From a virus (lineage: Duplodnaviria > Caudoviricetes): a DNA stretch of 64,000 nt. Under the pieces are notes generated by a model. It was not told the DNA's origin. It worked only from the letters and a program-made list of their open reading frames with translations, and ran no database searches. The stretch lies in the IMG/VR virus record IMGVR_UViG_3300031867_004305, positions 117,043 through 181,042 of that record. One strand, given 5' to 3'. Shown one piece after another: positions 1 to 64,000 of this stretch. Numbering within the stretch: position 1 is the first letter of the stretch; each line of letters opens with the position of its first letter. The position numbers and the translations under genes are program-made.

Positions 1-1476
1 GAAGACGCAAACCAATATACCTATAAAGGAGATACAGCTAAAACTGTTCGTGTAGTGCCAGGAACAGATTTGGAAATTACAGCCAGTAGCAATAGAGTAG
101 TAATCAATCACGCCGCAGCCGCAGAAGCAAATGGCGATGCTCTTTCTACACCTAATACAGCTCAAACCCCTGCTTTTGGAGCAACATTTAATATACCTGT
201 TGTGAAAAAGAACGCACGCGGGCATATTACTGCTTTGGATACTACAACTGTTACTATACCTGCGTTTCCAAGTTTAAGCGACACCGATGCTTATACTGGA
301 GTATTGCCTATTACAAAAGGTGGTACTGGTACAGGTGTATTAAACGCGGGAGAAGCCGGTTCAGTTGTTGTGCGTGAGTTAAGTGGTGAAACACTTAGCA
401 CTCGTACTATAGTTAATAATACTACACCTACCGCCGCGGTAAGTAGCACTGGAATACCCACTATGGCTACATTGACAAATACCTTAACTAAAATTAATGG
501 TCTTTCTCAAAGTGGAGACATAGGTACTAATAATAGCGGTATTTACGCTCCTACTAGTGCTGGTAGTTCTGGACAATTTTTAAAATCTAGTGGTACTGGT
601 GCACCTACTTGGGAAACTGTAACTATTCCCGCCATTACACTAAATAATGCTGTGACTAATTCACCTAATTTTTATGCTCCTACTACTTCCGGGGCTGCAG
701 GAGATGTATTAGTTTCAAATGGTACTAGTCAAGCACCTAGTTGGAGTACATTTAAAAGTTTAGTTTTAGAAACAATTTATCCAGTTGGTAGTATTTATAT
801 TACTACGGATGCTACTAGTCCAGCCACTTTATTCGGCGGGACTTGGGATAGGTATGCTCAGGGCAGAGTTTTGCTTGGATATAGTAGTTCCAGTGTTAGT
901 GATGGTACTAATAGTATGACATTTGATACTCTCGGAGCAACTGGTGGTAAATTCTATGTACCAGGTGTTGTAAACCATAATCATAGTATCACTGGTAGCG
1001 TTGGAGGTAGTGATGGAACTCATACACATGGAAGTAGTATGACCGGATTATCAATTAGTGGCGGTAACCATACACACTCCCACACTTTATCTGTTTCTTC
1101 ACATAACCATAGTTTTACTGTACCAGATCATAGACATTATAATGGAGCAAGTAGTGGTTTAAAGGGTAGCGGTTCAGGTACTGCTAGCGATGTAAACTAT
1201 GATAGTGCTAGTCAAAAAACAACTTTTCATACTGGTGGTATCAACTTTACAAAAACACCTGCTACTGGAACAACTGGTTCAGCATCTCCTTCTCTTTCTG
1301 GCAGTATTAGTTCTAGTACCTCACATTCTCATACTATTAGTGGTTCTGTGACTGTAAATTCTACCAATAGCGGCCATAGCCACTCATTTTCTCTAACGGC
1401 ATCTTATAAGGGTGATAGCTCAGTTTCTAACTTACAGCCATATGTAGTAGTTTATATTTGGAAACGTACAAGATAA
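1..1476 (+). CDS. Tail fibre/baseplate protein, 5' end outside window, with gp10-like C-terminal domain
   Basis: Frame open from base 1; Gly/Ser/Thr-rich; IYPVGSIYIT...GGTW...GRVLLG, HxH repeats and a terminal NLQPYVVVYIWKR motif. Confidence 0.75.
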   Translation, partial: EDANQYTYKGDTAKTVRVVPGTDLEITASSNRVVINHAAAAEANGDALSTPNTAQTPAFGATFNIPVVKKNARGHITALDTTTVTIPAFPSLSDTDAYTGVLPITKGGTGTGVLNAGEAGSVVVRELSGETLSTRTIVNNTTPTAAVSSTGIPTMATLTNTLTKINGLSQSGDIGTNNSGIYAPTSAGSSGQFLKSSGTGAPTWETVTIPAITLNNAVTNSPNFYAPTTSGAAGDVLVSNGTSQAPSWSTFKSLVLETIYPVGSIYITTDATSPATLFGGTWDRYAQGRVLLGYSSSSVSDGTNSMTFDTLGATGGKFYVPGVVNHNHSITGSVGGSDGTHTHGSSMTGLSISGGNHTHSHTLSVSSHNHSFTVPDHRHYNGASSGLKGSGSGTASDVNYDSASQKTTFHTGGINFTKTPATGTTGSASPSLSGSISSSTSHSHTISGSVTVNSTNSGHSHSFSLTASYKGDSSVSNLQPYVVVYIWKRTR

Positions 1477-1487
1477 GGAGGTACATT

Positions 1488-1955
1488 ATGTATTATTTTC
1501 AAACAAAATCAGAAGATGAAGGATATGTAACCTTAATGGTAATGTACGCTCCTTCACAAGAGTTTCTAGAACAAGAGCTTAAAAATTCAAACTGTTATTA
1601 TAGCGACAGTATAGAAGACGCAATCAAGCATTTTAACATTCAAATAAAAGATGGCTCTTTTTACATCCCCAACAAAGATGAAGAAGCCCTTAAATCAATA
1701 GGAGTTGCCGCGAACGAATCAAAAAATTTCCGCACCACTCTTAATTCCCTTCTAGCCGAAATGCCCAACTCCGAAGCATTACAAAATGTAATCCTCTTTC
1801 CGGCTTGGGCACCTGATACGCATTATGTTGCGGGCGAACGCATACGTTATGATAACACTCTCTATCGTGTAATTCAAACCCATATTTCCCAACCTGACTG
1901 GTTGCCAAATATCGTAACCAGTCTATTTACACCAATCATTTTAGAAGCCGAATAA
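1488..1955 (+). CDS. Tail-associated protein with C-terminal carbohydrate-binding (CBM5/12-like) domain
   Basis: AGGAGG RBS; C-terminal WAPDTHYVAGERIRYDNTLYRVIQTHISQPDWLP motif. Confidence 0.6.
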   Translation: MYYFQTKSEDEGYVTLMVMYAPSQEFLEQELKNSNCYYSDSIEDAIKHFNIQIKDGSFYIPNKDEEALKSIGVAANESKNFRTTLNSLLAEMPNSEALQNVILFPAWAPDTHYVAGERIRYDNTLYRVIQTHISQPDWLPNIVTSLFTPIILEAE

Positions 1956-2008
1956 ATTACTTTAAATAAGCCAAAGCAAACTCCACCTCACATAACGAGG
2001 TGAGATAA

Positions 2009-2482
2009 ATGAAAAAAATCCTCGTCGCTCTAATCGCGGCTTTGCTTCTTTGCCCTGCGGTAAAAGGCATCCCAATTACCGACGAAGCCTTGACTCATTT
2101 AGGTAAGCCTTATGTATATGCGACAGCCGGTCCAAATACATTTGACTGTTCTGGCTTCACTTGTTACTGCTATAAAGTAGTAGAGGAAGTAGAACTAAAA
2201 CGTTCCGCGAGAGACCAAGGGTATGACGACTCATATGAAAAGATTGAAAGTGCAGAAAGCTTGATACCAGGAGATCTCGTCTTTTTCAACACTAATCAAT
2301 CGGACCTAGACAAAAGCGACCACGCGGGTATGTATCTCGGGAACGGAGAATTTATTCATTGTTCCTCTAGTAAAGGGAAGGTAGTAATTTCTTCTCTGCT
2401 TGAAGGATTTTATAATGAACATTTTTCTTGGGGTAGAAGAGTTATTACACGAACTACTAAAACTTATCCACATCGAAGATGA
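2009..2482 (+). CDS. NlpC/P60 cell-wall peptidase with signal peptide
   Basis: GKPYVYA...FDCSGF...GDLVFF...HAGMYLGNGEFIH catalytic motifs; hydrophobic N-terminus. Confidence 0.9.
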   Translation: MKKILVALIAALLLCPAVKGIPITDEALTHLGKPYVYATAGPNTFDCSGFTCYCYKVVEEVELKRSARDQGYDDSYEKIESAESLIPGDLVFFNTNQSDLDKSDHAGMYLGNGEFIHCSSSKGKVVISSLLEGFYNEHFSWGRRVITRTTKTYPHRR

Positions 2483-2498
2483 AGGAGGAACGATACCT

Positions 2499-3059
2499 AT
2501 GGCATATCAAGCAAAAACTTGGGTTGGGCGCGAGCTAATTAGGGCTACCGCGCTCAACCATATTGAAGAAGGTATTGAAACTAATAGTGAAAAAATTGAA
2601 GCGTTGGAAGAATCCAGCGTTAGTTATAAAGAGCAACAAATTCTTACTGAACAAGAAAAATTGTTGGCTAGGGAGAATATCGGGGCGGCAGGAGCAGGAG
2701 AAGCAGGAATGGCCCAAAATGGAGTTGCTGCCGGCGGTGCTAGCGGCCAGATGCTTGTAAAAACATCTTTAACTGATTATGTTACTGGTTGGACAGATGT
2801 ACCGCATACCAATGTTTTAAATCTTACTGTGCTAGCTAATGCGTGGCAAAATTCTAGTGTAACACTTACTGCGAACGGCGTCACGGCAAGTAATGATATA
2901 GTTGTAAGTATGAGTGAGAATATGACAGAAGCACAATATAATGCTGTGCGAGGAGCCGGTATTATATGTACAGCACAAGGTACAAATAGTATTACTCTAA
3001 CTGCCTATGATGAAGTACCATCAATAAATATTCCTATTACTGTATTTATTTTACCATAA
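2499..3059 (+). CDS. Putative tail/structural protein
   Basis: RBS plus ATG at 2499; LNHIEEGI and GGASGQMLVK motifs seen in fibre proteins. Confidence 0.5.
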   Translation: MAYQAKTWVGRELIRATALNHIEEGIETNSEKIEALEESSVSYKEQQILTEQEKLLARENIGAAGAGEAGMAQNGVAAGGASGQMLVKTSLTDYVTGWTDVPHTNVLNLTVLANAWQNSSVTLTANGVTASNDIVVSMSENMTEAQYNAVRGAGIICTAQGTNSITLTAYDEVPSINIPITVFILP

Positions 3060-3074
3060 TAGGAGGGGAGATAA

Positions 3075-4649
3075 ATGGCAATTACAAGCATTTTCCCTTC
3101 TGGTAATAGCGGCAAAAAAATTAACGATGCTGTTATTACTTTGGTATCGAATAATTTTGTTTATGATGGTATAAAAAAGACACAACAAGTTTCTTCAGTT
3201 GTATTAAATGGGACTACATTGACACAAAATGTTGATTATGTGGTTGTTGGCAACAGAGCCACAAACGCAGGTACATATATGCTTTCTGTTCTTGGTGCGG
3301 GACACTATACAGGCACAGCATCTAGTAGTTGGAATATAGCAAAAGCACAAGGAAGTATTGAAGTCGATACAAATAGTATGACTATACAGGGAGAAGGAAC
3401 AGAAGAAACTGCGGAGTTTTCTGTGGTTGGAGACGGAACTGTGACGGTTAGTAGTAGTGATAGTAGCGTTGCGGTTGCGAGGATTGAAGAAAATAGAGTA
3501 TATGTTGAGTGTGTGGGAAGTGGAGAAGCGAATATTACAGTTGTGTTGGGAGAAGGAAATAATTATTTGGGAGCAAGTTGTGAGATTGCGGTGAGTTGTA
3601 GTACAGTACATATTTATGGGGTGAGTTGGGATAAATCCTCATCCACTGTGCTAACCCGCACGGATGATGCGGCATTGTTTACAGATCCGAATCCAGCTAT
3701 CAACAACGGCACAGGTTCCAGTCCATTTGATAACATATTACCCTGGAGTGGTATGGTTAAAGAAACTATTGATGGTAATACGATGGTCAAGATACCCAAA
3801 TTCTGGTACAAATGGACTGACGAGAACGGCGCATTAAAGTTACAGATTGCCGATGGGCCGCTGGATGGCTTCCACGTCTCTCCCGCCCATGCGGATCGCG
3901 GCGACGGCAAGGGCGAGCGGGATTACGTGTATGTGGGCCGCTACCATTGCGCCAGCGACTACAAGTCCAAGACCGGCGCGTCCCCGAAGGTCAGCATCAC
4001 CCGCGCCACCGCCCGCTCCGGTATTCAGGCGCTCGGCACCGGCTATTACATGTTCGACTACGCCATGTGGTGGACCATCAACATGCTGTACCTGGTGGAG
4101 TTCGCCGACTGGGACTGCCAGAAGGCTATCGGCTACGGCTGCGGCGGCGGCACCGTCCGGAACACCGGCAACAGCGATGGCATGACCTACCACACCGGCA
4201 CGCGGCAGAGCAGCCGCACCACCTACGGCGTGGGCGTGCAGTACCGCTGGATCGAGGATTTGTGGGCCAATGTGTTTGACTGGATGGACGGCATCCGCTT
4301 CAACAACCGCGCGGTGTACGCCTACATCAAGCCCTCTGAGTACGGCAACTGCGAATCCAGCGGCGGCACTCAGGTGTTCTCCACAAGCGCCGATCTGAGC
4401 GGCTGCATCTCCGACTACAAGGTCCCCACCGTCTCCGGGCTGGAATGGGCGCTGTTCCCGAGCAAGGTCACTGGTTCGGACTACACCGTTTACGTTGCGG
4501 ACTACTGCTACCTGAGCAGCGACAGCGTGGTCGCCTTCGTCGGCGGTTACTTCAACCAGTTCCGCTACTACGGCCTGTTCCACGTCGGCCGCAGCAGCGC
4601 GTCGGCCTCGGACGGCAGCATCGGCGCTCGACTCCAATACCTCCCCTGA
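3075..4649 (+). CDS. Receptor-binding tail protein: Ig-like domains + C-type-lectin-like C-terminal domain (DGR-target-like)
   Basis: Ig-like repeats; MVKIPKFWYK; YRWIEDLWANVFDWMDG; terminal GG...GLF...IGARLQYLP. Confidence 0.7.
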   Translation: MAITSIFPSGNSGKKINDAVITLVSNNFVYDGIKKTQQVSSVVLNGTTLTQNVDYVVVGNRATNAGTYMLSVLGAGHYTGTASSSWNIAKAQGSIEVDTNSMTIQGEGTEETAEFSVVGDGTVTVSSSDSSVAVARIEENRVYVECVGSGEANITVVLGEGNNYLGASCEIAVSCSTVHIYGVSWDKSSSTVLTRTDDAALFTDPNPAINNGTGSSPFDNILPWSGMVKETIDGNTMVKIPKFWYKWTDENGALKLQIADGPLDGFHVSPAHADRGDGKGERDYVYVGRYHCASDYKSKTGASPKVSITRATARSGIQALGTGYYMFDYAMWWTINMLYLVEFADWDCQKAIGYGCGGGTVRNTGNSDGMTYHTGTRQSSRTTYGVGVQYRWIEDLWANVFDWMDGIRFNNRAVYAYIKPSEYGNCESSGGTQVFSTSADLSGCISDYKVPTVSGLEWALFPSKVTGSDYTVYVADYCYLSSDSVVAFVGGYFNQFRYYGLFHVGRSSASASDGSIGARLQYLP

Positions 4650-4678
4650 CCCATCCCACCCAACAAAAGGAGGACAAA

Positions 4679-6274
4679 ATGGCAATTATAAGCAATTTTC
4701 CCGCCGGTGGTGGCGGCAGTAAATCATTAAATAACGCCGTCATTACATTAGCTACTTCTAGCTTCGTGTATGACGGTACAGAAAAAAATCAACAAATACA
4801 AAGTGTTGTACTAAATGGCACAACATTACACGAAGGTGCGGATTACCTAGTTACTGGCAATTTGGCTACTGAAGCAGGTACGCATACTATTTCTGTGCTA
4901 GGTATTATGGATTATGGTGGCATAGCAACTGCGACTTGGAATATTGCTAAGGCACAGGGAAGTGTTAGTGTAGAGCCTAGTAGTTTGAAAGTGATTGGCA
5001 AAGGTAGCATTATAACAGCGACTATTAATACTGTTAGTAATGGTATTATTTCTGCTAGTAGTAGTGATGAAAATATAGTAACGGCGAGTGTTAGTGGGAA
5101 TGTTTTAAGTGTGGTTTGTGTGGGAAATGGAGACGTGATTGTTACTGTCTCGCTTGGAGAGGAAAATAATTACCTTGGAGCAAGTTGTGAAGTAAATGTG
5201 ACGTCGAGTTTGGTACATGTCTATGGAGTTAGTTGGGACAAGAGTGATACAACAATACTTACTCGCACAGATGATGCGGCATTATTCATTGACCCCACGC
5301 CCGCCGTCGGCACCGGCAGCGGCAGTAGCCCGTTCGACGACATTCTACCTTGGTCTGGTATGGTGAAGGAGACCGTCGATGGTAACGTCATGGTGAAGAT
5401 ACCCAAGTTCTGGTACAAGTGGACGGACGAGAACGGAGTGCTAAAATTACAGATTGTCGACGGGCCATTGAACGGCTTCCATGTTAGTCCCGCCCATATG
5501 GATAGAGGTGACGGCAAGGGCGAACGCGACTACGTGTATGTGGGTCGCTACCACTGCAACAGCGGCTACAAGTCCCAAACTGGTATGTCCCCAAGGGTTG
5601 GCGACACCCGAGCCTCCGCTCGCTCTGGTATCCAGGCGCTCGGCTCTGGCTACTATATGTTCGACTTCGCCATGTGGTGGACAATTAACATGTTGTATCT
5701 GGTGGAGTTCGCCGACTGGGATTGCCAGAAGACCATCGGCAAAGGTTGCGGTAACAGCTACAACACCATCAGAAACACCGGTACCAGTGATGATGTGGCT
5801 TATCACACCGGCACACATCAGCCAAACCGCAATACCTACTATGAGGGCGTACAGTACCGCTGGATCGAAGATCTGTGGGCTGGTGTTTTTGATTGGATAG
5901 ATGGCATCCGCTTCAGTGGTCGCAATGTCTACGCTTATATCAATCCCTCCGAGTATGGTAACTGCGAATCCAGCGGCGGTACACAGGTGTTCTCCACAAA
6001 CGCTGATATGAGCAGCTGCATTTCCGACTACAACGTCCCCACCATCTCCGGGCTGGAATGGGCTCTGTTCCCAAGCAAGGTAACTGGTGCTGTGAATTAT
6101 ACCTCTTACGTTGCGGATAGTTGCTCTCTGGACAGCAGCTCCGTGGTCGCCTATACTGGCGGTGGCTACTACTCCCAAGGCAGCAGCTACGGCTTGTTCC
6201 GTATCGGCAGCGGAGCCGCCAGCACGATAAACCCCAACGGCTACATCGGTGTCCGACTCCAATACCTTCCCTAA
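4679..6274 (+). CDS. Paralogous receptor-binding tail protein (Ig-like + lectin-like)
   Basis: RBS AGGAGG then ATG at 4679; collinear and highly similar to 3075-4649. Confidence 0.7.
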   Translation: MAIISNFPAGGGGSKSLNNAVITLATSSFVYDGTEKNQQIQSVVLNGTTLHEGADYLVTGNLATEAGTHTISVLGIMDYGGIATATWNIAKAQGSVSVEPSSLKVIGKGSIITATINTVSNGIISASSSDENIVTASVSGNVLSVVCVGNGDVIVTVSLGEENNYLGASCEVNVTSSLVHVYGVSWDKSDTTILTRTDDAALFIDPTPAVGTGSGSSPFDDILPWSGMVKETVDGNVMVKIPKFWYKWTDENGVLKLQIVDGPLNGFHVSPAHMDRGDGKGERDYVYVGRYHCNSGYKSQTGMSPRVGDTRASARSGIQALGSGYYMFDFAMWWTINMLYLVEFADWDCQKTIGKGCGNSYNTIRNTGTSDDVAYHTGTHQPNRNTYYEGVQYRWIEDLWAGVFDWIDGIRFSGRNVYAYINPSEYGNCESSGGTQVFSTNADMSSCISDYNVPTISGLEWALFPSKVTGAVNYTSYVADSCSLDSSSVVAYTGGGYYSQGSSYGLFRIGSGAASTINPNGYIGVRLQYLP

Positions 6275-6291
6275 CAAAGGAGGTCTAACCT

Positions 6292-6621
6292 ATGAATTAC
6301 ATATTCGGAAACAAGGGTGAAATTGAAGTGCTAAAAACCAAAGGCGACTCTCATACCAACCTCACCGGCTATCACTCCATCGAACAAGTCTATCCCGACC
6401 AAACTATCACCGACAACTTCCACATTGTCCGCAAAATAGATAGCAAGGAAGACATCGAGGGTAACTGCTATGATTGGTATGAAATCGACCGCCATTATCG
6501 CACTCAAGATAAAGCCACCCCACTTATAGAAAAAATAAACGCAAACATAGACTACATAAGTATGATGGCAGACATAGAACTACCGGAGGTGGAACCAAAT
6601 GGAACACAGCCCGAAGTTTAA
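6292..6621 (+). CDS. Tail-fibre-associated hypothetical protein
   Basis: RBS; C-terminal ANIDYISMMADIEL typical of fibre assembly helpers. Confidence 0.55.
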   Translation: MNYIFGNKGEIEVLKTKGDSHTNLTGYHSIEQVYPDQTITDNFHIVRKIDSKEDIEGNCYDWYEIDRHYRTQDKATPLIEKINANIDYISMMADIELPEVEPNGTQPEV

Positions 6622-6727
6622 TAAAGTAAAAGACTACTATGATCGTGGCCTTTGGAATGAAACTATGGTACGTAATGCCATCAATAAATGGATTACCGCA
6701 GAAGAAGCGGAAGAAATTTTAAAATAA
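6599..6727 (+). CDS. XkdX-family small protein
   Basis: Read from sequence: MEHSPKFNKVKDYYDRGLWNETMVRNAINKWITAEEAEEILK; GGAGG RBS. Confidence 0.7.
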   Translation: MEHSPKFNKVKDYYDRGLWNETMVRNAINKWITAEEAEEILK

Positions 6728-6783
6728 TTATACCGTGGGCCTTTTTGGCACCACGGTATTTTTCTATATGGAGGCAAAGGAGA

Positions 6784-7209
6784 ATGGAATATATCACTAC
6801 ACGACGAATTAAGCACAAGCGTGGTGCCTGCGGGCAAGAACTCAACATCCCTCGTGGTACCAAATTTGAATCTAAAAATGATATGATACTAGATAATTCT
6901 GGTCGTCTAATTTGCTTCACAACAAGCCAAATCGGCCACGAATACTTCGCACGCAATAACGATAACATGGGTTTGCGGCGTGGTGCCTTAACCTACGCAA
7001 TTGCTTTTAGTTCGCGTGCAAGAATGAATAATGAAAAAACACGCAGACAGCGTTTTACAGATAAAGAAATCGAAACACTAGAAACCAAATGGTCTAAGTT
7101 CCTAGTTCCAGATATAGATGTAATTCTCTTCAACCACAACTTCTTTGAAGCAGAAATTATGGAACTAGAACACATGGCCACTGAAATAAACATCAAAGTA
7201 AAGGAGTGA
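6784..7209 (+). CDS. Hypothetical phage protein
   Basis: AAGGAG RBS and ATG at 6784 within ORF 6688-7209. Confidence 0.6.
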   Translation: MEYITTRRIKHKRGACGQELNIPRGTKFESKNDMILDNSGRLICFTTSQIGHEYFARNNDNMGLRRGALTYAIAFSSRARMNNEKTRRQRFTDKEIETLETKWSKFLVPDIDVILFNHNFFEAEIMELEHMATEINIKVKE

Positions 7210-7215
7210 TACATT

Positions 7216-7536
7216 ATGTATGCCGTTATGCACGGAGACGAAATCCTTTCTATATGCGAAAAACCCACCTACATCAAAGTGAAGCCAAGTACTGGCATAT
7301 ATATCGAAGCCACTCCAGAAGAAGCCTACGGCATCGCTGTGGCGGGAAAAGTTTATAATTTGGGTGATAGAGTAATACTGGAAGGAGCAGATAGCGTCTA
7401 TGTATTAGAGGATAACACAGGAGAATGGATTTATAAGAACTACCAGTCTCTACTACAAACAAAACAGGAACTAGAAGAAAAAAATCAAGAACTAGTTGAT
7501 TGTATCCTCGAAATGAGTGAAACAGTTTATTCATAA
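7216..7536 (+). CDS. Hypothetical tail-module protein
   Basis: ORF with RBS; terminal ELVDCILEMSETVYS. Confidence 0.55.
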   Translation: MYAVMHGDEILSICEKPTYIKVKPSTGIYIEATPEEAYGIAVAGKVYNLGDRVILEGADSVYVLEDNTGEWIYKNYQSLLQTKQELEEKNQELVDCILEMSETVYS

Positions 7537-7547
7537 GGGGTGATATT

Positions 7548-7775
7548 ATGGCTGTAAAGAAAGTAGTTTATGGCTCTAGAACCCTTATAGACCTAACTCA
7601 AGATAATGTTACTAGCGATAAAATGTTAAAGGGTACTTTCGCTCATGATGCTTCGGGTCAAATAATAGAAGGCTCCATTGAAATTGCTACTGACGCAGAA
7701 GTAAGTGCCTATTTTGCAAATATAATTGAAATTGCTGGTGATACAGAAGTGAATACCTATTTTGGTATTGGGTAA
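7548..7775 (+). CDS. Small tail-fibre-related protein
   Basis: KVVYG..TLIDLTQD.VT.DKML.G..AHD.SG..I.G motif common in Firmicutes phage tail modules. Confidence 0.55.
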   Translation: MAVKKVVYGSRTLIDLTQDNVTSDKMLKGTFAHDASGQIIEGSIEIATDAEVSAYFANIIEIAGDTEVNTYFGIG

Positions 7776-7789
7776 GGAGGGATAAAAGC

Positions 7790-9508
7790 ATGGCAACTGA
7801 TAATAAACTTATGACAGCTAGTCAAATAAAGGCTGTTACTGATACTAAACTCAATGCTAATAAAGTATATGATGGATTAGATAAAACTGAGGCTGGTTAT
7901 GTTTTAGATGCAAGACAAGGCAAGATACTAAAGGAAATGGCGGAAAATAGCGTATCAAATGTCACCATAAATGGGGATTACCTACAAGTAGGCAGTACCA
8001 ATTTGACCATTCCCTACGCGACAAAAGCACAGAAGGATGCTAGCGGTAACACCATCACAGAAACCTACGCTCCCATAGCTTCTCCTAACCTAACTGGCAC
8101 TCCTACCGCTCCAACCGCAAATGCAGGCACAAATAGCACCCAAATTGCTACTACCGCGTTCGTTGCTAATGCGATAAGTGGTATGGCAGCCGCAGCCGAA
8201 GTGATGGCATTCAAAGGTACGATTAGCTCTGCGGCAGGCTTACCCGCAACCCACAAACAAGGTTGGACTTATAAAGTTACTACCGCCGGCCAGTACGTTG
8301 GAGTACAGTGTGAAATTGGGGATATGATTATATGTATTGCAGACGGTACAGCCGCGAGCGATAGCGACTGGACTGTGGTTCAGGCAAACATAGATGGAGC
8401 AGTTATTGGCCCCGCAAGTGCGGTTGACAGCCGTATCGCAGTATTTGATGGAGCAACAGGCAAAGTAATAAAGGACAGTGGCTTTACCATAGGGACTTCC
8501 GTTCCTGCCAACGCAGTTTTTACCGATACCAATACCGACACACATCGTCCCATTCAAGTAAATGGAACCCAAGTGCTTGGAGATAATACAACTCCCTTAA
8601 ATCTTGCGGCGGGTAGTAATGTTGGACTTGTAGAGAGTGAAGGAACCGTTACTATAAGTGCCACTGACACAACCTACGAAAGTAAGGCAGCAGCCGCGAA
8701 TGGAACTGAAGTTTCGTTGGTTACTACTGGCGAGAAAGCGATATGGAACGCCAAAACCTCCAATGAAGGTACTGTTACTTCTGTTGCGACAGGAGTAGGT
8801 TTAGCGGGCGGAAGTATTACTACTAATGGTACTATAAAAGCAAAACTAAAAAGTGAAACTGCTTTGACAAACAATGCGGTCGCCGCGACTGAAACCGCAG
8901 GTAGAGTGTATCCAGTTGCAGTGGATAGTAGCGGAGATTTAGCGGTGAATGTGCCATGGACGGATACTGATACTGATACTACTTATACTGCAGGTACTGG
9001 TATTGATATAACAAATGAGGTTGTTACTAATACAGGAGTACGAAGTGTTGCTTCTGGTACTACAAATGGCACTATAAGTGTAAATACAAATGGAACTGAT
9101 GCAGAAGTAGCGGTTGCGGGATTGGGGAATAGTGCTTATGCTAGTATTGCTAATAATTTGACTACTACCGTTGCTGGTTCGGTACTGGATGCTAGTCAAG
9201 GTAAGGAATTGAAAGACAGCGTTGATTTGAAATGCCGTAGATATGTATTCAGTGCTACTTTGCCCACTACTGGATGGACTGAAGGAACTGACTTATATAG
9301 TATTAGTGTGACTGTAAATGGTATTTTAGCTAGTGATGAAGGTGGCGGTATCGGCACAGTACAAAGTGGCGTAGAGGAAACTGACGCTGAAATTAGAAGT
9401 TCATGGGCTAATGTTACTAGGGTTATTACAGCAAATGATAGTATTACTGTCTATGCGTTGGATGTGCCTACGGTAGCGGTTCCATTGAAGATAGAGGTGT
9501 TTAGATAA
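7790..9508 (+). CDS. Tail fibre/structural protein
   Basis: SPNLTGTPTAPTA...TQIATTAFV fibre motif; LDARQGK repeats. Confidence 0.65.
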   Translation: MATDNKLMTASQIKAVTDTKLNANKVYDGLDKTEAGYVLDARQGKILKEMAENSVSNVTINGDYLQVGSTNLTIPYATKAQKDASGNTITETYAPIASPNLTGTPTAPTANAGTNSTQIATTAFVANAISGMAAAAEVMAFKGTISSAAGLPATHKQGWTYKVTTAGQYVGVQCEIGDMIICIADGTAASDSDWTVVQANIDGAVIGPASAVDSRIAVFDGATGKVIKDSGFTIGTSVPANAVFTDTNTDTHRPIQVNGTQVLGDNTTPLNLAAGSNVGLVESEGTVTISATDTTYESKAAAANGTEVSLVTTGEKAIWNAKTSNEGTVTSVATGVGLAGGSITTNGTIKAKLKSETALTNNAVAATETAGRVYPVAVDSSGDLAVNVPWTDTDTDTTYTAGTGIDITNEVVTNTGVRSVASGTTNGTISVNTNGTDAEVAVAGLGNSAYASIANNLTTTVAGSVLDASQGKELKDSVDLKCRRYVFSATLPTTGWTEGTDLYSISVTVNGILASDEGGGIGTVQSGVEETDAEIRSSWANVTRVITANDSITVYALDVPTVAVPLKIEVFR

Positions 9509-10914
9509 TGAGTGAGTTATTTATTACAGATCAATCAGGTGGCAAAAGTAATATTATTTCTCTTCAAGAAGCAACGATCACATTAGCAAATAATGAAAAC
9601 TATGTTTATGATGGAACTGAAAAAACTAGAAGTATTGCTAGTATAGTTATCGACGGGCAGACGCTAGTTGAAGGAAGAGATTATATTGTAGTAGGAAATA
9701 AGGGTACTAATGCGGGAACTTATATTATAAGTGCTTTTGGTATTATGAATTATAATGATGTAATCTCTGCTGAATGGACTATCGCAAAAGCACAAAGTTC
9801 TATTACTGCCACTCCTTCTGCTATGGAAATCCGTAGTATTGGTAACTCCGATACTTCAACTATTACATATATTGGCGATGGTGAATTAAGTGTAAGTAGC
9901 AGTAACGAAGGTATTGCTACCGCTTCACTTGATGAAAATATAGTAACTGTTGAAGATGTTGGAGCAGGTAGTGCTACTATTACTATTACTATTTCAGAAG
10001 GCAGAAATTATTTAGGTACTACGGCTACTATTGATGTTACAACATTAGCGGTTTCTAATATTTTAGAAGAAAATACCTGGGATAGTATTTCAAGAGTATC
10101 TAAAGCAGGTGAAGGAGCATTATATTGGAATGTAGGTGATTCCAAGGCTATTATTGTAAATGGAAAAATCGGTGATTATCTCACACTGAATAATCAAACT
10201 ATGTATGTATTTATTCTAGGCTTCAATCACATAGATGGTGGCGTAGAAGATAATAATATCATGTGGGGATGTTTTAAAAACGGTTCAAAAAATATAGGGT
10301 TACGTAGTGAAGGATATGGTAACTCTTATACTGATAGAGTAGATATGAATATGAATCATTGGGGAAATTATAATTATGGAGGATGGAAAGGATGTGATTT
10401 ACGCTATGACATTTTAGGTGCTACAGAAAAACGTCCTACTGACTATGGCACTCAAGTATCACAATATTCTCGCCTCGGTTATAATGCTACGAATATTGTT
10501 TTTACTAATCCTAAAGCTAATACGCTTATGGCTGCTCTTCCTAATGATTTACGCAGTATTATGCGATTACGCACCCATTATTGTGATAATCATGGAAGCG
10601 GTAATGATGGTTCATATTTTATAACTTCTGTTATAGACGGTATATCATTAATGATGGAATTTGAAGTATTTGGAAGTCGTACTTCTGCTAATTCTTATGA
10701 AAAAGATAAGCAAACACAATTTACTTATTTTAAAAATGGTAATTCTAAAATTTGTTATAGACATGATAATACTGGTAATACTATTACTTGTTGTCTTGGT
10801 TCTTCATATTCTGGTTATTCTGATAGATTTATAAGTATGGGAGATAGTTCTACATCTCCAAGTAATGGATATGCTAATATTGTGAGGGGAATCTTTTCAG
10901 TTTTTAAAACCTAA
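9508..10914 (+). CDS. Ig-like + DUF6273-like receptor-binding protein
   Basis: Same N-terminal Ig cassette as 3075/4679; different C-terminal domain (ILGFNH, GGWKGCDLR, EFEVFG). Confidence 0.55.
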   Translation: MSELFITDQSGGKSNIISLQEATITLANNENYVYDGTEKTRSIASIVIDGQTLVEGRDYIVVGNKGTNAGTYIISAFGIMNYNDVISAEWTIAKAQSSITATPSAMEIRSIGNSDTSTITYIGDGELSVSSSNEGIATASLDENIVTVEDVGAGSATITITISEGRNYLGTTATIDVTTLAVSNILEENTWDSISRVSKAGEGALYWNVGDSKAIIVNGKIGDYLTLNNQTMYVFILGFNHIDGGVEDNNIMWGCFKNGSKNIGLRSEGYGNSYTDRVDMNMNHWGNYNYGGWKGCDLRYDILGATEKRPTDYGTQVSQYSRLGYNATNIVFTNPKANTLMAALPNDLRSIMRLRTHYCDNHGSGNDGSYFITSVIDGISLMMEFEVFGSRTSANSYEKDKQTQFTYFKNGNSKICYRHDNTGNTITCCLGSSYSGYSDRFISMGDSSTSPSNGYANIVRGIFSVFKT

Positions 10915-10964
10915 TTTATAATTATTTCTATAAATAAAATATAGAGTAAAAGGAGGAAAATAAA

Positions 10965-12587
10965 ATGGGAGTACTAAATATTAAGTCTCAACAACTGCGG
11001 TCTTCCGTTTCACCTAAAACTTCAATTGCTCCAGCGATAATTAATCTAACTCCCGGTACAATTACTTATGATGGCACAGAGAAAACCCAGGGAGTAGATA
11101 ACATAATTTTTATGCTTACTGAAGGTACAGATTATATGCTTGCTGGTACAACCGCAATAAATGCAGGTACGCATACTATCACAGCAATAGGTACTAATAA
11201 TTACAAAGATACTGCTTCAATAGAATGGACTATACAAAAAGCAAATAGTTCTATTACACCAAGTGTCTCTTCCCTAAAAATCCAAGAGCCAGAAGATATT
11301 GGTACATTTACAATTATAACTACTGGTGATGGAACTATAAGTGTTTCAAGTAGTAACTCGGCAGTTGCTACAGCAACTCTAAATAATAATACTATAACCG
11401 TTACACCGATAGGAGAAGGAACTGCTACAATCATTGTTACTATTAGTGAAAGTAATAATTATAATGAAGCAAAAGCAAATGTAGAAGTAAATGTAGATTT
11501 TACAAAAGTATTTGGTGTAGTTTGGAATTATAATAGTTCTTCTCCTGTACTTACACGTCTTACACCAGCTAGTGATCCATTTGAATTTGTTAATACTATA
11601 GTTTTAGCTGATCCAATTCCAGCAATTGGAACAGGCCGTGGAAGCAGTCAGTTTGATAATTATATGCCATGGAAAGGAATGGAAGAATATAATGTAATAA
11701 ATAATGAAATTGTATATAAAAAAGGAGATAGCAATTTTAGTCGAGAAAATGATACTGTAATATATATACCAGAATTTTATTATAGAATAATATTAGATAG
11801 TGTAAATAGTAAACTCTATTTCTATATATCAAATCATCCATTTCAAGATTTCGAAAAGCATCCTGGCTCAGGAGCTTATATCGGAAAATATCACCTTGGT
11901 AGCGGATATGTCTGTAGAACAGGAATGGATCCACAAGTTAATATGACAAGAGCTACTGCTAGAACAAATATAACAAGTAATTTAGGTAGTAAGTGGTCTC
12001 AATGGGGCCTACATCATTGGAATGCTATCCAGTTACTATATATAATTGAATTTGCTCATTGGAATAGTCAATCTAAAATTGGCCTAGGACTTGTAAAGAA
12101 TAGTACACGTGAAAAAAGTGGAAAAACTGATACAATGACATATCATACTGGCATTGCTTCAGATTCTAATCTTTATGAGGCTGTTCAGTACAGAGGTATA
12201 GAGAACTTGTGGGGTAATGTAAACCAGTGGATTGATGGCGTAAATATGAATAGTAGTACAATTTACTGTTGTACTGATCCTTCTAAATATTATGATAGTA
12301 CAACTTCTAATTATATTAATTGTGGCTCTGTAACTACTAGTAGTGGTTATATTAGTAGTTTAAATATTAGCTCAAATGCAAATTGGGTAATATTACCTAA
12401 TGGTGCTAGCGGTACCAGTTCTACTTATATACCTGATTATTATGGATATTATAATAGTACTTGGTGGGTAATATTCGTAGGTGGTGGCCATGACTCAGAT
12501 AAACAAGCTGGTTTATTTTATACTTCAGGTGTTTATACATCCTATACAGGCTCATATATCACTTCCCGCCCAGTATTCATCCCCTAA
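10965..12587 (+). CDS. Ig-like + lectin-like receptor-binding protein (third paralogue)
   Basis: YRGIENLWGNVNQWIDG; terminal VGG...AGLFY...SRPVFIP. Confidence 0.65.
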   Translation: MGVLNIKSQQLRSSVSPKTSIAPAIINLTPGTITYDGTEKTQGVDNIIFMLTEGTDYMLAGTTAINAGTHTITAIGTNNYKDTASIEWTIQKANSSITPSVSSLKIQEPEDIGTFTIITTGDGTISVSSSNSAVATATLNNNTITVTPIGEGTATIIVTISESNNYNEAKANVEVNVDFTKVFGVVWNYNSSSPVLTRLTPASDPFEFVNTIVLADPIPAIGTGRGSSQFDNYMPWKGMEEYNVINNEIVYKKGDSNFSRENDTVIYIPEFYYRIILDSVNSKLYFYISNHPFQDFEKHPGSGAYIGKYHLGSGYVCRTGMDPQVNMTRATARTNITSNLGSKWSQWGLHHWNAIQLLYIIEFAHWNSQSKIGLGLVKNSTREKSGKTDTMTYHTGIASDSNLYEAVQYRGIENLWGNVNQWIDGVNMNSSTIYCCTDPSKYYDSTTSNYINCGSVTTSSGYISSLNISSNANWVILPNGASGTSSTYIPDYYGYYNSTWWVIFVGGGHDSDKQAGLFYTSGVYTSYTGSYITSRPVFIP

Positions 12588-12650
12588 TCCCAAAACAAAC
12601 AAACCCAAACCCATTCCCATTCTCACCACAATATATAAGGAGGAAACAAC

Positions 12651-12803
12651 ATGCTAGCAAAACTATGGGCCGATCAAATTATTGACGGCAACAAAAAGTT
12701 CAGCGAAGTTCCTCGCCTTTTAAAGGAACAAGTCCGAGCGATTCTTATTGAGAAGGAACGTGAAGATTTATTAGAAGAGCAGGAGGTAACACAAAATGAG
12801 TAA
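12651..12803 (+). CDS. CD1375-like small protein
   Basis: Read from sequence: MLAKLWADQIIDGNKKFSEVPRLLKEQVRAIL...; AGGAGG RBS. Confidence 0.6.
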   Translation: MLAKLWADQIIDGNKKFSEVPRLLKEQVRAILIEKEREDLLEEQEVTQNE

Positions 12804-14247
12804 CATAATGACAAAACGTGGTTCACAAGATAACGTAGTGACTTACGAACATTATTGTGATACCACAGCAGATTTGACTAATATACCTAAAAACCAAATT
12901 ACACTTGGGTCTATCGCGGTGGTACTACAAGATGAAGATGGCGGATTAGGTATTTATATCGCGAGCTCAAATAAAGAATGGATCGCAGTTTCAACCTCTA
13001 GTGGAGGAGCTGGTGGAGGTATTCCTTTTGTTGGCAAACTGCCTATCCATTTGTGCGGTGAAGGTGAATATGACGCTGAAACCGGCAAGCCGACAGTGGA
13101 AAGCCCGGAGGAAGATATTTTCTACCTTGTTCCTACAGGTGATTCGTTGGGTGATGACCAGTTTAAGGCTTGGGTGTATTCCGAAGGCCGCTGGGAAAGC
13201 TGGGAAAGCATGAGTGTTGAAATCCCGCAAAGCGACTGGAATCAGAGTGACCCTACGGCGACGGATTATATCAAGAATAAGCCCGCGATTAAAGCAGGAA
13301 CAGGCACAAGCTCTATCTTGGAGGCCAGTGCGGCTGTGGCAAGCGGGCCACAGTCCCATGCCGAGGGTGCTGGCACAAAAGCAAGCGGGCCACAGTCCCA
13401 TGCCGAGGGTGGTGGCACAGAAGCAAGCGGGATACAGTCCCATGCCGAGGGTAGTGGCACAAAAGCAAGCGGGGCACAGTCCCATGCCGAGGGTGCTGGC
13501 ACAAAAGCAAGCGGGGTACAGTCCCATGCCGAAGGTAGTAGCACAGAAGCAAGCGGGCCACAGTCCCATGCCGAGGGTAATGGCACAAAGGCATTGGGGC
13601 AGACTGACCATAGCGAAGGATACCAGTGTGTAGCGGGCGCTGCAACCGGTGGTCAACCAGGCAATCATGCCGAAGGTTACGGAACAAAAGCAACGGGTGG
13701 CGCGTCCCATGCCGAAGGTTACGGAACAACAGCAAGCGGGGAACAGTCCCATGCCGAGGGTAATGGCACAACAGCAAGCGGGCAACAGTCCCATGCCGAA
13801 GGTGGTGGCACAAAAGCAAGCGAGGCATATTCCCATGCCGAAGGTGGTGGCACAAAAGCAACGGGTGTCGCGTCCCATGCCGAAGGTGGTGGCACAGAAG
13901 CAAGCGGGCCACAGTCCCATGCCGAGGGTGGTGGCACAAAAGCAAGCGGGCCACAGTCCCATGCCGAGGGTAGTGGCACAACAGCAAATCATGCAAGCCA
14001 ACATGTATTTGGCGAATACAATATTGCAGATAGTTCTGCAGAAGCAGAAACAAAACGAGGCGACTATGTTGAAATCGTTGGTAACGGTACAAAGAATGAC
14101 GCTCGTTCCAACGCACGTACCCTTGACTGGTCTGGCAATGAATGGCTGGCCGGGAACTTGACGGCGGCTGGCGGCAGTATCACAATAGGTGCTACGACTA
14201 TTACCGAAGCGCAGTTGCAGGCGTTACTTGCACTGCTGAATGCTTAA
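12796..14247 (+). CDS. Tail fibre/adhesin with YadA-head-like 14-aa SHAEG repeats
   Basis: ASGxQSHAEGxGTx repeats; IVGNG...RSNARTLDWSGN motif. Confidence 0.7.
   Translation: MSNIMTKRGSQDNVVTYEHYCDTTADLTNIPKNQITLGSIAVVLQDEDGGLGIYIASSNKEWIAVSTSSGGAGGGIPFVGKLPIHLCGEGEYDAETGKPTVESPEEDIFYLVPTGDSLGDDQFKAWVYSEGRWESWESMSVEIPQSDWNQSDPTATDYIKNKPAIKAGTGTSSILEASAAVASGPQSHAEGAGTKASGPQSHAEGGGTEASGIQSHAEGSGTKASGAQSHAEGAGTKASGVQSHAEGSSTEASGPQSHAEGNGTKALGQTDHSEGYQCVAGAATGGQPGNHAEGYGTKATGGASHAEGYGTTASGEQSHAEGNGTTASGQQSHAEGGGTKASEAYSHAEGGGTKATGVASHAEGGGTEASGPQSHAEGGGTKASGPQSHAEGSGTTANHASQHVFGEYNIADSSAEAETKRGDYVEIVGNGTKNDARSNARTLDWSGNEWLAGNLTAAGGSITIGATTITEAQLQALLALLNA
13340..13990 (+). repeat. 42-nt coding tandem repeat (about 15 units, some degenerate)
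   Basis: Unit GCAAGCGGGCCACAGTCCCATGCCGAGGGTGGTGGCACAAAA. Confidence 0.9.
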
Positions 14248-14408
14248 CGTCCAATGTAGTCCACGATTCCCGGAACTATGAAATCATGGGTGAAATGGAC
14301 ACATTAAGCAATTCTGGAAAATACTGGTATTTCTGATAAATACCAAAAGGAAGAAGGGCTACTCAGTAGCCCTTATAATAAAAACTAAATTAAAATTGAA
14401 ATAATAAT

Positions 14409-14458
14409 ATTTAACTCCATTTTAATCTCCATAAAACAATATTAAAATGGAGTTAAAT
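14409..14458. repeat. 18-bp perfect inverted repeat
   Basis: ATTTAACTCCATTTTAAT ... ATTAAAATGGAGTTAAAT. Confidence 0.8.
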
Positions 14459-14487
14459 TAATATAAAATAAAATGGTGGTGAGCCAA

Positions 14488-14679
14488 ATGAATATAATGA
14501 CAAAACGCGGCTCGGAAGATAACATCGTAACTTACGAGCATTATTGTGATACCGCCACTGATATGCAAAACATAGACCCAAAATACATCACTCTTGGTTC
14601 CATCTGTATTGTAGTAAAGGGAGCAACTGGCTTAGAGGTATATATCGCAGGTAGTGATAAACAGTGGGCTATCGTATAA
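14488..14679 (+). CDS. Small protein paralogous to N-terminus of 12796-14247
   Basis: NIMTKRGS.DN.VTYEHYCDT shared between the two. Confidence 0.7.
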   Translation: MNIMTKRGSEDNIVTYEHYCDTATDMQNIDPKYITLGSICIVVKGATGLEVYIAGSDKQWAIV

Positions 14680-14691
14680 GGAGGTAATACA

Positions 14692-16518
14692 ATGGACATA
14701 ATTGATATCATCCTAGCCAAAAAACAAGCACAAGGTACTGGTGCGGCCTTAGCAGCGGCCGCACAACAGGCCATTGTAGACGCAAATAACGCGACTTCCA
14801 CAGTAAATGGTTTATTGGACGACGCCCAATCCGCTACCGAAGCAGCGAATGCCGCGAACGCACAAGCACAGGCCGCCGCGGCAATCTATGATGGTCTACT
14901 TGCCATAACCGACGAAGCTTTTGTAGCGGAACTAGAACCACAACTAACTGAAATCGTTTCTGACTACGCAGTAGAAAATGTAACAGTAGAAGAAGAAACC
15001 GAACCTGCTGTCAAAACCAAAAAACTCAAAGTCCGCAAAAAGAACATCGACAATGCCTACACCCTAATGAAGTCCTACACTACCACAGGCAACAACGAAG
15101 ATGGCACTATGACCCAAAAGGCCATAACTGATGCTATCGCGGCGATACCTACTGGTGGCGGTAATAGCGGTTCCATCTCTATCGATGCCGACCCAGGACA
15201 CCTTGTTGTAGTAGGACAAGATGGCGAATTAACAGCAACTGACCTAACCGAAGATGACCTAATTCGTACAGCGGTTGCTATGGGAACCTATCAACCCAAG
15301 GACGCACTAGGACTAGAAATTGACTACGAAAATAAAACTTTTACCCGCCTATACAGCAACACAACATCCACCAACTTCGATGCCTTCGATATGTTTGGCG
15401 GCCGCAAGCGTTGTATCGTATCTGACGCGGGCGAAATCGTAGCTTTCCATGGCCAAAATAATTACGTTGAAGATGGCTCACTAGGCCAAGTTATGGTCTA
15501 TCAGCCCAAATTTTACTACCTAATCCAACCTACCAAACTGGACGGTAATAAAATCCTAAAAGAAATTGTAGCAATTTCTTCAACCAAACAATCAGGCTTA
15601 GCTCTATTCCCGCTATTCTACGACGCCAATGGCAATGAACTAGAATATGCTCTACTTCCAGCCTATGAAGGATGTGCCTATCGCACAAATTCAAGCACTT
15701 ACGTACTAGACGACGCACAAACAGTCAATCTAACAAACGATAAGCTCTCATCTATCGCTGGAGCCAAGCCTATTTCAGGTGAAACTCAAGCCTTTACTGT
15801 TTCCGCCGCGACCAAAATGGCTTCCAATCGTGGAAACGGCTGGCAAATTACTAATCTACCTTTTGAAGCACTAAATCAAATCTTAATGTCAATTGAATTT
15901 GGTACCTTAAACGTCCAAAGTGCTTTCTATCGTGGTATAGTAGACCTACAAAATCAAACTACAAATGCCAGTTGTATTACTGGTGCTACCGCAACATTAG
16001 GTTCTCAGAGTGGTATGGCGGAAACTACAACTCAAACCTACGGTCTCACAACCGAAACTCTTACTGGTAACGGCAAAAGTTCCATTTCCTATCGTGGTAT
16101 GGAAAATCCATATGGTAATATTTGGCGTTTTGTTGGCGGCGTAAAAGTAAGTAGTGGTAAATTCAGTTACAACACTCACCAGTTATCATTTGCCCTACCA
16201 ACCAATACAAGTTGGATTTCCGCTTTTGGATATGACCGCGAAATGCCTTGGGCTTTCTTACCAATTGAATGTACTGGTGCGAATAGTTCCTTACCTGTGG
16301 GTGACCAATTCTTCCCCATCGCAGGTAATGATGATGAATACTGTTGTGTTGCCGGAGGTAAAAATTCTTCAGCAAACAGTGCTGGACCATTCTACTATGG
16401 TGTAGACCATAAATATAATATTTTCGCCTACTCCTATAGTGCACGCATAATGTATATTCCCACCGCTACGAACTCTTACTATCAATCTAACCTAACAAAA
16501 TGGAGGGGAGTAAGATGA
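14692..16518 (+). CDS. Tail protein with lectin-like C-terminal domain
   Basis: QVMVYQPKFYY; SYRGMENPYGNIWRFV; terminal GG...AGPFYY...SARIMYIP. Confidence 0.6.
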   Translation: MDIIDIILAKKQAQGTGAALAAAAQQAIVDANNATSTVNGLLDDAQSATEAANAANAQAQAAAAIYDGLLAITDEAFVAELEPQLTEIVSDYAVENVTVEEETEPAVKTKKLKVRKKNIDNAYTLMKSYTTTGNNEDGTMTQKAITDAIAAIPTGGGNSGSISIDADPGHLVVVGQDGELTATDLTEDDLIRTAVAMGTYQPKDALGLEIDYENKTFTRLYSNTTSTNFDAFDMFGGRKRCIVSDAGEIVAFHGQNNYVEDGSLGQVMVYQPKFYYLIQPTKLDGNKILKEIVAISSTKQSGLALFPLFYDANGNELEYALLPAYEGCAYRTNSSTYVLDDAQTVNLTNDKLSSIAGAKPISGETQAFTVSAATKMASNRGNGWQITNLPFEALNQILMSIEFGTLNVQSAFYRGIVDLQNQTTNASCITGATATLGSQSGMAETTTQTYGLTTETLTGNGKSSISYRGMENPYGNIWRFVGGVKVSSGKFSYNTHQLSFALPTNTSWISAFGYDREMPWAFLPIECTGANSSLPVGDQFFPIAGNDDEYCCVAGGKNSSANSAGPFYYGVDHKYNIFAYSYSARIMYIPTATNSYYQSNLTKWRGVR

Positions 16519-16793
16519 TTAAACATGGAACAACCTATTCATCAATTCGTCCCCAAGGGATAGAAATAAACGAGTCAAAAGTTTTTGTCGCTACAAACAT
16601 CGTAGAGACTACAGGAGAAAATGACCACGGTGATTTTCTTACTTACTATTCCTACGATTTAGATGAATATGATAAAAATGAGTATATGGGAATGCTTGCG
16701 GAAAAAAATATCCAATTAGAGCAAGAATTACTAAATACTCAAATGGCTCTTTGCGACCTATATGAAGCAATGGAAAAAGGGGGTAGTTTATAA
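16515..16793 (+). CDS. Tail-fibre-associated hypothetical protein
   Basis: RBS; terminal TQMALCDLYE motif. Confidence 0.55.
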   Translation: MIKHGTTYSSIRPQGIEINESKVFVATNIVETTGENDHGDFLTYYSYDLDEYDKNEYMGMLAEKNIQLEQELLNTQMALCDLYEAMEKGGSL

Positions 16794-16903
16794 TGGCAAA
16801 GATTTATGCTAACCTCATTATACACGGCCTCAAAACATTAGATGATGTTCCGCAACATTTGCGGCTTGCTGTAGAAACATTACTTATGAAAGAAAATGTT
16901 TGA
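16793..16903 (+). CDS. CD1375-like small protein
   Basis: Read from sequence: MAKIYANLIIHGLKTLDDVPQHLRLAVETLLMKENV. Confidence 0.6.
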   Translation: MAKIYANLIIHGLKTLDDVPQHLRLAVETLLMKENV

Positions 16904-16928
16904 CTTTTTTTGAAAATTGGGTTATAAT
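16900..16928 (+). promoter_or_regulatory. sigmaA-type promoter, first of about 20 similar copies
   Basis: TTGACT-17 bp-TATAAT. Confidence 0.85.
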
Positions 16929-16993
16929 TATTACATCAGGAGGAGGAAAGGAACTCTTTCCTGATGTAATAAATTATAAGGAGAGGAACTTAT

Positions 16994-17296
16994 ATGAAGT
17001 ATTATTCAGAGGTACTAAACAAGTATTATGACAATGCTAATGATTGTCTAACTGCTGAGCGTGAATATAAGGCAAAGCAGGAAAAGGAAGAGTATGAAAA
17101 GAAGCGTGTTGCGGCCGAACGCAAGGCAGCCGCAGATAAGGTTGAAGCCGCACGCAAGGTTATGACTGAGGCTCAGTCAAACTACAAGAAGGAACTAGAA
17201 GCCTTCTGTGCTAAGTATGGTAGTTATCACTACTCTACTAAGGACGTAAGTGATATTCCTACCCTATTTAGTGATATTTTCAATATCTTTTCCTAA
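16994..17296 (+). CDS. Hypothetical coiled-coil protein
   Basis: ORF with RBS downstream of promoter. Confidence 0.65.
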   Translation: MKYYSEVLNKYYDNANDCLTAEREYKAKQEKEEYEKKRVAAERKAAADKVEAARKVMTEAQSNYKKELEAFCAKYGSYHYSTKDVSDIPTLFSDIFNIFS

Positions 17297-17321
17297 CAAA
17301 CGCCCGTGAAAACGGGCATAT

Positions 17322-17414
17322 GCCCGCGTACTCAAGTTTGGCTGAAGAGGTCGGTCTTGAAAACCGAGAGGTCAGGAAACTGGCGCAGGGGTTCAAATCC
17401 TCTCGCGGGCGCCA
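17322..17414 (+). tRNA. tRNA-Ser(UGA)
   Basis: Cloverleaf; TCGGT-CTTGAAA-ACCGA; long variable arm; GCCA end. Confidence 0.92.
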
Positions 17415-17429
17415 TGTCCCATTAGCGGT

Positions 17430-17527
17430 TAGGCACACACAGCAATTTTTATTTATTATAAGAATTGTATTATTTGTTTGTTTTCGTGCCGCGGCTGATA
17501 GTACAAAAATAATTTTGATGTGCCTAG
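17430..17527 (+). ncRNA. CAGCAA-family stem RNA 1
   Basis: TAGGCACA-CACAGCAA ... TGTGCCTAG terminal stem. Confidence 0.65.
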
Positions 17528-17575
17528 AAAATACAATCTGAAATTATTAGTAGTGCTATTGGTCGCGAGAATTAT

Positions 17576-17652
17576 GCCGGTGTAGTTCAGATGTATAGAA
17601 CAACAGTCCTCTAAATTGTAAGTCGTGGGTTAGAGCCCCACCGCCGGTGCCA
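17576..17652 (+). tRNA. Atypical tRNA, Arg(UCU)-like
   Basis: Cloverleaf with CCA; loop CCTCTAA (C at position 33); T-loop TTAGAGC. Confidence 0.6.
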
Positions 17653-17668
17653 TTTAAAAGAGGTAAAA

Positions 17669-18643
17669 ATGAAACTACAATTCCTAATTCCTCAATACAG
17701 AGAAACAGAGGAAATGATTTGGCCTTTACTTACTTCAATTGCTCTTCAGCGTAGATTAGACTTTTCTGAGATAGGTGCTATCATTTGTAATGATGGTAGT
17801 GATACGATATTATCAGAAAGCTTTTTAGCACAATTTCCATATAGGATAGAATATATTCGTGCACCGCACGGCGGAGTATCTGCCGCGCGCAATATTTGTT
17901 TGCGACAAGCTACCGCAGATTATGTTATGTTTTGTGATGCGGATGATATGTTTTGTTCTACACATGAGTTGTGGCAGGCTTTGGATTCGCTTTATAAAGA
18001 CCCGTGTGATGTTTTGGTCTGTGATTATATAGAAGAATGGGCTACTTCGAAACAAAAATATACTTATAAAACTGTTACTGAACCAGACCATACTATTCAC
18101 GGGAAGATTTTTTCCCGTGTTTTTCTAATGGAAAAACAAATTTTTTGGAATGAAAAATTAACAAATATAGAAGATAATTATTTTTGTTTTTTAGTTTATA
18201 GCGAAAATCCAAAATTAGGGCAATACCATTATTCTACATATATGTATTGTAATTCAGAAGGCTCAATCACGCATAAGTTAGATTATAATTATTTTTCTAC
18301 ATTGGACGTTATTAAATGTTTTGTAGCGTTAATAGAAGAACTGCTGCGACGAGGTAATTATAATTGGGCACAAGATATGCTATTGAGTGTTTATTATAAA
18401 ATTTTCTTTACTACAAATCTAGAAGAATGGCAAACAGAAGAAAGAAGGGATTTAAAAACTAAAGTTGAACAAAGTTTTAAAAAAGAACTCCTTCCTTATT
18501 GGGATTTATATCTACAAACCAATGAGGAACAACGAGTTCAATTGTATAAGGAAACTAAAGTAGCTATAGAATATATTTGGCATCCATTTATTGAAACTAT
18601 TAGTTTCAAAGATTGGATAGAATATATAAGGGGGTTAACATGA
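17669..18643 (+). CDS. Glycosyltransferase family 2
   Basis: IPQY...CNDGSD...GVSAARN...YVMFCDADD motifs. Confidence 0.88.
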
Positions 18644-20544
18644 AAAAACTAATTACAGCAATTTTACTCCTCTTCTTCATTCCCCACATTCTTCTCGCAG
18701 AAGAAATTACTTCTATCCAAGACATTCTTCCATCAGAAGAAACTTTGTCTATTGAGGATACCGAAGTAATCATATCAGCGGAAGAAGAATTAACTCCAGA
18801 AGAATACACATTCAATCTTGAGCCGGAAGTTGAATTTATTGCTTCTAATGAAACAGAAGAAGAAGAAACAACCGAAGAAGAAACAACCGAAGGAGAAGAG
18901 GAAGAAGAAGAAACAACCGATGAAGAAACAGTAGTCTTTAAAGGAGAAGTTGAACTAACCGAAACACTCGGTATAGTAGATATTTCTCAAACCGTAAGCG
19001 TTTATAACTACTTCTACGACCGTGTAGCCAAGAAGTATTCAGTTCCTATGCAGACTGAAGTAAAACAACTAGGGCTTGACGCATACGTGCGTGTGCACCT
19101 AAATGCTTATCGCACGGTCAAGGCAACAGACGAAGAAGAAGAAATAGACTGGGATTTTCTTGAATGTGGCGTTTTAGACGCAGACGGAAATCTTCTTGAA
19201 GAAGGAACTCCCGACTATGTACTTATTGGTGATACAGTATACTACACCAAAATACTACCAAAGGGATATACTTTTTACGTAGCTTATTACGGACGTTTTA
19301 ATGACTATCAGCATTTAGCAACTAGTTCTCGCGTTAGCACTCGTCCTAGTGCCGACGCAGTTCAAAGTCAAAATTTTTATCCTGACTTTAGTAGCGACGA
19401 CCCTTGGAATAACATAAATATTCAAGAAAAAGAAAAAGACGAAGTAGAACAAGTAGCTTCTTTGACTTTTGAAGTCATAGAAGGCGAAGATTACGGAGAA
19501 CTTGAAGCGACAGTAGATGAAGAACAACTAAAAAATTATGCGATGCCAGGCGATAATATAGAGATGGAAGTCCAATTAGATGTAACTGGCGAAGAAGGCT
19601 ATATTTATGAAGTATTTCATAATATCAAAGCAATAACTTCTATGTCAGAACTAACCGATTCTATCATAGAAAATCTAAAAGTTTGGTTATCTGTAGACAA
19701 TGAAGAAAGAAATGAAATATATAATTCTGAAATACCTGAAGAAAAACAGTCATTAGGCCAATATATCAAAGGCCAAATACTAAATCTATGGTATTCTTTT
19801 ACACTCGCACCCGAATTAGATAATGATTTTGAAAGTGAACAACTCACTATCAAAACAGAATACGAATACGCAATCGCGGCGACCCCTACACCTTCACCTA
19901 CACCGACGCCAACTCCATCTCCAACCCCAACACCTACTCCATCGCCATCTCCTACACCTACACCAAGTCCTACTCCTACACCAACACCTAGCCCTACTCC
20001 CACTCCAACTCCCAGTCCTACCCCAACAATAACACCTTCTCCTAGTCCAACTCCAACACCAACTCCAACGCCTACACCCACACCTACCCCAACTCCAACA
20101 CCAACACCTACTCCTAAACCTACACATACGCACAAACCAACTTCAACACCAAAACCGACTCGTACTCCTAAACCTACAGAGGAAGTAGTTATAATAGTAA
20201 CTCCTACACCCACACCTACGCCCACTCCTACTTCTTCTCCTACTCCCACTCCTATTCCTACTCCAACCCCAACACCCACTCCAAAACCAACGATGTCACC
20301 ACGCGAGAAGGAACGTATTAGAAATTACATTATCAAAAATCGCGATACTGACCCAAGACTAAGCCAATACAAAGACATGACTGTAGAAGAATTAGAAGAG
20401 TTAATTGACCTTCTAGATTATGAAACTCCTTTGTATGGCGAGTTACTCAAAACAGGAGACGAAATCCCTATTTATCCATTTATTTTTGCGGGTGCGGGTA
20501 TATTAATTCTTTTATTTGCGATTTTCCGCAAACGTATTATTTGA
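18640..20544 (+). CDS. Secreted Pro/Thr-rich protein with sortase-type anchor
   Basis: Signal peptide; acidic domain; (PT/PS)n stalk; [16 protein letters not shown] + TM helix + RKR tail. Confidence 0.75.
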
Positions 20545-20569
20545 CTTTACATAAAAATTCTGCTATAAT
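20541..20569 (+). promoter_or_regulatory. sigmaA-type promoter for tRNA cluster
   Basis: TTGACT-17 bp-TATAAT with TG extension. Confidence 0.85.
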
Positions 20570-20636
20570 TATATTGTAAGGTTGAGAAAGGGCTACACTT
20601 CCTCCCTAGTCATAATGACTTAAAGAAGTGTTTTAT

Positions 20637-20710
20637 GGGGTATTAGTTCAATAGTAGAACACGACCCTTGCAAGGTTGAAACAGCGGAGCGTTACCGCTA
20701 TACTCCACCA
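20637..20710 (+). tRNA. tRNA-Ala(UGC)
   Basis: G3:U70 pair; CTTGCAA loop; non-canonical T-loop AGCGTTA; ACCA. Confidence 0.85.
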
Positions 20711-20815
20711 GGAGGTACGAAAGCACGGTGCCAAGCCCCAAGCAGCGTCATGAACTGTACAGTGCCTTGTGTGTTTCCTATTTCCACAAGTAAAGCTAAA
20801 AAAAATAGGACGCGT

Positions 20816-20890
20816 GTACCATTCGTTCAGTGGATAGGACACCTGACTACGGATCAGGAAACAGGAGTTCAAATCTTCTATGGTACGCCA
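20816..20890 (+). tRNA. tRNA-Arg(ACG)
   Basis: CCTGA-CTACGGA-TCAGG; GCCA. Confidence 0.92.
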
Positions 20891-20893
20891 CAA

Positions 20894-20961
20894 CTAGACA
20901 CGTACAGCAATCTTTTCTATACTACCTGCGCCATTTTTGCTGGAAATTAGAATGTGTCTAG
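20894..20961 (+). ncRNA. CAGCAA-family stem RNA 2
   Basis: CTAGACACG-TACAGCAA ... TGTGTCTAG, filling the spacer between two tRNAs. Confidence 0.65.
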
Positions 20962-20965
20962 ATTT

Positions 20966-21039
20966 AGGAGTTTAGTGTAATGGTAGCATACCGGTCTCCA
21001 ACACCGTTGGTGAGGGTTCAAATCCTTCAACTCCTGCCA
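20966..21039 (+). tRNA. tRNA-Trp(CCA)
   Basis: CTCCAAC loop; GCCA end. Confidence 0.9.
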
Positions 21040-21470
21040 TTAGGTTCCTCCTGTAAAAATCCTTCTGTTCGCGACAGTGAAAAGGGGTGGTTGGGGCTAG
21101 TAATATAAGCAAAGTAGAACTTATATTGCGTGTTCGCCATTAAAGAACGCTGGGAGTTCTCTTACCCCATAAGGTAGTCCGGAATACTCACAAGATTCGC
21201 TCGGTAACTAATTTTATCGTAACTTGAAATTAGCGGTAGTCAACCTCGTAAGTGTTGGACGTGTTGGCCTACGAATAGAAGCTACCAGTCTTCAGGTAAA
21301 TGGAGAATGAGGTGCCCGGGTGGGCGTGCCAACCAAGAGTAGAAAGAGGCACAATGGAGTATACACAACGCGAGTGTTTATTCCTACTGTTACTCGCGGC
21401 AGGTAGGATGATAGAACTGATGGATTGAGGCCCGGAGGTATTGATTCTGAACTTGCTGCGAGATTTATAC
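21040..21470 (+). ncRNA. Unassigned structured ncRNA candidate (~430 nt)
   Basis: No credible ORF; GC-enriched; several hairpins (GTAATATAAG/CTTATATTGC, CGCGAGT/ACTCGCG). Confidence 0.5.
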
Positions 21471-21619
21471 CGATCCCTAGCTCAGTAGGTCTAGAGCAGC
21501 GGCCTTCACGAAGTACAATCAAGTAGATGGTCTGAAATTACTCAGGCGGGTGACAGGTTCAAATCCTTCCTTCGTGACCAATAAGCCGTGTGTCCTGGGT
21601 TCGAGTCCCAGGGGATCGA
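21471..21619 (+). tRNA. tRNA-Ile(UAU) interrupted in the anticodon by a 74-nt tRNA-like insert (21507-21580)
   Basis: CGATCCC/GGGATCG acceptor, D and T arms intact; GCGGC-CTT[insert]ATAA-GCCGT. Confidence 0.8.
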
Positions 21620-21699
21620 GAGATACATAAACTCAGCCTTCACGTGGCGTATCTTGTTTTCACTAATGGGTTTACTTTATAAAAAGGAGGTATTTAATT

Positions 21700-22338
21700 A
21701 TGCCATACATTTATAAAATTGTAAATGATATTAATAATAAAATATATGTTGGGAAAACATTGAAAACAGTTCAAGAAAGATGGAAGCAGCATTTATATGA
21801 TTATGATAAAAAAAGAAATGAAAAACGACCTTTATATGATGCTATGTTAAAATATGGTCCTAATCATTTTCATATAGAAGAATTAGAAAATGTTTTAGAC
21901 GCGACTTTATTAAATGAACGCGAAAAATATTGGATTGAATTTTTACATTCTTTTCAAGATGGGTATAACGCCACATGCGGCGGAGATGGGACCCCATATG
22001 CTGATTATGCATTAATCTATGAATTATATACAATTCATAACTTAACATTTGAAAAAATTCAAAATATAACTAATTATGATATGCGTACTATACGTGCTGC
22101 TATTATGAGTTGTGGTATTTCAAAAGAAAATATTGAAAAAATCCGCTTACAAAGATTAAGAAAGCCTGTAATGCAGTTAGATATAAAAACAGAAGAAATT
22201 TTAAAAATTTTTCCTAGTTGTACTGCTGCACAGCGTGAAGTTAGTAATAATCCAAATGATTATTCTGGTACTCATATTTCTGCTGTATGCCGTGGCAAAA
22301 GACGTACTGCCTATGGTTATAAATGGAAATACTTGTAA
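21700..22338 (+). CDS. GIY-YIG homing endonuclease with NUMOD1-like C-terminus
   Basis: YIYKI.N.IN.KIYVGKT...R...H...E...GYN.T.GG; terminal ISAVCRGKRRTAYGYKW. Confidence 0.88.
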   Translation: MPYIYKIVNDINNKIYVGKTLKTVQERWKQHLYDYDKKRNEKRPLYDAMLKYGPNHFHIEELENVLDATLLNEREKYWIEFLHSFQDGYNATCGGDGTPYADYALIYELYTIHNLTFEKIQNITNYDMRTIRAAIMSCGISKENIEKIRLQRLRKPVMQLDIKTEEILKIFPSCTAAQREVSNNPNDYSGTHISAVCRGKRRTAYGYKWKYL

Positions 22339-22409
22339 GCACTAGTGGGAGAATGGTTATCCGGAAGTCTGCAAAACTTCATAAGCCAGTTCAATTCTGG
22401 CCTAGTGCT
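22339..22409 (+). tRNA. tRNA-Cys(GCA), CCA not encoded
   Basis: GAAGT-CTGCAAA-ACTTC; U discriminator. Confidence 0.88.
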
Positions 22410-22429
22410 CTAAAAAGGAGAAAGATTTT

Positions 22430-22624
22430 ATGGCAATAAGAGTTATTAAACACGGACTTGATTTTTTAAATGCAGAGTGCCCGAAATGTAAATGTTTATT
22501 TGAATTTACAATTGAAGATATGGAAACCTACTCTACTGGTATAGACAAAATTGAACAAATTAGATGCCCTGATTGCAATTATCCAATGAAATGGTGGTAT
22601 GGAGAAAAATCAGGACGAACATAA
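22430..22624 (+). CDS. Small zinc-ribbon protein
   Basis: CPKC...CPDC; paralogue of 31502-31705. Confidence 0.6.
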   Translation: MAIRVIKHGLDFLNAECPKCKCLFEFTIEDMETYSTGIDKIEQIRCPDCNYPMKWWYGEKSGRT

Positions 22625-22658
22625 ATTATTATATTTCAAAATTAAAATTACCACTTAC

Positions 22659-22688
22659 AAAACGCACGGGAAACCGTGCGTTTTTTCT
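22659..22688 (+). terminator. Intrinsic terminator
   Basis: CGCACGG-GAAA-CCGTGCG followed by T-run. Confidence 0.8.
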
Positions 22689-22913
22689 ATTTGACTTCTA
22701 GTAGAAATTATAGTATAATTATTATATAAAAGAAAAGGAGCATTTTTATGAACGTTATTTTTATTTCCCCTGACAATAATCGAGAAACTTTTAAAAATAT
22801 TCATAATTTTGAAGAGAAGAAAGAAGGAGTATCTTTCTATAATAATATAAATGACTATTGGTTCATAAGATATAGTGCTTTCAAGGCTTTTATCCTTTCG
22901 GAGGTAAAGAACA

Positions 22914-23375
22914 ATGACACTTGACGAATGTAGAGTGGAAACTCAAAAGCACATTGAAAAGGTGCGTAAGTATATCCGCTTTTTTACTGATAAGTTAACT
23001 ACTCGTGGCGAAAATCATGATGCTAGCAAATTAGATACTCCAGAAATTGAACTATTTGCCGAGCATACTGAACGTCTAAATGAAATTGAATATGGCTCTG
23101 ATGAATATAAGGCGGAATTAGAAGCTTTGAAGCCCGCTTTGGATCATCATTACGCTGTCAATTCTCACCATCCAGAGCACTGGCCAAATGGTGTGAATGA
23201 TATGTCATTATGGGATATTTGTGAAATGTTTTGCGACTGGAAAGCATCTGCTGAACGAGTACGTGCGGGTAATATTTTAAAATCTATTGAAACAAACGCA
23301 GAGCGTTTTAAAATTGATAATCAATTAAAGCAGATTTTAATAAATACCGCTCGTTTGATGGAGGAACATGAATAA
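22914..23375 (+). CDS. DUF5662-like (HD-related) protein
   Basis: HDASKL...HHY..N.HHPEHW...EMFCDW motifs. Confidence 0.7.
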   Translation: MTLDECRVETQKHIEKVRKYIRFFTDKLTTRGENHDASKLDTPEIELFAEHTERLNEIEYGSDEYKAELEALKPALDHHYAVNSHHPEHWPNGVNDMSLWDICEMFCDWKASAERVRAGNILKSIETNAERFKIDNQLKQILINTARLMEEHE

Positions 23376-23509
23376 AGAACTCACTCATGATTTTATAAAA
23401 TTTGTGATGGAAAATTATGGAATACGACTAACAATGACTGAATCAGATGGTGAAAAGTTTGAAGAACTTTTTCCTGATTTAGCCACGGTATTAGAAAAGG
23501 AGAAAGAAA

Positions 23510-24058
23510 ATGATAACTCATAATGATGGTTCTATTGAAATTGAAATACCCGATTTACATATACCAGAATCAGAAGTAGATAGTATTACTCGCAATTTTC
23601 TTCATTCACGCGATGTAAAGACTATTGAAACTAAAATTGAAGATTTAAGGCAAACACTTCTGTCATTGGAAAATAATAATAATCGTCTTCAAAAGCGTTT
23701 CAATGAAATCTATGATGAAAAGTGGAAAGACAATGAACTTATGGAAATGAAGCTAAAAATGGAGCGTGCAATTCGTGAACGAAGCTATGGCTTCCCGCTA
23801 ACTGAAGAGCAACGAAATCGCTCCTATGATTGGCAACGTAAACATGATACAGAAGTTCATTCTAATCCAGAAGGCTATCATGGAGCATCTGGCGGCGGCT
23901 TCTCATACACTTTCTATCCTACCGGCTTAGGTACAACTTGTGATTGCTTTTGTAATCAATGTAAGGCAAAGGCAATTCGTGAGGCCGGTGCAAAATGGTA
24001 TGACAGATGCAAGGAACTTGGCGGTGTTTGTGAAGTCGTTGGATGGGAGGCTTTCTAA
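23510..24058 (+). CDS. Hypothetical protein
   Basis: ORF with RBS; GASGGGFSYTFYPTGLG. Confidence 0.6.
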   Translation: MITHNDGSIEIEIPDLHIPESEVDSITRNFLHSRDVKTIETKIEDLRQTLLSLENNNNRLQKRFNEIYDEKWKDNELMEMKLKMERAIRERSYGFPLTEEQRNRSYDWQRKHDTEVHSNPEGYHGASGGGFSYTFYPTGLGTTCDCFCNQCKAKAIREAGAKWYDRCKELGGVCEVVGWEAF

Positions 24059-24239
24059 TTGATTTGGGATGATAATTTATATGACGCGATGAAAGATGTA
24101 TATGACTATGCCTATCGCGTTTTTTTTGGAAAAGCACCCATAGATGTTACTTATCGTGTGAATTATGGCAGTAGAGGAGCAGAACAAAAAGTTTTACAGT
24201 ATATTTGGAACACTTATATTGAACCGAAGGGAGAAAATA

Positions 24240-24821
24240 ATGAGTAATATTTATTTCAGTAGTGACTTGCATTTTTGTCATAACCGCGGTTTTCTTTATG
24301 AGCCACGCGGTTTTTCATCTATCGAAGAACATGACTCTGCCATTATTGAAAACTGGAATAAAATAGTTAAAAATAATGATGTTGTTTTTCTACTTGGTGA
24401 TTTAATGCTTAATGATAATGTAAATGGTATTAAAAAATTAAATAAATTAAATGGCACGATATATTACATACGAGGAAACCATTGCTCAAATGCGCGTTGC
24501 GTCCTATACGAAGAACAAACTAATATGATTCCGCTATGTAATAATTTCTTTAGTAGTTGGGCTTCATTAGAAAAAATCAAAGGATATAATTTGTATTTAT
24601 CTCATTATCCAACTATAATTGGCTCATTAAAAGATATGACGCCATTAAACAAGAGATTAATAAATCTTCATGGTCATCTTCATAGTAAAAATAAATTCTA
24701 TCAAGATATTCCTTTTATGTATAATGTAGCACTTGACGCACATAATAACGCGCCCGTATCATTTGATGAAATTATTTCAGATATTGAAGCAAAAGCAAAT
24801 GAATGTATTGCTATGCTATAA
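24240..24821 (+). CDS. Calcineurin-like metallophosphoesterase
   Basis: SDLHFCH, LGD, GNH, SHYP, HGHLH motifs. Confidence 0.88.
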   Translation: MSNIYFSSDLHFCHNRGFLYEPRGFSSIEEHDSAIIENWNKIVKNNDVVFLLGDLMLNDNVNGIKKLNKLNGTIYYIRGNHCSNARCVLYEEQTNMIPLCNNFFSSWASLEKIKGYNLYLSHYPTIIGSLKDMTPLNKRLINLHGHLHSKNKFYQDIPFMYNVALDAHNNAPVSFDEIISDIEAKANECIAML

Positions 24822-25129
24822 GGAGATAATATGATTTACGAGGGGCCTTATGTACTTATTTTAATTATCCTATTAGGGATAGGCGCTAGTTTATTATTGA
24901 CTGGTTTTATGAATAGTTAATCAAGGAGGAAATATGGGATTACCATTTATTTTTGGGAAAAAGAAAACAGAAGAAACCCCTGATATTACTAATGAAGAAT
25001 TAGAGAAAATATTAAAATCTGCTCCTGTAATATCTTCAAATACAATAAAACCAGAAGTTATAAGTTTAACTACTTCACGTGAATTAAAGTATTTAAAGAA
25101 ACGAATATGGAAATTCTATCATAAATAAT

Positions 25130-25158
25130 TTGACTTTTACTAAAAAATCTGCTATAAT
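25130..25158 (+). promoter_or_regulatory. sigmaA-type promoter of the DUF2828 gene
   Basis: TTGACT-17 bp-TATAAT with TG extension. Confidence 0.85.
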
Positions 25159-25222
25159 AATATTGTAAGAAAGAAACGAGCCCTAGTCCAGGGCTGACCA
25201 AATGAAAAGGAGAAAATAAATT

Positions 25223-26758
25223 ATGAATCGTCTTTACAATGCTATGGCTTCTCAGAACACCTACAAGACTACCGAGAATGGTGCTATCGCACGCACCACG
25301 ACCAGCTCTAAGCTATATGACCTCTTCTCTTTCGGCGCGGCTTACCGTCAGCGTACCGAGAGTGATTGCGTGCTACTATTTAAGGAGGCATATAAGGAAA
25401 GTCCTATGTATGCCCTAAAGTGCCTGTTCTATATCCGCGATATTCGCGGCGGACAGGGTGAGCGTCGTTTCTTCCGCACTTGCCTGCATTGGCTTGCGGA
25501 TTATGACCGCAATGCCGTACTACGCAATCTTGACCAGATTGCTGAGTATGGCCGCTGGGATGACCTATATGCCCTAGTGGGGACTTCTTGTGAACATGAT
25601 GCTCTTTATGCTCTTGGCAAGCAGCTTGCCCTTGATTACAAGACCAAGGGTGCTATTTCCCTTGCCGGTAAGTGGGCAGCTTCAGAGAACGCTTCTTCTG
25701 CCAAGACTAAGCGTTATGGTCGTCTAACTGCTCATACTATGGGTCTAACTTCTCGTCAATATCGCAAGGTGCTTTCTACCCTTCGTGAGCGTATTCGTGT
25801 TCTGGAGCGACTTATGTCCGCAAATCGTTGGAATGAGATTGAATTTGACAAGATTCCTTCTCGTGCTGGCCTAATCTACAAGAACGCTTTTGCACGCCGT
25901 GATATCATCAAGGCGAAGTATGAGTCTTTTGCAAAGGATAAGACTACCAAGGTTAACGCGGCAGCCCTCTATCCTTACGATGTCGTAGCTAAGGCAATTA
26001 AGCTGATGGGCTCTGACAGCTGGTATGGCCGTGGTAATCATGTTGCTCTTGACAATACCGATCGTCTAATGATTAACAAGTATTGGGAGAATCTTGTTGA
26101 TTATCTGACTGGTGCTCCACTAAATGCGGTGGTAGTGGCTGATACAAGCGGAAGTATGTGTTCAGGTGCTAATAGTGTGGCTCCAATTGATGTTGCTGTT
26201 TCTTTGGCTCTATACGCGGCCGAACGTATGCGTGGTCCTTTTGCCAATCATTATATTTCTTTTAGCCGTAAGGCTCGTTTAATCGAGACTACTGGCGTGG
26301 ATTTTTGTGATAAGGTAGATAGGATTGTAAGGACGAATCTATGTGAAAATACGAATTTAGCTTCCGTATTTGACCTTATCCTAAGTACTGCTTGTCACTA
26401 TAATCTATCTCAAAAGGATATGCCAGAAAGCATTATTATTGTAACAGATATGGAAGTAGATTCCGCACAGGGTTATTCTTCTTGGGGACGAGCACCTGAA
26501 TATGGACACGGCGGTAAGGGAATTCAAACCTTTATGGATAAGATGCGTAGTCGTTGGACTGACGCAGGATATAAAATGCCAAAAATTGTATTTTGGAACG
26601 TAAACGCACGAAATAATACAATTTTGGATGATGGCCCTGATGTTACTAATGTCAGCGGTTGCTCACCGGTTCTATTTGAATCTATCCTATCTGGAAAAAG
26701 TTCTTATGATCTTATGATGGATAAGCTAAATAGTAATCGTTATAAGCCAATTCATTAA
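25223..26758 (+). CDS. DUF2828-family TROVE/Ro60-like protein with C-terminal vWA domain
   Basis: TENGA, RDIRGGQGERRFF, EYGRWDDL, KW motifs; MIDAS DTSGSM; TDME; FWNVN. Confidence 0.82.
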   Translation: MNRLYNAMASQNTYKTTENGAIARTTTSSKLYDLFSFGAAYRQRTESDCVLLFKEAYKESPMYALKCLFYIRDIRGGQGERRFFRTCLHWLADYDRNAVLRNLDQIAEYGRWDDLYALVGTSCEHDALYALGKQLALDYKTKGAISLAGKWAASENASSAKTKRYGRLTAHTMGLTSRQYRKVLSTLRERIRVLERLMSANRWNEIEFDKIPSRAGLIYKNAFARRDIIKAKYESFAKDKTTKVNAAALYPYDVVAKAIKLMGSDSWYGRGNHVALDNTDRLMINKYWENLVDYLTGAPLNAVVVADTSGSMCSGANSVAPIDVAVSLALYAAERMRGPFANHYISFSRKARLIETTGVDFCDKVDRIVRTNLCENTNLASVFDLILSTACHYNLSQKDMPESIIIVTDMEVDSAQGYSSWGRAPEYGHGGKGIQTFMDKMRSRWTDAGYKMPKIVFWNVNARNNTILDDGPDVTNVSGCSPVLFESILSGKSSYDLMMDKLNSNRYKPIH

Positions 26759-26781
26759 AAGACGGATTATTCCGTCTTTTT
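26757..26781 (+). terminator. Intrinsic terminator
   Basis: AAAAGACGGA-TTAT-TCCGTCTTTTT. Confidence 0.75.
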
Positions 26782-26798
26782 ATTTAGGATGTGATTCT

Positions 26799-27542
26799 AT
26801 GGGAAGGCCCGCTAAAGATTTAACAAATCAAAGATTTCAACGATTATTAGTAATTAAGCGTGATGGTTCTACAGCTGATGGTCATGCTAAATGGTTATGT
26901 TTATGTAACTGCGGTAATTATATAAGTGTATCATCCAATAGTTTAAAACGCGGTGATACTAAATCTTGTGGATGCTTAAATAAAGATGTAGCAAGAGAAA
27001 AAGGTAGACAATCTTATAAAGATCTCACTAATAAACGTTTTAATAAACTAATTGCTAAAGAATATTTAGGAAGTAATAATAAAGGAAGTGGTTTATGGAG
27101 ATGCGAATGTGATTGTGGAAATAATAATTTTATTACAACGTCGCACCATTTAATTAGCAGCAATACGCAAAGCTGTGGTTGCTTAAAATCAAAAGGAGAA
27201 GCAAATATAAAACAACTACTTATAAATAATAATATTAATTTTATTTCACAATATTACTTTAAAGATTTATATTATGAAAGTAATATACCTGTTCGATTTG
27301 ATTTTTATTTACCCGATTATAACCGATTAATTGAATTTGATGGTATTCAACATTATACTTCTGGCGGTGGATGGAACACCGCTGAATTATTTAAACGCAA
27401 TAAAAAACACGACGAAATTAGAAACCAATATGCCCTTTCCCACAACATTCCTCTCGTTCGCATACCATATTGGGAACGTGATAATATTACTCTTGAAATG
27501 TTATTTAGTGATGAATATTTAGTGAAAGAAGAAGATGAATGA
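26799..27542 (+). CDS. Putative homing endonuclease (Zn-binding repeats + Vsr/DUF559-like nuclease)
   Basis: Two DLT..RF..L...W.C.C.CG...SCGC repeats; RFDFYLP...IEFDGIQH. Confidence 0.75.
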   Translation: MGRPAKDLTNQRFQRLLVIKRDGSTADGHAKWLCLCNCGNYISVSSNSLKRGDTKSCGCLNKDVAREKGRQSYKDLTNKRFNKLIAKEYLGSNNKGSGLWRCECDCGNNNFITTSHHLISSNTQSCGCLKSKGEANIKQLLINNNINFISQYYFKDLYYESNIPVRFDFYLPDYNRLIEFDGIQHYTSGGGWNTAELFKRNKKHDEIRNQYALSHNIPLVRIPYWERDNITLEMLFSDEYLVKEEDE

Positions 27543-27612
27543 AAATTCATCTTCTTTTTTATTGACTAAATATAAAAATTATAGTATAATAATTATAGAA
27601 AGGATGAGGAAT

Positions 27613-27969
27613 ATGAATTATTATATCTATCTTGATGATGTACGCGAAGATGATACTTGGTTTCGGCAACATTTAAATACAGAGCATTGGATTCCTTGCG
27701 TTGTTCGTTCCTATGATGAAGTAATTCATGTTCTCAATCATATGCGAGATTATATGAATGAGAATGAAGTGCTTATTCTTGACCTCGACCACGACCTTGG
27801 CGAAACTGAAGAAGGCTATAATGAACTCGCGCGCACAGGATATGACGTTTGTAAGTGGATTGTTGAAAACGATTTTCAAAATCTTTACTTTCATATACAT
27901 AGTATGAACCCCGTTGGGTCTGCAAATATGCGGCAACTTCTTACTCATTATGGATATAAGGAGATTTAG
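27613..27969 (+). CDS. Cyclic-phosphate-processing receiver domain protein
   Basis: IYLDDVR...LDHDLG...GYDVCKWI...IHSMNPVG signature. Confidence 0.75.
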   Translation: MNYYIYLDDVREDDTWFRQHLNTEHWIPCVVRSYDEVIHVLNHMRDYMNENEVLILDLDHDLGETEEGYNELARTGYDVCKWIVENDFQNLYFHIHSMNPVGSANMRQLLTHYGYKEI

Positions 27970-27970
27970 T

Positions 27971-28189
27971 ATGAAAAATCCTTGGGAAGATTGTACTCAT
28001 TATGATGGCTGGAATGGGTTTGAAGGAGCGGTAGTAAAACATGACCGTGGTATTTGGTCTGATGAAGTGTTTGATAATTGGTTAAGTGAATATTGTGAAC
28101 GTTGCCCATTCTTTGCGAGTGGAGAGGCTTGTGTATATGGAGACAAAGATGTTATGAAAATGATGAAAAACAAATATGAGGAAATTTAA
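27971..28189 (+). CDS. Hypothetical Cys-rich protein
   Basis: ORF in operon context. Confidence 0.5.
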   Translation: MKNPWEDCTHYDGWNGFEGAVVKHDRGIWSDEVFDNWLSEYCERCPFFASGEACVYGDKDVMKMMKNKYEEI

Positions 28190-28397
28190 TATGTGGAAAA
28201 AAGTAAAGGATTGCGAAACTCTTTCAATACAAGCCCTTGCAGCTATGGCACTCGTAGAAAAGAAAAATAATCGTTTAATTACTTGGTCTACTAGTGACGG
28301 ATTAATTCATTTATGCTCTTTTGAAACTTTAGCACAAATCAAAGAAACTGAAATAGAATCCAATACAAAATTTACTCTATGGGAGAAAAAATAAAGT

Positions 28398-29048
28398 ATG
28401 AGAAAGTATGAAAAGATTGATACTCTCTATCAAAGAGACACAACCGGAACTAAAAAGTTGCTTCCGGGAGTATTTCGTGATCCTACCGTAGAATATCTCA
28501 GCGACAATAATTGGATTTGGACTGAAAAGGTTGATGGCACTAATATCCGTGTATGTTGGGATGGCCATACTGTAACCTTTGGCGGCCGCACCGATAATGC
28601 TGCTATTCCCGCAGAACTTGTTACTCGTTTGAATGAGTTGTTCGGTGGAGAAACAAATGCTCAAATTTTTGAACAGGTTTTCGGCGATAAGGAAGTCATT
28701 CTTTTCGGTGAAGGCTATGGTCGCAAGATTCAAAAGGGCGGTGGAAAGTATATTCCCGACGGCGTAGATTTTATTCTTTTTGATGTGCTTATTGGCGACA
28801 ATTATCAAGAACGAGAATGGGTAGAAGAAACTGCCACAATGTTTGGAATTAAAGCTGTTCCTATTGTTGGCACTGGTAGTCTATATGCCGCAGGAGAGTA
28901 TGTAAAAACCCATCCTAATTCTGTAATTGCAGAAGAGCCGCGTGAAATGGAAGGAGTAGTATGTCGTCCTGCAATTGAACTACGCAATCGTCGCGGCGAG
29001 CGTATAATCGTAAAAATCAAATGGGAAGATATGAAGGAGCTAGTATAA
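28398..29048 (+). CDS. ATP-dependent RNA ligase (Rnl2-like nucleotidyltransferase core)
   Basis: Motif I EKVDGTN, III FGEGYG, IIIa FILFDV, IV EGVVCR, V IVKIK. Confidence 0.85.
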   Translation: MRKYEKIDTLYQRDTTGTKKLLPGVFRDPTVEYLSDNNWIWTEKVDGTNIRVCWDGHTVTFGGRTDNAAIPAELVTRLNELFGGETNAQIFEQVFGDKEVILFGEGYGRKIQKGGGKYIPDGVDFILFDVLIGDNYQEREWVEETATMFGIKAVPIVGTGSLYAAGEYVKTHPNSVIAEEPREMEGVVCRPAIELRNRRGERIIVKIKWEDMKELV

Positions 29049-29050
29049 TT

Positions 29051-29260
29051 ATGCTAATACGTTATGAAGTAGAGTTTTGGGATGAAATGGATCATCAAAT
29101 ACGAGCAGAGAAGGGTTTAACAGCAAGCGTCTCTACTCTAGGAGAAGGCGTAGATAAAATTGCTGAATATTATGGTAAAAGTAATATCAGTTTTATTAAA
29201 GTATATGAATGTGAAGATTGTATTTGTGATGAAGAACTAAAAGATTTACTAGAAGATTAG
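29051..29260 (+). CDS. Hypothetical protein
   Basis: ORF with RBS. Confidence 0.5.
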   Translation: MLIRYEVEFWDEMDHQIRAEKGLTASVSTLGEGVDKIAEYYGKSNISFIKVYECEDCICDEELKDLLED

Positions 29261-29263
29261 TAT

Positions 29264-29292
29264 TTGACTTTTATTAAAAATTCTGATATAAT
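29264..29292 (+). promoter_or_regulatory. sigmaA-type promoter for tRNA-Met and the large ncRNA
   Basis: TTGACT-17 bp-TATAAT. Confidence 0.85.
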
Positions 29293-29328
29293 TATTATAC
29301 AAGGTGAGGGAAAGAGCCCTCACAACGA

Positions 29329-29406
29329 TGCGGGATCGCCAAGTTGGTTAAGGCACGAGCCTCATAAACTCGTTACGCGTGGGTCCGAGTCCCACTCCCG
29401 CAACCA
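29329..29406 (+). tRNA. tRNA-Met(CAU)
   Basis: TGCGGGA/TCCCGCA acceptor; CTCATAA loop; ACCA. Confidence 0.85.
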
Positions 29407-29412
29407 CCAACG

Positions 29413-30144
29413 AACAGGCGTTGTAAAATATCCTGTGTCCGCAAGAGTGATTGATACTAGTCTAAGTGGTCTCAACGGCGGAATATAAATAGGCAAAACC
29501 AAATTAGTATTGTATTAAATGAGCGGTGTTTAATGGGAACTGGAAATTACACACGGAAGCCCTGAGCGGGAGTACTACCGCAAGTTCTGCTATATGGGAG
29601 CAGACGCTCATTTAAAGCAACCGGTTGATTTACGTAATTAAGTCGTTAGGAGCGACATGAGCAGCAATGCGGTAATACCGGTGCACCGGTAGCAAAGTTA
29701 CCCTGGCTCCCCAGATGGCGCACTGGGTTATCAAAGGGCCGCTTGGCACCCTATCCCGAGCGTCTTCGTCGCGGTGCTAGAAACTCGCCCCATTAGCTGA
29801 GGGTCGAGGCAAAGAGGGAACGTTGTTGGTGGTAACGGTGAAGATTCGCCCGGTATTCTAGGCTTGCCGTAAAAGTGGTGGGTATACACACCACAGTCTA
29901 AACCCCAGTATATGTTGCGAACGACCTGGGTAAACAAAGTCGTTAGTTGGCGTCTTATCCCAAGCCTTTACGCGGCGACGCTATAAGTACCAAGAAGCAT
30001 TTTTAATGCTGGGCGTGAAACAAAGAGGGAACTAGGAGGCTGTGACCAAGGGTGATGTGGTCTGACAGTCCGAGTAATGACCGTTGAAGTCATTCGGTCG
30101 GTAGCAGGGCTCGGCCGTTACAACAGTGGATGCATACGCTTGTT
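29413..30144 (+). ncRNA. Large structured ncRNA candidate (~730 nt)
   Basis: End-to-end pairing AACAGGCGT/ACGCTTGTT; many internal helices; no credible ORF. Confidence 0.65.
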
Positions 30145-30302
30145 AGCCCTTTTTATTGATTCGGGAGGAAGTGTCCGTAGATGAACTTCTCGGAGTAATC
30201 GCCAAAATCGAATCGTGGTATACCATTGTACGAAACTTCTGTCATCCTTAGTTTCTTGCAGTTTCAAGGATGAGGGTCGCGGCCACCAGAGCGCCGCAAT
30301 AT

Positions 30303-30373
30303 GCTGCGTTAGTCCAGTGGTAAGACACGAGGCTTTCAATCTCGGCAGAGGGGTTCAATTCCCCTACGCAGTA
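30303..30373 (+). tRNA. tRNA-Glu(UUC), CCA not encoded
   Basis: CGAGG-CTTTCAA-TCTCG. Confidence 0.85.
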
Positions 30374-30506
30374 CTCCTCCTTTTGGAGATATTTCCTAAC
30401 CTTACAAGAAAAAGTCAAGTTGAAAACTTGACTTTTTTCAATTTTATGTTATAATTATACATAAAGGTAGGCCCAGGCCTATTTAAATAAAGCGAGGTGT
30501 ATAATT

Positions 30507-31451
30507 ATGGCAGAAAATAAATTTACAGCCACAGATTTAAAAGAAATGCAAAACTGGTCGTTAGAGCATAAGATTGGAGTAACTCAAACGCGTATTTGCG
30601 AATTTGGATTACATTATGATAATCAAGTATTCGTAGCCTTTAGTGGCGGAAAAGATAGTACAGTATTATTAGATTTAGCTAGACGTTGTATTCCAGATGT
30701 ACCAGCAGTTTTTATTGATACTGGACTTGAATATCCAGAAGTAAAGCAATTCGTTAAATCTCATGAAAATGTAGAAATTATTCGGCCTAAAAAAACTTTT
30801 AGACAAGTTATTGAAGAATTTGGATACCCTATTGTAAGCAAGAAAATTGCCGGTTATGTAGCAACAGCAAAACGTAATCCAGATTCTGCTCGTGCAAAAT
30901 TCCTTAGTGGAGAGTATGATAGTAAAATTTTTGGGTTTGGAGATGGAAAATGGAATTTTCTTGTAGATGCTCCTTTTAAGGTAAGTGACTATTGTTGCGA
31001 TGTAATGAAAAAACAACCTAATCATCACTATTCAAAAGAAACGGGTCGTTATCCTATTTTAGGAACTTTAGCTTGTGAATCTATCGCTCGTCGTAATGAA
31101 TGGATGCGTAGCGGATGTAATTTATTTGATAGTAAGAAACCCACTTGTAAACCTTTATCTTTCTGGACTGATAATGACATTTTTGAATATATCAAACGCT
31201 TTGATGTACCTTATTGTTCTTTGTATGGAGATATCGTGAAAGATAAAAAGGGAAATTGGACTACTACAGGAATTAATAGAACAGGTTGTATTTTCTGTGG
31301 CTTCGGCTGTCATCGTGAGAAGTGCCCAAATAGATTCCAACAATTAAAAGAAACTCATCCAAAAATTTGGGAATACTGTATGCGACCTTGGGATGAAGGT
31401 GGACTTGGATTGCGTGAAGTTTTAGAATATATAAATGTACCAGTTGAATAA
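30507..31451 (+). CDS. PAPS-reductase-family (PP-loop) protein
   Basis: FSGGKDSTVL; DTGLEYPE; CC..MKK; RTGCIFC. Confidence 0.85.
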   Translation: MAENKFTATDLKEMQNWSLEHKIGVTQTRICEFGLHYDNQVFVAFSGGKDSTVLLDLARRCIPDVPAVFIDTGLEYPEVKQFVKSHENVEIIRPKKTFRQVIEEFGYPIVSKKIAGYVATAKRNPDSARAKFLSGEYDSKIFGFGDGKWNFLVDAPFKVSDYCCDVMKKQPNHHYSKETGRYPILGTLACESIARRNEWMRSGCNLFDSKKPTCKPLSFWTDNDIFEYIKRFDVPYCSLYGDIVKDKKGNWTTTGINRTGCIFCGFGCHREKCPNRFQQLKETHPKIWEYCMRPWDEGGLGLREVLEYINVPVE

Positions 31452-31501
31452 TTGACTTCTTCTAAAAATTATATTATAATACATATAGAAAGGAGATAAT
31501 T

Positions 31502-31705
31502 ATGATTAAAATTATCAAGCATGGTCATGCACAATATAAAGCCACTTGTGAATATTGCGAATGTGTCTTCTCATTTGAAGATGAAGATATTCAAAATAGT
31601 GGATGCCAATGGGACTGGTATGAATGGGTTACTTGTCCAGAATGCCATCGAAAAAATGAATTATCCAGTCGTAGTGCTTTTAAATTCCACCAATTTCAGG
31701 ATTGA
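31502..31705 (+). CDS. Small zinc-ribbon protein
   Basis: CEYC...CPEC; own promoter. Confidence 0.6.
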   Translation: MIKIIKHGHAQYKATCEYCECVFSFEDEDIQNSGCQWDWYEWVTCPECHRKNELSSRSAFKFHQFQD

Positions 31706-31872
31706 CTTTCTATAAAAATTATAGTATAATTATTATAGTAAGAGGAAAGGAGCAAATCATTTATGGATTATCTTGATGATTTTGTTTGCGAATATCAATC
31801 TGATGAATTTGAAGAAGATTCGTTCTGGTTTTGGATTGATGAATATGATTTAGGAATGGGGATAGAAAATTA

Positions 31873-32217
31873 ATGTATAGTAGAGATTATCTTGATGATT
31901 ATGACCCATCATCAACCTATTCGGACGCCTTTTCTACAACTGGTAGAACTGCGGCGGAACGTCGTAAGAATGATTGGAAGTATGCTAAACGTAATCAAGC
32001 GATAGTTAATGCGATTGGCGGCGTTGATAAGCCTCTTCATTATTATGTTAAAACCGCACCAGAATATTATTATCAAAGATGTAATAAAACTAATAATAAA
32101 GGCAAACATCGCACCGCTTATGGTAATTATAATGATTCTAAAAATTGGAGTCCAAACGATAAACGTAAATTAAACGATTATCAAAATCAAATTGAAGAAT
32201 TATTTGACGAAGAATAA
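31873..32217 (+). CDS. Hypothetical protein
   Basis: 114-aa ORF on the coding strand. Confidence 0.55.
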   Translation: MYSRDYLDDYDPSSTYSDAFSTTGRTAAERRKNDWKYAKRNQAIVNAIGGVDKPLHYYVKTAPEYYYQRCNKTNNKGKHRTAYGNYNDSKNWSPNDKRKLNDYQNQIEELFDEE

Positions 32218-32544
32218 AAATTGTGATATAATATTTATAGAAACAAGGAAAGGATGATAATTGTGCGTAAGACTTCTCGTACTGTGTTTTCTTCTTCTTG
32301 GACTCGCCGCGAGCAGGCTGAAAAGCTTGATGAGTGGCAGAATTAGCCGGTATAAGCAGACAAATTGCGGCCAATAGAATGCCGGTACCGTAAATGTTCT
32401 TCTAACGCCTCTCGAAGAAGCGCACCACTAGAAGACTTATTACCTAGGTAGTTGCGGCGAACAACGATAAAAATCGCTAGTTGCCCAGATACTTACTTGA
32501 AGGGTTTCTGCCGCGTTAATCTTGGTATCGGATTGCGGTTGTAT

Positions 32545-32679
32545 CCACGCGTGGTGCAAATGGCGAGACACAGCGGACTTACGTAGGCCCAGTGGCTTGT
32601 TGGAGAGCAACACTCCTTCCTACGACCAAAATCCGCGACGCAAGATACATTGCTGGTTCAAATCCAGTCGCGTGGACCA
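32545..32679 (+). tRNA. tRNA-Leu(UAA) interrupted in the anticodon by a 47-nt tRNA-minihelix-like insert (32582-32628)
   Basis: CCACGCG/CGCGTGG-ACCA; GCGGA-CTTA[insert]AAA-TCCGC; long variable region; T arm intact. Confidence 0.8.
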
Positions 32680-32682
32680 TAT

Positions 32683-32759
32683 GTTCCATTACCCCAATTG
32701 GTAGAGGGAATCGGCTCAAACCCGATGTAGTTTCAGTTCGAATCTGAAATGGAACACCA
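32683..32759 (+). tRNA. tRNA-Leu(CAA), short variable loop
   Basis: ATCGG-CTCAAAC-CCGAT; ACCA. Confidence 0.88.
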
Positions 32760-32837
32760 GAAAATTTTATTTCGAGTTCAAATTGAAATAATTTGAACTT
32801 CGAATAGCCACTTTCTAGTAGAAGGAGGTGGTAAGTA

Positions 32838-33794
32838 ATGGAAACTTACACAAATATTTGGTTAGATATTTCAGAAGAACAATGGAGAAAAATTATTTCT
32901 ACTAGTCTAACTCGTGCAGAGGTCGCACGCAAAGTTAATCGTTGTCCCAATTCAAGTTTTAATGAGCGTTTAAAAAAATATTGTGATGAACATAATATCT
33001 CTATTGAACATTTTACAATTAATGAAAATGGCAATAAAGAGAAATATCAACTTGAAGAAATTCTAGTAGAAAACTCTCCTGCTTCGAGAAAAACATTAAG
33101 AGACTATTTAGCAAAATATAACATTCTAGAATATAAATGTGCTATTTGCGGGAATGTTGGAGAATGGAATGGAGTTTCTTTAACTTTACAAATAGACCAT
33201 ATTAATGGAATAAATAATGATAATAGAAAAGAAAATCTTCGTTGGTTATGTCCAAATTGTCATTCTCAAACTGACACGTTTACTGGGAAAAATAAAACTA
33301 AAAAAGAAGTTGTTAATTTCACAGTAGAAGAAGCGATTAAAGCATTAAGACAAACTGAAAATGTAAATCAAGCAACTAAATTAATCGGTTGTGCGCAAGG
33401 TGGAGCAAATTGGATTAGAGTAAATGATATTAAGAAAGAATATGGAATTGTTCAATCTGGAGATTTAAAAAAAGAAGAAAAATATAAGTTTGAAGAAAAT
33501 CATATTAATGTAAAACCAATGAACTTTATTAAATTATGTAAAAAGTGCGGTCGTCCATTATCGACAAAAGATGCTGAGTATTGTCAAACTTGTATTCACG
33601 AATTTCAACGAAAATGTGAATGGCCTTCCCGCGAAGAACTTAAAAAATTAATCCGTTCCACACCTTTTTTACAAATAGGTAAAAAATATAATGTAAGTGA
33701 TAACGCTGTAAGAAAATGGTGTTTAAATTACGGTTTACCATCTAAAAAAAAGGAAATCAAAGCAATTTCAGATGAAGAGTGGGCTACCATTTGA
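32838..33794 (+). CDS. HNH homing endonuclease
   Basis: CAIC...LQIDHING...DNRKENLRWLCPNCH. Confidence 0.88.
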   Translation: METYTNIWLDISEEQWRKIISTSLTRAEVARKVNRCPNSSFNERLKKYCDEHNISIEHFTINENGNKEKYQLEEILVENSPASRKTLRDYLAKYNILEYKCAICGNVGEWNGVSLTLQIDHINGINNDNRKENLRWLCPNCHSQTDTFTGKNKTKKEVVNFTVEEAIKALRQTENVNQATKLIGCAQGGANWIRVNDIKKEYGIVQSGDLKKEEKYKFEENHINVKPMNFIKLCKKCGRPLSTKDAEYCQTCIHEFQRKCEWPSREELKKLIRSTPFLQIGKKYNVSDNAVRKWCLNYGLPSKKKEIKAISDEEWATI

Positions 33795-33848
33795 CTTTCT
33801 TCTAAAATTATAGTATAATAATTATAACAAAAGGAAAGGATGATATAA

Positions 33849-34067
33849 ATGGAAAATATCATTCATGAAGAAGCCGAAAAAATTAAACAGAATATCATTA
33901 ATGAATTTGGAAAGAATAATATTTTAGATTTACACGTAGAATTAAATGAAGATTGGCGTGGAGACTATCTCGCTTGGTGGATTATTTTAAAAAATAATCG
34001 CAGAATAGAATGTATTAGATACTATAACAGCGATGGAACAATCAAAAAGAATTTGACTTTCTTCTAA
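33849..34067 (+). CDS. Hypothetical protein
   Basis: Promoter + RBS + ORF. Confidence 0.55.
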   Translation: MENIIHEEAEKIKQNIINEFGKNNILDLHVELNEDWRGDYLAWWIILKNNRRIECIRYYNSDGTIKKNLTFF

Positions 34068-34113
34068 AATTATAATATAATAATTATAGTAAAGGGAAAG
34101 GAATTAAGATGTA

Positions 34114-34179
34114 AGGCGGAAACAGCAACATTCTTTTAAGTAGCAATCTGTTAAATTGTAAGACTTATTAACCGCCTAG
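34114..34179 (+). ncRNA. CAGCAA-family stem RNA 3, carrying an Asn(GUU)-like anticodon hairpin
   Basis: AGGCGG-AAACAGCAA ... GCAAT-CTGTTAA-ATTGT ... CCGCCTAG. Confidence 0.65.
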
Positions 34180-34186
34180 AATTTAT

Positions 34187-34264
34187 GTGCCCGTGGCGCA
34201 ACTTGGCAGACGCGCTACACTTAGGATGTAGATTTTCAGAGTTCAAATCTCTGCGGGCGCACCA
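34187..34264 (+). tRNA. tRNA-Leu(UAG), short variable loop
   Basis: CTACA-CTTAGGA-TGTAG; ACCA. Confidence 0.88.
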
Positions 34265-34551
34265 GTCACTTCCCACAAATAGTGACAAGTCGCGTTAACA
34301 TTCGTTTGTTAGCTACGCTGGGAAAACGCGACTTTAAAATATAAGGAAGCCAGGCCAACGGCACTAACCGTATGTAGTGACCGCCGTAACTATCACATTC
34401 TAGGAGCCTTGATACCGGTATTAGGCTTAATACTCCCCGAAAGTGCACGAACAAATCCTAGGATGTTATGGCATCAAGTAAAGAGCCTTCTCGTGGCGAT
34501 GCTGATTTCGACTAATCTTTACAAAGTATTAAAGGCAGAGCACTTTAATAT

Positions 34552-34580
34552 TTGACTTTTTCTGAAAATTCTGGTATAAT
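34552..34580 (+). promoter_or_regulatory. sigmaA-type promoter directly upstream of the ROOL-like RNA
   Basis: TTGACT-17 bp-TATAAT. Confidence 0.85.
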
Positions 34581-34603
34581 TATTACAGAAACAAGGAAAG
34601 GAA

Positions 34604-35197
34604 GTAGATACCCTATTTAATAAAATGGTTGAACCAAGTGAAGAAGAGCTAACCACTCTGCTTGGACTATCCGAAAAACAGCCCCAAACTTGATGGGATA
34701 CTTTCAAGCCAAGGCCGCGAAATCAGTAATGATTAGCGATATGGAGAAACTCCTAATGTTAAGGGTAGGTGCTTGGTTATCCGCTAACAAAAACTTGGCT
34801 CCTCGCGGCGTCGTAATAGAAGGTGGGCGTTAAAAGCGTGACCTGAATCCAAGTTAGGCGTAGGATGGCTGCCACCGCAAACCTTGGAAATGCCAACAAG
34901 ACGCTTGGTGTCGTTGAAACCTAGAAATAGGATATAAGCGAGGTTCACAGAAAAAGTAGCCCAAAACGACAATGATTCTAATAGATATTTGTAAATATTA
35001 CTTGGAATTATTGTGCTGAACGGTTCGGGTGAAATTTGAGAGTAAGCAATCTCTCCGTTGCTCACCGAAAGGTAGGGTGAAGAAGTCCGGAATTGCTACC
35101 CGTGGCTCAGCCTTCATCTTCAACGTGGTTGAATATGTTAGAAGGATAATACAAGTACGACGAAGGTCGCAACGGTTTTATTAAATAGGGTATTTGC
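34604..35197 (+). ncRNA. Large ncRNA, ROOL-like (~590 nt)
   Basis: Long closing helix ATACCCTATTTAATAAAA/TTTTATTAAATAGGGTAT; size and tRNA-cluster context fit ROOL; family assignment is recollection, not a search. Confidence 0.6.
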
Positions 35198-35294
35198 CCT
35201 AAACTTTAAGGTAGCATTGGAGTAATTAACCAATGAGATGAAGATGCTCCTACATCAGCTTAAAGTTTAAAATATAATCATAGGAGTGATTAAT

Positions 35295-35855
35295 ATGCCA
35301 AAGAAAATTGATTTAACAGGAAAAATTTTTGGAATCGTACAGGTAGACTCACCAGCACCAAGTCAATCTGGTAAAACATATTGGAATTGTCATTGTACTA
35401 TTTGTAATACTAAAAAAGTAATTCAAGGCTGTGCTTTAAAAAATGGTTCTATTAAAACTTGCGGTTGTGGTTGTTCTTTTCATAAACAAAACACTTCAAA
35501 AATTTGCGAAATTTGCGGAAAAGAATTTATTCCAATAAAATTTGGCGGTGCTAGAAAATATTGTTATGAATGTTCTCCGCAAGAAGGCTCAGAAACAGAT
35601 AAACGCACAGTTATAAGACGAGCTTTGAAAAAGATGCTAGTTGATTATAAAGGTGGAAAATGTGAGCTATGTGGATATAATAAATGTTTACGAGCATTAG
35701 AATTTCATCATTTAAATCCATCTGAAAAAGATTTTGGAATTTCTGGATGTATAACTAAAAATGTAGAAGAATTAAAAAATGAAGTTAATAAATGTATTTT
35801 AGTTTGTTCTAATTGTCATGCGGAAATCCATGAAGAGCTAGACGAGGCCCGTTAG
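35295..35855 (+). CDS. HNH endonuclease
   Basis: GGKCELCGY...LEFHH...CILVCSNCHAEIH; stop codon overlaps tRNA-Asn. Confidence 0.85.
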   Translation: MPKKIDLTGKIFGIVQVDSPAPSQSGKTYWNCHCTICNTKKVIQGCALKNGSIKTCGCGCSFHKQNTSKICEICGKEFIPIKFGGARKYCYECSPQEGSETDKRTVIRRALKKMLVDYKGGKCELCGYNKCLRALEFHHLNPSEKDFGISGCITKNVEELKNEVNKCILVCSNCHAEIHEELDEAR

Positions 35856-35922
35856 TCCAGTTGGCAGAACGATAGACTGTTAATCTATGTCAGCGCTGGT
35901 TCGAGTCCAGCACGGGCCGCCA
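35846..35922 (+). tRNA. tRNA-Asn(GUU)
   Basis: ATAGA-CTGTTAA-TCTAT; GCCA. Confidence 0.9.
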
Positions 35923-35999
35923 TCACGATAGCAAATAAGTGAATAAACGGATGTGCGGTTAGCTGACCTTAAAGCCATTTCATAAAAGGAGTAATAAAT

Positions 36000-36416
36000 A
36001 TGGGATTAGATAATGGTATAATTGTCCGTTCAAATCGTCGTAAGATTACGCGTGATATGCTACCAGAAGGAATGGTATATCCTTGGGATGAAAAATTTGA
36101 CAGTCCAGAAGGAGGGGTAGAGATTCTTTACTGGCGAAAGAATTGGGGTTTAAGAGATATAGTAGTAGATACTTTTCCAGTTTATGAAGATACTGGTTAT
36201 GACTACCTTATCGAAACTCCGCAACAAGTATTTGAACTAATCCGAATTATTGTTCCTTTTATGAGTAAGGAAAAGTGGGAAGAAGACGGTGATTCTATTT
36301 GGGATTACGATGAAATACTTCCTATTTTACAACAAAATATCATAAATTTGGCATTAATTGCTTCATTTATGAAAAATAACCCTGATGTTTATTTATTATT
36401 CTACGACTCATATTAA
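36000..36416 (+). CDS. Conserved phage hypothetical protein (MGLD...YWRK...YDSY)
   Basis: ORF with RBS and recognisable motif. Confidence 0.6.
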   Translation: MGLDNGIIVRSNRRKITRDMLPEGMVYPWDEKFDSPEGGVEILYWRKNWGLRDIVVDTFPVYEDTGYDYLIETPQQVFELIRIIVPFMSKEKWEEDGDSIWDYDEILPILQQNIINLALIASFMKNNPDVYLLFYDSY

Positions 36417-36428
36417 GGAGAAAATTAC

Positions 36429-36968
36429 ATGAACGAAGTAAGACTAAAGATTCTACCTCCTTGGACTATTGTAATTCGTAAGTTCGAGGCCCTATTTGAT
36501 GGTGACCCACAAATTGCTTGTAATTGTAACTTTAATGGTGCTAATCCTTCTATCGTTCTTGCTTGTAATAACGGAGATAAGGTCGCCGCACTCCTGAAGA
36601 TTCTACCTTCCGAAGTTGATTTTGGTAATATTAAGCTAAAGGTTGTGGTCGATGGCATTCCTTCTAATAAGGCATTTACTAGTAAGGTTGAGCTATTTGA
36701 CACCGCTTTTAAGGGTAATCCCGCATATGCATATTCCATATGTCCTGCTGAAGAAGGTTATATGTGGATTGGAACTACTTATGTAGTGTTCAAGAATTTC
36801 GTCGTACAGTTTGCTGCTGATAATCTAAACGATTGTCACGGCATTATTAGCACTCTATATCAAGATATTGCAGAAGAGCTTCTACGTGGAGAAGCTACTG
36901 AAGGTGTTTTTTACAATACTGATGTAGAACGTGCGAATCTCGGTAAGCCCCTAGGTGAGTGGCCATAA
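36429..36968 (+). CDS. Hypothetical phage protein
   Basis: ORF with RBS; VVQF.ADNL.D..G motif. Confidence 0.6.
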   Translation: MNEVRLKILPPWTIVIRKFEALFDGDPQIACNCNFNGANPSIVLACNNGDKVAALLKILPSEVDFGNIKLKVVVDGIPSNKAFTSKVELFDTAFKGNPAYAYSICPAEEGYMWIGTTYVVFKNFVVQFAADNLNDCHGIISTLYQDIAEELLRGEATEGVFYNTDVERANLGKPLGEWP

Positions 36969-36981
36969 GCCACTCTAATCT

Positions 36982-37057
36982 GGGCCTATAGTTCAGCGGC
37001 TAGAATGTCCGGTTGTCTCCCGGAAGATCGCAGGTTCGAATCCTGTTAGGCTCGCCA
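36982..37057 (+). tRNA. tRNA-Asp(GUC)
   Basis: TCCGG-TTGTCTC-CCGGA; GCCA. Confidence 0.9.
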
Positions 37058-37175
37058 TAGACTCATCCAGCAATTTCTTTTGCGCTGTAGGAGCCGGTAA
37101 TATTGGTTCAAATCCAATTCTCCTCACCATATGAGGAGATAGTGTAATAGGTAGCACGCCGTAAAATGAGTCTAG
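37058..37175 (+). ncRNA. CAGCAA-family RNA 4: permuted tRNA mimic (YrlA-like)
   Basis: TAGACTCAT-CCAGCAA; T arm, then closed acceptor TCTCCTCA-CCATA-TGAGGAGA, then D arm; ATGAGTCTAG. Confidence 0.75.
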
Positions 37176-37183
37176 TATATTAT

Positions 37184-37260
37184 AGGGGTGTGGGCTAAAG
37201 GTGAGCCGCCTCATTTGGGGTGAGGACATCAAGTGAGTTCGATTCTCACCACTCCTACCA
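37184..37260 (+). tRNA. tRNA-Pro(UGG)
   Basis: CCTCA-TTTGGGG-TGAGG; ACCA. Confidence 0.88.
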
Positions 37261-37358
37261 ATTAAGAAAAAGAGAAGCGTAAGAGTAATTAACTTATGAG
37301 ATAACAATACCTCAATATTGAGTCTTTTTCTTATATAAATATTATTGAGGCGATATTT

Positions 37359-37907
37359 ATGCCTAAAAGAATGACACAAGAAGATTTTAATGCTAGAATA
37401 AAAGATTACACTAATGATTCTATAATAGTTATTGGAGAATATAAAAATAAAAAAACTCCTGTTTTAATACAATGTAAAAAATGTAATTACAAATGGTATT
37501 ATTCTCCAGCATCATTAATGCCTAGTTCTACAAAAAATTATCATTTTAAAGGTTGCCCTAATTGTAAAAAAGTAACTCTTTTTTGCTTAGAATGTGGAAA
37601 AGAATTTACTCGGTTAAAAACTGAAATAAATGACAATAATTTTTGTTGTAAAACTTGTGCAAATCGTTATAAAAATAAACAAAAAATCAATAAAATTGAT
37701 AGTTTAGCATACAGACGCAATGCTTTTGAATATTATCCGCACAAATGCGATATTTGTGGTTGGAATAAAGATGAAAGAGTATTAGAAGTTCATCATTTAG
37801 ACGAAGATAGAACTAATAATCATATTGATAATTTACGAATTTTGTGTCCAAATTGTCATAAATTTTTAACATTGCATCTTTATTCTTATGAAGAAATGAA
37901 ACAGTAA
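37359..37907 (+). CDS. HNH endonuclease
   Basis: CDICGW...LEVHH.DEDRTNN.IDNL.ILCPNCH. Confidence 0.85.
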   Translation: MPKRMTQEDFNARIKDYTNDSIIVIGEYKNKKTPVLIQCKKCNYKWYYSPASLMPSSTKNYHFKGCPNCKKVTLFCLECGKEFTRLKTEINDNNFCCKTCANRYKNKQKINKIDSLAYRRNAFEYYPHKCDICGWNKDERVLEVHHLDEDRTNNHIDNLRILCPNCHKFLTLHLYSYEEMKQ

Positions 37908-38010
37908 TCAACTGGGTTTGGAGATTATCCCAACCGTAAAATCTCCTCCTTTCTGGTTTGACTTTTCTTAAAAATTTTGATATAATAAATATATCAAAGG
38001 AAAGGAAATA

Positions 38011-38244
38011 ATGAGTATGAAAAAGGAAGTTTTAGGTGTCAATCAAACTAAGGCAGAATTTGTCAAGTCTATTCATGATTGGCTGATGCGTACACTTAAA
38101 TCTTTAGATCGTGAAGAATATCAAAAATGTTTTAAAATTGAAGGATCTAGTATCATGTGTGAACTTCCAGATAATTTTTTTGATAATTATGAAATTCCTT
38201 CTGGCACACGCATTGAAATGAAATTTATTACAAAGAAATCTTAA
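38011..38244 (+). CDS. Hypothetical protein
   Basis: Promoter + RBS + ORF. Confidence 0.55.
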   Translation: MSMKKEVLGVNQTKAEFVKSIHDWLMRTLKSLDREEYQKCFKIEGSSIMCELPDNFFDNYEIPSGTRIEMKFITKKS

Positions 38245-38248
38245 AATT

Positions 38249-38351
38249 TTAAGCCGTCACAGCAATCTTTTTAAGTGGTTAAATTATTTTGATTGAGAAG
38301 CAAAATGAGAGACGGTTCAAACCCATCACAATTAAACAATTAACGGCTTAA
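38249..38351 (+). ncRNA. CAGCAA-family RNA 5 with degenerate D/anticodon/T arms in normal order
   Basis: TTAAGCCGT-CACAGCAA ... AAGTGGTTAA ... GACGG-TTCAAAC-CCATC ... ACGGCTTAA. Confidence 0.65.
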
Positions 38352-38367
38352 TATTAATACAGTGAAT

Positions 38368-38447
38368 AAGGCACACACAGCAATTACTTTTATAATTACA
38401 AGATATAGATATTGGGCAGTATATTAAAGTAAATTATTAGTGCCTTG
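38368..38447 (+). ncRNA. CAGCAA-family stem RNA 6
   Basis: AAGGCAC-ACACAGCAA ... GTGCCTTG. Confidence 0.65.
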
Positions 38448-38454
38448 AATTTAT

Positions 38455-38529
38455 GCCGGCGTAGCCCAATGGTAAGGCAGCTCACTTGTAATGAGCAGAT
38501 TGGGGTTTCGACTACCTCCGCCGGCTCCA
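38455..38529 (+). tRNA. tRNA-Thr(UGU)
   Basis: GCTCA-CTTGTAA-TGAGC; TCCA. Confidence 0.9.
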
Positions 38530-38549
38530 TTATTTAAAAGGAGTTTATT

Positions 38550-38966
38550 ATGGGATTTTTCACTAAAAAGAAACCAGTTACAGAACCGCTTAACCCCATT
38601 GAGAAAAAGTGCGAACATAAGTTTCAAGATTTTCCTTGGTTTTTAACTTGGGATTTACAATATAATAAATATATTATAAAAGTAATTGAACCTTATGTTT
38701 GTATCTTTTGCGGCGAAAGGAAAAATAAAATCCTCGCTTCTTATACTGGTACTAATTATAAGGAAGGCGAAAAACTTTTAAATGAACTCCATAATCGCTT
38801 TGATAATCATATTAAATATCAAGAAGAAGTAGAAGATATGATAAATGATATGATTTTAGTAGATCCAGAATACTTAAAATGGTATCATTTACTACGCGAA
38901 CAACAAGATCCATCTACTTCTCGGCCGCAAACCGAATTTAATAAGAAACCAGAATTAAAATTATGA
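38550..38966 (+). CDS. Hypothetical protein
   Basis: ORF with RBS; CEH...CIFC. Confidence 0.55.
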   Translation: MGFFTKKKPVTEPLNPIEKKCEHKFQDFPWFLTWDLQYNKYIIKVIEPYVCIFCGERKNKILASYTGTNYKEGEKLLNELHNRFDNHIKYQEEVEDMINDMILVDPEYLKWYHLLREQQDPSTSRPQTEFNKKPELKL

Positions 38967-38970
38967 TAAA

Positions 38971-39087
38971 TAGGCACATGCAGCAACTTACATAGATAAT
39001 CTATGAGTCATCGGTTCGATTCCGATTATGCAATCCAAAGCTTTGCGTATCGCCCAGATGGTAGGGCAATAGAAACAAGGTGCCTAG
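38971..39087 (+). ncRNA. CAGCAA-family RNA 7: permuted tRNA mimic (YrlA-like)
   Basis: TAGGCAC-ATGCAGCAA; ATCGG-TTCGATT-CCGAT; TATGCAA-TCCAAAGCT-TTGCGTA; GCCC-AGATGGTA-GGGC; GTGCCTAG. Confidence 0.75.
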
Positions 39088-39100
39088 ATGAAAGGTTTTT

Positions 39101-39538
39101 ATGAAGATTTATATTTCTTATTTTGCTCAAATTCGCAATTTTCCGCCTAACCTTGTTGGGCTTTCTACTGCCGTTTGGAACCCAAAATGGCTTCAGAAGG
39201 GAAGAAGTCAAAATGGAATTATTTGGTTAGATATTCCGCCTCTAAAACCCGGTAAGAGGTGTAATGGGCTATGTAATGGCAAATGTTCTCCTAAGCATCC
39301 AAATGATTGTAGTTTCTTACGTGAATATAAAAATCAACTAGATAAAATAGATTTCAATATGATAATGGAGCATCTTCAAGTATTAAGTGAGGCTATAAAA
39401 GTTGAAGAACAATTTGATGATGTAGATTTTGCGTTATTAGTCTATGAAAAATATGATAATATTTGTTCTGAACGATGGCCTCTTATTCAATGGTTTAAAG
39501 AGCATAGTGTTATATTAGAAGAATGGGAACTAACATAA
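39101..39538 (+). CDS. DUF488-like protein
   Basis: IYISYFA...PKW...L.P...LLVYEK...CSER; 3' end overlaps tRNA-Gln. Confidence 0.55.
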   Translation: MKIYISYFAQIRNFPPNLVGLSTAVWNPKWLQKGRSQNGIIWLDIPPLKPGKRCNGLCNGKCSPKHPNDCSFLREYKNQLDKIDFNMIMEHLQVLSEAIKVEEQFDDVDFALLVYEKYDNICSERWPLIQWFKEHSVILEEWELT

Positions 39539-39597
39539 TAGTAGTGTATTCGGCTCTGACCCGAAGTGTGATAGTTCAATTCTATCGTTCCCAGCCA
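39524..39597 (+). tRNA. tRNA-Gln(CUG)
   Basis: TTCGG-CTCTGAC-CCGAA; GCCA. Confidence 0.85.
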
Positions 39598-39600
39598 TAT

Positions 39601-39675
39601 GGGTGTGTAACCAAGAGGTAAGGTAACGGACTTTTAATCCGTGATTCGTGGGTTCGATCCCCGCCACACCCACCA
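39601..39675 (+). tRNA. tRNA-Lys(UUU)
   Basis: ACGGA-CTTTTAA-TCCGT; ACCA. Confidence 0.92.
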
Positions 39676-39685
39676 ATTATAATAC

Positions 39686-39775
39686 GCGGTATTAGCGTAG
39701 AGGCCGAACGCGGGAGTTTGCTAAACTCTGTCGATCTTCAGTGATCCGAAGGTTCGAATCCTTCATACCGCGCCA
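39686..39775 (+). tRNA. tRNA-Ser(GCU)
   Basis: GGAGT-TTGCTAA-ACTCT; long variable arm; GCCA. Confidence 0.88.
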
Positions 39776-39777
39776 AA

Positions 39778-39934
39778 TGTGGACAGTAGGCTTGGAAGCA
39801 GCCATCTGATAATGAGTCTTTAATTTCTCCATCTGTGCGAAATGTATTATAGGCTACATTTGTTATAATGTCCTATGAGTATGATGTGCGGATGGGCAAT
39901 AGAAATATGAAGTTTGGCGTAATAGCACACCACA
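39778..39934 (+). ncRNA. 23S rRNA L11-binding-domain (H43/H44) mimic
   Basis: GGCTTGGAAGCAGCCATC and GCGTAATAGCACA closed by TGTGG/CCACA. Confidence 0.7.
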
Positions 39935-40063
39935 TAGCTCATCTGCCATGTGTAGAAGGAGCGGAGAAATCGTTCTGCGATTTCGTTAATAGACTTGCCC
40001 ACGCCTCTGATTCAAGCGTACCTTGGGGAGCACGCGGCCACAGCGGTTAAAGTGGCACTATGC

Positions 40064-40138
40064 GCGGGTGTAGTTCAACGGCTCGAATACCTGGCTTCCA
40101 CCCAGGAGATGAGGTTTCGACTACCTCTACTCGCACCA
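40064..40138 (+). tRNA. tRNA-Gly(UCC)
   Basis: CCTGG-CTTCCAC-CCAGG; ACCA. Confidence 0.88.
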
Positions 40139-40142
40139 ATAT

Positions 40143-40218
40143 AGGCGTGTAGCCAAGTGGTTAAGGCACATGGCTTTGACCCATGCATTCGCTGGTTCAA
40201 ATCCAGCCACGCCTGCCA
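40143..40218 (+). tRNA. tRNA-Gln(UUG)
   Basis: CATGG-CTTTGAC-CCATG; GCCA. Confidence 0.92.
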
Positions 40219-40222
40219 ATTT

Positions 40223-40286
40223 TAGACGCCATTGTGCCACAACAACAGCAATTATTTTGTAGCTCCATTTTTTATAAGGCGTCTAG
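40223..40286 (+). ncRNA. CAGCAA-family stem RNA 8
   Basis: TAGACGCC-(small hairpin)-AACAGCAA ... GGCGTCTAG. Confidence 0.6.
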
Positions 40287-40309
40287 CAAAGTTCAAGGAG
40301 GTATTCGGG

Positions 40310-40618
40310 GTGAACAAAGAAATTTTAGATTTTATGAAGCGTCGTTTTCCAATAGATAAGGATTGCGATTGGATGGAAGGAAATTGTTACTATTTCGCAC
40401 GCATTCTCAAAATGCGTTTTAAGGGAGAAATTTGGTATGACCTTGTAGATGGACATTTTCTTTTCCGTAATTTTGATGATTTTTATGATTGGAGTGGTTT
40501 ACGAAATGAATATGATTTAAGTAAGCCTGAAACTGTAGAAAATCTAGTAAAGTGGTCAGATTATAAGCAAATTGATCCTATACATTATAATAGAATTGTA
40601 CGTGACGTAATTGAATAA
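40310..40618 (+). CDS. Hypothetical protein
   Basis: AAGGAGG RBS + GTG; GNCYYFA.IL motif. Confidence 0.55.
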   Translation: MNKEILDFMKRRFPIDKDCDWMEGNCYYFARILKMRFKGEIWYDLVDGHFLFRNFDDFYDWSGLRNEYDLSKPETVENLVKWSDYKQIDPIHYNRIVRDVIE

Positions 40619-40630
40619 AGGAGAAAAAAT

Positions 40631-40870
40631 ATGAGTAAATTTTTAAAGAATATCAATGATCTAGAAGCATTTAAAGCAGCCGTAAGAAAGTGTACTGGTG
40701 ATGTTTATCTACTAAAGGATGATAAGTCAGAACAGTTTAATTTAAAGAGTACCTTGTCAGAGTATCTTGGTTTAGCGAGACTAGCAGATGCTCATGGCGA
40801 TGAATATGAGATCTTTTGCCAGTTCCCTGCCGATGAAAGTAATCTGTTGAAGTATTTCTTTGAAAGATAA
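40631..40870 (+). CDS. Hypothetical protein
   Basis: F..AV..C.GDVYL....NLKS.LS motif. Confidence 0.55.
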   Translation: MSKFLKNINDLEAFKAAVRKCTGDVYLLKDDKSEQFNLKSTLSEYLGLARLADAHGDEYEIFCQFPADESNLLKYFFER

Positions 40871-40914
40871 TAGAATAGTTTTGGTATTGTAAGAATACCT
40901 AATAGATAGAGGAA

Positions 40915-40940
40915 CGCCCGCATTTGCGGGCGAATTTTTT
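40915..40940 (+). terminator. Intrinsic terminator
   Basis: CGCCCGC-ATTT-GCGGGCG followed by T-run. Confidence 0.75.
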
Positions 40941-40957
40941 GTATATGGGGTGAGAAA

Positions 40958-43030
40958 ATGAGCAAAACTTCTAGAACACCACCAGATTATAGTATATATT
41001 TTAAAGATAATTATCCATTTAATGTTGGTCAAAGATATATTTATTTTTCTTCTTTAGCTAAAACACGTTCTAAAATAGGACAATATACATATAAACAGGC
41101 TTCTGAGCTTATAAATAAAGGAATGGGACAAATTACATATAATCCTAAAAAAGAAAATAAAATGTGGCAAGCTTTACAACGATTACAACAAGCAGCAAAT
41201 ATCGAAAGAGAAAAAGAAATAAGAGTAATAGAAGAATTTTTAAATAGATTTCCAGAAAAGGTACCAGAATCTTTACGCACAATAAAAAAAGATGATTATC
41301 TATCAATAATACAGCAAATTAATTTTTTAATAAAAGGTATTAAACCATTTCAAGAACAACTAAAATTAGAACAAAAAAGAGAAAATGAACAAAGAATTTT
41401 AGAAAATGATCAATTACAAAATAAAGAACAAAAATATCCAAAATTAAAATCATTATTTAAAGGAGAGCTAAGCGGGAAAAAATCACTTAATAATAAAACA
41501 ACAGATCAAATGCTTAATGGTATTTTTGATGAAGATACTAATATAAGTATGTATCAAAAAATTATTATTGAAAAATATGGAGCTAAATTATTTGAATTTA
41601 AGCAAACTTTAATATTAAACGAAGGTCAAATGAATGCTCTATTGCGAATTTTAGGGGTAAAAGCTAATGAATTGTTTATGCGAAAAGTCTCTGATTATTT
41701 TACTTATGGTATTAATAAAAATAAAGAAGAATTTTTAAAACAAATAGAAAATGCAATAACTACCGATACTGAATTAGATGATTTTTTTAATAATTTAATG
41801 AATTCGCCCAATTTAAATGAATCTTTATTATCAATTGCTAAACAATATGGTTTAGATAATACATCAGGACAAATAGAAAACATTGAAAAAAAAATACAAA
41901 TATTTAAAAATCGTTTATTTGAATCATATAAAAAAGAACATAAAAACGCTTCAATAAAAGATTTTGATGAATGGAGAAAAATAATCGGAGCAGATGATGA
42001 CACTATTTCAAAAATGTATACTAGTGTTAATAACGTATCAGCACAAGGGTATTATCAATCAGAAAATATAGCAATAGCAGAATTAATTACCGCTGGCATT
42101 TCAGCAACATTAGGAGGAAATACTAATCCAACAGATGATTTTCTAGCTGGAAAATTATTTTTTGAATTTACGACTAATTCAGATTTTAATAATAAATTAA
42201 TTCAAGCTGAAAAAGAAATTAATCAAAAAAGAATAGAAACTTATAATAAAATATTAACCACCACTAATAAAGAAAGTTATAAAACCAATATAAAAGCTCT
42301 AAAAGATTTAAGGACAGAGCAAGAGCAATATATTAAAACTTTACAAGAAGAAGCGAAACAGGTAGAAAAAAATTTAGAACTTTTTTTAAGCCAAGTAAAT
42401 ATACATGGTACAATTAAAGGATATGAGTCTTCAGGTAAAAGATATAGAGAAGAAATAGGTTTCCAAGGCGCCAGCTTTGGATCAAATATTTTTGAACAAC
42501 TATCAATAATACAAGAAACTATGGGAGATATTATATCAATACAAGATATACAATGGTTACAATTTGCTATGATTAACGCGGCAACACAAGCTATTGGGGC
42601 AAATAATAAAACAAGTTTAGAAGACTATTTTTCTTCAATGATAGGATATTTAATGTTCAACGATGGACAAATGCTAGTAGAGGATGCGGCGAATCAGCGA
42701 GGCTATATCGCAAATGGAAGTAATGATATCCATTTATATATGATTAATTCAATTTATTTACCTAATTCATACATATTACAAAAAACTTATGAAGCCTTAA
42801 CACAAATTGCGGGTGATATCGAATCTAAAAATAACGGCATAAAAGCACGACTATATGTTTATACAGGAGAGCCAATTAATTATACTCGTAATTTAACTTT
42901 AGAAGAATGGGACGCTTCTTATGATGTCGCCTATAATGCCACATATTTAGATATGCATTTTCTTGCCGGCTTTCTTGATATTTTAAATAATATAGCTACT
43001 CAAGTATCTAACGCTCTTAATTTAAATTAA
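40958..43030 (+). CDS. Large AT-rich hypothetical protein
   Basis: 690-aa ORF; no recognised motif. Confidence 0.7.
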   Translation: MSKTSRTPPDYSIYFKDNYPFNVGQRYIYFSSLAKTRSKIGQYTYKQASELINKGMGQITYNPKKENKMWQALQRLQQAANIEREKEIRVIEEFLNRFPEKVPESLRTIKKDDYLSIIQQINFLIKGIKPFQEQLKLEQKRENEQRILENDQLQNKEQKYPKLKSLFKGELSGKKSLNNKTTDQMLNGIFDEDTNISMYQKIIIEKYGAKLFEFKQTLILNEGQMNALLRILGVKANELFMRKVSDYFTYGINKNKEEFLKQIENAITTDTELDDFFNNLMNSPNLNESLLSIAKQYGLDNTSGQIENIEKKIQIFKNRLFESYKKEHKNASIKDFDEWRKIIGADDDTISKMYTSVNNVSAQGYYQSENIAIAELITAGISATLGGNTNPTDDFLAGKLFFEFTTNSDFNNKLIQAEKEINQKRIETYNKILTTTNKESYKTNIKALKDLRTEQEQYIKTLQEEAKQVEKNLELFLSQVNIHGTIKGYESSGKRYREEIGFQGASFGSNIFEQLSIIQETMGDIISIQDIQWLQFAMINAATQAIGANNKTSLEDYFSSMIGYLMFNDGQMLVEDAANQRGYIANGSNDIHLYMINSIYLPNSYILQKTYEALTQIAGDIESKNNGIKARLYVYTGEPINYTRNLTLEEWDASYDVAYNATYLDMHFLAGFLDILNNIATQVSNALNLN

Positions 43031-43120
43031 AGTAAATAATACCTTAAAGTTCTTCTTTCACAACTACATATTTTATGAGAAATGTTCTTCATTTCATCAT
43101 ATTTACGGAGGGGAAGACCA

Positions 43121-43585
43121 ATGGGAAATGCCCAACAAGTGTGGGAGTGGATAGGCCATAACTTATGGCAAATTATAGTTATCGCCTCTGTATTCATACA
43201 AATCGCTCCCATAAAAATAAATCCCTGGACTACTATATTCAAATGGATAGGCAAATCACTCATAGGCGAAACATGCGGAAAAATTGATAGTATAGTTTCT
43301 AAACTTGATTGTCTTGACAATGAAGTAAAGAAAAATGAAATAGATAGAATACGCTGGGAAATTCTTGATTTTTCCAACTCTTGTCAAAAACATAAAAAAC
43401 ATACTAAAGAAGAATTCAAGCATATTATCGAATTGAATGATAAGTATAATGTTTTGCTTGCTATGACTGGCGAGCAAAACGGCGTTTTCCAAGCTGAATA
43501 TAGGTATATTAAAAAAATATATGATAAACTAAATGAATCCGGTGGTTTTTTAATACCGGGAGAAGGAGATGATTCTAATGACTAA
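43121..43585 (+). CDS. Putative lysis-cassette membrane protein
   Basis: N-terminal TM helix; IQIAPIKINPW; IRWEILDF motif. Confidence 0.6.
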   Translation: MGNAQQVWEWIGHNLWQIIVIASVFIQIAPIKINPWTTIFKWIGKSLIGETCGKIDSIVSKLDCLDNEVKKNEIDRIRWEILDFSNSCQKHKKHTKEEFKHIIELNDKYNVLLAMTGEQNGVFQAEYRYIKKIYDKLNESGGFLIPGEGDDSND

Positions 43586-43787
43586 TTTAAAGAAATGGTT
43601 CGCGGCCGCAGGTGTTCGCGCACTAAAGACAGTAGCCCAAACAGCAGTAGCAACTATTAGCACAAGTGCTATTATGTCTGAAGTAAATTGGCCAGTAGTT
43701 GCTTCGGCATCTTTATTAGCTGGTATTCTAAGTCTATTAACTAGCGTTGCTGGTCTACCTGAACTCAAAGTCGAGGAAGAGGCGTAA
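43578..43787 (+). CDS. Holin (r1t-like)
   Basis: AAGVRALKTVAQTA...SLLTSVAGLPE. Confidence 0.85.
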   Translation: MTNLKKWFAAAGVRALKTVAQTAVATISTSAIMSEVNWPVVASASLLAGILSLLTSVAGLPELKVEEEA

Positions 43788-43852
43788 GCCTTTTCCTTGA
43801 CTTTTTTTTATTTTTATAGTATAATAATAAAAAAGAGATAAGGAGAAAAATA

Positions 43853-44365
43853 GTGGAACATAGAAGTCGTGAAAAAATTATTCCTCTTGAAATTTATACT
43901 GATGGCTCATTGAAAAAATTAGGACAGCAATCTACTTTTGGAGGATGGGCTTTTTATGTTTTAAAAGAGGGAAAAGAATTGTATCATAAATCTGGCAATG
44001 TTCCTATGACAACTAACCAACGCATGGAATTGAAAGCTATTTTAGAGGCTCTAAAATATGCTGAAACCGTGCGTGAACGTCAAGAAAAGGTAATTATTTA
44101 TAGCGACTCAGCCTACGCGGTAAATTGTTATGATAAAGAATGGTATATGACATGGCGTACAAATGGCTGGATGAATGCTTCAAAAAAGCCAATAGCAAAT
44201 CAAGATTTGTGGTTAGAAATTATTCCTTTTTTTGATAATTTTTGGTATGAACTACGCAAAGTAGAAGGACATACTGGAGTTTATTGGAATGAAAAATGTG
44301 ATGAACTTGCACAACTTGAAGCCGAAACTCTTAAAATAAAATGGCGAGGTTATAAACATGAATAA
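43853..44365 (+). CDS. rnhA: Ribonuclease HI
   Basis: IYTDGS, TTNQRMEL, SDSAY, NQDLW, GH...NEKCDELA. Confidence 0.9.
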   Translation: MEHRSREKIIPLEIYTDGSLKKLGQQSTFGGWAFYVLKEGKELYHKSGNVPMTTNQRMELKAILEALKYAETVRERQEKVIIYSDSAYAVNCYDKEWYMTWRTNGWMNASKKPIANQDLWLEIIPFFDNFWYELRKVEGHTGVYWNEKCDELAQLEAETLKIKWRGYKHE

Positions 44366-44699
44366 TAGTATCTTTGAAGTAACACGAGATGAATATAAAG
44401 GATTTGTAGATGAAATAAAACAAGAATGCCGCCGTGTTGAAGTAGTACAAATTGATAAAAAGCATACCGCGGCAAAAATATATAGTAAAAAGACTGGAAA
44501 ATGTTTATGTAGTAGAGTAGCATATTCTGCTGAAACAGGTGAACCTGATCCAGAAAAATATTATATTTTTGAAATGCCTGATAATGATGAACGTAAGGCT
44601 CCTACTCCAATTAGAAAAATCGTTTTAGAAACTAAAGAACAAGTCCAAGCATTCTTTGATTTTCTCGCACGAAAAAATAAGGAGACAAAAAATGATTGA
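44358..44699 (+). CDS. Hypothetical protein
   Basis: ORF in operon. Confidence 0.55.
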   Translation: MNNSIFEVTRDEYKGFVDEIKQECRRVEVVQIDKKHTAAKIYSKKTGKCLCSRVAYSAETGEPDPEKYYIFEMPDNDERKAPTPIRKIVLETKEQVQAFFDFLARKNKETKND

Positions 44700-44901
44700 A
44701 TTATTTACTGATATTTCTCCTTTTATAAAACAACAACTAGAACGAGTTGTAAATCTAGCTATAGATTCTATGGAACTAAAAGAATGTGCAGCATTAATTG
44801 CTGACTTTGCTAAGACTCGTCCCGATAGAGAACAAGATTTTATAGATTTTTATTTCAATTTAAGAATGGAGCAAATGAAAAATGAAAACAATTCTAATTA
44901 G
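44692..44901 (+). CDS. Hypothetical protein
   Basis: ORF with RBS. Confidence 0.5.
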   Translation: MIELFTDISPFIKQQLERVVNLAIDSMELKECAALIADFAKTRPDREQDFIDFYFNLRMEQMKNENNSN

Positions 44902-45415
44902 TGGAAAAGCTGGTCATGGAAAAGATACAGTAGCACAACTAATGAAAGAGGAACTTGAAAAGCAAGGAGAAAAAGTTCTAATTATCAAATTTGGAGACCC
45001 TGTGAAATGGTTCGCACGCGAATATTATAATTGGAATGGAGAAAAGGATGAAGCTGGACGAAGTCTTCTGCAATATATCGGCACTGAAATGATGCGAACT
45101 TATGATAACCATTATTGGGGTAATATTGTAGCTAAATTCATCGCGGCAAATCATGATTTTACTGTAGCTTTAATTCCTGATTGGCGTTTCAATTCAGAAG
45201 AATATTGTATTAATATGGAAATAGGAAACTATTACACATTAAGAGTAGAGAGACCTGGATATAGAAATCCTAATATGACAGAACAACAATTAAAGCATGT
45301 AAGCGAAACTGAATTAGATCATAAATCTTTTGATTATATCATTTATAACAGTAGTGATTTAGAGAATTTGCGTGAAAATGTAAAGCTAGCACTTGATTAT
45401 TTTAAAAATATGTGA
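44882..45415 (+). CDS. Deoxynucleoside monophosphate kinase-like P-loop protein
   Basis: ISGKAGHGKDT; R.LLQ.IGTE; DWRF; H.SETELD. Confidence 0.8.
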   Translation: MKTILISGKAGHGKDTVAQLMKEELEKQGEKVLIIKFGDPVKWFAREYYNWNGEKDEAGRSLLQYIGTEMMRTYDNHYWGNIVAKFIAANHDFTVALIPDWRFNSEEYCINMEIGNYYTLRVERPGYRNPNMTEQQLKHVSETELDHKSFDYIIYNSSDLENLRENVKLALDYFKNM

Positions 45416-45442
45416 TATAATTTAAAAAAGGAGAAAAATACA

Positions 45443-46567
45443 ATGGATTATTTTACTAGTGAACCTATGCGTTATTGGGCTCCTGCGAGTTCTATGACAC
45501 CAGAAATTAAACGCCAGCACTTAGAAGAGATGATTGCGAGCGGTCAATATATTTGGAGCCGTAAGTACGATGGAAACTGGTCTCGTGCTGTTATTACTCC
45601 TGAACGTAATGCTTTACAAACACGTGGCATTAGTAAGAAAACCGGGACTTATGGCGAGATTCAAAATAAAGTTTTCTTTTGGAATGATGTTGTAAAAGCT
45701 TTTTCTGACACTACTGTAATTCTTGGTGAAGTTTACCTACCCGGCGGCATAGATAAAGACGTTGGTTCTATCTTGCGATGCCTTGACCCAAAAGCACTCG
45801 CACGACAAAAAGACAAAAAGTTAGAATGGCGTATTTTTGATATTCTTGCTCTCAATGGCAAAGACATGATGAATTGCGGTGTTGAAGAACGTGTAAAACT
45901 TATTCCAGAAGTTGTGAAAATGATAAATAGTCCATTAGTTACTGGAATTGATTATCACTACATGGATGAAGATTTTTTTGATGATTTAAATAATATTTTT
46001 ATGGACGGCGGCGAAGGTGCCGTATGTTATAAGCGTTCTTCCATTTATATTCCAGGAAAGCGTGGCCCTTCTGCTTGGGAAACTTGTAAAGTAAAGCAAG
46101 AGATTTCCGCAGATGTTGATTGTTTTATTACAGGCATTGAACCAGCTGTACGAGATTACACTGGCAAAGATATTGGTTCTTGGAATCTGTGGGAAGATGA
46201 ACGCAGTGGTGAAAAACTAAGTGGCGAACTATATGGCGAATACCGCAATGGACGAGCCATTCGTCCAGTATCAAAAGGGTATTTTTATGGATGGCCCGGT
46301 GCAATTTATACTAGCGTATATGATGATAATGGCAACATCATTCCACTATGTAAAGTTGCTGGTCTCACAGAAGATTTCAAAACTGAACTTCGTGATAATT
46401 TTGACGAATGGTATATGTGCCCGCTAACTATTGGGGGTATGATGGTTTCAACAGCCCAAGCGGAAAGTGATGGAACTGGCATCTCGATTCGCCACCCTTA
46501 TATAAAGAGTATTAGAAAGAATGATATCGACCCAAAAGATTGTACTCTATCAAAAATTCTTTCTTAA
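45443..46567 (+). CDS. ATP-dependent DNA ligase
   Basis: KYDG, LGEVY, IFDIL, EGAV, CKVK motifs; OB-fold ending IRHP. Confidence 0.82.
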   Translation: MDYFTSEPMRYWAPASSMTPEIKRQHLEEMIASGQYIWSRKYDGNWSRAVITPERNALQTRGISKKTGTYGEIQNKVFFWNDVVKAFSDTTVILGEVYLPGGIDKDVGSILRCLDPKALARQKDKKLEWRIFDILALNGKDMMNCGVEERVKLIPEVVKMINSPLVTGIDYHYMDEDFFDDLNNIFMDGGEGAVCYKRSSIYIPGKRGPSAWETCKVKQEISADVDCFITGIEPAVRDYTGKDIGSWNLWEDERSGEKLSGELYGEYRNGRAIRPVSKGYFYGWPGAIYTSVYDDNGNIIPLCKVAGLTEDFKTELRDNFDEWYMCPLTIGGMMVSTAQAESDGTGISIRHPYIKSIRKNDIDPKDCTLSKILS

Positions 46568-46616
46568 TATATAAATAAAATAAATCTAAGCTACTCAAAG
46601 TGGCGAGGAGGAACTA

Positions 46617-47219
46617 ATGAACGACCTTGAATTTTTAGGGTTTGCTAATGATGTTAGCACTCTTGATCCTGTAATGTATCAGTACTTTAATCAACTTTTA
46701 AATAAAAGAACTATTGTTCTTAATTCTGAAATTGATGAAAGTATTTTAGAAACAGTTGTACTTCCATTAAAAGATTTTGAGCAAGATGGTGATAATACTC
46801 CTATACGACTGATTCTAAACACTCCAGGAGGCTCTGTTGCTGATGGATTAATGCTTTGTAATATTATTGATAATTATAAAAAGCCTTTAGAAATTATCGT
46901 GCCTTCTTATTCTTGTAGTATGGGAACAATTATTTTATGCTCAGGTAACAAAAATCCTAATATAACAAAAAAATGTTATCCTTTTTCTTTTGCTTTATTT
47001 CATTCTGGTCAAACCTATGTTGGTGGAGAATCTACTTCAGTAGATGATGTTATTGATTTTAACCGTAGTGTAGATAATAAAATTAAGGAATATGTAATCA
47101 ATAATACAAATATTTCTGAAGAACTTTATACCCAGCATCATCGTAAGCAATGGTATATTTCCGCTGAAGAAATGTTGGAATATGGTTTAGTAAATGAAAT
47201 AATCGGAAGTGAGAATTGA
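46617..47219 (+). CDS. clpP: ClpP-like protease
   Basis: LNTPGGSV; CSMG; His; W.ISAEE.LEYGLV. Confidence 0.8.
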   Translation: MNDLEFLGFANDVSTLDPVMYQYFNQLLNKRTIVLNSEIDESILETVVLPLKDFEQDGDNTPIRLILNTPGGSVADGLMLCNIIDNYKKPLEIIVPSYSCSMGTIILCSGNKNPNITKKCYPFSFALFHSGQTYVGGESTSVDDVIDFNRSVDNKIKEYVINNTNISEELYTQHHRKQWYISAEEMLEYGLVNEIIGSEN

Positions 47220-48439
47220 TGCTTTATTTTGCTGATACTTCTGCACTTTTAAATGGATGTGCAAAGGAGTATGAAAAAATTTGGATTAGTCCTCTTGTAG
47301 TTAGTGAACTAGAAAATATAAAAACTAGTTTAACAAAAGATGAACATATTAAATATCTCGCACGTCAACTCGTCCGAGATATTCTTTTTAACGTCAAGTA
47401 CGAGAATTTCAAACCTTCTCAAAGAAAAATAGACTCTTTTATCAAGCATCATCCGACATTAAGCAATATAAACGACCATCGTATACTTGCGGCCGCATAT
47501 CTTTTACAGGTACAAACCGGAGAAAACGTTACTTTTCTAACCAGTGATGGCTCTTTATATTTGTTAGCCTGGGGCGTTGGAATAGAAACAGTATATTACC
47601 AGCCAAAAGAAGAAAAGAAAGAAGAATACTGTGGCTGGAATAAATTTGTTCCAAATGAAGAACAGTTAATTTCTTTATATACAGACCCAACAATAAATAT
47701 TTTAAACGCAAATATAAACGAATATTGCGAAATCTTTGAAAATGATGAATTAAAAGATGTACTTCGTTGGACAGGAGAAAAATATACTTCTCTAAAATAT
47801 AACAGTTTCAAAAATAATTTTTTGAATAAAAAAATACAACCTTATAATTTAGAACAAAAAATGGCTTTTGATTTATTACAAAATTCTGATATAGCGGTTA
47901 AAATACTAGTTGGCCCGCCAGGCACTGGCAAAGATTATTTAATGTTACTACATGCTCTTGATTTAATACAAAAAGGAGTAATGGATAAAATTATCTTTGT
48001 AAGAAATCTAGTGCCTTTCAAAGATGCTCCTGAAATAGGATTTTTAGCTGGTGATTTACAACAAAAAATCTCTTGGGGTCTAGGTCCAATTAGTAGTATT
48101 TTAGGAGAAGAAGGACTTGCTGAATATGAAGAACAAGGACTTATTGAAGCGGTAAATCTAGGCTTTATTCGCGGATGTTCCTGGGATAAAACTATTATCT
48201 ATGTTTCAGAAGGTCAAAATATTACTGGCGGCGGTTATAAATTATTAGTAAGTAGATGCGGCCAAGGCAGTCAGTTATGGGTAAATGGTGATATTTTACA
48301 AACTGATAATAAAGAGTTTGAAAAAAATAACGGCCTATTTAGACTTTGTAATTCATTAAAGGATAATAAATTAGCTGGTATGGTTAAATTATTGAAAACT
48401 GAACGCAGCGAAGTGGCTGATTTAGCAAAAATTATATAA
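47219..48439 (+). CDS. phoH: PIN-domain PhoH-family protein
   Basis: DTSALL...ELE...NDHRIL...TSD PIN domain; GPPGTGKD; FIRG; GDILQTD. Confidence 0.82.
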   Translation: MLYFADTSALLNGCAKEYEKIWISPLVVSELENIKTSLTKDEHIKYLARQLVRDILFNVKYENFKPSQRKIDSFIKHHPTLSNINDHRILAAAYLLQVQTGENVTFLTSDGSLYLLAWGVGIETVYYQPKEEKKEEYCGWNKFVPNEEQLISLYTDPTINILNANINEYCEIFENDELKDVLRWTGEKYTSLKYNSFKNNFLNKKIQPYNLEQKMAFDLLQNSDIAVKILVGPPGTGKDYLMLLHALDLIQKGVMDKIIFVRNLVPFKDAPEIGFLAGDLQQKISWGLGPISSILGEEGLAEYEEQGLIEAVNLGFIRGCSWDKTIIYVSEGQNITGGGYKLLVSRCGQGSQLWVNGDILQTDNKEFEKNNGLFRLCNSLKDNKLAGMVKLLKTERSEVADLAKII

Positions 48440-48516
48440 GAGGGAAATTTTTCCCTCTTTTATTTTTTGACTTTTTTCAAATTTTGTGATATAATAAAAG
48501 AAAAAAGGAGATAAAA

Positions 48517-48831
48517 ATGGATATCAATTATTTCAAAGAAATGAAAGATAAATTTTGGAACCAAACAATTGCCGATGAATTAAAAACAACATTTAATATC
48601 AACAATTGGGCTGAAAATTTATATGAGCAAATTCAAGATGATGTTGCGGCAATGGCTGCCTTTGTAACTGTTCTAAATCATAAATGCTGGTATTGGTATG
48701 ATAATCATAATGAAGAACTTTCTAAAATCTATTCAGACCTTTATTATAAGTATAATTATTTAGAATGGGATTGGCTTGAAGCTCATGGAACTGAAGAAGA
48801 AAAACATTGGTATTTTAAGACCTTGGATTAA
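48517..48831 (+). CDS. Hypothetical protein
   Basis: Promoter + RBS; VLNHKCWYWY motif. Confidence 0.6.
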   Translation: MDINYFKEMKDKFWNQTIADELKTTFNINNWAENLYEQIQDDVAAMAAFVTVLNHKCWYWYDNHNEELSKIYSDLYYKYNYLEWDWLEAHGTEEEKHWYFKTLD

Positions 48832-48843
48832 TGGAGGAGTAAT

Positions 48844-49362
48844 ATGAAAATTTATTTGGCAGGTTCAATATTTTATCACGGTGATGTTCTACGAAATACT
48901 GAATGGGCCGCAAAAATTCGTGCTGCAATACCTAATGTAGATTTATATAGCCCAATTGAAAATACTGAAATTAATGGGACAGAAGGCAAAAAGAAGTTCG
49001 CAGGCTCACAAGAAATTGCTAATGGTGATAATATTAGACTAAATAATACCGACATTCTAGTCGCCTGTATTGATGGAGATATTCTTCCCGCGGGTACTTG
49101 TGCGGAAATTGGCAAGTTCCATGAAAAAATTGAGCGTGGTGACCATAAATACGTTGTTGGTATTTGTACAGATAATCGTCAAATGTACCTAACTCATAGT
49201 GAAGCTAAAAATATTGGTGGTGCCGCCGCACTTGGAGAACAGCAATATAGTTATCAAAATCTATACGTAACTGGTCTAATTAAGCAAGGTGGTATTTTAG
49301 TATCTAATATTGAAGATGCTATTGCTTTTATTAAGGAAAAGGAGAATGAATTTGATGAATAA
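48844..49362 (+). CDS. Nucleoside 2-deoxyribosyltransferase-family protein
   Basis: IYLAG...YSP...D...GT.AEIG...NLYVTGLI. Confidence 0.8.
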   Translation: MKIYLAGSIFYHGDVLRNTEWAAKIRAAIPNVDLYSPIENTEINGTEGKKKFAGSQEIANGDNIRLNNTDILVACIDGDILPAGTCAEIGKFHEKIERGDHKYVVGICTDNRQMYLTHSEAKNIGGAAALGEQQYSYQNLYVTGLIKQGGILVSNIEDAIAFIKEKENEFDE

Positions 49363-50653
49363 TATGTTATATGGTATCAATGACAAGCCACAGACCTTAA
49401 AAGAATGGGTTGGTTATTCTTTTCAGGTTGTTTTATCTTGTATTACAGCAACACTTTTAATTTGTTTAATCGCAGGCACTAATCTAACTGCTGGTATGTG
49501 CGCCGCAGGTATTTCAACAATATTTTTTCTATTTATCACAAAATTTAGAGCTCCCATTATAATTTCAAATAGTGGTGCGACAGTTTCCGCAGTTATCGGT
49601 GCTATTGCTCTCGCCGGGCCAGTTCAAAAAAATTTTGCTGGGGTAATTTTAGGTGGCATAGTTATTGCTAGTATTTATTGCCTTGCCGCCTTATTTATTA
49701 AGCGATTTGGCGTAGATTGGATAACTAAATTAATTACGCCAGTAATGTCAGGAGCAATTATATTAATTATTTCTATTCAATTAGGGTTTTTTATTCCTAC
49801 TTATGCACAAATTAATAATTCTTATTCATTACTTGGCGTTGGAATAGCATTGTTTGATATGTTAATTACTTTACTTTGTGCATTTTATGGTAAAGGAATT
49901 ATTAAACGTTGGCCCATTCTTTTTGGTGTTTTAGGAGGTTATGTTTTAAGTTTAATTTTAACTCTAACCAATTTTGCTCCATTAGTAGATTTAACACATT
50001 TCCAAAATATGAAATTAATTACTATTCCTGATTTTGCATTTTTACATGTTTCGTTTAAAAATTTTGATTGGAGCGTTTTACCACAAATTATTATTAGTTT
50101 CGCATTAGTTTCCGCCGCGGCATTAGCCGAACATCTTGGGGATATGATAAATGCTTCAAATATTTGTGGAAGAGATTTTCTAAAAGATCCTAGTTTATCA
50201 AAAACGCTATGCGGCGATGGTTTAGGCTCTTTAATTGGAACTATTATTGGTGCTCAGCCAAATACAACTTATACAGAGAATCTTTCTGCAATTCTTATTA
50301 GTAAATGTGCAAGTGTGTATATTACATTACTCGCAGCAATAGAGTTAATTTTATTAGCATTCTTAGGGCCTTTTAATGCCGCACTTCAAGCAATGCCTAA
50401 TGCAGTATTCGCGGGAGCATCCATTTGCTGCTATGGCATGATTGGGGCAAGTGCAATGAAATACTTAAAACAAACAAACATTAACTTTGAAAATCAAAAG
50501 ACTATGTGGATTTTTGCTATTATGCTAATGGTAGGAACTTCTGGTTTAACGATTACTTCCGGAGCTTTTAATATTTCAGGTATTTGCCTTGCAATTATTG
50601 TGGGAATTATTTTAAATATTATTTTAAAAGATGAAAATCTAGAAAATACTTAA
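49355..50653 (+). CDS. NCS2 (uracil/xanthine) nucleobase permease
   Basis: Multi-TM; EHLGD; GDGLG; PNTTYTEN NAT signature. Confidence 0.88.
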   Translation: MNNMLYGINDKPQTLKEWVGYSFQVVLSCITATLLICLIAGTNLTAGMCAAGISTIFFLFITKFRAPIIISNSGATVSAVIGAIALAGPVQKNFAGVILGGIVIASIYCLAALFIKRFGVDWITKLITPVMSGAIILIISIQLGFFIPTYAQINNSYSLLGVGIALFDMLITLLCAFYGKGIIKRWPILFGVLGGYVLSLILTLTNFAPLVDLTHFQNMKLITIPDFAFLHVSFKNFDWSVLPQIIISFALVSAAALAEHLGDMINASNICGRDFLKDPSLSKTLCGDGLGSLIGTIIGAQPNTTYTENLSAILISKCASVYITLLAAIELILLAFLGPFNAALQAMPNAVFAGASICCYGMIGASAMKYLKQTNINFENQKTMWIFAIMLMVGTSGLTITSGAFNISGICLAIIVGIILNIILKDENLENT

Positions 50654-50728
50654 AAAAATCAGAGAAATGAGAAGAAATTAATATATTTCTTCTCTTTCTC
50701 CATCACTATCCCTATGGAGGGATTGAAT

Positions 50729-50926
50729 ATGACTTTAAAGGAAAAAATTCAATATCTAATTGACAACGGTTTTTCATTCAATCAATTAGGAAAAATTTGC
50801 GGATGCCATGCAACTAGTATTTCTAAATGGATGAAAACAGATTACAATATTTCCAAACGGATGGAAGAATCAATAGAACACCATATTCAATCTTTTATTA
50901 AACAATTAGAAGAAATATGGATGTGA
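50729..50926 (+). CDS. Small HTH protein
   Basis: SFNQLGKICGCHATSISKW. Confidence 0.6.
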   Translation: MTLKEKIQYLIDNGFSFNQLGKICGCHATSISKWMKTDYNISKRMEESIEHHIQSFIKQLEEIWM

Positions 50927-50930
50927 TTTT

Positions 50931-51758
50931 ATGGGAAAATTTATTGACATGACAAATTGGGTTATGAAAGAACACGGCGTTCCTGCTAGTAAAATAACCG
51001 TTCTTCATAAAAATACTAAAATATACCATCCAATAGAATGGTGGTGTAAATGTGAATGCGGAAAAATTTTCTCTGTTCGCGGAACAGAGATTCGTTCTGG
51101 CCGCACAAAAAGTTGCGGATGTTTACAGAAAGAAAAGGCTGCCCAAATTGGTCATAATAATCAAATTAATTTAGTTAATAAAACTTTTGGTTATTTAACT
51201 GTTTTATATGATTCTGGCAAAAGACGAAATAGACAAACTATTTGGCATTGTAAATGTGTTTGTGGCAATGAGAAAGATGTCTCCGAAGACGATTTAAAAC
51301 AAAGTAAAACGACTTCGTGTGGTTGTAGAAAATATTCTCTTGGCGAAGAAAATATAAAAAATATTTTAGATAAAAATAATATTTCTTATAAATATAATAT
51401 TGCTTATTTCCAAGATTTATATGGATTAAATAATTCTTTATTACGATATGATTTTATTATTTTTAATGATAATAATGAACCAATTAGATTAATAGAATTT
51501 GATGGGATACAACATTTTCAATCAGTGCCATTGTTTGGCGGTGAAGAAAATTTTAAAAATACTCAACAAAGAGATAATATTAAAAATCAATATGCCCTAT
51601 CCCATAAAATTCCACTTGTTCGTATTCCTTATAAAGAACGTGATAAAATAACCCTTGATTTACTTATGAGTGATAAATATTTAGTAGAAGATAAAAATAT
51701 TTTAGACATATTCTTACGTGAAAATTTAGAAGGGACTCCACCGCCTCCTTTATTTTGA
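50931..51758 (+). CDS. Putative homing endonuclease, paralogue of 26799-27542
   Basis: SCGC repeats; RYDF...IEFDGIQH; shared QYALSH.IPLVRIPY. Confidence 0.75.
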   Translation: MGKFIDMTNWVMKEHGVPASKITVLHKNTKIYHPIEWWCKCECGKIFSVRGTEIRSGRTKSCGCLQKEKAAQIGHNNQINLVNKTFGYLTVLYDSGKRRNRQTIWHCKCVCGNEKDVSEDDLKQSKTTSCGCRKYSLGEENIKNILDKNNISYKYNIAYFQDLYGLNNSLLRYDFIIFNDNNEPIRLIEFDGIQHFQSVPLFGGEENFKNTQQRDNIKNQYALSHKIPLVRIPYKERDKITLDLLMSDKYLVEDKNILDIFLRENLEGTPPPPLF

Positions 51759-52220
51759 CTTTAAAACAAAATTATGCTATACTTATTTTAGAAAGGAAAA
51801 AATATGATACAATGGCATGAATATTCTTATTTAGCAGAGACTTGCGGCAATACGCATTGTAAATATTTTGAAATAGATGGTTGTCATCATCCTTATGTAA
51901 AAGACTGTAAAAATGCTAGTTTATATTGGCCTTGGCAATTAGATTATGAAAATATGAAAATCTTAATTCAACGGAGAGAAGAATGCAACTCAATGAACAA
52001 CACATGAAAACAATTATCATGTTTAACAAAACCCATTAACGTGCTTGCTGGCACAAGAAACACAGAGCAAGAAAAAAGAACTACGCCCGAGCATGGTATA
52101 TGCTGAGAAGAGGAAATCAAATTTCTAGGCGAGAATGGAATAAAATGTTTAAGAAATAAATTAGAAATAATACCTATCTTATGATAGGATTATTTCTTTA
52201 TATTGGAGGTGTGTGATTAA

Positions 52221-52418
52221 ATGACACAGGCAGAGGATGTACTAAATACATTGTTTATAGATTTCAAACAAAAATTAAAAGATATGGGAATGAGCCAACA
52301 AGAAGCCGCGGATAAATTAGAAATTACTCGTTCACATTTAAATAAGGTTATAAACAAGCGAACAACACCCTCATTAAAATTAATTCAAGATATGGAGAAT
52401 TTTTGTTATGGAAAATAA
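52221..52418 (+). CDS. XRE-family HTH regulator
   Basis: MSQQEAADKLEITRSHLNKVIN...PS. Confidence 0.8.
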   Translation: MTQAEDVLNTLFIDFKQKLKDMGMSQQEAADKLEITRSHLNKVINKRTTPSLKLIQDMENFCYGK

Positions 52419-52593
52419 ACTTTATATAATCTATATGCCAAGAGTTGCGGCCGCATTACGCGATTTAGGATTTAAACTAATAAAAACTACTGCTAATATA
52501 AAAAAACCTCAATATGATGTTTATTGGTTTGAAGATACCCCTGAGTTGCGTGCAGCCATTCCTCAAGCTGCCGCAATAGCAAAAAAACACTGA
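52408..52593 (+). CDS. Hypothetical protein
   Basis: ORF overlapping upstream stop. Confidence 0.55.
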   Translation: MENKLYIIYMPRVAAALRDLGFKLIKTTANIKKPQYDVYWFEDTPELRAAIPQAAAIAKKH

Positions 52594-52611
52594 TTACAGG
52601 AGGAATTCAGG

Positions 52612-52950
52612 ATGATTACAGGTAAAAATAATGCTCCCGCTTTATATATAAATGGGCAAAAATGGAAACAACAAAACGAACAACGTATAAGTGTCGCGGA
52701 CAGACTATTGGTAGCAATAGGCAATAAAAAAGGATTAACAGCAAATGACAGGCTGCTACTTATAGTTTTAATAGGACAAACGGATGATCCGACTCGCCCT
52801 TTTCATCCATCAGAAAAATGGATAAGAGATAGAACTGGTATGTCGCATGATACATATATAGAACGGCGTAAATCCCTCGCGGCAAAAGGTATAATTGAAT
52901 ATAAAGAGTATGAATCAATTACTATTAATTTAGAAGCATTAGAAAACTAG
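52612..52950 (+). CDS. Winged-helix protein, possible replication initiator
   Basis: FHPSEKWIRDRTGMS..T....RKSL..KGII resembles initiator HTH; abuts the repeat array. Confidence 0.5.
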   Translation: MITGKNNAPALYINGQKWKQQNEQRISVADRLLVAIGNKKGLTANDRLLLIVLIGQTDDPTRPFHPSEKWIRDRTGMSHDTYIERRKSLAAKGIIEYKEYESITINLEALEN

Positions 52951-53250
52951 TCGGATTTTCCTACCTATTATTAGGTCGGAAAATCGTTCTATATTTTAGG
53001 TAGGAAAATCCGCCCGAACAAGTAGGAAATTCCTACTTATTATTAGGTAGGAAAATTCTACCGAGAAGTTGTCAGAAAATCCTACCTATAACATAATAAA
53101 AACATAATAAATAAACATAATAATAACAATAAAAATAATTATTGGAGCAAGTAGGATTTTCCGACCTTCTGATATTTACTGCTTCGCCCGCTGGGCTCCG
53201 CAGTAAATATCAGAACCGCTTCGCGGAATTTTCGCTCCGCGTGAAACGAA
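52950..53250. repeat. Iteron-like palindromic repeats + AT-rich tract + hairpin (putative origin)
   Basis: About 7 copies of GT(A/C)GGA(A/T)3(T)CC(T/G)AC; ACATAATAA x3; 16-bp inverted repeat 53167-53215. Confidence 0.65.
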
Positions 53251-53302
53251 TATTTGACACAATTTAAAAACTATGCTATAATAAGAAAAAAGGAGAAATG
53301 AA

Positions 53303-53665
53303 ATGGATATTCAAGGTGTAAATATTCTTACTCAACAAATAATTTTTGGTCCTATATGGCAAGGTATTGCTGCATGGGTTATTATAATGTGCATTACTTT
53401 TTTCTTTGCTATGATGTGGATAGATGGATGTGAAGATTGGGCTGGTCCTGTTAGTGCGGTTTGTTTTGCTTTATTTATTATTTGTTTAGCTTTAAATTTT
53501 ACAGATCATGATAAAACTTTTTTAAATCATCCATCTAAGATTGAATATACAATTGAAATAATTGATGACAATGCGTGGAAAGAACTTGGTCCCAATTATA
53601 CAGTAAAGAAAAAGCCTTATGAAATGAAGGAAATTTATGTGGTTGAAGGAGATTATGTAGAATGA
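53303..53665 (+). CDS. Two-TM membrane protein
   Basis: Promoter + RBS; two hydrophobic helices. Confidence 0.6.
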   Translation: MDIQGVNILTQQIIFGPIWQGIAAWVIIMCITFFFAMMWIDGCEDWAGPVSAVCFALFIICLALNFTDHDKTFLNHPSKIEYTIEIIDDNAWKELGPNYTVKKKPYEMKEIYVVEGDYVE

Positions 53666-53967
53666 TTAAGATTATTGGTCCCCGTGGAACAGGAAAGACA
53701 ACCAAACTATTTGAACTCGCACGCGAAAACAATGCTATGATTCTTACTTCAAATTCTCGTGCTATGAAAGAGAAAGCACGTAGTCGTGGATATAATGACA
53801 TAGAAATTATTGGCTATGGCGACTTGGACAGTGATAATTTTTCTCTTAATAAAAATGTTTTTGTAGATAATGCTGACGACGTACTCAACTGTTTAATCAA
53901 TAAGTTTTATAGTATCAAAGTAATTGGATATACGGCTACAATAGATGAAAATGAAACGAGGAACTAA
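53662..53967 (+). CDS. Small P-loop protein
   Basis: GPRGTGKTT. Confidence 0.6.
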   Translation: MIKIIGPRGTGKTTKLFELARENNAMILTSNSRAMKEKARSRGYNDIEIIGYGDLDSDNFSLNKNVFVDNADDVLNCLINKFYSIKVIGYTATIDENETRN

Positions 53968-54187
53968 CCACTGGTGGGAAGTGCGGCGATACCAAGGAGA
54001 TATCGCACTTTACGCCCATTGTAAATGCGGTTTCCAATACAACTGTTCTTCATATGAAAAAGATGAAGAAGGCTATTGGAAATCAAAAATAAAATACATT
54101 TATTCATATTGCCCGCATTGCGGTGCCTGCAAGAAATGGTATAATGAAGAGCCAAAGAAATATAATAAATATTCATGGGAGGGATAA
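53951..54187 (+). CDS. Zinc-ribbon protein
   Basis: CKCG...YCPHCG. Confidence 0.55.
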   Translation: MKRGTNHWWEVRRYQGDIALYAHCKCGFQYNCSSYEKDEEGYWKSKIKYIYSYCPHCGACKKWYNEEPKKYNKYSWEG

Positions 54188-54188
54188 T

Positions 54189-54440
54189 ATGCCTAATCAA
54201 CCAGATATTAACATTGTTGCTAATTTAGACGTAGACAATACTAACGCAAATGAACATATTAAAGAAGTTAGAGAAAATCTTGAAGAACTTGCTGAACTAA
54301 TCGAAGAAATTGAATTACCAGATATTCGTCCAATTATTAACTTTTATGGTTGCTCCTTTAACTTTGCAAACGATGGATGTGCAGAAGGAAGATATTATAA
54401 TGGTTCCGATATTTATAATCGAGGAAAGGAAGATTCTTAA
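54189..54440 (+). CDS. Hypothetical protein
   Basis: ORF in operon. Confidence 0.5.
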   Translation: MPNQPDINIVANLDVDNTNANEHIKEVRENLEELAELIEEIELPDIRPIINFYGCSFNFANDGCAEGRYYNGSDIYNRGKEDS

Positions 54441-55156
54441 TGAATAGAATTTTTGTCATGGGAGATAAACATTTTCCCGCAGAATATAAATATTTAAGTT
54501 TTAAACATTGGCCACTCGGCCATGAACTTTCGCGTGAAGATTATATAATTATTTTAGGCGATTTTGGAATTTGCTGGGATAATTCCGCGGAAGAAAATTG
54601 GTGGCTAGATTGGTTTAATGATAAGCCATGGACTACCCTTTGGATTGATGGTAATCATCAAAATTTTCCACTTTTATATTCGTATCCAATAGAAAATTGG
54701 AAAGGCGGCCAAACTCATGTTTTGCGGCCAAATGTAAGACATCTATGCCGTGGAGAAGTTTTTAATTTAAATGGTCAGACTTTTTTTACCTTTGGAGGAG
54801 CTCGTAGCGTAGATAAGGTTTATAGAAAAGAAGGAAGGTCTTGGTGGCCAGAAGAAATTGCATCCTATCAAGAGATGGAATACGGTATTAATAATCTTGA
54901 AAGATATAATTTTAATATTGATTACATTCTCGCACATTGTGCTCCAAATCATATAGTAGATATTTTATATCCTTATGAAAATCAACATGATGCAATGACT
55001 TCATATTTAGAGCATGTATGTCAAAGAACTCATTTTAATAAATTTTTTTGTGGTCATTATCATATTGACCGTTCATATGATGATCAAAAATTTAATATTC
55101 TTTATCAAGACATACTTGAAATTATGCCTGATGGAAGATGGGAGATAGTAGCATGA
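54440..55156 (+). CDS. Metallophosphoesterase
   Basis: GDKH, LGDFG, DGNH, GGARSVD, HCAP, GHYH. Confidence 0.88.
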   Translation: MNRIFVMGDKHFPAEYKYLSFKHWPLGHELSREDYIIILGDFGICWDNSAEENWWLDWFNDKPWTTLWIDGNHQNFPLLYSYPIENWKGGQTHVLRPNVRHLCRGEVFNLNGQTFFTFGGARSVDKVYRKEGRSWWPEEIASYQEMEYGINNLERYNFNIDYILAHCAPNHIVDILYPYENQHDAMTSYLEHVCQRTHFNKFFCGHYHIDRSYDDQKFNILYQDILEIMPDGRWEIVA

Positions 55157-55289
55157 TAGGAGATATACTTATTATTATTGTAGGAGCAATAATTACATTA
55201 GCCATTGTACTTCCTTGGATTTCTCTTTGGTCGTTAAATGGTATTGAACAAGAATTACGAAAATTCAGACAAATCATGGAGCGTAAATT

Positions 55290-55664
55290 ATGAGCCAAAA
55301 ATATGAATATAAAACAGAAATGACAACTGATATATTAGATTATATTAATTCCAATATTACATTAGAAGATTGGGAATTTCGTGATGACCTTGAAGATTAT
55401 CTCTTTAATGAATTATGGGCGGACGATTCTATTACGGGTAATGGTGGTAATTATTATAGTCTTGAATTTGTTTGTAATAATTGTCTGGCTTATAATCTTG
55501 ATCTAATGATGGAAGCTTGCGAAGGGTTTTGTGTAGATATGAAAACTCTTTTACAGCATTATCATGATGGAGATTTAGCTAGATATTTGGATTGTACTAT
55601 AAGATGTTATTTACTTGGGGAAGTTCTTTATGATGTTTTAAATGAAATTTGGAAGTCAGAATAA
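55290..55664 (+). CDS. Hypothetical protein
   Basis: LW.DDSITGN...D.TIRCYLLG motif. Confidence 0.6.
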   Translation: MSQKYEYKTEMTTDILDYINSNITLEDWEFRDDLEDYLFNELWADDSITGNGGNYYSLEFVCNNCLAYNLDLMMEACEGFCVDMKTLLQHYHDGDLARYLDCTIRCYLLGEVLYDVLNEIWKSE

Positions 55665-55731
55665 GATTTGACTTCTTATTTAATTTCTGATATAATATTT
55701 ATAGAAAAAAAAGAAAGGAATTAATAATAAA

Positions 55732-56388
55732 ATGAATAAGTCCGAATATATTGGTTTAAATTATGTAAAGAAATTTATTGATCCTGATGCGTATGGTATT
55801 GGAGGTTTTAATGCCGCTGCACCAGATATTATTTCACCTCGTTTAAATTCAATAATAGAAGTAAAAGAACCTGTAGCTCAGGCTGGTCAATTTGTAAAAA
55901 GTACAATAAATAAAAATCCTTTTAGCCGTGCTATAGCGGCTAAACCTCGTGAAGAGGTTACTCCAGAAGAAGCAAAAAATTGGGTGCGAGAGCACTATCG
56001 CCAAAAGGGAGTTGGATATTTTTTAATTGTAAATAAAGATTCTACTTGTACTTTCTATACTTTTGAAGAATTTTTTGCTAATTGGAATTTTAAAATTGAA
56101 TCAAGATCTGTAAAGGGTAGTGGGTCTAGCCCATTAGCAAAAAAATATTGGAATCAAATTCCAGAAGATTTATTAAAAATTGGATTAATAGATGGCTTTA
56201 ATAGTCGTAAAAGAAAAGTAAAAATTTGTCCTGATAAAAATTTATGGAATTATAAATACTCTTTTAAAGTTCTTTACGATGATAAAACCATAAGAGCTGC
56301 AGGGGTAAATGCAAATGGTATGATTTATGTAAAATCAACTACACGAAATGAAACTTGGATTTTTCAACTGGACGGTCGATATAAATGA
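55732..56388 (+). CDS. Putative PD-(D/E)xK nuclease
   Basis: APDIIS...IIEVKE; own promoter at 55668-55696; overlaps the methyltransferase start. Confidence 0.5.
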   Translation: MNKSEYIGLNYVKKFIDPDAYGIGGFNAAAPDIISPRLNSIIEVKEPVAQAGQFVKSTINKNPFSRAIAAKPREEVTPEEAKNWVREHYRQKGVGYFLIVNKDSTCTFYTFEEFFANWNFKIESRSVKGSGSSPLAKKYWNQIPEDLLKIGLIDGFNSRKRKVKICPDKNLWNYKYSFKVLYDDKTIRAAGVNANGMIYVKSTTRNETWIFQLDGRYK

Positions 56389-57329
56389 TAACTCTAATAG
56401 AATTATTTGCTGGTATTGGTACACAATATCAAGCATTTAAAAATAACTATGAAGTAAAATGTATAGGCATTTCAGAAATAGATCCTCGTCCATTAAAAGC
56501 GTATAAAGCTTTATTTGGCGAGCCAAATAATTTCGGAGATATTACAAAAATTAAAGAATTGCCAGAGTCTGACGTCTGGACTTATTCTTTTCCTTGTACA
56601 GACTTATCTATTGCAGGTAAACAAGAAGGATTTGAAGGAAAACATTCTTCCTTAATTTATGAAGTATATCGTTTACTTTGCGTTTCTCCGAAACCAGAAG
56701 TATTAATTATGGAAAATGTAGCTAATATTTGTAATACAAAATTTATGCCACAATTTCAAGATTGGATTGATACTCTTACTGAATTGGGTTATACTTCTAC
56801 TTGGAAAAAAATTAAAGCAAATGTTTATGGTGGAGCAACTATTCGTGAACGCGTTTATATGATTTCTATATTAGATGCTAATACAAAATATAATTTTCCT
56901 CCCACTATTCATCAGGACAAGGTTTTACAAGATTTTTTAGAACCAATCAAAAATGAATATTACATAGATGAATATCATGGCCCTACACCAAATACTATTA
57001 AAAATTTTTCTAATTCAATAAAGTTATGTGATTATAAAAATGGCGGGCAGGGGAATCGTGTTTATAGCCCATATGGAATGGGTGTAACACTTACCGCTAC
57101 GGGTGGAGGCAAAGCTGGTTCTAGTGGTGGATTATATTATCGAGAAAATAAAATATATAAATTATCTCCTATAGAAATGTGTAAGATCATGGGGTGGCCT
57201 AAAGAACAGGCTCAAATTATTTGCTCAGCTCTAACTCCTCGAGAAGTCGGTTTTTGCATGGGAAACGCAATTGATTTAACTGTTTTAACTAAAATAGTAG
57301 CTGGAATAAAGGAGCAAAATATTTTATGA
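56385..57329 (+). CDS. C5-cytosine DNA methyltransferase
   Basis: ELFAGIG, FPC, ENV, RERVY, GNAI motifs. Confidence 0.9.
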   Translation: MITLIELFAGIGTQYQAFKNNYEVKCIGISEIDPRPLKAYKALFGEPNNFGDITKIKELPESDVWTYSFPCTDLSIAGKQEGFEGKHSSLIYEVYRLLCVSPKPEVLIMENVANICNTKFMPQFQDWIDTLTELGYTSTWKKIKANVYGGATIRERVYMISILDANTKYNFPPTIHQDKVLQDFLEPIKNEYYIDEYHGPTPNTIKNFSNSIKLCDYKNGGQGNRVYSPYGMGVTLTATGGGKAGSSGGLYYRENKIYKLSPIEMCKIMGWPKEQAQIICSALTPREVGFCMGNAIDLTVLTKIVAGIKEQNIL

Positions 57330-57790
57330 AAATTTATTTAGCTGGCCCTTGCGATACTGAAAATCGCACAATTATGATGAATATTGCTTGGTGGCTTCGT
57401 CATGAACCAGGTTTTGAAGTTTATTGCCCTTGGGAACTTAAAATTGAAGATGCTTGGCACATGTCACAAGAAAATTGGGGCGCGCAAGTATTTTGGAAAG
57501 ATGTAGAGGCAATTGATGATTGCGATGTTTTTCTAATGATTAGCCTTGGAAGGCATAGCACAGCTGGTACAAATTGGGAACAAGGGTATGCTTTTGCGAA
57601 GAAAAAAGTTATTTATGTTATTCAAATTACAGAAGAAACAACTTCTTTAATGACTTTTTGCGGGTGCTCTCATTTTTGGAACTCAAATAAAAAGAATCTT
57701 TATGAAGATATTAAAAAGATTATTGAAGTGATTCTTGATCCGACTTTATTACTTTATCAACATAAAGAATGTGAAACGGTATTAACATAA
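57326..57790 (+). CDS. Nucleoside 2-deoxyribosyltransferase-family protein
   Basis: IYLAGP...D.EAIDDCD...GTNWEQGYA. Confidence 0.8.
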   Translation: MKIYLAGPCDTENRTIMMNIAWWLRHEPGFEVYCPWELKIEDAWHMSQENWGAQVFWKDVEAIDDCDVFLMISLGRHSTAGTNWEQGYAFAKKKVIYVIQITEETTSLMTFCGCSHFWNSNKKNLYEDIKKIIEVILDPTLLLYQHKECETVLT

Positions 57791-57959
57791 TGCGGAAAAC
57801 ATTTAAACAATTACGAGAATATTGGTCTTTCTTTAATTATTGCTATAATTGGGGGCCCTTGGCCAAAAGCTGAATGGATTTATGAAAATAGAATTGAGCC
57901 TATTGCCCAAAAGCATCCTATTTTAAATCTTATAGCATCTATTATATAGGAGAAATAAA

Positions 57960-58364
57960 ATGTCTAAATACCAAGAAATATTAGATTATGTGAAATGGTA
58001 TCAAGAAAACCATAAAGATAAAAATGGTAATATTCCAAACCCTATTTTTGAAATTATGCTTTTTGAATATCCAAATAAAGAAATGACTTATCCTACACCA
58101 GAAGGAAATGTTCGTTCTGGCTGGCCAGATACTGGTTGTATAGACCATATGGGATTTTACTATGAATTGGATACTGCAATTCAGGCAATGAATGAAAATT
58201 GGTGTGATATTCAAGAAACTTGTTACTATGCTGGTTTTATTATTTGTCGCTTTCCTGGGCTATATTATGCTGGAATTTCTAGAATGTATTTTCTTTGGAA
58301 CGAAGAAAAGAAAGGTTTCTTTGAAACAGAAGAACCGGAAATTTTTAAGCACGTTGCTTATTGA
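57960..58364 (+). CDS. Hypothetical protein
   Basis: GFY...A...N.CDIQET.Y motif. Confidence 0.6.
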   Translation: MSKYQEILDYVKWYQENHKDKNGNIPNPIFEIMLFEYPNKEMTYPTPEGNVRSGWPDTGCIDHMGFYYELDTAIQAMNENWCDIQETCYYAGFIICRFPGLYYAGISRMYFLWNEEKKGFFETEEPEIFKHVAY

Positions 58365-58652
58365 CTTTTTCTTTAATTTATATGAAAAGTATTTGTGCGG
58401 CGGTATTAAAGACGAAGATTGGGTGAAGATTAGAGATGGTAAAATACTTTTGTGATAAATGCGGGAAAGAATTATTTTGGTATGGAAATATTACGCCAAG
58501 TAATACTTATGCAAATATTAATATAATGGTACAACAATTTAATACAGATGGTTATAAAACTTATGACGCTCCATCAGGGCAATGGTTGGATTTATGTATG
58601 GAGTGTAAATATGGTCAAGTCAATAAAAATGAAGACTAGGTGAAGATTAGAG

Positions 58653-59441
58653 ATGTCTAAATGTGGTATTTATGGTTTTTTTCAAATTTCTAGTGGTAAA
58701 TGGTATGTTGGGCAATCTATTGATATAGAACGTCGTGAAAAAGAACATCGCACTTGCATTGATTTAGATTGGCATCAATTTCTTTTAAAAAATCCAAATG
58801 ATTTTATTTTTACTATTTTAGAAGAATGTAAAGAAGAAGAACTTGATTCGCGCGAAGCCTATTATATTAATTTATATAATAGTTATGAACATGGTTTTAA
58901 TTCTACCCATGGTAATCATATTGAAGAACAGCAAGAAAAAATAGATACAAGCATACTTCTAACAGAATGGCGCGGATATACTATTACTGATGAAGATAAA
59001 CAACGTATTTTAAGGGCAATTCAAAGAGAATCTTTTTCAAAATTAATTCAAAAAATTTTAATAGAATTAGATAAACAATATGATTATATTAAGTATGATT
59101 TAACTTGGAAATTTGATGAGAATTGTTTTTTAATTAAAGCTTTTCCTTTTAAAGACGGCGGATGTAAATTGGACGACGCTATATTTATATATTTAAATTT
59201 AAAAAATAATACCACAAAAGAAGAACAAGATAATCTTTTTCAACAACAAATACCAGAAAATCTTTACTATTTTATGAGAGACATAGACTCTTATAACGGA
59301 CCATATCATAATTATTTTTATATCTTTAATAGGTATGGATATAAATGCAATGCTATTTTTAGACTTTTATCATGGCACTATAATTGGACAAATTCCCAAG
59401 AAATAATAAAAGATATTGAACCACACTATGTCAACTTTTAA
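58653..59441 (+). CDS. GIY-YIG domain protein
   Basis: CGIY...WYVGQSIDIERR..EH...E.YYI...GFN. Confidence 0.8.
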   Translation: MSKCGIYGFFQISSGKWYVGQSIDIERREKEHRTCIDLDWHQFLLKNPNDFIFTILEECKEEELDSREAYYINLYNSYEHGFNSTHGNHIEEQQEKIDTSILLTEWRGYTITDEDKQRILRAIQRESFSKLIQKILIELDKQYDYIKYDLTWKFDENCFLIKAFPFKDGGCKLDDAIFIYLNLKNNTTKEEQDNLFQQQIPENLYYFMRDIDSYNGPYHNYFYIFNRYGYKCNAIFRLLSWHYNWTNSQEIIKDIEPHYVNF

Positions 59442-59717
59442 TAGTTGACTTTTCTTTTAATTTATGGTATAATTAAATGTAAAGAAAAGGAGGGATAATG
59501 TGAATATTGAATGTAATAATTGCAAAGATTTAAAAGATCAATTTGGTAATTTTGTATTTTGTCCTTTTCTTAAACGTTTTGTAGACTGGGAGTATTGGAA
59601 TGGAACTTGTCCAGAAGATTGTCCTAAATTAAATAATAAAATAAATTTTTCTGGACTGGAAGAACTTACATAAAGTTTAGTCCAGTAAAATCACTTATCT
59701 TATGAGAGGTGATGAAT

Positions 59718-60461
59718 ATGCCAGATAAAGTTAAAAATGAAATTGGTAATATTTATGGTTATTTAACTGTAATAAAACGAGCAGAAAATAATAAAGAAGG
59801 CAGAGCACAATGGCTTTGTCAATGCAAATGTGGGAATCAAGTTGTAGTTCTTGGAAAACATTTACGCTCGGGGAATACTAAATCCTGCGGTTGTTATCAG
59901 CGTGAACAAGCCAAAAAAAGTAATTTATTGCGCGGTGGAGATTTAACTGGAAAACGTTTTGGAAAATTAGTAGTTATAAAAGAAGACGGTTTTATTACTA
60001 GAACAAATGGTAAACACAGCAGATTGTGGTTATGCCAGTGTGATTGCGGCAATCAATGCCATGTTCAACACCAGTATCTTACTTTTGGTGATACTTCCTC
60101 ATGTGGCTGTATTAATTCAAAAGGCAATATGACAATTCACCGATTATTAACTTTAAAAGGAATTAAATTCAGTACAGAATATGTTTTTCCAGATTTATTT
60201 GGAGATGGTGGCCGTCAATTGCGATATGATTTTGCGATTTTAAATGAGGATGATACTTTAAAATGCTTAATTGAATATCAAGGCGATATTCATTATACTG
60301 TTCGTTCTCACGGTTGGAATACGCCTGAAGCTTTTGAAATTAGAAAAAAATATGATAAAAGAAAATTAGACTATTGTCTTGACAATAATATAAAATTATG
60401 TTATATTACATATAAAGATGATATAGAAGAAAAATTGGAGGAAATAATTAATGGCTTATAA
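59718..60461 (+). CDS. Putative homing endonuclease, third SCGC-repeat paralogue
   Basis: SCGC repeats; RYDFAI...IEYQGDIH. Confidence 0.75.
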   Translation: MPDKVKNEIGNIYGYLTVIKRAENNKEGRAQWLCQCKCGNQVVVLGKHLRSGNTKSCGCYQREQAKKSNLLRGGDLTGKRFGKLVVIKEDGFITRTNGKHSRLWLCQCDCGNQCHVQHQYLTFGDTSSCGCINSKGNMTIHRLLTLKGIKFSTEYVFPDLFGDGGRQLRYDFAILNEDDTLKCLIEYQGDIHYTVRSHGWNTPEAFEIRKKYDKRKLDYCLDNNIKLCYITYKDDIEEKLEEIINGL

Positions 60462-62316
60462 TGCTGATTCAATTCAAGTAAGAGATTTTAGAACCGCGGC
60501 CAGAACAACTCCTGGTATGTATATAGGTGCTGATGGCCAAGATGCGGTTTTTAATTGTTTTCTTGAAATTCTTAATAATTCTTGTGACGAAGCTATTATG
60601 GGCCGCGGAAAAGAAATTATTGTAGAAGTAACGGATAATGATATTCAAATTACCGATTTTGGCGCCGGAGTTCCTCATGGCCCAAATAAAGATTGTGATG
60701 AAGTATTAATTGAACTTTATACATCTGCCCATTCATCCGGAAAATTTTCAAATGATAATTATTCTCGTGTGCGAGGTATGCACGGTGTTGGGGCTTCAAC
60801 AGTATGTGTTTGTTCTAAATCATTTGTTGTCACAACTAAACGTGAAGGTGGCGAATGGACTTTAAAATTCATAGATGGAATTCCAGTTGCACCTAAAGCC
60901 GCGCGTCTTCGTGACACAAAAGAAACTGGAACTATAATTTATTTTCAACCAGATAAAGAAATTTTTCATATAGATGATAATACTCCTGCTTTTGATATTC
61001 CTCGTATTAGAGACGAACTTCGTTTAACAAGTTATTTTATTCCTAACGTCGCCTTTACTCTACGAGATGGAACACGAGAAGATTGTTTCTTTTCTAAAAA
61101 TGGATTAAAAGATTTTGCGGCTGCACAAATTACGAATGCTCTACATAAAAATTATATTTATGGAAATAAGCATTTTGATGGAGATATTGATATTGAAGTC
61201 TTTGCTCAATGGACCTCTGGAAAAGAAAAATGTTATGTATTTTCAAACGGGGCATTAAATGCATCTGGCGGTACTCCGGTGTCTGGCATGAAAGCGGCTT
61301 TTACTAGAACAATTAACGATCAGTCAAAAGAATCTTTTGACGGTGATATGATTCGTAAAGGTCTTGTTACAATTATTAATATCAAGCATCCGCATCCTGT
61401 TTATCAAAATCAGGTTAAAGATAAAATACAAAATCAAGAACTTCGCGGTCAAACACAAACAGTTTTTACTGAAGCAATTAAAGATTGGATTATCAAGAAC
61501 AGAGAAGATTTTGAAAAAATTATTAATCTTCTAATTCGTGACAAGAAAGCAGAAGCAGCCGCGGAAAAAGCAAGACTTGGAGTTCTAAATTTTGATAAAA
61601 AAGAAGCGGAACATAAAAAGAAAAAAATTACTTCTTCTGATAAATTTAAGGATTGCGAGAAACACGGACAAGATTCTATGCTAATTGTTTGCGAGGGTAA
61701 TTCTGCGTTGGGTGGACTTCTTCCTGCGCGCGATGTTAATACAGAGGCTCTTTATGCTGTGCGCGGTAAAGTAAAGAATCTATTAAAGCACCCACTTGAT
61801 GAATGTCTTGAAAATCAGGAAGTTTCGGATATTGTTATGGCGCTTGGTTGCGGCATTCAGAACCGATATAATAGTAAGAAGTTGAATTATGGTAAAGTCG
61901 CTATTGCCACAGACGCCGATGTGGATGGATATTCAATTATGTGCTTAATTGCTACTATGTTTTATGTACTTATGCCTGATTTTATTAAAGAAAAAAGATT
62001 ATGTTGGCTACGAGCACCTTTATATAGGCTAAGTAAAGGAAATCAAAAAATTTATGCTTACACAGATGAAGAATTAAAAGAATTATCTAAAGGCAGAGAA
62101 AATTGGGAACAAAGTCGCTATAAGGGCCTTGGGGAGTGTTCCCCTGAAGATATGGAAAAATCGATGCTTCATCCTACCGAACGACGTCTTGAAATATTAA
62201 CCATTAATGACGCAGAAGCCGCGGCTGAAAGTCTAAAGATGCTTATGGGTGTTGATGTTGAACCAAGAAGAGAATTTCTGTTTGAGAATGTTGATTTTAG
62301 TATTTTAAATAATTAG
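60451..62316 (+). CDS. gyrB: Type IIA topoisomerase subunit B
   Basis: PGMYIG, E...N..DE, HSSGKF, GMHGVG, EGNSA, RGK, DADVDG, RYKGLGE. Confidence 0.92.
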   Translation: MAYNADSIQVRDFRTAARTTPGMYIGADGQDAVFNCFLEILNNSCDEAIMGRGKEIIVEVTDNDIQITDFGAGVPHGPNKDCDEVLIELYTSAHSSGKFSNDNYSRVRGMHGVGASTVCVCSKSFVVTTKREGGEWTLKFIDGIPVAPKAARLRDTKETGTIIYFQPDKEIFHIDDNTPAFDIPRIRDELRLTSYFIPNVAFTLRDGTREDCFFSKNGLKDFAAAQITNALHKNYIYGNKHFDGDIDIEVFAQWTSGKEKCYVFSNGALNASGGTPVSGMKAAFTRTINDQSKESFDGDMIRKGLVTIINIKHPHPVYQNQVKDKIQNQELRGQTQTVFTEAIKDWIIKNREDFEKIINLLIRDKKAEAAAEKARLGVLNFDKKEAEHKKKKITSSDKFKDCEKHGQDSMLIVCEGNSALGGLLPARDVNTEALYAVRGKVKNLLKHPLDECLENQEVSDIVMALGCGIQNRYNSKKLNYGKVAIATDADVDGYSIMCLIATMFYVLMPDFIKEKRLCWLRAPLYRLSKGNQKIYAYTDEELKELSKGRENWEQSRYKGLGECSPEDMEKSMLHPTERRLEILTINDAEAAAESLKMLMGVDVEPRREFLFENVDFSILNN

Positions 62317-62326
62317 GAAATAATTA

Positions 62327-62554
62327 ATGACATATAATTTAAATGATTATAGAGAAGTAAATTGTAAAGAATTCCAAGAATATTTTAAAAACGCTCCTAA
62401 AACTTATCCAGTAGTTTTTTCAGATTTACAAATTAATTTTGGTAATTGTTATACTTATGGTTATTGTACCTATGATACAAATAAAATTATTGGAATATTT
62501 AAAGGAGCAAATTGTAATGAACAATTTAGTAAATATTACATATTAAAAAGTTGA
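62327..62554 (+). CDS. Hypothetical protein
   Basis: Short ORF between topoisomerase genes. Confidence 0.45.
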   Translation: MTYNLNDYREVNCKEFQEYFKNAPKTYPVVFSDLQINFGNCYTYGYCTYDTNKIIGIFKGANCNEQFSKYYILKS

Positions 62555-62608
62555 CTTTTATACGAATCTATGTTATAATATAATAAATAAGAAAAGGAAG
62601 TGAACAAT

Positions 62609-64000
62609 TTGATTTACGAAACTGATTTTCAAAAACAAATTGAAGGAGCTTTCTTGACTTACGCCGCTTCGGTGGCACAGGAACGTGCAATACCGGATGC
62701 TAGGGATTTTCTAAAGATTGGCTTACGTCAAGGATTGTACGCTCAATTTTCTAATAAGATAACACATAAAGATAAATTTCAAAAAGCACAAAAGTCTGTT
62801 GCTGCAGCGATGGCTCAGTCATATGTCCATGGTGATGTAGCAATGTATGATACTTTTATACGAACTGCTCGTCCATGGTCATATCGTTATCCGATTGAAG
62901 AAGTTCAAGGTAACTATGGTAATCCATCTTCTCCTGATAGCCACGCGGCCGCACGTTATGTTGAAATGCGTGCTGGTGAAATGGCTGATTACTTCTTTGC
63001 GGGTTTAAAGAAAAACGCAATTGGAGAACAATGGTATTCTAATTATGATGATACAGAAATGATTCCTTCTGTATTGCCTTCTATTGGATTCTGGAATATT
63101 GTAAATGGATGTTCTGGTATTGCCGTTGCAATGGCAACTTCAGTTCCACAATTTAATTTGCGCGAAGTAAACGAGGCACTAATTAAGATTATCCAGAATC
63201 CCGATGTAAGTTTCAATGAAATTTATTGTGCTCCTGATTTTGCGACTGGCGGAACTATTACAAATGCAAAGGCAATTCGTGAAAGTCTCAAGAATGGCAA
63301 GGGTGAATCTATTCGTATCAAGGCGAAACTAGATTATTTCCCTGACCAGAATATGATTCAAGCAACTGAACTACCTTATGGTGTTTTTACAAACACTATA
63401 ATTGACCAACTAGCCACTCTAACAAATGAAAATGAAAGTTATGGAATAGAACGAGTTGTAGATCATACCAAGAAAGTAGCTGATATTCGTATCTATCTTT
63501 CAAAAGGCGCAAATCCAAAGCGAATGATAGCCAAGCTTTACAAGGACACAAGTCTTGAGAATTGGTATGCAGTAAACATGATTCTGCTGGATAATGGGCG
63601 CTTTCCAAAAGTATTTGGTTGGCGTGAAGCGTGTGATGCCTACATCACTCATATTCGTGAATGTAAGCGTAACATTATTCAATTTGATTTGGATAAGGCA
63701 CTTGCACGCGAAAATGTAGTAGAAGGACTTATTCTTGCGGCAGCTTCTATTGATGAAGTCGTAGCAATTATTCGTTCTTCTCAAAATCCAGCAGAAGCAT
63801 CTGAAAAACTTATTGCTCGTTTTAAGTTTAATGAAGAACAGACAAAGGCAATTCTCGCTATGAAACTTTCTTCATTAACAAAAATAGATGCTATCAAATT
63901 AAACGATGAACTAGAAGAACTTAAAAGAAAAATAGAGGAGTATCGTCACTTATTATCTGATACTACCGCTTTGAATAATGAACTAATTAAAATACTACAG
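62609..64000 (+). CDS. gyrA: Type IIA topoisomerase subunit A, runs off window
   Basis: Read from sequence: ERAIPDARD.LK, HGD, QGNYG, AAARYVE, NG.SGIAVAMAT, PDFATGG, TELPY; missing from ORF track because it has no stop in the window. Confidence 0.9.
   Translation, partial: MIYETDFQKQIEGAFLTYAASVAQERAIPDARDFLKIGLRQGLYAQFSNKITHKDKFQKAQKSVAAAMAQSYVHGDVAMYDTFIRTARPWSYRYPIEEVQGNYGNPSSPDSHAAARYVEMRAGEMADYFFAGLKKNAIGEQWYSNYDDTEMIPSVLPSIGFWNIVNGCSGIAVAMATSVPQFNLREVNEALIKIIQNPDVSFNEIYCAPDFATGGTITNAKAIRESLKNGKGESIRIKAKLDYFPDQNMIQATELPYGVFTNTIIDQLATLTNENESYGIERVVDHTKKVADIRIYLSKGANPKRMIAKLYKDTSLENWYAVNMILLDNGRFPKVFGWREACDAYITHIRECKRNIIQFDLDKALARENVVEGLILAAASIDEVVAIIRSSQNPAEASEKLIARFKFNEEQTKAILAMKLSSLTKIDAIKLNDELEELKRKIEEYRHLLSDTTALNNELIKILQ

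What the first reader, a model, noticed from the sequence alone, without database searches (positions are those of the whole stretch)
29413..30144. About 730-nt highly paired RNA following tRNA-Met
Seen: the ends pair (AACAGGCGT with ACGCTTGTT; TTGTAA with TTACAA). Internal helices include TTAAATGAGCG/CGCTCATTTAA, GTGGTG/CACCAC, AACGAC/GTCGTT and AATGAC/GTCATT. It is GC-rich in an AT-rich genome and has no credible ORF. Size and context resemble GOLLD-class giant phage RNAs, but I cannot assign it, so it may be a new class.
Basis: partly seen in the sequence, partly recalled or inferred. Interest (0 to 1): 0.72.

Follow-up and report, generated by a model that had tools for sequence, protein, structure and literature searches.

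The report
Modular phage RNA with tandem repeats
The stretch is a real, previously unclassified non-coding RNA of a rumen-type phage, but it is a chain of separately folded domains rather than one closed 730-nt fold, and its core is two copies of a new pseudoknotted unit whose end loops look built to stick to copies of themselves.

Summary
Four of the six quoted helices are real and covary. The two "end" helices are not conserved: the 3' strand belongs to a local hairpin.

The element is the body of an ~896-nt RNA (29407-30302). It lies between tRNA-Met and tRNA-Glu, inside one predicted promoter-terminator unit. It is a collinear string of locally closed domains: A, X, B, C, unit 1, unit 2, F, G.

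The GC-rich core is two diverged tandem copies (29710-29903 and 29904-30150) of a ~200-250-nt unit. I found 42 unique copies in related phage and metagenome contigs, with strong covariation. No Rfam 15 family matches, and GOLLD and ROOL models fail here, although a true ROOL lies 4.5 kb downstream. In relatives, drum RNA can replace the unit's 5' domain.

Each unit ends in a hairpin whose 8-nt loop carries a 6-nt palindrome (33 of 33 unit sites). The palindrome switches between AUGCAU, GUAUAC and GUGCAC, and tandem copies never share one. I infer symmetric kissing and self-assembly; this is unproven.

The scan has not reported this unit on other DNA.

The parts
29264..29292 (+). Sigma-70-type promoter-like site (TTGACT, 17 nt, TATAAT, with TG before the -10), predicted start of the transcript
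   Evidence: 11 of 12 matches. Similar sites lie 60-65 nt upstream of tRNA-Met in 3 homologous loci besides the window, and no promoter-like site lies inside any of 11 gaps.
29329..29406 (+). tRNA-Met (CAU). Its 3' processing would set the 5' end of the RNA
   Evidence: ARAGORN and Rfam tRNA at 52.2 bits. tRNA-Met precedes the locus in nearly all homologous contigs.
29408..29423 (+). Leader hairpin CAACG/CGUUG.
   Evidence: The strand is kept in only two relatives, which lack a matching 3' partner.
29446..29522 (+). Module A: conserved ~75-nt domain with a covarying outer stem (GAUACUA/UAGUAUU here)
   Evidence: Present in most relatives. Strand-swap test: cognate -6.88 against non-cognate -3.74 kcal/mol, with a flat control.
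29515..29615 (+).
   Evidence: RNAalifold on 4 homologues gives 27 pairs, with two compensatory pairs in the closing stem. It is optional: present in 4 unique contigs.
29618..29656 (+). Module B: conserved segment with palindromes CAACCGGUUG (29618-29627) and UUACGUAA (29630-29637)
   Evidence: 13 unique copies. The palindromes change to CAACGCGUUG and UUGCGCAA. For the second palindrome an intramolecular hairpin also fits, so this is only suggestive.
29659..29709 (+). Module C: long hairpin (GAGCAG...CUGGCUC; GGUAA/UUACC; apex ACCG-GUGCAC-CGGU), optional
   Evidence: 14 unique copies, with a compensatory G-C to U-A change in the apical stem. It carries a CAGCAA hexamer but not the frame of the island's CAGCAA elements.
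29710..29903 (+). Repeat unit 1 (short type). P1 29710-14/29723-27; P2 29717-19/29738-40; P3 29745-50/29773-78; P4 29760-62/29770-72; AAGAGGGAAC 29812-21; Px 29852-55/29865-68; P8 29859-64/29895-29900; P9 29875-80/29889-94, with loop G-GUAUAC-A at 29881-88
   Evidence: nhmmer 149 bits. Self-alignment with unit 2 scores 72 against 26 +/- 4.5 in shuffles. Covariation; coordinates.
29904..30150 (+). Repeat unit 2 (long type, the constant core of the locus). P1 29904-08/29926-30; P2 29920-25/29939-44; P3 29949-54/29977-82; P4 29964-66/29974-76; AAGAGGGAAC 30023-32; P6 30038-43/30065-71; P7 30076-81/30089-94; Px 30096-30100/30112-16; P8 30106-11/30145-50; P9 30122-28/30137-44, with loop G-AUGCAU-A at 30129-36
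Evidence: nhmmer 211 bits. Covariation.
30157..30215 (+). Module F: highly conserved ~59-nt domain that follows the last unit in nearly all relatives (closing stem GAUUCGG/UCGAAUC)
   Evidence: 19 unique copies, 17 predicted pairs. The inner stem has UA<->CG and CG<->UA changes in 4 sequences each. It occurs in only 17 viral contigs, all of this phage group.
30216..30225 (+). Linker palindrome UGGUAUACCA between F and G
   Evidence: It does not co-occur with unit 1, so it is not an intramolecular partner of the GUAUAC loop.
30228..30302 (+). Module G: two conserved hairpins directly before tRNA-Glu, optional
   Evidence: 9 homologues, 19 pairs, with one compensatory pair (C-G <-> A-U).
30303..30374 (+). 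tRNA-Glu (UUC). RNase P cleavage at its 5' end would set the 3' end of the RNA
   Evidence: tRNA-Glu follows the locus in nearly all homologous contigs.
30408..30438 (+). Intrinsic-terminator-like hairpin with a T run, predicted end of the transcription unit
   Evidence: 14-pair stem. The next promoter-like site overlaps it at 30428-30455.

Best explanation
The finding is the main body of an ~896-nt non-coding RNA (29407-30302).

How it is made (inferred): it is transcribed with tRNA-Met and tRNA-Glu from one promoter, and ordinary tRNA end-processing cuts it out.

What it is (shown): it is not one globular fold closed by its ends. It is a collinear chain of locally closed domains: leader hairpin, A, X, B, C, unit 1, unit 2, F, G. 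The 5' domains are optional in relatives. The 3' part (unit 2 plus F) is the constant core. The GC-rich core is a tandem duplication of a ~200-250-nt unit that is a new RNA family.

Anatomy of the unit:
- a 5' pseudoknot-like P1/P2 module with the conserved strand UUAUCAAAG
- a P3/P4 stem enclosing UUAUCCC
- a variable hairpin P5
- the invariant strand AAGAGGGAAC
- P6 and P7
- a 3' Px/P8 pseudoknot-like module that presents hairpin P9

The P9 loop is purine-N6-purine, with N6 always self-complementary.

Proposed mechanism (inferred, about 45% likely): each P9 loop forms a symmetric kissing contact with the same loop of another molecule. The two units carry different, non-cross-reacting palindromes, so the RNA has two orthogonal self-contacts. 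It would then assemble into dimers or higher homo-oligomers, as shown for OLE, ROOL and GOLLD.

What the assembly does for the phage is unknown. My preferred guess is that it scaffolds or sequesters RNA-handling factors or tRNAs during infection.
For: Real RNA family (shown):
- 40 unique copies were found by HMM in related contigs, plus 2 in a MAG contig.
- 5' domain: 99.1% of cells paired; covariation score 0.276 against 0.143 in shuffles (0 of 500 reach it); slid registers give 27-51% paired.
- 3' domain: 88.3% paired against 71.1%; 129 double-change cells against 49.5; score 0.527 against 0.249 (0 of 500); slid registers give 31-46%.
- The strand-swap test favours cognate strands for P2, P3, P4, P6, P7, Px, P8 and P9, and three control pairs are flat.
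- G-U pairs that never vary (for example 31 of 31 at the base of P3) fix the strand as plus.

Tandem duplication.

One transcription unit, collinear order.

Not a known family: with no match in GenBank phages.

Kissing loop:
- 33 of 33 unit sites have a palindromic N6, against none of the non-unit background matches to the same pattern.
- Three palindromes occur (AUGCAU, GUAUAC, GUGCAC), plus UCUAGA in a variant 3' domain.
- The two central, adjacent bases switch GC<->AU, which cannot be intramolecular pairing.
- All 10 unique two-copy arrays carry two different palindromes.
- AUGCAU has no second copy in the RNA to pair with.
- The same argument was used, and confirmed by cryo-EM, for OLE L9.3 and GOLLD L21a (10.1101/2024.12.08.627333, read).
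Against: - The transcript limits and the claim of one RNA rather than several are therefore inferred.
- The folding energy is no better than shuffles.
- P1 and the UCCC/GGGA contact are almost invariant, so they are unproven. One P1 pair is mismatched in 5 copies.
- Only three or four palindrome variants exist. They map onto unit subtypes, so the number of independent evolutionary switches is small, perhaps two to three.
- Palindromes are not enriched overall in the RNA: at 8 nt or longer p=0.43, at 10 nt or longer p=0.05.
- Domains can be lost, duplicated or swapped singly. The unit pair also occurs between other tRNAs without A, B, C, F or G (L057). This fits independent small RNAs as well.
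- The family is confined to one uncultured phage clade, so the sequences are related and the shuffle controls overstate significance.
Confidence: 0.5

Rival explanations
1. An operon of independent small structured RNAs. The primary transcript is cut into separate domains (A, X, C, each unit, F, G) that act on their own. They could be Y-RNA-like partners or substrates of the RNA-handling proteins encoded next door: the DUF2828/DUF7788 Ro60-like protein, the RNA ligase and the PP-loop enzyme.
For: - Every domain is closed by its own helix, and no long-range helix is conserved.
- Domains are present or absent one at a time between phages whose flanking proteins are 85-95% identical.
- Units occur without the other modules in L057, and pseudoknot-only partial units exist.
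- drum, a stand-alone RNA elsewhere, can sit in the same slot.
- An RNA ligase gene lies directly upstream and a DUF2828/DUF7788 gene lies 2.6 kb upstream.
- The island holds about eight stem-closed CAGCAA elements.
Against: - The order of the modules is strictly conserved across about 25 contigs.
- No internal promoter, terminator or known self-cleaving ribozyme was found.
- Units abut with no spacer: unit 1 ends three bases before P1 of unit 2.
- Rfam's Y-RNA models do not match.
- Module C lacks the frame of the CAGCAA elements.
Confidence: 0.27
2. One reading: a single ~730-nt giant RNA whose 5' and 3' ends pair to close one large fold.
For: Both strand pairs exist in the window. The global MFE fold uses the AACAGGCGU/ACGCUUGUU helix.
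Against: - The two strands occur independently in homologues. L048, L033, L036 and L035 have only the 3' strand; L037 and L038 have only the 5' strand, with a different P9.
- The 3' strand is the covarying 3' half of local hairpin P9.
- The MFE is no better than shuffles.
- Conserved modules F and G lie outside the proposed 3' end.
Confidence: 0.03
3. A very divergent member of GOLLD (or ROOL) that the Rfam models are too narrow to recognise.
For: It shares GOLLD's niche and gross plan: a phage tRNA island, directly downstream of tRNA-Met, about 0.9 kb long, with a conserved 3' part, a variable 5' part and a palindromic loop that covaries (features of GOLLD as read).
Against: - No GOLLD or ROOL match in the gap even at E<=10 with lax filters, and none in 13 homologous loci at the gathering score.
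- RF02032 over the whole genome gives only 5.9 bits elsewhere, against a cut-off of 150.
- The same ROOL model scores 307.6 bits on the true ROOL 4.5 kb away.
- The internal tandem-repeat construction is not a described feature of either family.
Confidence: 0.04
4. A structured spacer with no function of its own: decayed tRNA or small-RNA genes, or a processing scaffold that only helps the flanking tRNAs mature.
For: It lies between two tRNAs in one operon. Its make-up is mosaic and variable. Its distribution is narrow.
Against: - Dozens of compensatory changes keep the helices.
- Long unpaired strands are invariant: AAGAGGGAAC, UAUCC and GCCGUUA.
- The loop palindrome is preserved in 33 of 33 sites.
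- No tRNA-like hit lies inside the gap.
These are marks of selection on the RNA itself.
Confidence: 0.06

Closest known systems
GOLLD RNA (Rfam RF02032)
   Same: It is encoded in phage tRNA islands, and the env-38 example lies downstream of tRNA-Met. [quoted passage not shown] It has a hairpin-loop palindrome that switches to other palindromes, which cryo-EM showed to be a symmetric intermolecular kissing loop (10.1101/2024.12.08.627333). The present RNA shares the niche, size, 3'-conserved/5'-variable plan and palindrome behaviour.
   Different: There is no covariance-model match. The present RNA is built from a tandemly repeated ~200-250-nt unit plus small locally closed modules. It has no shown long-range architecture, and its oligomeric state is untested.
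ROOL RNA (Rfam RF03087)
   Same: Same genome and same tRNA island: a true ROOL lies at 34610-35188 at 307.6 bits. It is a phage-borne, pseudoknot-rich RNA of unknown function that assembles by kissing loops.
   Different: The ROOL model does not match the finding. The unit HMM does not hit ROOL either; it hits only 29703-30151 in 181 kb.
drum RNA (Rfam RF02958)
   Same: In relatives, drum occupies the same slot of the same locus. It is fused directly to the unit's P3 core in L040, L065/L101 and L074/L097, where it replaces the P1/P2 domain. In L041 it stands alone before module F.
   Different: The window's own RNA has no drum match. In five bacterial drum loci drum is followed at once by a terminator, with no unit core, as the 2017 description says (PMC5737381).
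Symmetric kissing-loop dimerisation hairpins (OLE L9.3; the HIV-1 dimerisation initiation site, the latter from my own knowledge)
   Same: A hairpin loop holds a 6-nt self-complementary core flanked by purines. The core differs between variants but stays self-complementary.
   Different: Dimerisation is not shown here. The loop is 8 nt, and two orthogonal loops sit in one RNA.
Stem-closed 'CAGCAA' small RNAs of this tRNA island (candidate Y-RNA-like partners of the DUF2828 protein, from earlier scan notes)
   Same: Same island. Module C carries a CAGCAA hexamer next to the 5' strand of its closing stem.
   Different: The island's elements share the frame UAG, stem, N2-3, CAGCAAY, insert, stem, UAGA. 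Module C has GAG-CAGCAA ... CUGGCUC-CCCAGA, with CAG paired. The repeat units have no such handle.

Membership tests
GOLLD (RF02032) | Match to the Rfam covariance model at or above its gathering score (150 bits) | tested here: not met
   There is no hit in the gap at E<=10, none in the window or in 13 homologous loci at the gathering score, and a whole-genome best of 5.9 bits elsewhere.
GOLLD (RF02032) | Phage or prophage tRNA-island setting, with a conserved 3' region and a variable 5' region | tested here: met
   The locus lies between tRNA-Met and tRNA-Glu in an island of 19 tRNAs. Unit 2 plus F is constant, while A, X, B, C and unit 1 are optional. This is a shared habit, not proof of homology.
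GOLLD (RF02032) | Closed 14-mer nanocage | not testable with these tools
   This needs native gels, mass photometry or cryo-EM.
ROOL (RF03087) | Match to the Rfam covariance model (gathering score 99.1 bits) | tested here: not met
   There is no hit at 29250-30450. The same model scores 307.6 bits at 34610-35188.
drum (RF02958) | Match to the Rfam covariance model (gathering score 43 bits) | tested here: not met
   There is no hit in the window's gap at E<=10. It is met in the same slot of relatives L040 (68.8 bits) and L041 (66.9 bits).
Y RNA / YrlA-type and the island's CAGCAA elements | Rfam Y-RNA models, or the frame UAG-stem-N2-3-CAGCAAY...stem-UAGA | tested here: not met
   There is no Y-RNA family hit. 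Module C has the hexamer only, in a different frame. The 20-nt start of module C is unique in the window.
tRNA or tRNA-like | Cloverleaf recognised by ARAGORN or the Rfam tRNA model | tested here: not met
   There are no calls between 29407 and 30302. Module X is a four-way junction but is not recognised as a tRNA.
Symmetric kissing-loop RNA | Hairpin loop with a self-complementary core that changes only to other self-complementary cores, including adjacent central bases | tested here: met
   33 of 33 unit sites are palindromic, against no background match of the same pattern. AUGCAU, GUAUAC and GUGCAC occur, and UCUAGA occurs in the variant type.
Symmetric kissing-loop RNA | Physical dimer or oligomer | not testable with these tools
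   No tool here models RNA-RNA quaternary structure.
Self-cleaving ribozymes, group I/II introns, OLE, RNase P, tmRNA, 6S | Match to any Rfam 15 model | tested here: not met
   Within 29407-30302, only chance-level matches to an unrelated snoRNA and an unrelated microRNA model appear at E<=10.

The most novel reading that the evidence does not exclude
This is a third kind of self-assembling phage RNA, after GOLLD and ROOL, and it is modular. A repeatable ~200-250-nt pseudoknotted unit carries an 'address' in the form of a self-complementary kissing loop. Tandem units with orthogonal addresses would give one RNA several independent self-contacts, enough to build dimers, chains or cages. The phage would then make two different RNA assemblies (this one and ROOL) from one tRNA island. 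drum RNA would be an interchangeable head domain of the same system, which would give drum its first functional context.
Probability: 0.3. Interest if true: 0.85.

Novelty: new variant of a known kind. Interest (0 to 1): 0.64.

Why it matters
Large structured RNAs of unknown function are rare. The two found in phage tRNA islands, GOLLD and ROOL, turned out to form RNA-only cages whose purpose is still unknown.

A further, unrelated RNA in the same niche and the same genome shows the same tell-tale sign: a loop palindrome that changes only to other palindromes. That suggests RNA self-assembly may be a general strategy of these phages rather than a curiosity of two families.

The repeat-unit construction offers a small, testable building block of about 250 nt for biochemistry and cryo-EM. 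The swap with drum RNA links a widespread orphan RNA to this system. The neighbouring RNA ligase and Ro60-like genes give concrete partners to test.

The limits are a narrow distribution (one uncultured phage clade) and no expression data.

Tried and rejected
- Rfam at the gathering score and at E<=10 found nothing but the flanking tRNAs and noise.
- I first queried RF01998, believing it was GOLLD. It is a group II intron domain, so I ignore. The correct accession, RF02032, was then run.
- blastn of the gap and tblastn of a 690-aa neighbour against GenBank phages found no match.
- The genome search 'relatives' is not available for a virus record.
- MFE z-scores are uninformative.
- RNAalifold on raw MAFFT alignments recovered only the best-aligned stems of the unit. 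It missed module A's outer stem because of a one-column register shift, so I used strand-swap tests instead.
- The pattern scan also returned coding-sequence false positives. These were the 23-41 kb contigs and L058, L064, L070 and L071, seven metagenome loci and four of five genome loci.
- A loose scan for further P1/P2 modules returned mostly background and added nothing.
- One folding script timed out.
- Idea rejected: the unit is a general 3' extension of drum. Bacterial drum loci end in terminators.
- Idea rejected: the GUAUAC loop of unit 1 pairs with the UGGUAUACCA linker. The two do not co-occur.
- Idea not supported: overall enrichment of palindromes in the RNA.
- Idea left open: module C resembles the 16S rRNA 530-loop sequence. 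This comes from memory only, was not tested, and is not used.
- The supplements of the IMG/VR structured-RNA survey (PMC10690425) are not held. I therefore cannot exclude that fragments of this RNA are among its 8,495 unnamed candidates.
- No covariance model was built. A ~250-position model would probably have exceeded the calibration limit, and the MAFFT sub-alignments were adequate.
Full report
**1. Setting**

The window is the last 64 kb of a complete 181-kb IMG/VR phage record. All genes are on the plus strand. The finding lies in an island of 19 tRNA genes that also holds a bona fide ROOL RNA at 34610-35188, scoring 307.6 bits.

The finding sits in an 896-nt ORF-free gap between tRNA-Met (29329-29406) and tRNA-Glu (30303-30374). 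The neighbouring genes are:
- an RNA ligase (PF09414, 28398-29048) upstream
- a DUF2828/DUF7788 protein (25223-26758) further upstream
- a PAPS-reductase/PP-loop enzyme (30507-31451) downstream

**2. The observation**

GC content is 0.45-0.55 against about 0.30-0.35 around it. No credible ORF exists.

The folding energy is no better than that of shuffled sequence. The z-score is 0.04 on the plus strand and -0.69 on the minus strand. "Highly paired" therefore cannot be claimed from one sequence, and the case had to be made from homologues.

**3. Known families**

cmscan against all 4227 Rfam 15 families gives nothing in the gap. This holds at the gathering score and at E<=10 with lax filters. 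Thirteen homologous loci give no GOLLD either.

A direct search of the whole genome with GOLLD (RF02032) gives only a 5.9-bit hit elsewhere, against a cut-off of 150 bits. My first attempt used a wrong accession and is void. GenBank phages hold no similar DNA.

**4. Homologues and mosaic structure**

The two flanking proteins led to 47 related viral loci. Eleven distinct contigs have the same tRNA-Met...tRNA-Glu gap, 806-1595 nt long. Similarity to the window is patchy: blocks of 40-250 nt are shared in different combinations, even though the flanking proteins are 85-95% identical.

Two relatives carry a drum RNA (RF02958) inside the gap.

**5. The core is a tandem repeat**

The motifs CCCAG...CUGGGU.A.CAAAG...UAUCCC...AAGAGGGAAC occur twice, 211 nt apart. 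A local alignment of the two halves scores 72, against 26 +/- 4.5 for shuffles with a maximum of 41.

nhmmer finds one or two copies in each related gap. Scans of whole collections with an anchor pattern added more:
- 31 viral stretches
- 31 metagenome stretches
- 5 genome stretches

After HMM filtering there were 40 unique copies, plus 2 in a 7-kb contig binned with an Acutalibacteraceae MAG. The rest were coding-sequence false positives.

The phage's own genome has just the two copies, at 29703-29905 and 29904-30151.

**6. Structure of the unit**

*5' half.* On a 31-copy alignment of the 5' half, P3 (6 bp) and P4 (3 bp) are paired in 100% of cells and show many double changes. Overall 99.1% of cells are paired. 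The covariation score is 0.276 against 0.143 in shuffles (0 of 500 reach it). Slid registers fall to 27-51% paired.

P1 (CCCAG/CUGGG) and a possible UCCC/GGGA contact are nearly invariant. They are compatible with pairing but unproven.

*3' half.* On a 30-copy alignment of the 3' half, P7, Px, P8 and P9 give 88.3% paired against 71.1% in shuffles. There are 129 double-change cells against 49.5. The score is 0.527 against 0.249 (0 of 500), and slid registers give 31-46%. Most unpaired cells come from one subtype with a bulged P9, which MAFFT puts out of register.

*Strand-swap test.* Some helices vary too much in length to stay in column. For these I folded each copy's 5'-strand segment with its own 3'-strand segment or with a foreign one. 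Cognate pairs are more stable for P2 (-8.67 against -5.60 kcal/mol), P3, P4, P6, P7, Px, P8 (-7.51 against -3.71) and P9 (-5.59 against -2.63). Three control segment pairs show no difference.

*Pseudoknots and strand.* The strand order makes P1/P2 and Px/P8 H-type pseudoknots. P2, Px and P8 are supported by covariation; P1 is not yet. Invariant G-U pairs fix the strand as plus.

**7.

ACGCTTGTT (30136-30144) is the last loop base plus the 3' strand of P9 of unit 2. Across relatives:
- L048, L033, L036 and L035 keep that strand but have no AACAGGCGT-like 5' strand.
- L037 and L038 keep the 5' strand but have a different P9.

They are the module X closing stem, P9 of unit 1, P2 of unit 2 and P7 of unit 2.

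**8. The other domains**

| Module | Coordinates | Evidence |
|---|---|---|
| A | 29446-29522 | Conserved core; outer stem covaries, -6.88 against -3.74 kcal/mol, control flat |
| X | 29515-29615 | Four-way junction with two compensatory pairs in its 11-bp closing stem |
| C | 29659-29709 | Long hairpin with a compensatory change |
| F | 30157-30215 | Very conserved; inner stem shows UA<->CG and CG<->UA changes |
| G | 30228-30302 | Two hairpins with one compensatory pair |

Across about 25 contigs the order never changes: tRNA-Met, [A], [X], [B], [C], [unit 1], unit 2, [insert], F, [G], tRNA-Glu. Brackets mark optional parts.

One exception is L057/L104. There a unit pair and a P1/P2-only module lie between tRNA-Ile and tRNA-Thr, without the other modules.

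Module F occurs in only 17 viral contigs, all of this phage group.

**9. Transcription**

A promoter-like site with 11 of 12 matches and an extended -10 lies at 29264-29292. A terminator lies at 30408-30438, and no comparable plus-strand signal lies between them. None of 11 homologous gaps has an internal promoter-like site.

I infer one primary transcript, tRNA-Met-RNA-tRNA-Glu. tRNA 3' processing and RNase P would release the 29407-30302 RNA.

**10. The loop palindrome**

P9 closes an 8-nt loop of the form purine-N6-purine. N6 is a perfect palindrome in all 30 aligned copies: AUGCAU 22 times, GUAUAC 7 times, GUGCAC once. Meanwhile the stem takes at least 14 different sequence pairs.

A pattern search for the same hairpin frame over all loci gave these results:
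- 33 unit sites, all palindromic.
- About 55 background sites, none palindromic.
- In all 10 unique two-copy arrays, the first copy has GUAUAC and the second has AUGCAU or GUGCAC.

A variant 3' domain in four copies presents UCUAGA in a different hairpin.

The outer pair of N6 could close the loop intramolecularly. The central, adjacent bases (GC in two variants, AU in another) cannot pair with each other within one strand. AUGCAU has no second copy in the RNA.

Kretsch et al. used exactly this argument for OLE L9.3 and GOLLD L21a and confirmed those contacts by cryo-EM (10.1101/2024.12.08.627333 = PMC12286853). I therefore propose symmetric kissing between like loops of different molecules, with two orthogonal contacts per RNA.

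Caveats:
- Only three or four variants exist, and they follow unit subtypes.
- Palindromes are not enriched overall in the RNA: p=0.43 at 8 nt or longer, p=0.05 at 10 nt or longer.
- Module B's palindromes, although they switch palindromically, also fit a local hairpin.
- The UGGUAUACCA linker does not co-occur with unit 1.

**11. Relation to drum**

In L040 the drum match ends exactly where the unit's P3 begins. L065/L101 and L074/L097 have a drum 3' half fused to a full core. L041 has drum followed by F with no unit.

In five drum loci from 150 Clostridia-class genomes, drum is followed at once by a terminator, and the unit HMM finds nothing. This matches the original description (PMC5737381). 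The unit is therefore not a hidden part of drum. In this phage locus the two are interchangeable or combinable modules.

**12. Relation to the island's CAGCAA elements**

Earlier notes of this scan, and follow-ups on other phages, propose stem-closed CAGCAA RNAs as Y-RNA-like partners of the DUF2828 Ro60-like protein. I confirmed that about eight such elements with covarying closing stems lie in this window. I also confirmed that the DUF2828/DUF7788 gene is present.

Module C shares only the hexamer, not the frame, and its first 20 nt are unique in the window. This supports the rival reading (a small-RNA operon serving RNA-handling proteins) only weakly.

**13. Novelty**

I found no paper describing this RNA. 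An IMG/VR-wide survey lists 8,495 unnamed candidates. Its tables are not held, so overlap with fragments cannot be excluded. The scan's own index has this stretch only from this genome.

**14. Verdict**

| Claim | My estimate |
|---|---|
| Real, selected, structured non-coding RNA, with a new repeat-unit family at its core | about 0.9 |
| A single ~0.9-kb functional molecule | about 0.6 |
| Self-association through P9 kissing loops | about 0.45 |
| A single 730-nt fold closed at its ends | rejected |

It belongs to the known kind "large structured RNAs of phage tRNA islands" but to none of that kind's families. Its tandem, modular build is new.

Noticed in passing
window 34610-35188 (+): A full-length ROOL RNA (RF03087, 307.6 bits) lies 4.5 kb downstream in the same tRNA island. 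Relatives L034 and L008 have one too.
   Followed up: partly
window 17440, 20905, 34123, 37068, 38260, 38378, 38981, 40246 (+): About eight small elements share the frame UAG, a 5-7 bp stem of varying sequence, N2-3, CAGCAAY, a variable insert, the stem's 3' strand, then UAGA. The stems covary between copies. A DUF2828/DUF7788 (Ro60-like) gene lies at 25223-26758. They are candidate Y-RNA-like RNAs, as earlier notes suggest.
   Followed up: partly
L036:8535-8651, L039:3363-3479, L034:10167-10297, L032:1290-1440 and 12476-12606, L040:11232-11354: These Rfam tRNA matches are 117-150 nt long, that is, tRNA genes with long insertions (introns or split tRNAs) in relatives.
   Followed up: no
L032:1325-1401: A relative carries a tRNA with anticodon CUA (called 'Pyl' by ARAGORN). 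It is a possible amber suppressor and a hint of stop-codon recoding in this phage group. The window's 19 tRNAs include none.
   Followed up: no
L035:7054-7150, L048:10228-10324, L036:10972-11068, L038:9934-10030, L032:12008-12103: Stand-alone drum RNAs lie upstream of tRNA-Leu in relatives. They are followed by further conserved GC-rich sequence rather than a terminator. The window has no drum match, but it has a GC-rich ORF-free stretch at about 32250-32700 in the equivalent place.
   Followed up: no
L002:5559-5703, L007:4334-4478, L039:3039-3212: An optional ~145-175-nt insert lies between unit 2 and module F in several relatives. It begins AAUGACUUG...CUAGAACUAUCGAGGACG and is absent from the window. 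It is another unclassified conserved module.
   Followed up: no
L057:5716-5763 (also L104, L068): A P1/P2-only module (CCGAG...CUCGG with AACGC/GCGUU) stands alone just before tRNA-Thr. It shows that the unit's 5' pseudoknot domain can occur by itself, and it gives the only clear compensatory change in P1.
   Followed up: partly
window 30408-30455 (+): The terminator hairpin and the next promoter overlap: the TTGACT of the promoter is part of the terminator's 3' arm. This compact stop/start junction recurs as a TTGACT...TATAAT design at 29264.
   Followed up: no
L034:7868-7966, L088, L099, L082: Four copies of the unit have a different 3' domain. It has a long stem AAGGUUGU/ACAACCUU followed by a U run (terminator-like), enclosing a hairpin that presents UCUAGA.
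   Followed up: partly

Follow-up and report, generated by a model that had tools for sequence, protein, structure and literature searches.

To our knowledge, introns are removed from tRNAs in only two established ways: by group I self-splicing in bacteria, and by a bulge-helix-bulge endonuclease together with a ligase in archaea and eukaryotes. Group I introns have a conserved core (P3-P9), are usually longer than 200 nucleotides and carry a terminal G at the 3′ end. The bulge-helix-bulge consists of two 3-nt bulges separated by a 4-bp helix, and it carries both splice sites. We know of no bacterium in which the corresponding splicing endonuclease has been described. The introns closest to those considered here come from phages. 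The tRNAs of Lak megaphages contain introns that were called ‘enigmatic’, one of which perhaps itself encodes a tRNA (Devoto et al. 2019, PMC6784885), and a 2026 survey of jumbo phages reported intronic sequences in tRNAs, in genomes with alternative genetic codes (PMC13037316). Neither report gives a rule for the ends of these inserts or a mechanism for their removal, and our search of the literature on tRNA-like phage introns found nothing further.

The locus described here lies in the final 64 kb, hereafter the window, of a complete uncultured virus record of 181,042 bp (36.6% G+C). Translation table 11, the sole code applied, gives long open frames throughout the window. A search of a phage collection for cultured relatives returned no DNA match, and the best protein identity of the GyrB-like gene was 33%. 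The window hosts a cluster of 21 tRNA genes, 19 of which are found by standard ARAGORN and two more, both interrupted (21471-21619 and 32545-32679), when introns are searched for. The cluster also contains a full-length ROOL RNA (Rfam RF03087, 307.6 bits, model positions 1-574) at 34610-35188 (+), between tRNA(UAG) and an HNH-like gene. Elsewhere in the window a gene of the xanthine/uracil permease family (49310-50653, +; Pfam, 182.7 bits) is an unusual auxiliary gene for a phage.

The second interrupted gene is the main subject of this work. It is overlooked by ARAGORN unless introns are searched for; with that search it is a class II tRNA of 88 nt, with a 7-bp acceptor stem, a discriminator A, an encoded CCA and a long variable arm, whose anticodon loop holds a 47-nt insert. 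This block is additional to the seven loop bases and lies between the two strands of the anticodon stem. The features of the locus are as follows.

32204..32232 (+), promoter-like site about 310 nt upstream of the Leu gene, 11/12 match to the consensus with a TG-extended -10 (consensus scan only)
32545..32581 (+), 5′ exon of tRNA-Leu(UAA): acceptor 5′ strand, D arm, anticodon stem 5′ strand and C32-A35 (ARAGORN with introns, alignment)
32582..32628 (+), 47-nt insert (boundaries from uninterrupted alleles; pair counts on 8 variants; covariance model matches)
32629..32679 (+), 3′ exon: A36-A38, anticodon stem 3′ strand, variable arm, T arm, acceptor 3′ strand, discriminator A and CCA
32683..32759 (+), tRNA with anticodon CAA and a short variable arm (ARAGORN; Rfam tRNA model, 52.4 bits; compensatory differences from relative L002)

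The conserved 105 nt upstream of the gene (32440-32544) showed no significant fold.

Related loci came from two sources. Seventeen were fetched via the RNA ligase gene that is located between both interrupted tRNAs, and further loci were found by a DNA-pattern search of viral and metagenome contigs. In four relatives (L007, L009, L011 and L019) an uninterrupted Leu gene occupies the syntenic position, with a tRNA of anticodon CAA directly downstream. The loop of this gene reads CTTAAAA in all four, therefore the anticodon of the gene in the window is UAA. An A is repeated at both junctions, so a one-base shift of the insert (32582-32628) is equally possible. ARAGORN proposed the anticodon CAA and its own cut positions, and these are overruled by the uninterrupted alleles; its types for interrupted Leu forms are CAA or Val, Phe or Arg. 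We regard it as confirmed that 32545-32679 is a tRNA-Leu(UAA) gene split by the insert 32582-32628. A reading made from the sequence alone had placed a 47-nt insert precisely within an intact Leu cloverleaf and held that its removal restores a TAA loop. Its parse of the sequence is exact, and the restored loop is the one found in the four relatives.

The tRNA that follows the Leu gene is not the only one of its kind. Leu-anticodon tRNAs (CAA, UAG and UAA) with short variable arms, 77-78 nt long, are found in the window (32683-32759 and 34187-34264), in L009 (10115-10191) and in L006 (7237-7360), whereas bacterial tRNA-Leu usually has a long arm. Compensatory changes between phages show these to be real tRNAs; their amino-acid identity is uncertain.

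The insert itself is built from two helices and a tail.

32582-32587 paired with 32619-32624 (+), terminal stem, 6 bp, insert helix 1
32602-32605 paired with 32613-32616 (+), hairpin, 4 bp, with a 7-nt loop at 32606-32612, insert helix 2
32625-32628 (+), ACCA tail, the 3′ end of the insert

We recovered eight distinct variants of the insert, each of 47 nt, that fall into two sequence types, A (the form in the window) and B, with unrelated interiors. Both types share the segment lengths 6-14-4-7-4-2-6-4: stem 5′ strand, 14-nt linker, hairpin stem, 7-nt loop, return strand, two bases, stem 3′ strand and tail. The tail is ACCA in seven of the eight variants and ACAA in the other (L006). Pairing was counted over the eight variants, with 100% standard pairs (15/15) and double changes in seven pairs. 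None of 500 shuffles reaches the observed values, and when the partners are slid by 1-3 columns only 37-59% still pair. Three of the four hairpin pairs covary. This covariation across types A and B favours the hairpin over the minimum-free-energy fold of the interior, which explains no paired changes and was rejected. The search patterns had fixed four of the six terminal-stem pairs, so the invariance of that stem is partly imposed. The unpaired stretches of the interior are also conserved within each type.

In type B the two ‘extra’ bases pair, and the element becomes one unbroken 7+5 helix with the geometry of the acceptor/T-arm minihelix of a tRNA. In the type A form of the window the minihelix is imperfect, with mismatches in two layers between the stems and 6+4 Watson-Crick pairs. 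The resemblance of the insert to the acceptor/T-arm ‘top half’ of a tRNA, ending in ACCA, is supported by these comparisons. The acceptor-like stem, the hairpin with a 7-nt loop and the ACCA had all been proposed beforehand and are now backed by covariation; a D-loop-like AGTGG, proposed along with them, is not conserved in type B and is dropped here.

The Leu gene is not alone in hosting such an element. Interrupted genes for at least five tRNAs are found in this phage clade.

Leu(UAA), insert of 47 nt, in the window and relatives, loop position 35/36
Ile(UAU), insert of 74-77 nt, in the window, L003 and L005, loop position 34/35
Glu(UUC), insert of 44 nt, in L002, L007 and L010, loop position 35/36
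Asn(GUU), insert of 49-50 nt, in L007 and L011, loop position 34/35
Lys(UUU), insert of 105 nt, in L022 at 2268-2372 (-), loop position 34/35

When the Ile, Glu, Asn and Lys genes are compared with their uninterrupted counterparts, only one pair of boundaries is possible. All five families follow one rule: the first base of the insert is also the first base of its terminal stem, and its last bases are the other strand of that stem and then ACCA. The position of the insert in the host loop varies (34/35 or 35/36), so it is the insert, rather than the host tRNA, that defines the cut sites. The terminal helix and the ACCA tail are the only features that all five families share. CCA is encoded in 18 of the 21 tRNA genes of the window, thus the tail of the insert copies the phage's own tRNA ends.

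Across the families the inserts form a series, from a nested tRNA through a degenerate tRNA to a bare minihelix, in which the acceptor/T-arm helix and the CCA tail are retained throughout. The Ile gene of the window hosts a degenerate case.

21471..21619 (+), tRNA-Ile(UAU) with a tRNA-like 74-nt insert (21507-21580), ending in ACCA, between U34 and A35

This insert scores 22.1 bits on the Rfam tRNA model, and the ends of the match fall exactly at 21507 and 21577. In the Asn family a 7-bp stem is continuous with the inner hairpin, and two compensatory pairs distinguish the stem of L007 from that of L011. The Leu insert had earlier been said to share its architecture, and not its sequence, with the insert at 21507; the comparison with uninterrupted genes and the match to the tRNA model bear this out. 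The same reading had argued from the two cases for a mechanism rather than an accident, a view strengthened by three further families (Glu, Asn and Lys) that follow the identical end rule.

Two members of the series are worth describing separately. The Ile insert of L003 (5325-5401, +) is a complete cloverleaf with the anticodon CUA, of the amber-suppressor type, nested inside the anticodon of another tRNA. The Lys insert of L022, the longest member, has the terminal stem and ACCA and no obvious T arm.

Is the insert removed from the RNA? In an alignment of the 11 distinct interrupted Leu genes, the host cloverleaf and the insert together form 30 pairs, none of which is non-standard in any sequence. 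Double changes are seen in 17 of these pairs, including all seven acceptor pairs. The complete 181-kb genome contains no other gene for Leu(UAA) or Ile(UAU). As had been claimed from the window, the codons concerned are common in this phage: UUA is the commonest Leu codon (42% of Leu codons, 31 per 1000) and AUA accounts for 25% of Ile codons. A sole Leu(UAA) gene with a covarying cloverleaf, in a phage that uses UUA for 42% of its leucines, is unlikely to be a pseudogene, which implies that the insert must leave the RNA. We consider it quite probable, on this comparative evidence, that the insert is a genuine intron that is removed from the RNA.

The anticodon stem of the host (window 32573-32577/32632-32636) shows a further difference. 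Two pairs from the loop, a G-C pair of the interrupted gene corresponds to A-U in the nearest uninterrupted allele (L019, L007 and L009), and this recurs in three Leu lineage comparisons. The difference is absent in L024 and in one Glu case, therefore it is a tendency of interrupted alleles and not a rule. It could reflect co-conversion, or a firmer stem that holds the exon halves.

The distribution of the Leu insert is informative about how it moves. The 47-nt element is found at the identical site in at least 11 different Leu gene bodies, on viral and metagenomic contigs, which goes far past what chance would produce. A covariance model scores 55-75 bits inside Leu(UAA) genes only, with one match per source searched (541 kb in total), and finds no free-standing copies, or copies in other tRNAs, in these 541 kb. 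We found no copy of the insert among 185,579 bacterial and archaeal genomes. Type A is nearly identical over at least eight Leu genes with widely differing acceptor, D, variable and T arms, i.e. the insert is better conserved than the genes that host it. Type B is hosted by a class II gene (L024) and, in L006, by a short-arm tRNA whose anticodon loop is the same. The class II and short-arm hosts of the Leu insert share only the anticodon stem-loop. Similarly, the uninterrupted Glu gene of L011 and the interrupted one of L002 differ by a single compensatory pair and the insert. This is probably the pattern of a site-specific element that homes to anticodon-loop DNA, a mechanism of mobility that we infer from where the copies are found.

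Homing-endonuclease-like genes are close at hand.

21700..22338 (+), GIY-YIG/NUMOD1 homing-endonuclease-like gene, 80 nt downstream of the interrupted Ile gene (Pfam)
32838..33794 (+), HNH homing-endonuclease-like gene, about 160 nt downstream of the interrupted Leu locus (Pfam HNH)

Homologues of the HNH gene adjoin interrupted tRNAs in several of the relatives, not in all. A strict link between the inserts and adjacent homing endonucleases was sought among the relatives and was not found. The HNH gene at 32838-33794 is a possible driver of mobility at the DNA level. We propose that the insert would spread between phages by homing to the conserved anticodon-loop sequence, with the free-standing homing endonucleases of the tRNA cluster assisting.

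The region between the two interrupted tRNAs encodes a candidate for the enzyme that would rejoin the exons, and a set of genes that resemble RNA-repair functions.

24165-24821 (+), metallophosphoesterase-like gene (Pfam; Atlas look-alikes as leads only)
25223-26758 (+), Ro/vWA-like gene, DUF2828 and DUF7788 (Pfam)
26799-27542 (+), probable nuclease/NUMOD-like gene, 247 aa, resembling DUF2726 and NUMOD/I-HmuI-like phage proteins (Atlas features, structure)
27535-27969 (+), cyclic-phosphate receiver domain cREC_REC (Pfam), in an RNA-repair neighbourhood at 24165..27969
28398..29048 (+), RNA ligase, 216 aa, with a distant Rnl2-type adenylyltransferase domain (Pfam RNA_ligase, PF09414, 58.5 bits), candidate sealing enzyme

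The 216-aa ligase is encoded 3.5 kb upstream of the Leu gene, between both interrupted tRNAs, and has weak matches to the T4 Rnl2 structure 1s68 and to TIGR02307. The product of 26799-27542 is probably a further homing-type nuclease inserted in the repair module, and not a repair enzyme. A PF09414 RNA ligase is present in both of the complete genomes that carry the Leu insert (2/2), in two different architectures. The second of these genomes (G001, 188 kb) has no ortholog of the 216-aa ligase; instead it encodes a 408-aa protein with an OB fold and an RNA_ligase domain (G001:C1:19311-19871; L057 844-2070). Every relative in the 17-locus set was found via the ligase, and uninterrupted relatives have it too, so the ligase is not specifically linked to the inserts; a strict link between the inserts and orthologs of the 216-aa ligase was likewise not found.

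How could the insert be excised? All families share the terminal helix and the ACCA, and the splice sites are the ends of the tRNA-like unit, therefore the machinery that matures tRNA ends is the simplest explanation. For bacterial RNase P, an acceptor-like stem stacked on a T-like hairpin and followed by a 3′ ACCA suffices to pick the cleavage site, and the enzyme leaves a 3′-OH on the upstream piece. The insert has this form, an acceptor-like helix on a hairpin with a single-stranded 3′ RCCA, with ACAA in one variant. ATP-dependent ligases of the Rnl2 type join 3′-OH and 5′-phosphate ends without healing; those of the PF09414 kind join the same ends, which are the ones left by RNase P and by RNase Z or E.

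The pathway that we propose runs as follows. The cloverleaf of the host tRNA and the minihelix of the insert would each fold on their own in the precursor. Bacterial RNase P would recognise the minihelix and its 3′ ACCA and cut at the first base of the insert, leaving a 3′-OH on the 5′ exon. An endonuclease that makes CCA ends, either a Thermotoga-type RNase Z or an RNase E-like enzyme, would then cut just 3′ of the ACCA and leave a 5′-phosphate on the 3′ exon. The acceptor and anticodon stems would keep the exon halves together until they are joined within the anticodon loop by the Rnl2-like ATP-dependent RNA ligase of the phage, giving CTTAAAA and a working tRNA-Leu(UAA). We give roughly even chances to this account, in which RNase P, a 3′ tRNA endonuclease and the phage ligase would between them splice out the insert, each enzymatic step being predicted from the form of the ends. 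We know of no experiment that shows splicing by tRNA-trimming enzymes and a phage RNA ligase.

There are precedents for the second cut. The RNase Z of T. maritima makes a single endonucleolytic cut exactly after CCA (PMC3161902), as does the RNase E of E. coli on proline tRNAs (PMC5291269). Both cuts leave a 5′-phosphate downstream. The 3′ cut is nevertheless the weakest link of the pathway. In many bacteria CCA inhibits RNase Z and the CCA ends are made by exonucleases, which in this setting would destroy the 3′ exon. An RNase Z-like metallo-beta-lactamase was not found in the phage genome. The cyclic-phosphate receiver and the phosphoesterase-like neighbours, in addition, suggest 2′,3′-cyclic phosphate ends, which count against the pathway: neither RNase P nor RNase Z or E generates such ends.

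A broader view of the intron can be suggested, tentatively and at a little under even chances. The element may live as a mobile parasite on the machinery that matures and repairs tRNAs, and the series from a nested tRNA through a degenerate one to a minihelix of 44-50 nt may be a shrinkage to processing signals.

The cyclic-phosphate genes lead to a different enzymology. A dedicated endonuclease of the phage or its host could read the stem and the ACCA and leave 5′-OH and 2′,3′-cyclic phosphate ends, to be healed by the phosphoesterase and cREC proteins and sealed by the ligase. The cREC domain, the metallophosphoesterase-like gene and the ligase do occur together between both interrupted tRNAs, and the scheme parallels T4 Pnkp/Rnl1 repair and eukaryal tRNA splicing. 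In addition, the terminal stem is almost invariant despite differing interiors, as expected of a protein that reads sequence, an invariance that our search patterns partly imposed. That said, the phage genome offers no candidate for the enzyme: no tRNA_int_endo domain is above threshold (the best PF01974 match is sub-threshold at 11.9 bits and antisense to the 18613-20544 ORF) and RtcB was not found. Nor would such an enzyme explain why the families copy tRNA features, e.g. the T-loop, the 7+5 helix, the full cloverleaf and the CCA, and the usual interpretation of such repair modules is that they counter the anticodon nucleases of the host. On balance we consider a dedicated endonuclease unlikely.

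Another possibility, compatible with splicing, is that the functional product is the released minihelix (in the Ile case, the nested tRNA), which the host tRNA would mainly serve to carry. Such a product could act as a decoy for those host enzymes or toxins whose target is the acceptor end of tRNAs, or it could partner the Ro/vWA-like protein, whose gene is nearby. One Ile insert, that of relative L003, is a complete tRNA with anticodon CUA, and within each type the Leu inserts have a conserved interior, unpaired stretches included. Against this, the interiors of types A and B are unrelated, with only the helices and the tail in common, a pattern that fits processing signals better than a specific ligand, and no free-standing copies were found by the covariance model in 541 kb. 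We give the product reading only a small chance.

Splicing itself would be unnecessary if the insert stays in, either because a selfish tRNA-derived element has killed the gene or because the gene is kept solely for the effect of the insert on the DNA, where it destroys the target of a homing endonuclease. The inserts are indeed polymorphic, in a region rich in homing endonuclease genes. However, 100% of the cloverleaf pairs are kept in the 11 distinct interrupted genes, with many compensatory changes, and the gene is the only one for the phage's most used Leu codon. Furthermore, the insert has diverged into variants of two types while its hosts remained intact, and the explanation would require the death of all five tRNA families. 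We judge it improbable that the insert is retained.

A degenerate group I intron or a small self-cleaving ribozyme is hardly credible: although tRNA-Leu(UAA) is the classic host of the bacterial group I intron, at nearly the same site, 47 nt is too short for a group I core, the 3′ end is A and not G, only two short helices are conserved, and an Rfam scan of 32440-32770 with E up to 10 gave tRNA matches, one chance-level cis-regulatory match and no Intron_gpI or other ribozyme family, in agreement with the sequence-only reading that the insert is not a group I remnant. Over the remaining 117 kb of the genome, no Rfam family attained its gathering score. A bulge-helix-bulge intron was rejected as well. 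The geometry is wrong, since a single internal loop (4 nt and 7 nt) separates the anticodon stem from a 6-bp helix and contains both junctions, and the phage lacks the endonuclease and RtcB.

If excision by RNase P and a 3′ tRNA nuclease is correct, these inserts would be a new kind of intron, with splice sites defined by tRNA mimicry. It would give phage RNA ligases a routine task beyond the repair of damage, and it would explain the ‘enigmatic’ tRNA introns of megaphages. There is also a practical consequence for the annotation of phage genomes. Bacterial-mode tRNA finders miss interrupted genes, here including the tRNAs for the most used Leu codon and for AUA, so inventories of phage tRNAs, and arguments about codon usage built on them, are biased.

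How do these inserts compare with known systems? The group I intron in the tRNA-Leu(UAA) of cyanobacteria and plastids is also mobile and interrupts the same tRNA species at practically the same site in the anticodon. It is a self-splicing ribozyme of about 250 nt, whereas the insert described here has 47 nt, no catalytic core and an ACCA in place of the terminal G. The tRNA introns of archaea and eukaryotes are likewise short, dependent on proteins and located in or near the anticodon loop, with exons that are rejoined by an RNA ligase. They differ by the bulge-helix-bulge, which is absent from the present insert.

The Lak and jumbo-phage inserts share more with those described here. They occupy the anticodon loop, are highly conserved, polymorphic among relatives and without an Rfam match, and some are tRNA-like. 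The Leu insert of the window is likewise an anticodon-loop insert that is absent from relatives and has tRNA-like acceptor/T-arm helices; the Lak layout is not found in it. The Lak inserts place a 5′ hairpin and a linker ahead of the tRNA-like part and have no CCA end (Table S6 of PMC6784885), whereas the insert in the window runs from position +1 of the tRNA-like stem to the ACCA, is reduced to a 47-nt minihelix, and comes from a phage of 181 kb. This phage has long frames under table 11, the only code compared here, in contrast to the alternative codes of the jumbo-phage survey (PMC13037316). The Lak inserts are therefore related in idea, and not in layout, to those presented here.

Two further comparisons concern the proposed pathway. 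The minihelix model substrates of bacterial RNase P, and the interaction of RCCA with the P15 loop, involve the same acceptor-like stem on a T-like hairpin with a 3′ ACCA. Those are laboratory substrates or ordinary tRNA precursors; here the minihelix is embedded in a tRNA, and cutting it would break the host tRNA. Finally, in the Pnkp/Rnl1 system of T4 a phage RNA ligase also seals a break in an anticodon loop, and the repair genes are also found in the tRNA region. The T4 ligase is Rnl1, that of the window a small Rnl2-like domain, and the break in T4 results from an attack by the host, whereas here it would be programmed by the insert of the phage's own gene.

What the first reader, a model, noticed from the sequence alone, without database searches (positions are those of the whole stretch)
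37058..37175. Circularly permuted tRNA mimic with CCA retained in a closed acceptor loop
Seen order: CAGCAA stem, T arm (ATTGG-TTCAAAT-CCAAT), acceptor 3' strand TCTCCTC-A-CCA, acceptor 5' strand GAGGAGA, D arm (GTGT-AATAGGTA-GCAC), closing stem. A Tyr-like CTGTAGG loop remnant lies upstream of the T arm. This topology matches YrlA-type Y RNAs. The retained ACCA means cleavage in the loop would give a two-piece tRNA mimic with a real CCA end, echoing the internal-CCA theme of the split tRNAs.
Basis: partly seen in the sequence, partly recalled or inferred. Interest (0 to 1): 0.8.

Follow-up and report, generated by a model that had tools for sequence, protein, structure and literature searches.

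The report
Permuted tRNA-shaped Ro60-partner RNA
This 117-base phage RNA is a real tRNA body opened at the anticodon loop, closed at the acceptor end, and mounted on a conserved "handle"; that handle marks the likely partner RNAs of a Ro60-like protein in phages, bacteria and archaea, so this looks like an undescribed branch of the Ro60/Y-RNA particle.

Summary
Window 37058-37174 (+), between tRNA-Asp and tRNA-Pro, folds as described: a 9-bp terminal stem, CAGCAA, T arm, 7-bp acceptor hairpin with A-CCA-UAU in the loop, U8A9, D arm and a 4-bp anticodon-like stem. Orthologues show compensatory changes, including the tertiary pairs G19:C56 to A19:U56 and R15:Y48.

It is one of eight "CAGCAA-handle" RNAs in this phage's tRNA island. 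The phage encodes a DUF2828/DUF7788 protein (25223-26758) whose model matches only Ro60/TROVE structures at the top. In 80 loci from distant genomes, handle RNAs, many with the same permuted tRNA core, lie beside such genes, always on the gene's strand. A model built only from those distant RNAs hits this element at 65.6 bits (E 3.5e-15).

It works like YrlA but is not a YrlA member: it has no GNCGAA motif, and Rfam YrlA scores nothing here.

The CCA is real but is not a family feature (13 of 63 cores). The loop CCA-UAU-G equals the phage's standard tRNA-tRNA junction. That points to origin from a tandem tRNA gene and makes an RNase P cut plausible but untested.

Protein binding is inferred, not shown. 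This scan had already noted the same system in at least 86 other genomes.

The parts
37058..37066 (+). Terminal (handle) stem, 5' strand UAGACUCAU. It starts directly after the CCA of tRNA-Asp.
   Evidence: Invariant in orthologues; covaries among paralogues and distant members.
37068..37073 (+). CAGCAA handle motif, followed by a G-poor, U-rich tract. GCAA (37070-37073) can pair with UUGC (37080-37083).
   Evidence: motif present in 182 distinct elements; aligned to the ACAGCAA of model R1.
37084..37094 (+). Only the RGGRGC part recurs in the subclass.
37095..37098 (+). Anticodon-stem equivalent, 3'-side strand CGGU. It pairs with 37158-37161.
   Evidence: two of four pairs change on both sides in L002.
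37099..37101 (+). Variable-loop equivalent AAU. U37101 = position 48, Levitt partner of A15 (37147).
   Evidence: positions 15:48 are A:U or G:C in 55 of 63 cores.
37102..37118 (+). T arm AUUGG-UUCAAAU-CCAAU.
   Evidence: C56 changes to U together with G19 to A in L017 and L015.
37119..37139 (+). Closed acceptor hairpin: UCUCCUC (66-72), A73, CCA, spacer UAU, GAGGAGA (1-7). The predicted RNase P site lies between 37132 and 37133.
   Evidence: three pairs with compensatory changes; the CCA-UAU-G junction is the phage's standard one.
37140..37157 (+). U8 A9 and the D arm GUGU-AAUAGGUA-GCAC (A14, A15, G18, G19, A21 all present).
37158..37165 (+). GCCG (anticodon-stem equivalent, 5'-side strand), then the A-rich UAAA opposite the CAGCAA side of the handle.
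37166..37174 (+). Terminal (handle) stem, 3' strand AUGAGUCUA. It ends 9 nt before tRNA-Pro.
25223..26758 (+). Gene for a Ro60-like protein (Pfam DUF2828 + DUF7788; HEAT ring plus vWA). This is the inferred protein partner.
24165..29048 (+). RNA-repair-type neighbourhood of the Ro60-like gene: phosphoesterase (24165-24821), homing-endonuclease-like ORF (26799-27542), cREC domain (27535-27969), RNA ligase (28398-29048).
38971..39086 (+). Paralogue with the same permuted tRNA core; its acceptor loop is U-CCA-AAGCU.
   Evidence: 80.4 bits.
17430..17527 (+). Handle RNA paralogue without a tRNA-like core.
20894..20961 (+). Short handle RNA paralogue.
34113..34178 (+). Short handle RNA paralogue.
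38249..38351 (+). Handle RNA paralogue with a T-arm-like hairpin only.
38367..38447 (+). Handle RNA paralogue with an AU-rich interior.
40223..40285 (+). Handle RNA paralogue with a longer spacer before CAGCAA.

Best explanation
The element is a Y-RNA-like partner RNA of the phage's own Ro60-like protein. It is one of eight such RNAs in the tRNA island.

It has two modules:
1. A 'handle': a terminal stem of 7-11 bp, then CAGCAA on the 5' side and an A/U-rich stretch on the 3' side. I infer this is the protein-binding site, analogous to the Ro60-binding stem of Y RNAs.
2. A cargo. Here the cargo is a complete tRNA body opened at the anticodon loop and closed at the acceptor end. It folds into the tRNA L-shape and most likely presents a tRNA elbow and acceptor to tRNA-recognising enzymes or to host anti-tRNA factors, as proposed for YrlA.

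The RNA is transcribed with its neighbours and released by tRNA processing of tRNA-Asp and tRNA-Pro.

The loop A-CCA-UAU-G is the footprint of a tandem tRNA junction. It may still be cut by RNase P, with the trailer trimmed back to CCA. That would give a two-piece molecule held together by 20 base pairs.

Shown: the fold, its conservation, family membership, and genomic linkage to Ro60-fold genes.
Inferred: protein binding, release by processing, what the cargo does, and the RNase P cut.
For: Fold and selection on it:
- The MFE structure has z = -4.4.
- Orthologues keep 99.3% of pairs, with 5 compensatory pairs.
- The tertiary pair G19:C56 becomes A19:U56 in L017 and L015.
- The Levitt pair 15:48 is A:U or G:C in 55 of 63 distinct cores, against 30 expected.
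- Re-joining 37133-37162 and 37094-37129 through any 7-nt loop gives a 73-nt tRNA by ARAGORN.

Partner protein:
- Window 25223-26758 is DUF2828 + DUF7788.
- Its model (pLDDT 76) has Ro60/TROVE structures as its 13 best PDB matches, over the full length, with TM 0.37-0.56 (most about 0.5) and E 1.6e-7 to 5.5e-4.

Linkage:
- In 80 loci holding such genes from distant taxa, permuted tRNA cores number 27 on the gene strand and 1 on the other.
- Stem+CAGCAA RNAs lie within 1.5 kb of the gene in 44 of 80 loci, often as tandem arrays of up to six.
- Distant members keep the structure: 93.3% of cells paired, 24 of 27 pairs compensatory.
- Model R1, built only from those distant RNAs, hits 37058-37174 over its full length at 65.6 bits, E 3.5e-15.
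- R1 gives 52 hits at E <= 1e-3 in the 80 loci, all on the gene strand.
- Five of those genomes have no canonical TROVE gene.

Processing context:
- No promoter lies upstream of the element.
- It sits 0 nt after tRNA-Asp and 9 nt before tRNA-Pro.
- 17 of 19 phage tRNAs encode CCA, and 11 of 19 have UAU at positions -3 to -1.
Against:
- In this phage the RNAs are 4-15 kb from the Ro60-like gene rather than adjacent to it.
- The handle differs from the known Ro60 site GNCGAA, so analogy is the only argument for binding.
- The element is absent between Asp and Pro in relative L009, so it is dispensable or mobile.
- The cargo's target is unknown.
Confidence: 0.7

Rival explanations
1. It is a genuine circularly permuted or split tRNA gene. 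RNase P opens the acceptor loop, and the product, as two pieces or after re-joining by the phage RNA ligase, is aminoacylated and used in translation.
For: - All tRNA body parts and tertiary signatures are present.
- The acceptor end has G1-C72, A73, an encoded CCA and the phage's usual UAU leader.
- An RNA ligase and end-healing genes lie nearby.
- ARAGORN finds no Tyr, His, Phe, Ile or Val tRNA in the window.
Against: - There is no anticodon arm. The candidate loop sits on a 3-bp stem and is not conserved.
- The anticodon-stem equivalent runs into the conserved handle.
- CCA is lost in L002.
- Most family members close the acceptor with loops of 3-6 nt.
- The same handle carries cargoes with no tRNA parts at all.
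Confidence: 0.05
2. It is a tRNA decoy that acts without the Ro60-like protein, for example by soaking up a host anticodon nuclease, another tRNA-targeting defence, or a tRNA-modifying enzyme. On this view the handle serves only stability or processing.
For: - The tRNA elbow and acceptor are conserved.
- Some relatives carry exact Asn (CUGUUAA) and Tyr (CUGUAAA) anticodon loops as cargo.
- The setting is a phage tRNA and RNA-repair island.
Against: - This element has no anticodon loop to offer as a target.
- The handle, not the cargo, is the invariant part. It tracks DUF2828 genes across phyla, including cellular genomes.
Confidence: 0.12
3. It is a structured spacer or mobile cassette of the tRNA cluster: a remnant of tandem tRNA duplication kept as a processing signal or moved by the neighbouring HNH endonucleases. 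On this view it has no function of its own as an RNA particle.
For: - The element is present or absent between relatives.
- HNH genes lie next to it (37359-37907).
- The loop is a fossil tRNA junction.
Against: - Compensatory and tertiary covariation show selection on the folded RNA.
- The same RNA type sits beside Ro60-like genes in bacteria and archaeal MAGs that have no tRNA cluster there.
Confidence: 0.08

Closest known systems
YrlA-type bacterial and phage Y RNAs with Ro60/Rsr (Chen et al. 2014, PMC4201824; structure preprint 10.1101/312249; Rfam RF02553)
   Same: - The terminal stem is formed by the 5' and 3' ends.
- The order is stem, (V), T arm, closed acceptor hairpin, UA, D arm, stem.
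- The tRNA tertiary pairs are kept, including an A:U Levitt pair.
- It is encoded in a genome with a Ro60-fold protein and RNA-repair genes, and next to tRNA genes.
   Different: - The handle motif is CAGCAA, not GNCGAA(N)G.
- RF02553 does not score.
- The partner is a DUF2828/DUF7788 protein that Pfam TROVE does not detect.
- The acceptor stem is a full 7 bp with an encoded A-CCA.
- There are eight paralogues with interchangeable cargoes.
Mycobacterium smegmatis YrlA (PMC4201824)
   Same: It has a 7-bp acceptor stem. It is cut by RNase P in vitro, and in vivo it is cleaved, nibbled and given CCA, so a two-piece tRNA-like Y RNA is a known outcome.
   Different: In M. smegmatis the CCA is added after cleavage. 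Here the CCA, and the phage's standard UAU leader, are encoded in the loop. Cleavage here is untested.
Thermus phage phiLo Ro60 with Yrl1/Yrl2 (PMC12135203; PDB 9KOP, 9L5Y)
   Same: It is a phage-encoded Ro60 with phage-encoded partner RNAs. 9KOP is the best structural match of the protein encoded here.
   Different: The phiLo RNAs were found through the CGAA motif and lie directly upstream of the gene. A permuted tRNA cargo is not described for them in the passages I read.
Circularly permuted tRNA genes of Cyanidioschyzon merolae and two-piece tmRNA from permuted ssrA genes (from my own knowledge, not checked here)
   Same: The 3' half lies upstream of the 5' half, and an internal acceptor junction is opened by tRNA end-processing.
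   Different: Those mature into working tRNA or tmRNA. The algal ones need a bulge-helix-bulge motif and a circular intermediate. Here the termini form a plain 9-bp stem carrying a conserved motif, and there is no anticodon loop.
Class I RNAs of dictyostelid amoebae (PMC7919456; search pattern GTTGRCCTTACAGCAA...GTCAACTG in PMC5054030)
   Same: Both have a short terminal stem joining the 5' and 3' ends, ACAGCAA next to the 5' strand, a variable interior and many paralogues.
   Different: Class I RNAs are eukaryotic, 42-65 nt, have a longer 11-nt motif, and their known binder is an RRM protein (Rnp1A). No link to a DUF2828 protein has been shown. Relatedness was not tested here.

Membership tests
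YrlA (Rfam RF02553; Chen et al. 2014) | Permuted tRNA-like domain (T arm, closed acceptor hairpin, UA, D arm) closed by a stem made of the RNA's two ends | tested here: met
YrlA (Rfam RF02553; Chen et al. 2014) | tRNA tertiary signature: U8, A14, G18G19 with the T loop, Levitt pair 15:48 | tested here: met
   G19:C56 changes to A19:U56; 15:48 is complementary in 55 of 63 cores.
YrlA (Rfam RF02553; Chen et al. 2014) | GNCGAA(N0-1)G motif on the 5' strand of the Ro60-binding stem | tested here: not met
   The motif is absent from 37058-37174 and present in only 3 of 182 family elements. CAGCAA stands in its place.
YrlA (Rfam RF02553; Chen et al. 2014) | Scores at or above the gathering score (69 bits) of the covariance model | tested here: not met
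   No hit even at E <= 10 in 36950-37300. The best hit in the whole phage is 9.9 bits, at a tRNA T loop.
YrlA (Rfam RF02553; Chen et al. 2014) | Encoded near a TROVE-domain Ro60/Rsr gene | tested here: inconclusive
   Pfam TROVE gives no hit in the genome. A protein with the Ro60 fold (DUF2828 + DUF7788) lies 10.3 kb upstream in the same island.
YrlA (Rfam RF02553; Chen et al. 2014) | Bound by Ro60/Rsr | not testable with these tools
   Needs co-purification or a gel-shift assay.
CAGCAA-handle RNAs beside DUF2828-type Ro60-like genes (no published family found; defined here and in earlier notes of this scan) | Terminal stem of 7-11 bp, usually starting (U/A)AGRC, conserved in structure but not in sequence | tested here: met
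   (7 of 7 stem pairs compensatory).
CAGCAA-handle RNAs beside DUF2828-type Ro60-like genes (no published family found; defined here and in earlier notes of this scan) | CAGCAA 0-3 nt after the 5' strand, then a G-poor tract; an A/U-rich stretch before the 3' strand | tested here: met
CAGCAA-handle RNAs beside DUF2828-type Ro60-like genes (no published family found; defined here and in earlier notes of this scan) | Significant score with a model built only from distant members | tested here: met
   R1 gives 65.6 bits, E 3.5e-15, over the full model length.
CAGCAA-handle RNAs beside DUF2828-type Ro60-like genes (no published family found; defined here and in earlier notes of this scan) | Same genome and same strand as a DUF2828/DUF7788 gene | tested here: met
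   (52 of 52 hits on the gene strand).
Permuted tRNA genes that mature into working tRNAs | A full anticodon arm with a 7-nt loop | tested here: not met
   only a 3-bp hairpin with a 5-nt loop, and it is not conserved.
Permuted tRNA genes that mature into working tRNAs | Bulge-helix-bulge at the paired termini for endonuclease and ligase processing | tested here: not met
   The termini form an uninterrupted 9-bp stem.
Dictyostelid Class I RNAs | Short terminal stem plus the 11-nt motif CCUUACAGCAA next to its 5' strand | tested here: inconclusive
   The stem and CAGCAA are shared, but the upstream CCUUA is not. No homology test was possible.

The most novel reading that the evidence does not exclude
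The conserved CCA-UAU-G junction is a working processing site. RNase P opens the acceptor loop and exonucleases trim to CCA. The Ro60-like particle then carries a two-piece, tRNA-shaped RNA with a true CCA end. That end is either charged or serves as a substrate or template for the phage's neighbouring RNA healing and sealing enzymes. More broadly, the CAGCAA handle with DUF2828 proteins would be a third, ancient branch of Ro60/Y-RNA particles, whose eukaryotic members include the dictyostelid Class I RNAs.
Probability: 0.12. Interest if true: 0.85.

Novelty: new variant of a known kind. Interest (0 to 1): 0.62.

Why it matters
Ro60/Y-RNA particles are known from animals, some bacteria and a few phages, and their bacterial Y RNAs (YrlA) mimic tRNA. 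This element shows that a second, sequence-divergent Ro60-like protein family (DUF2828/DUF7788) has its own class of partner RNA, with a different handle motif and modular cargoes. This family is found in phages, many bacterial phyla and archaeal MAGs.

This copy is the clearest tRNA cargo. It is a complete tRNA body with an encoded CCA and a native RNase P context, so it is a good substrate for several questions:
- What does the tRNA-like module recruit?
- Is it nicked by RNase P?
- How do Y RNAs arise from tandem tRNA genes?

The shared stem-plus-ACAGCAA signature also gives a testable lead for the dictyostelid Class I RNAs, whose mechanism is not yet known.

Tried and rejected
Searches that found nothing:
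- Rfam at gathering and at E <= 10: nothing but the flanking tRNAs.
- RF02553 over the whole phage: 9.9 bits at a tRNA T loop.
- Pfam TROVE over the phage: no hit.
- Sequence searches of the protein and of its profile against PDB: nothing. The single-sequence fold was too poor to use (pLDDT 41).
- blastn of the region against 50,697 phage records: only the flanking tRNAs matched.
- An exact 25-mer in viral contigs: none.

Things I could not do:
- Burroughs and Aravind 2016 could not be read.
- Relatives cannot be drawn for a virus record.

Readings considered and dropped:
- Parent tRNA: the best matches are weak (the D arm resembles tRNA-Trp, 16-17 of 27 positions), so no parent is named.
- A permuted gene for a decoding tRNA: rejected, because there is no anticodon arm.
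- A Tyr anticodon remnant: rejected, because it is not conserved.
- A minus-strand terminator at the acceptor hairpin: dismissed, because no minus-strand gene ends there.
- The R1 hits at 32646-32709 and 40105-40169 are partial (model positions 35-95). They lie at ordinary tRNA-tRNA junctions, the same false-positive type Chen et al. noted.

Full report
**Setting.** The window is the last 64 kb of a 181-kb IMG/VR phage record. It holds 19 tRNA genes, all on the + strand, and a ROOL RNA. The finding lies between tRNA-Asp (36982-37057) and tRNA-Pro (37184-37260). It starts directly after the CCA of tRNA-Asp and ends 9 nt before tRNA-Pro. No promoter-like site lies just upstream, so it is probably co-transcribed with its neighbours.

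The minimum-free-energy fold of 37058-37178 contains, in order (-38 kcal/mol, z = -4.4, no shuffle as good):
- a 9-bp terminal stem (UAGACUCAU/AUGAGUCUA);
- two small hairpins;
- a 4-bp stem (CGGU/GCCG);
- the T arm;
- a 7-bp acceptor hairpin (8 bp in the predicted fold) with A-CCA-UAU in the loop;
- U8A9 and the D arm.

If 37133-37162 and 37094-37129 are re-joined through any 7-nt loop, ARAGORN calls a 73-nt tRNA. So this is a complete tRNA body, opened at the anticodon loop and closed at the acceptor end.

**The fold is under selection.** Relatives of the upstream 179-aa ORF gave 33 related phage loci. Five of them carry an orthologue of the element at 79-94% identity.
- On the five distinct sequences, 99.3% of cells pair, against 33-44% when partners are slid.
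- Three acceptor pairs and two pairs of the anticodon-like stem changed on both sides.
- In L017 and L015 the T-loop C56 is U and the D-loop G19 is A. This is a compensated tertiary pair.
- Across 63 distinct permuted cores found in all loci, the Levitt pair 15:48 is A:U or G:C in 55, against 30 expected.

**It belongs to a family.** I confirmed them. In the related loci I found about 72 more distinct ones, nearly all on the + strand. They are 52-123 nt long and share this layout:
- a covarying stem, usually starting (U/A)AGRC;
- CAGCAA 0-3 nt after the stem's 5' strand, then a G-poor tract;
- an A/U-rich stretch before the 3' strand.

The interiors differ: plain hairpins, a T arm alone, the full permuted tRNA core, or a normally ordered D-anticodon-T body. 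Some cores keep exact Asn or Tyr anticodon loops as a side hairpin.

**The partner protein.** Window 25223-26758 encodes a 511-aa protein with Pfam DUF2828 and DUF7788 and PHROG 'RNA-binding protein'. Pfam TROVE does not hit the genome, and sequence searches of PDB fail. A model built with 29 homologues (pLDDT 76) has Ro60/TROVE structures as its 13 best PDB matches, over the full length. These include Xenopus, human and Deinococcus Ro60 and the Thermus phage phiLo Ro60. Isolated vWA domains follow. Its neighbours are a phosphoesterase, a cREC domain and an RNA ligase. This resembles the rsr-yrlBA-rtcBA arrangement described for Salmonella (PMC4201824).

**Linkage beyond this phage.** I fetched 80 loci holding such genes (26-75% identity). 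They come from Akkermansia, Mycolicibacterium, Chroococcidiopsis, Lentisphaeria, Chlorobiaceae, Thermotogota, archaeal MAGs and phage-like contigs.
- My detector of permuted tRNA cores found 27 on the gene strand and 1 on the other. Many lie within 300 nt of the gene, and their 5' flanks read stem + ACAGCAA.
- Stem+CAGCAA RNAs lie within 1.5 kb of the gene in 44 of 80 loci, often as arrays of up to six.
- Fourteen distant members keep the structure: 93.3% of cells paired and 24 of 27 pairs with changes on both sides.
- Model R1, built only from these 14, hits window 37058-37174 over its full length at 65.6 bits (E 3.5e-15). It hits 38971-39086 at 80.4 bits and five other handle RNAs more weakly, all on the + strand.
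- Over the 80 loci R1 gives 52 hits at E <= 1e-3, all on the gene strand. Fourteen of these are training sequences.
- Five of the genomes have no canonical TROVE gene.

**Comparison with YrlA.** The shared features are the architecture, the tertiary signature, the UA linker, the tRNA-cluster setting and the Ro60-fold partner (PMC4201824; 10.1101/312249). Membership fails on three points:
- there is no GNCGAA motif;
- Rfam YrlA (RF02553) finds nothing;
- the partner is not a Pfam TROVE protein.

So it works like a YrlA but belongs to a separate family. I found that family neither in Rfam nor in the papers searched.

**The CCA.** NCCA opens the acceptor loop in 13 of 63 distinct cores, against about 1 expected. 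These come from roughly seven or eight independent lineages. Most other loops are 3-6 nt, including UNCG-type tetraloops. Within this orthologue group one lineage has ACUA instead of ACCA. In the 38971 group one lineage lost the CCA altogether. So CCA is not required by the family.

In this phage, 17 of 19 tRNA genes encode CCA and 11 of 19 have UAU at positions -3 to -1. The real Gln-Lys junction reads CCA-tat-G. The loop here is therefore the phage's standard tRNA-tRNA junction. The simplest reading is that the permuted core arose from a tandem tRNA duplication, and that loops shrink with age.

The same facts (U-1, G1-C72, A73, CCA, a 7-bp stem stacked on the T arm) make an RNase P cut between 37132 and 37133 plausible. 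M. smegmatis YrlA, which has a 7-bp stem, is a precedent (PMC4201824). I put the chance of a cut in vivo at about even.

**Mechanism, with marks.**
- Shown: the fold, its conservation, family membership and genomic linkage to Ro60-fold genes.
- Inferred: the handle binds the Ro60-like protein; the tRNA-shaped cargo recruits or occupies a tRNA-recognising factor, in the context of RNA repair or of host attack on tRNAs; release is by tRNA processing; there may be an RNase P nick.

**Known-ness.** The earlier notes show that this scan has met the same protein-RNA pairing in at least 86 other genomes, with the same reading. One of those notes pointed to dictyostelid Class I RNAs. I confirmed from PMC5054030 that their search pattern is GTTGRCCTTACAGCAA...GTCAACTG, that is, a terminal stem plus ACAGCAA. 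I did not test relatedness.

Noticed in passing
window 34610-35188 (+): A full-length ROOL RNA (Rfam RF03087, 307.6 bits) sits inside the same tRNA island, 2 kb upstream of the element.
   Followed up: no
L003, L023, L027, L028, L029 (e.g. L003:11347-11435): Several related phages carry a tRNA with anticodon CUA, which ARAGORN labels Pyl. This is an amber-suppressor-type tRNA and could mean TAG readthrough or recoding in part of this phage group.
   Followed up: no
L009:10554-10705: In one close relative tRNA-Asp and tRNA-Pro are only 3 nt apart, with no element between them. The handle RNA is therefore a presence/absence cassette, and the order of tRNAs after the conserved 179-aa ORF differs in almost every relative.
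   Followed up: partly
L026:6097-6215, L031:16882-17004, L043:2234-2348: The same CAGCAA handle also encloses normally ordered D arm, anticodon arm and T arm bodies (one with a Phe-like GAA loop) in which the handle stem replaces the acceptor stem. The handle thus accepts tRNA parts in more than one topology.
   Followed up: partly
L010:2554-2668, L008:10754-10871, L029:2399-2515, L027:8997-9114, L031:5771-5879: Some permuted cores keep a side hairpin with the exact anticodon loop of tRNA-Asn (CUGUUAA) or tRNA-Tyr (CUGUAAA). Both belong to the Q34/GUN anticodon group that certain anticodon nucleases are known to target (that last point is from my own knowledge).
   Followed up: no
window 17322-40218: Eleven of the 19 phage tRNA genes are preceded by the same UAU at positions -3 to -1, and 17 encode CCA. 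This is an unusually uniform processing context across the island.
   Followed up: partly
window 26799-27542, 32838-33794, 37359-37907: HNH or homing-endonuclease-like genes are scattered through the island. One lies between the Ro60-like gene and the cREC/ligase genes, and one lies right after tRNA-Pro.
   Followed up: no
window 21471-21619 and 32545-32679: Earlier notes describe tRNA-Ile and tRNA-Leu genes interrupted in the anticodon loop by ACCA-ending minihelix inserts. R1 gives only a partial hit (32646-32709, model positions 35-95) at the junction with the next tRNA. I did not examine them further.
   Followed up: no
L088:12566-12841, L102:11505-11763: Two Mycolicibacterium genomes carry three tandem handle RNAs just downstream of a DUF2828-type gene and have no Pfam TROVE gene. 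In L102 the stems start UGGAC rather than AAGAC/UAGAC.
   Followed up: partly
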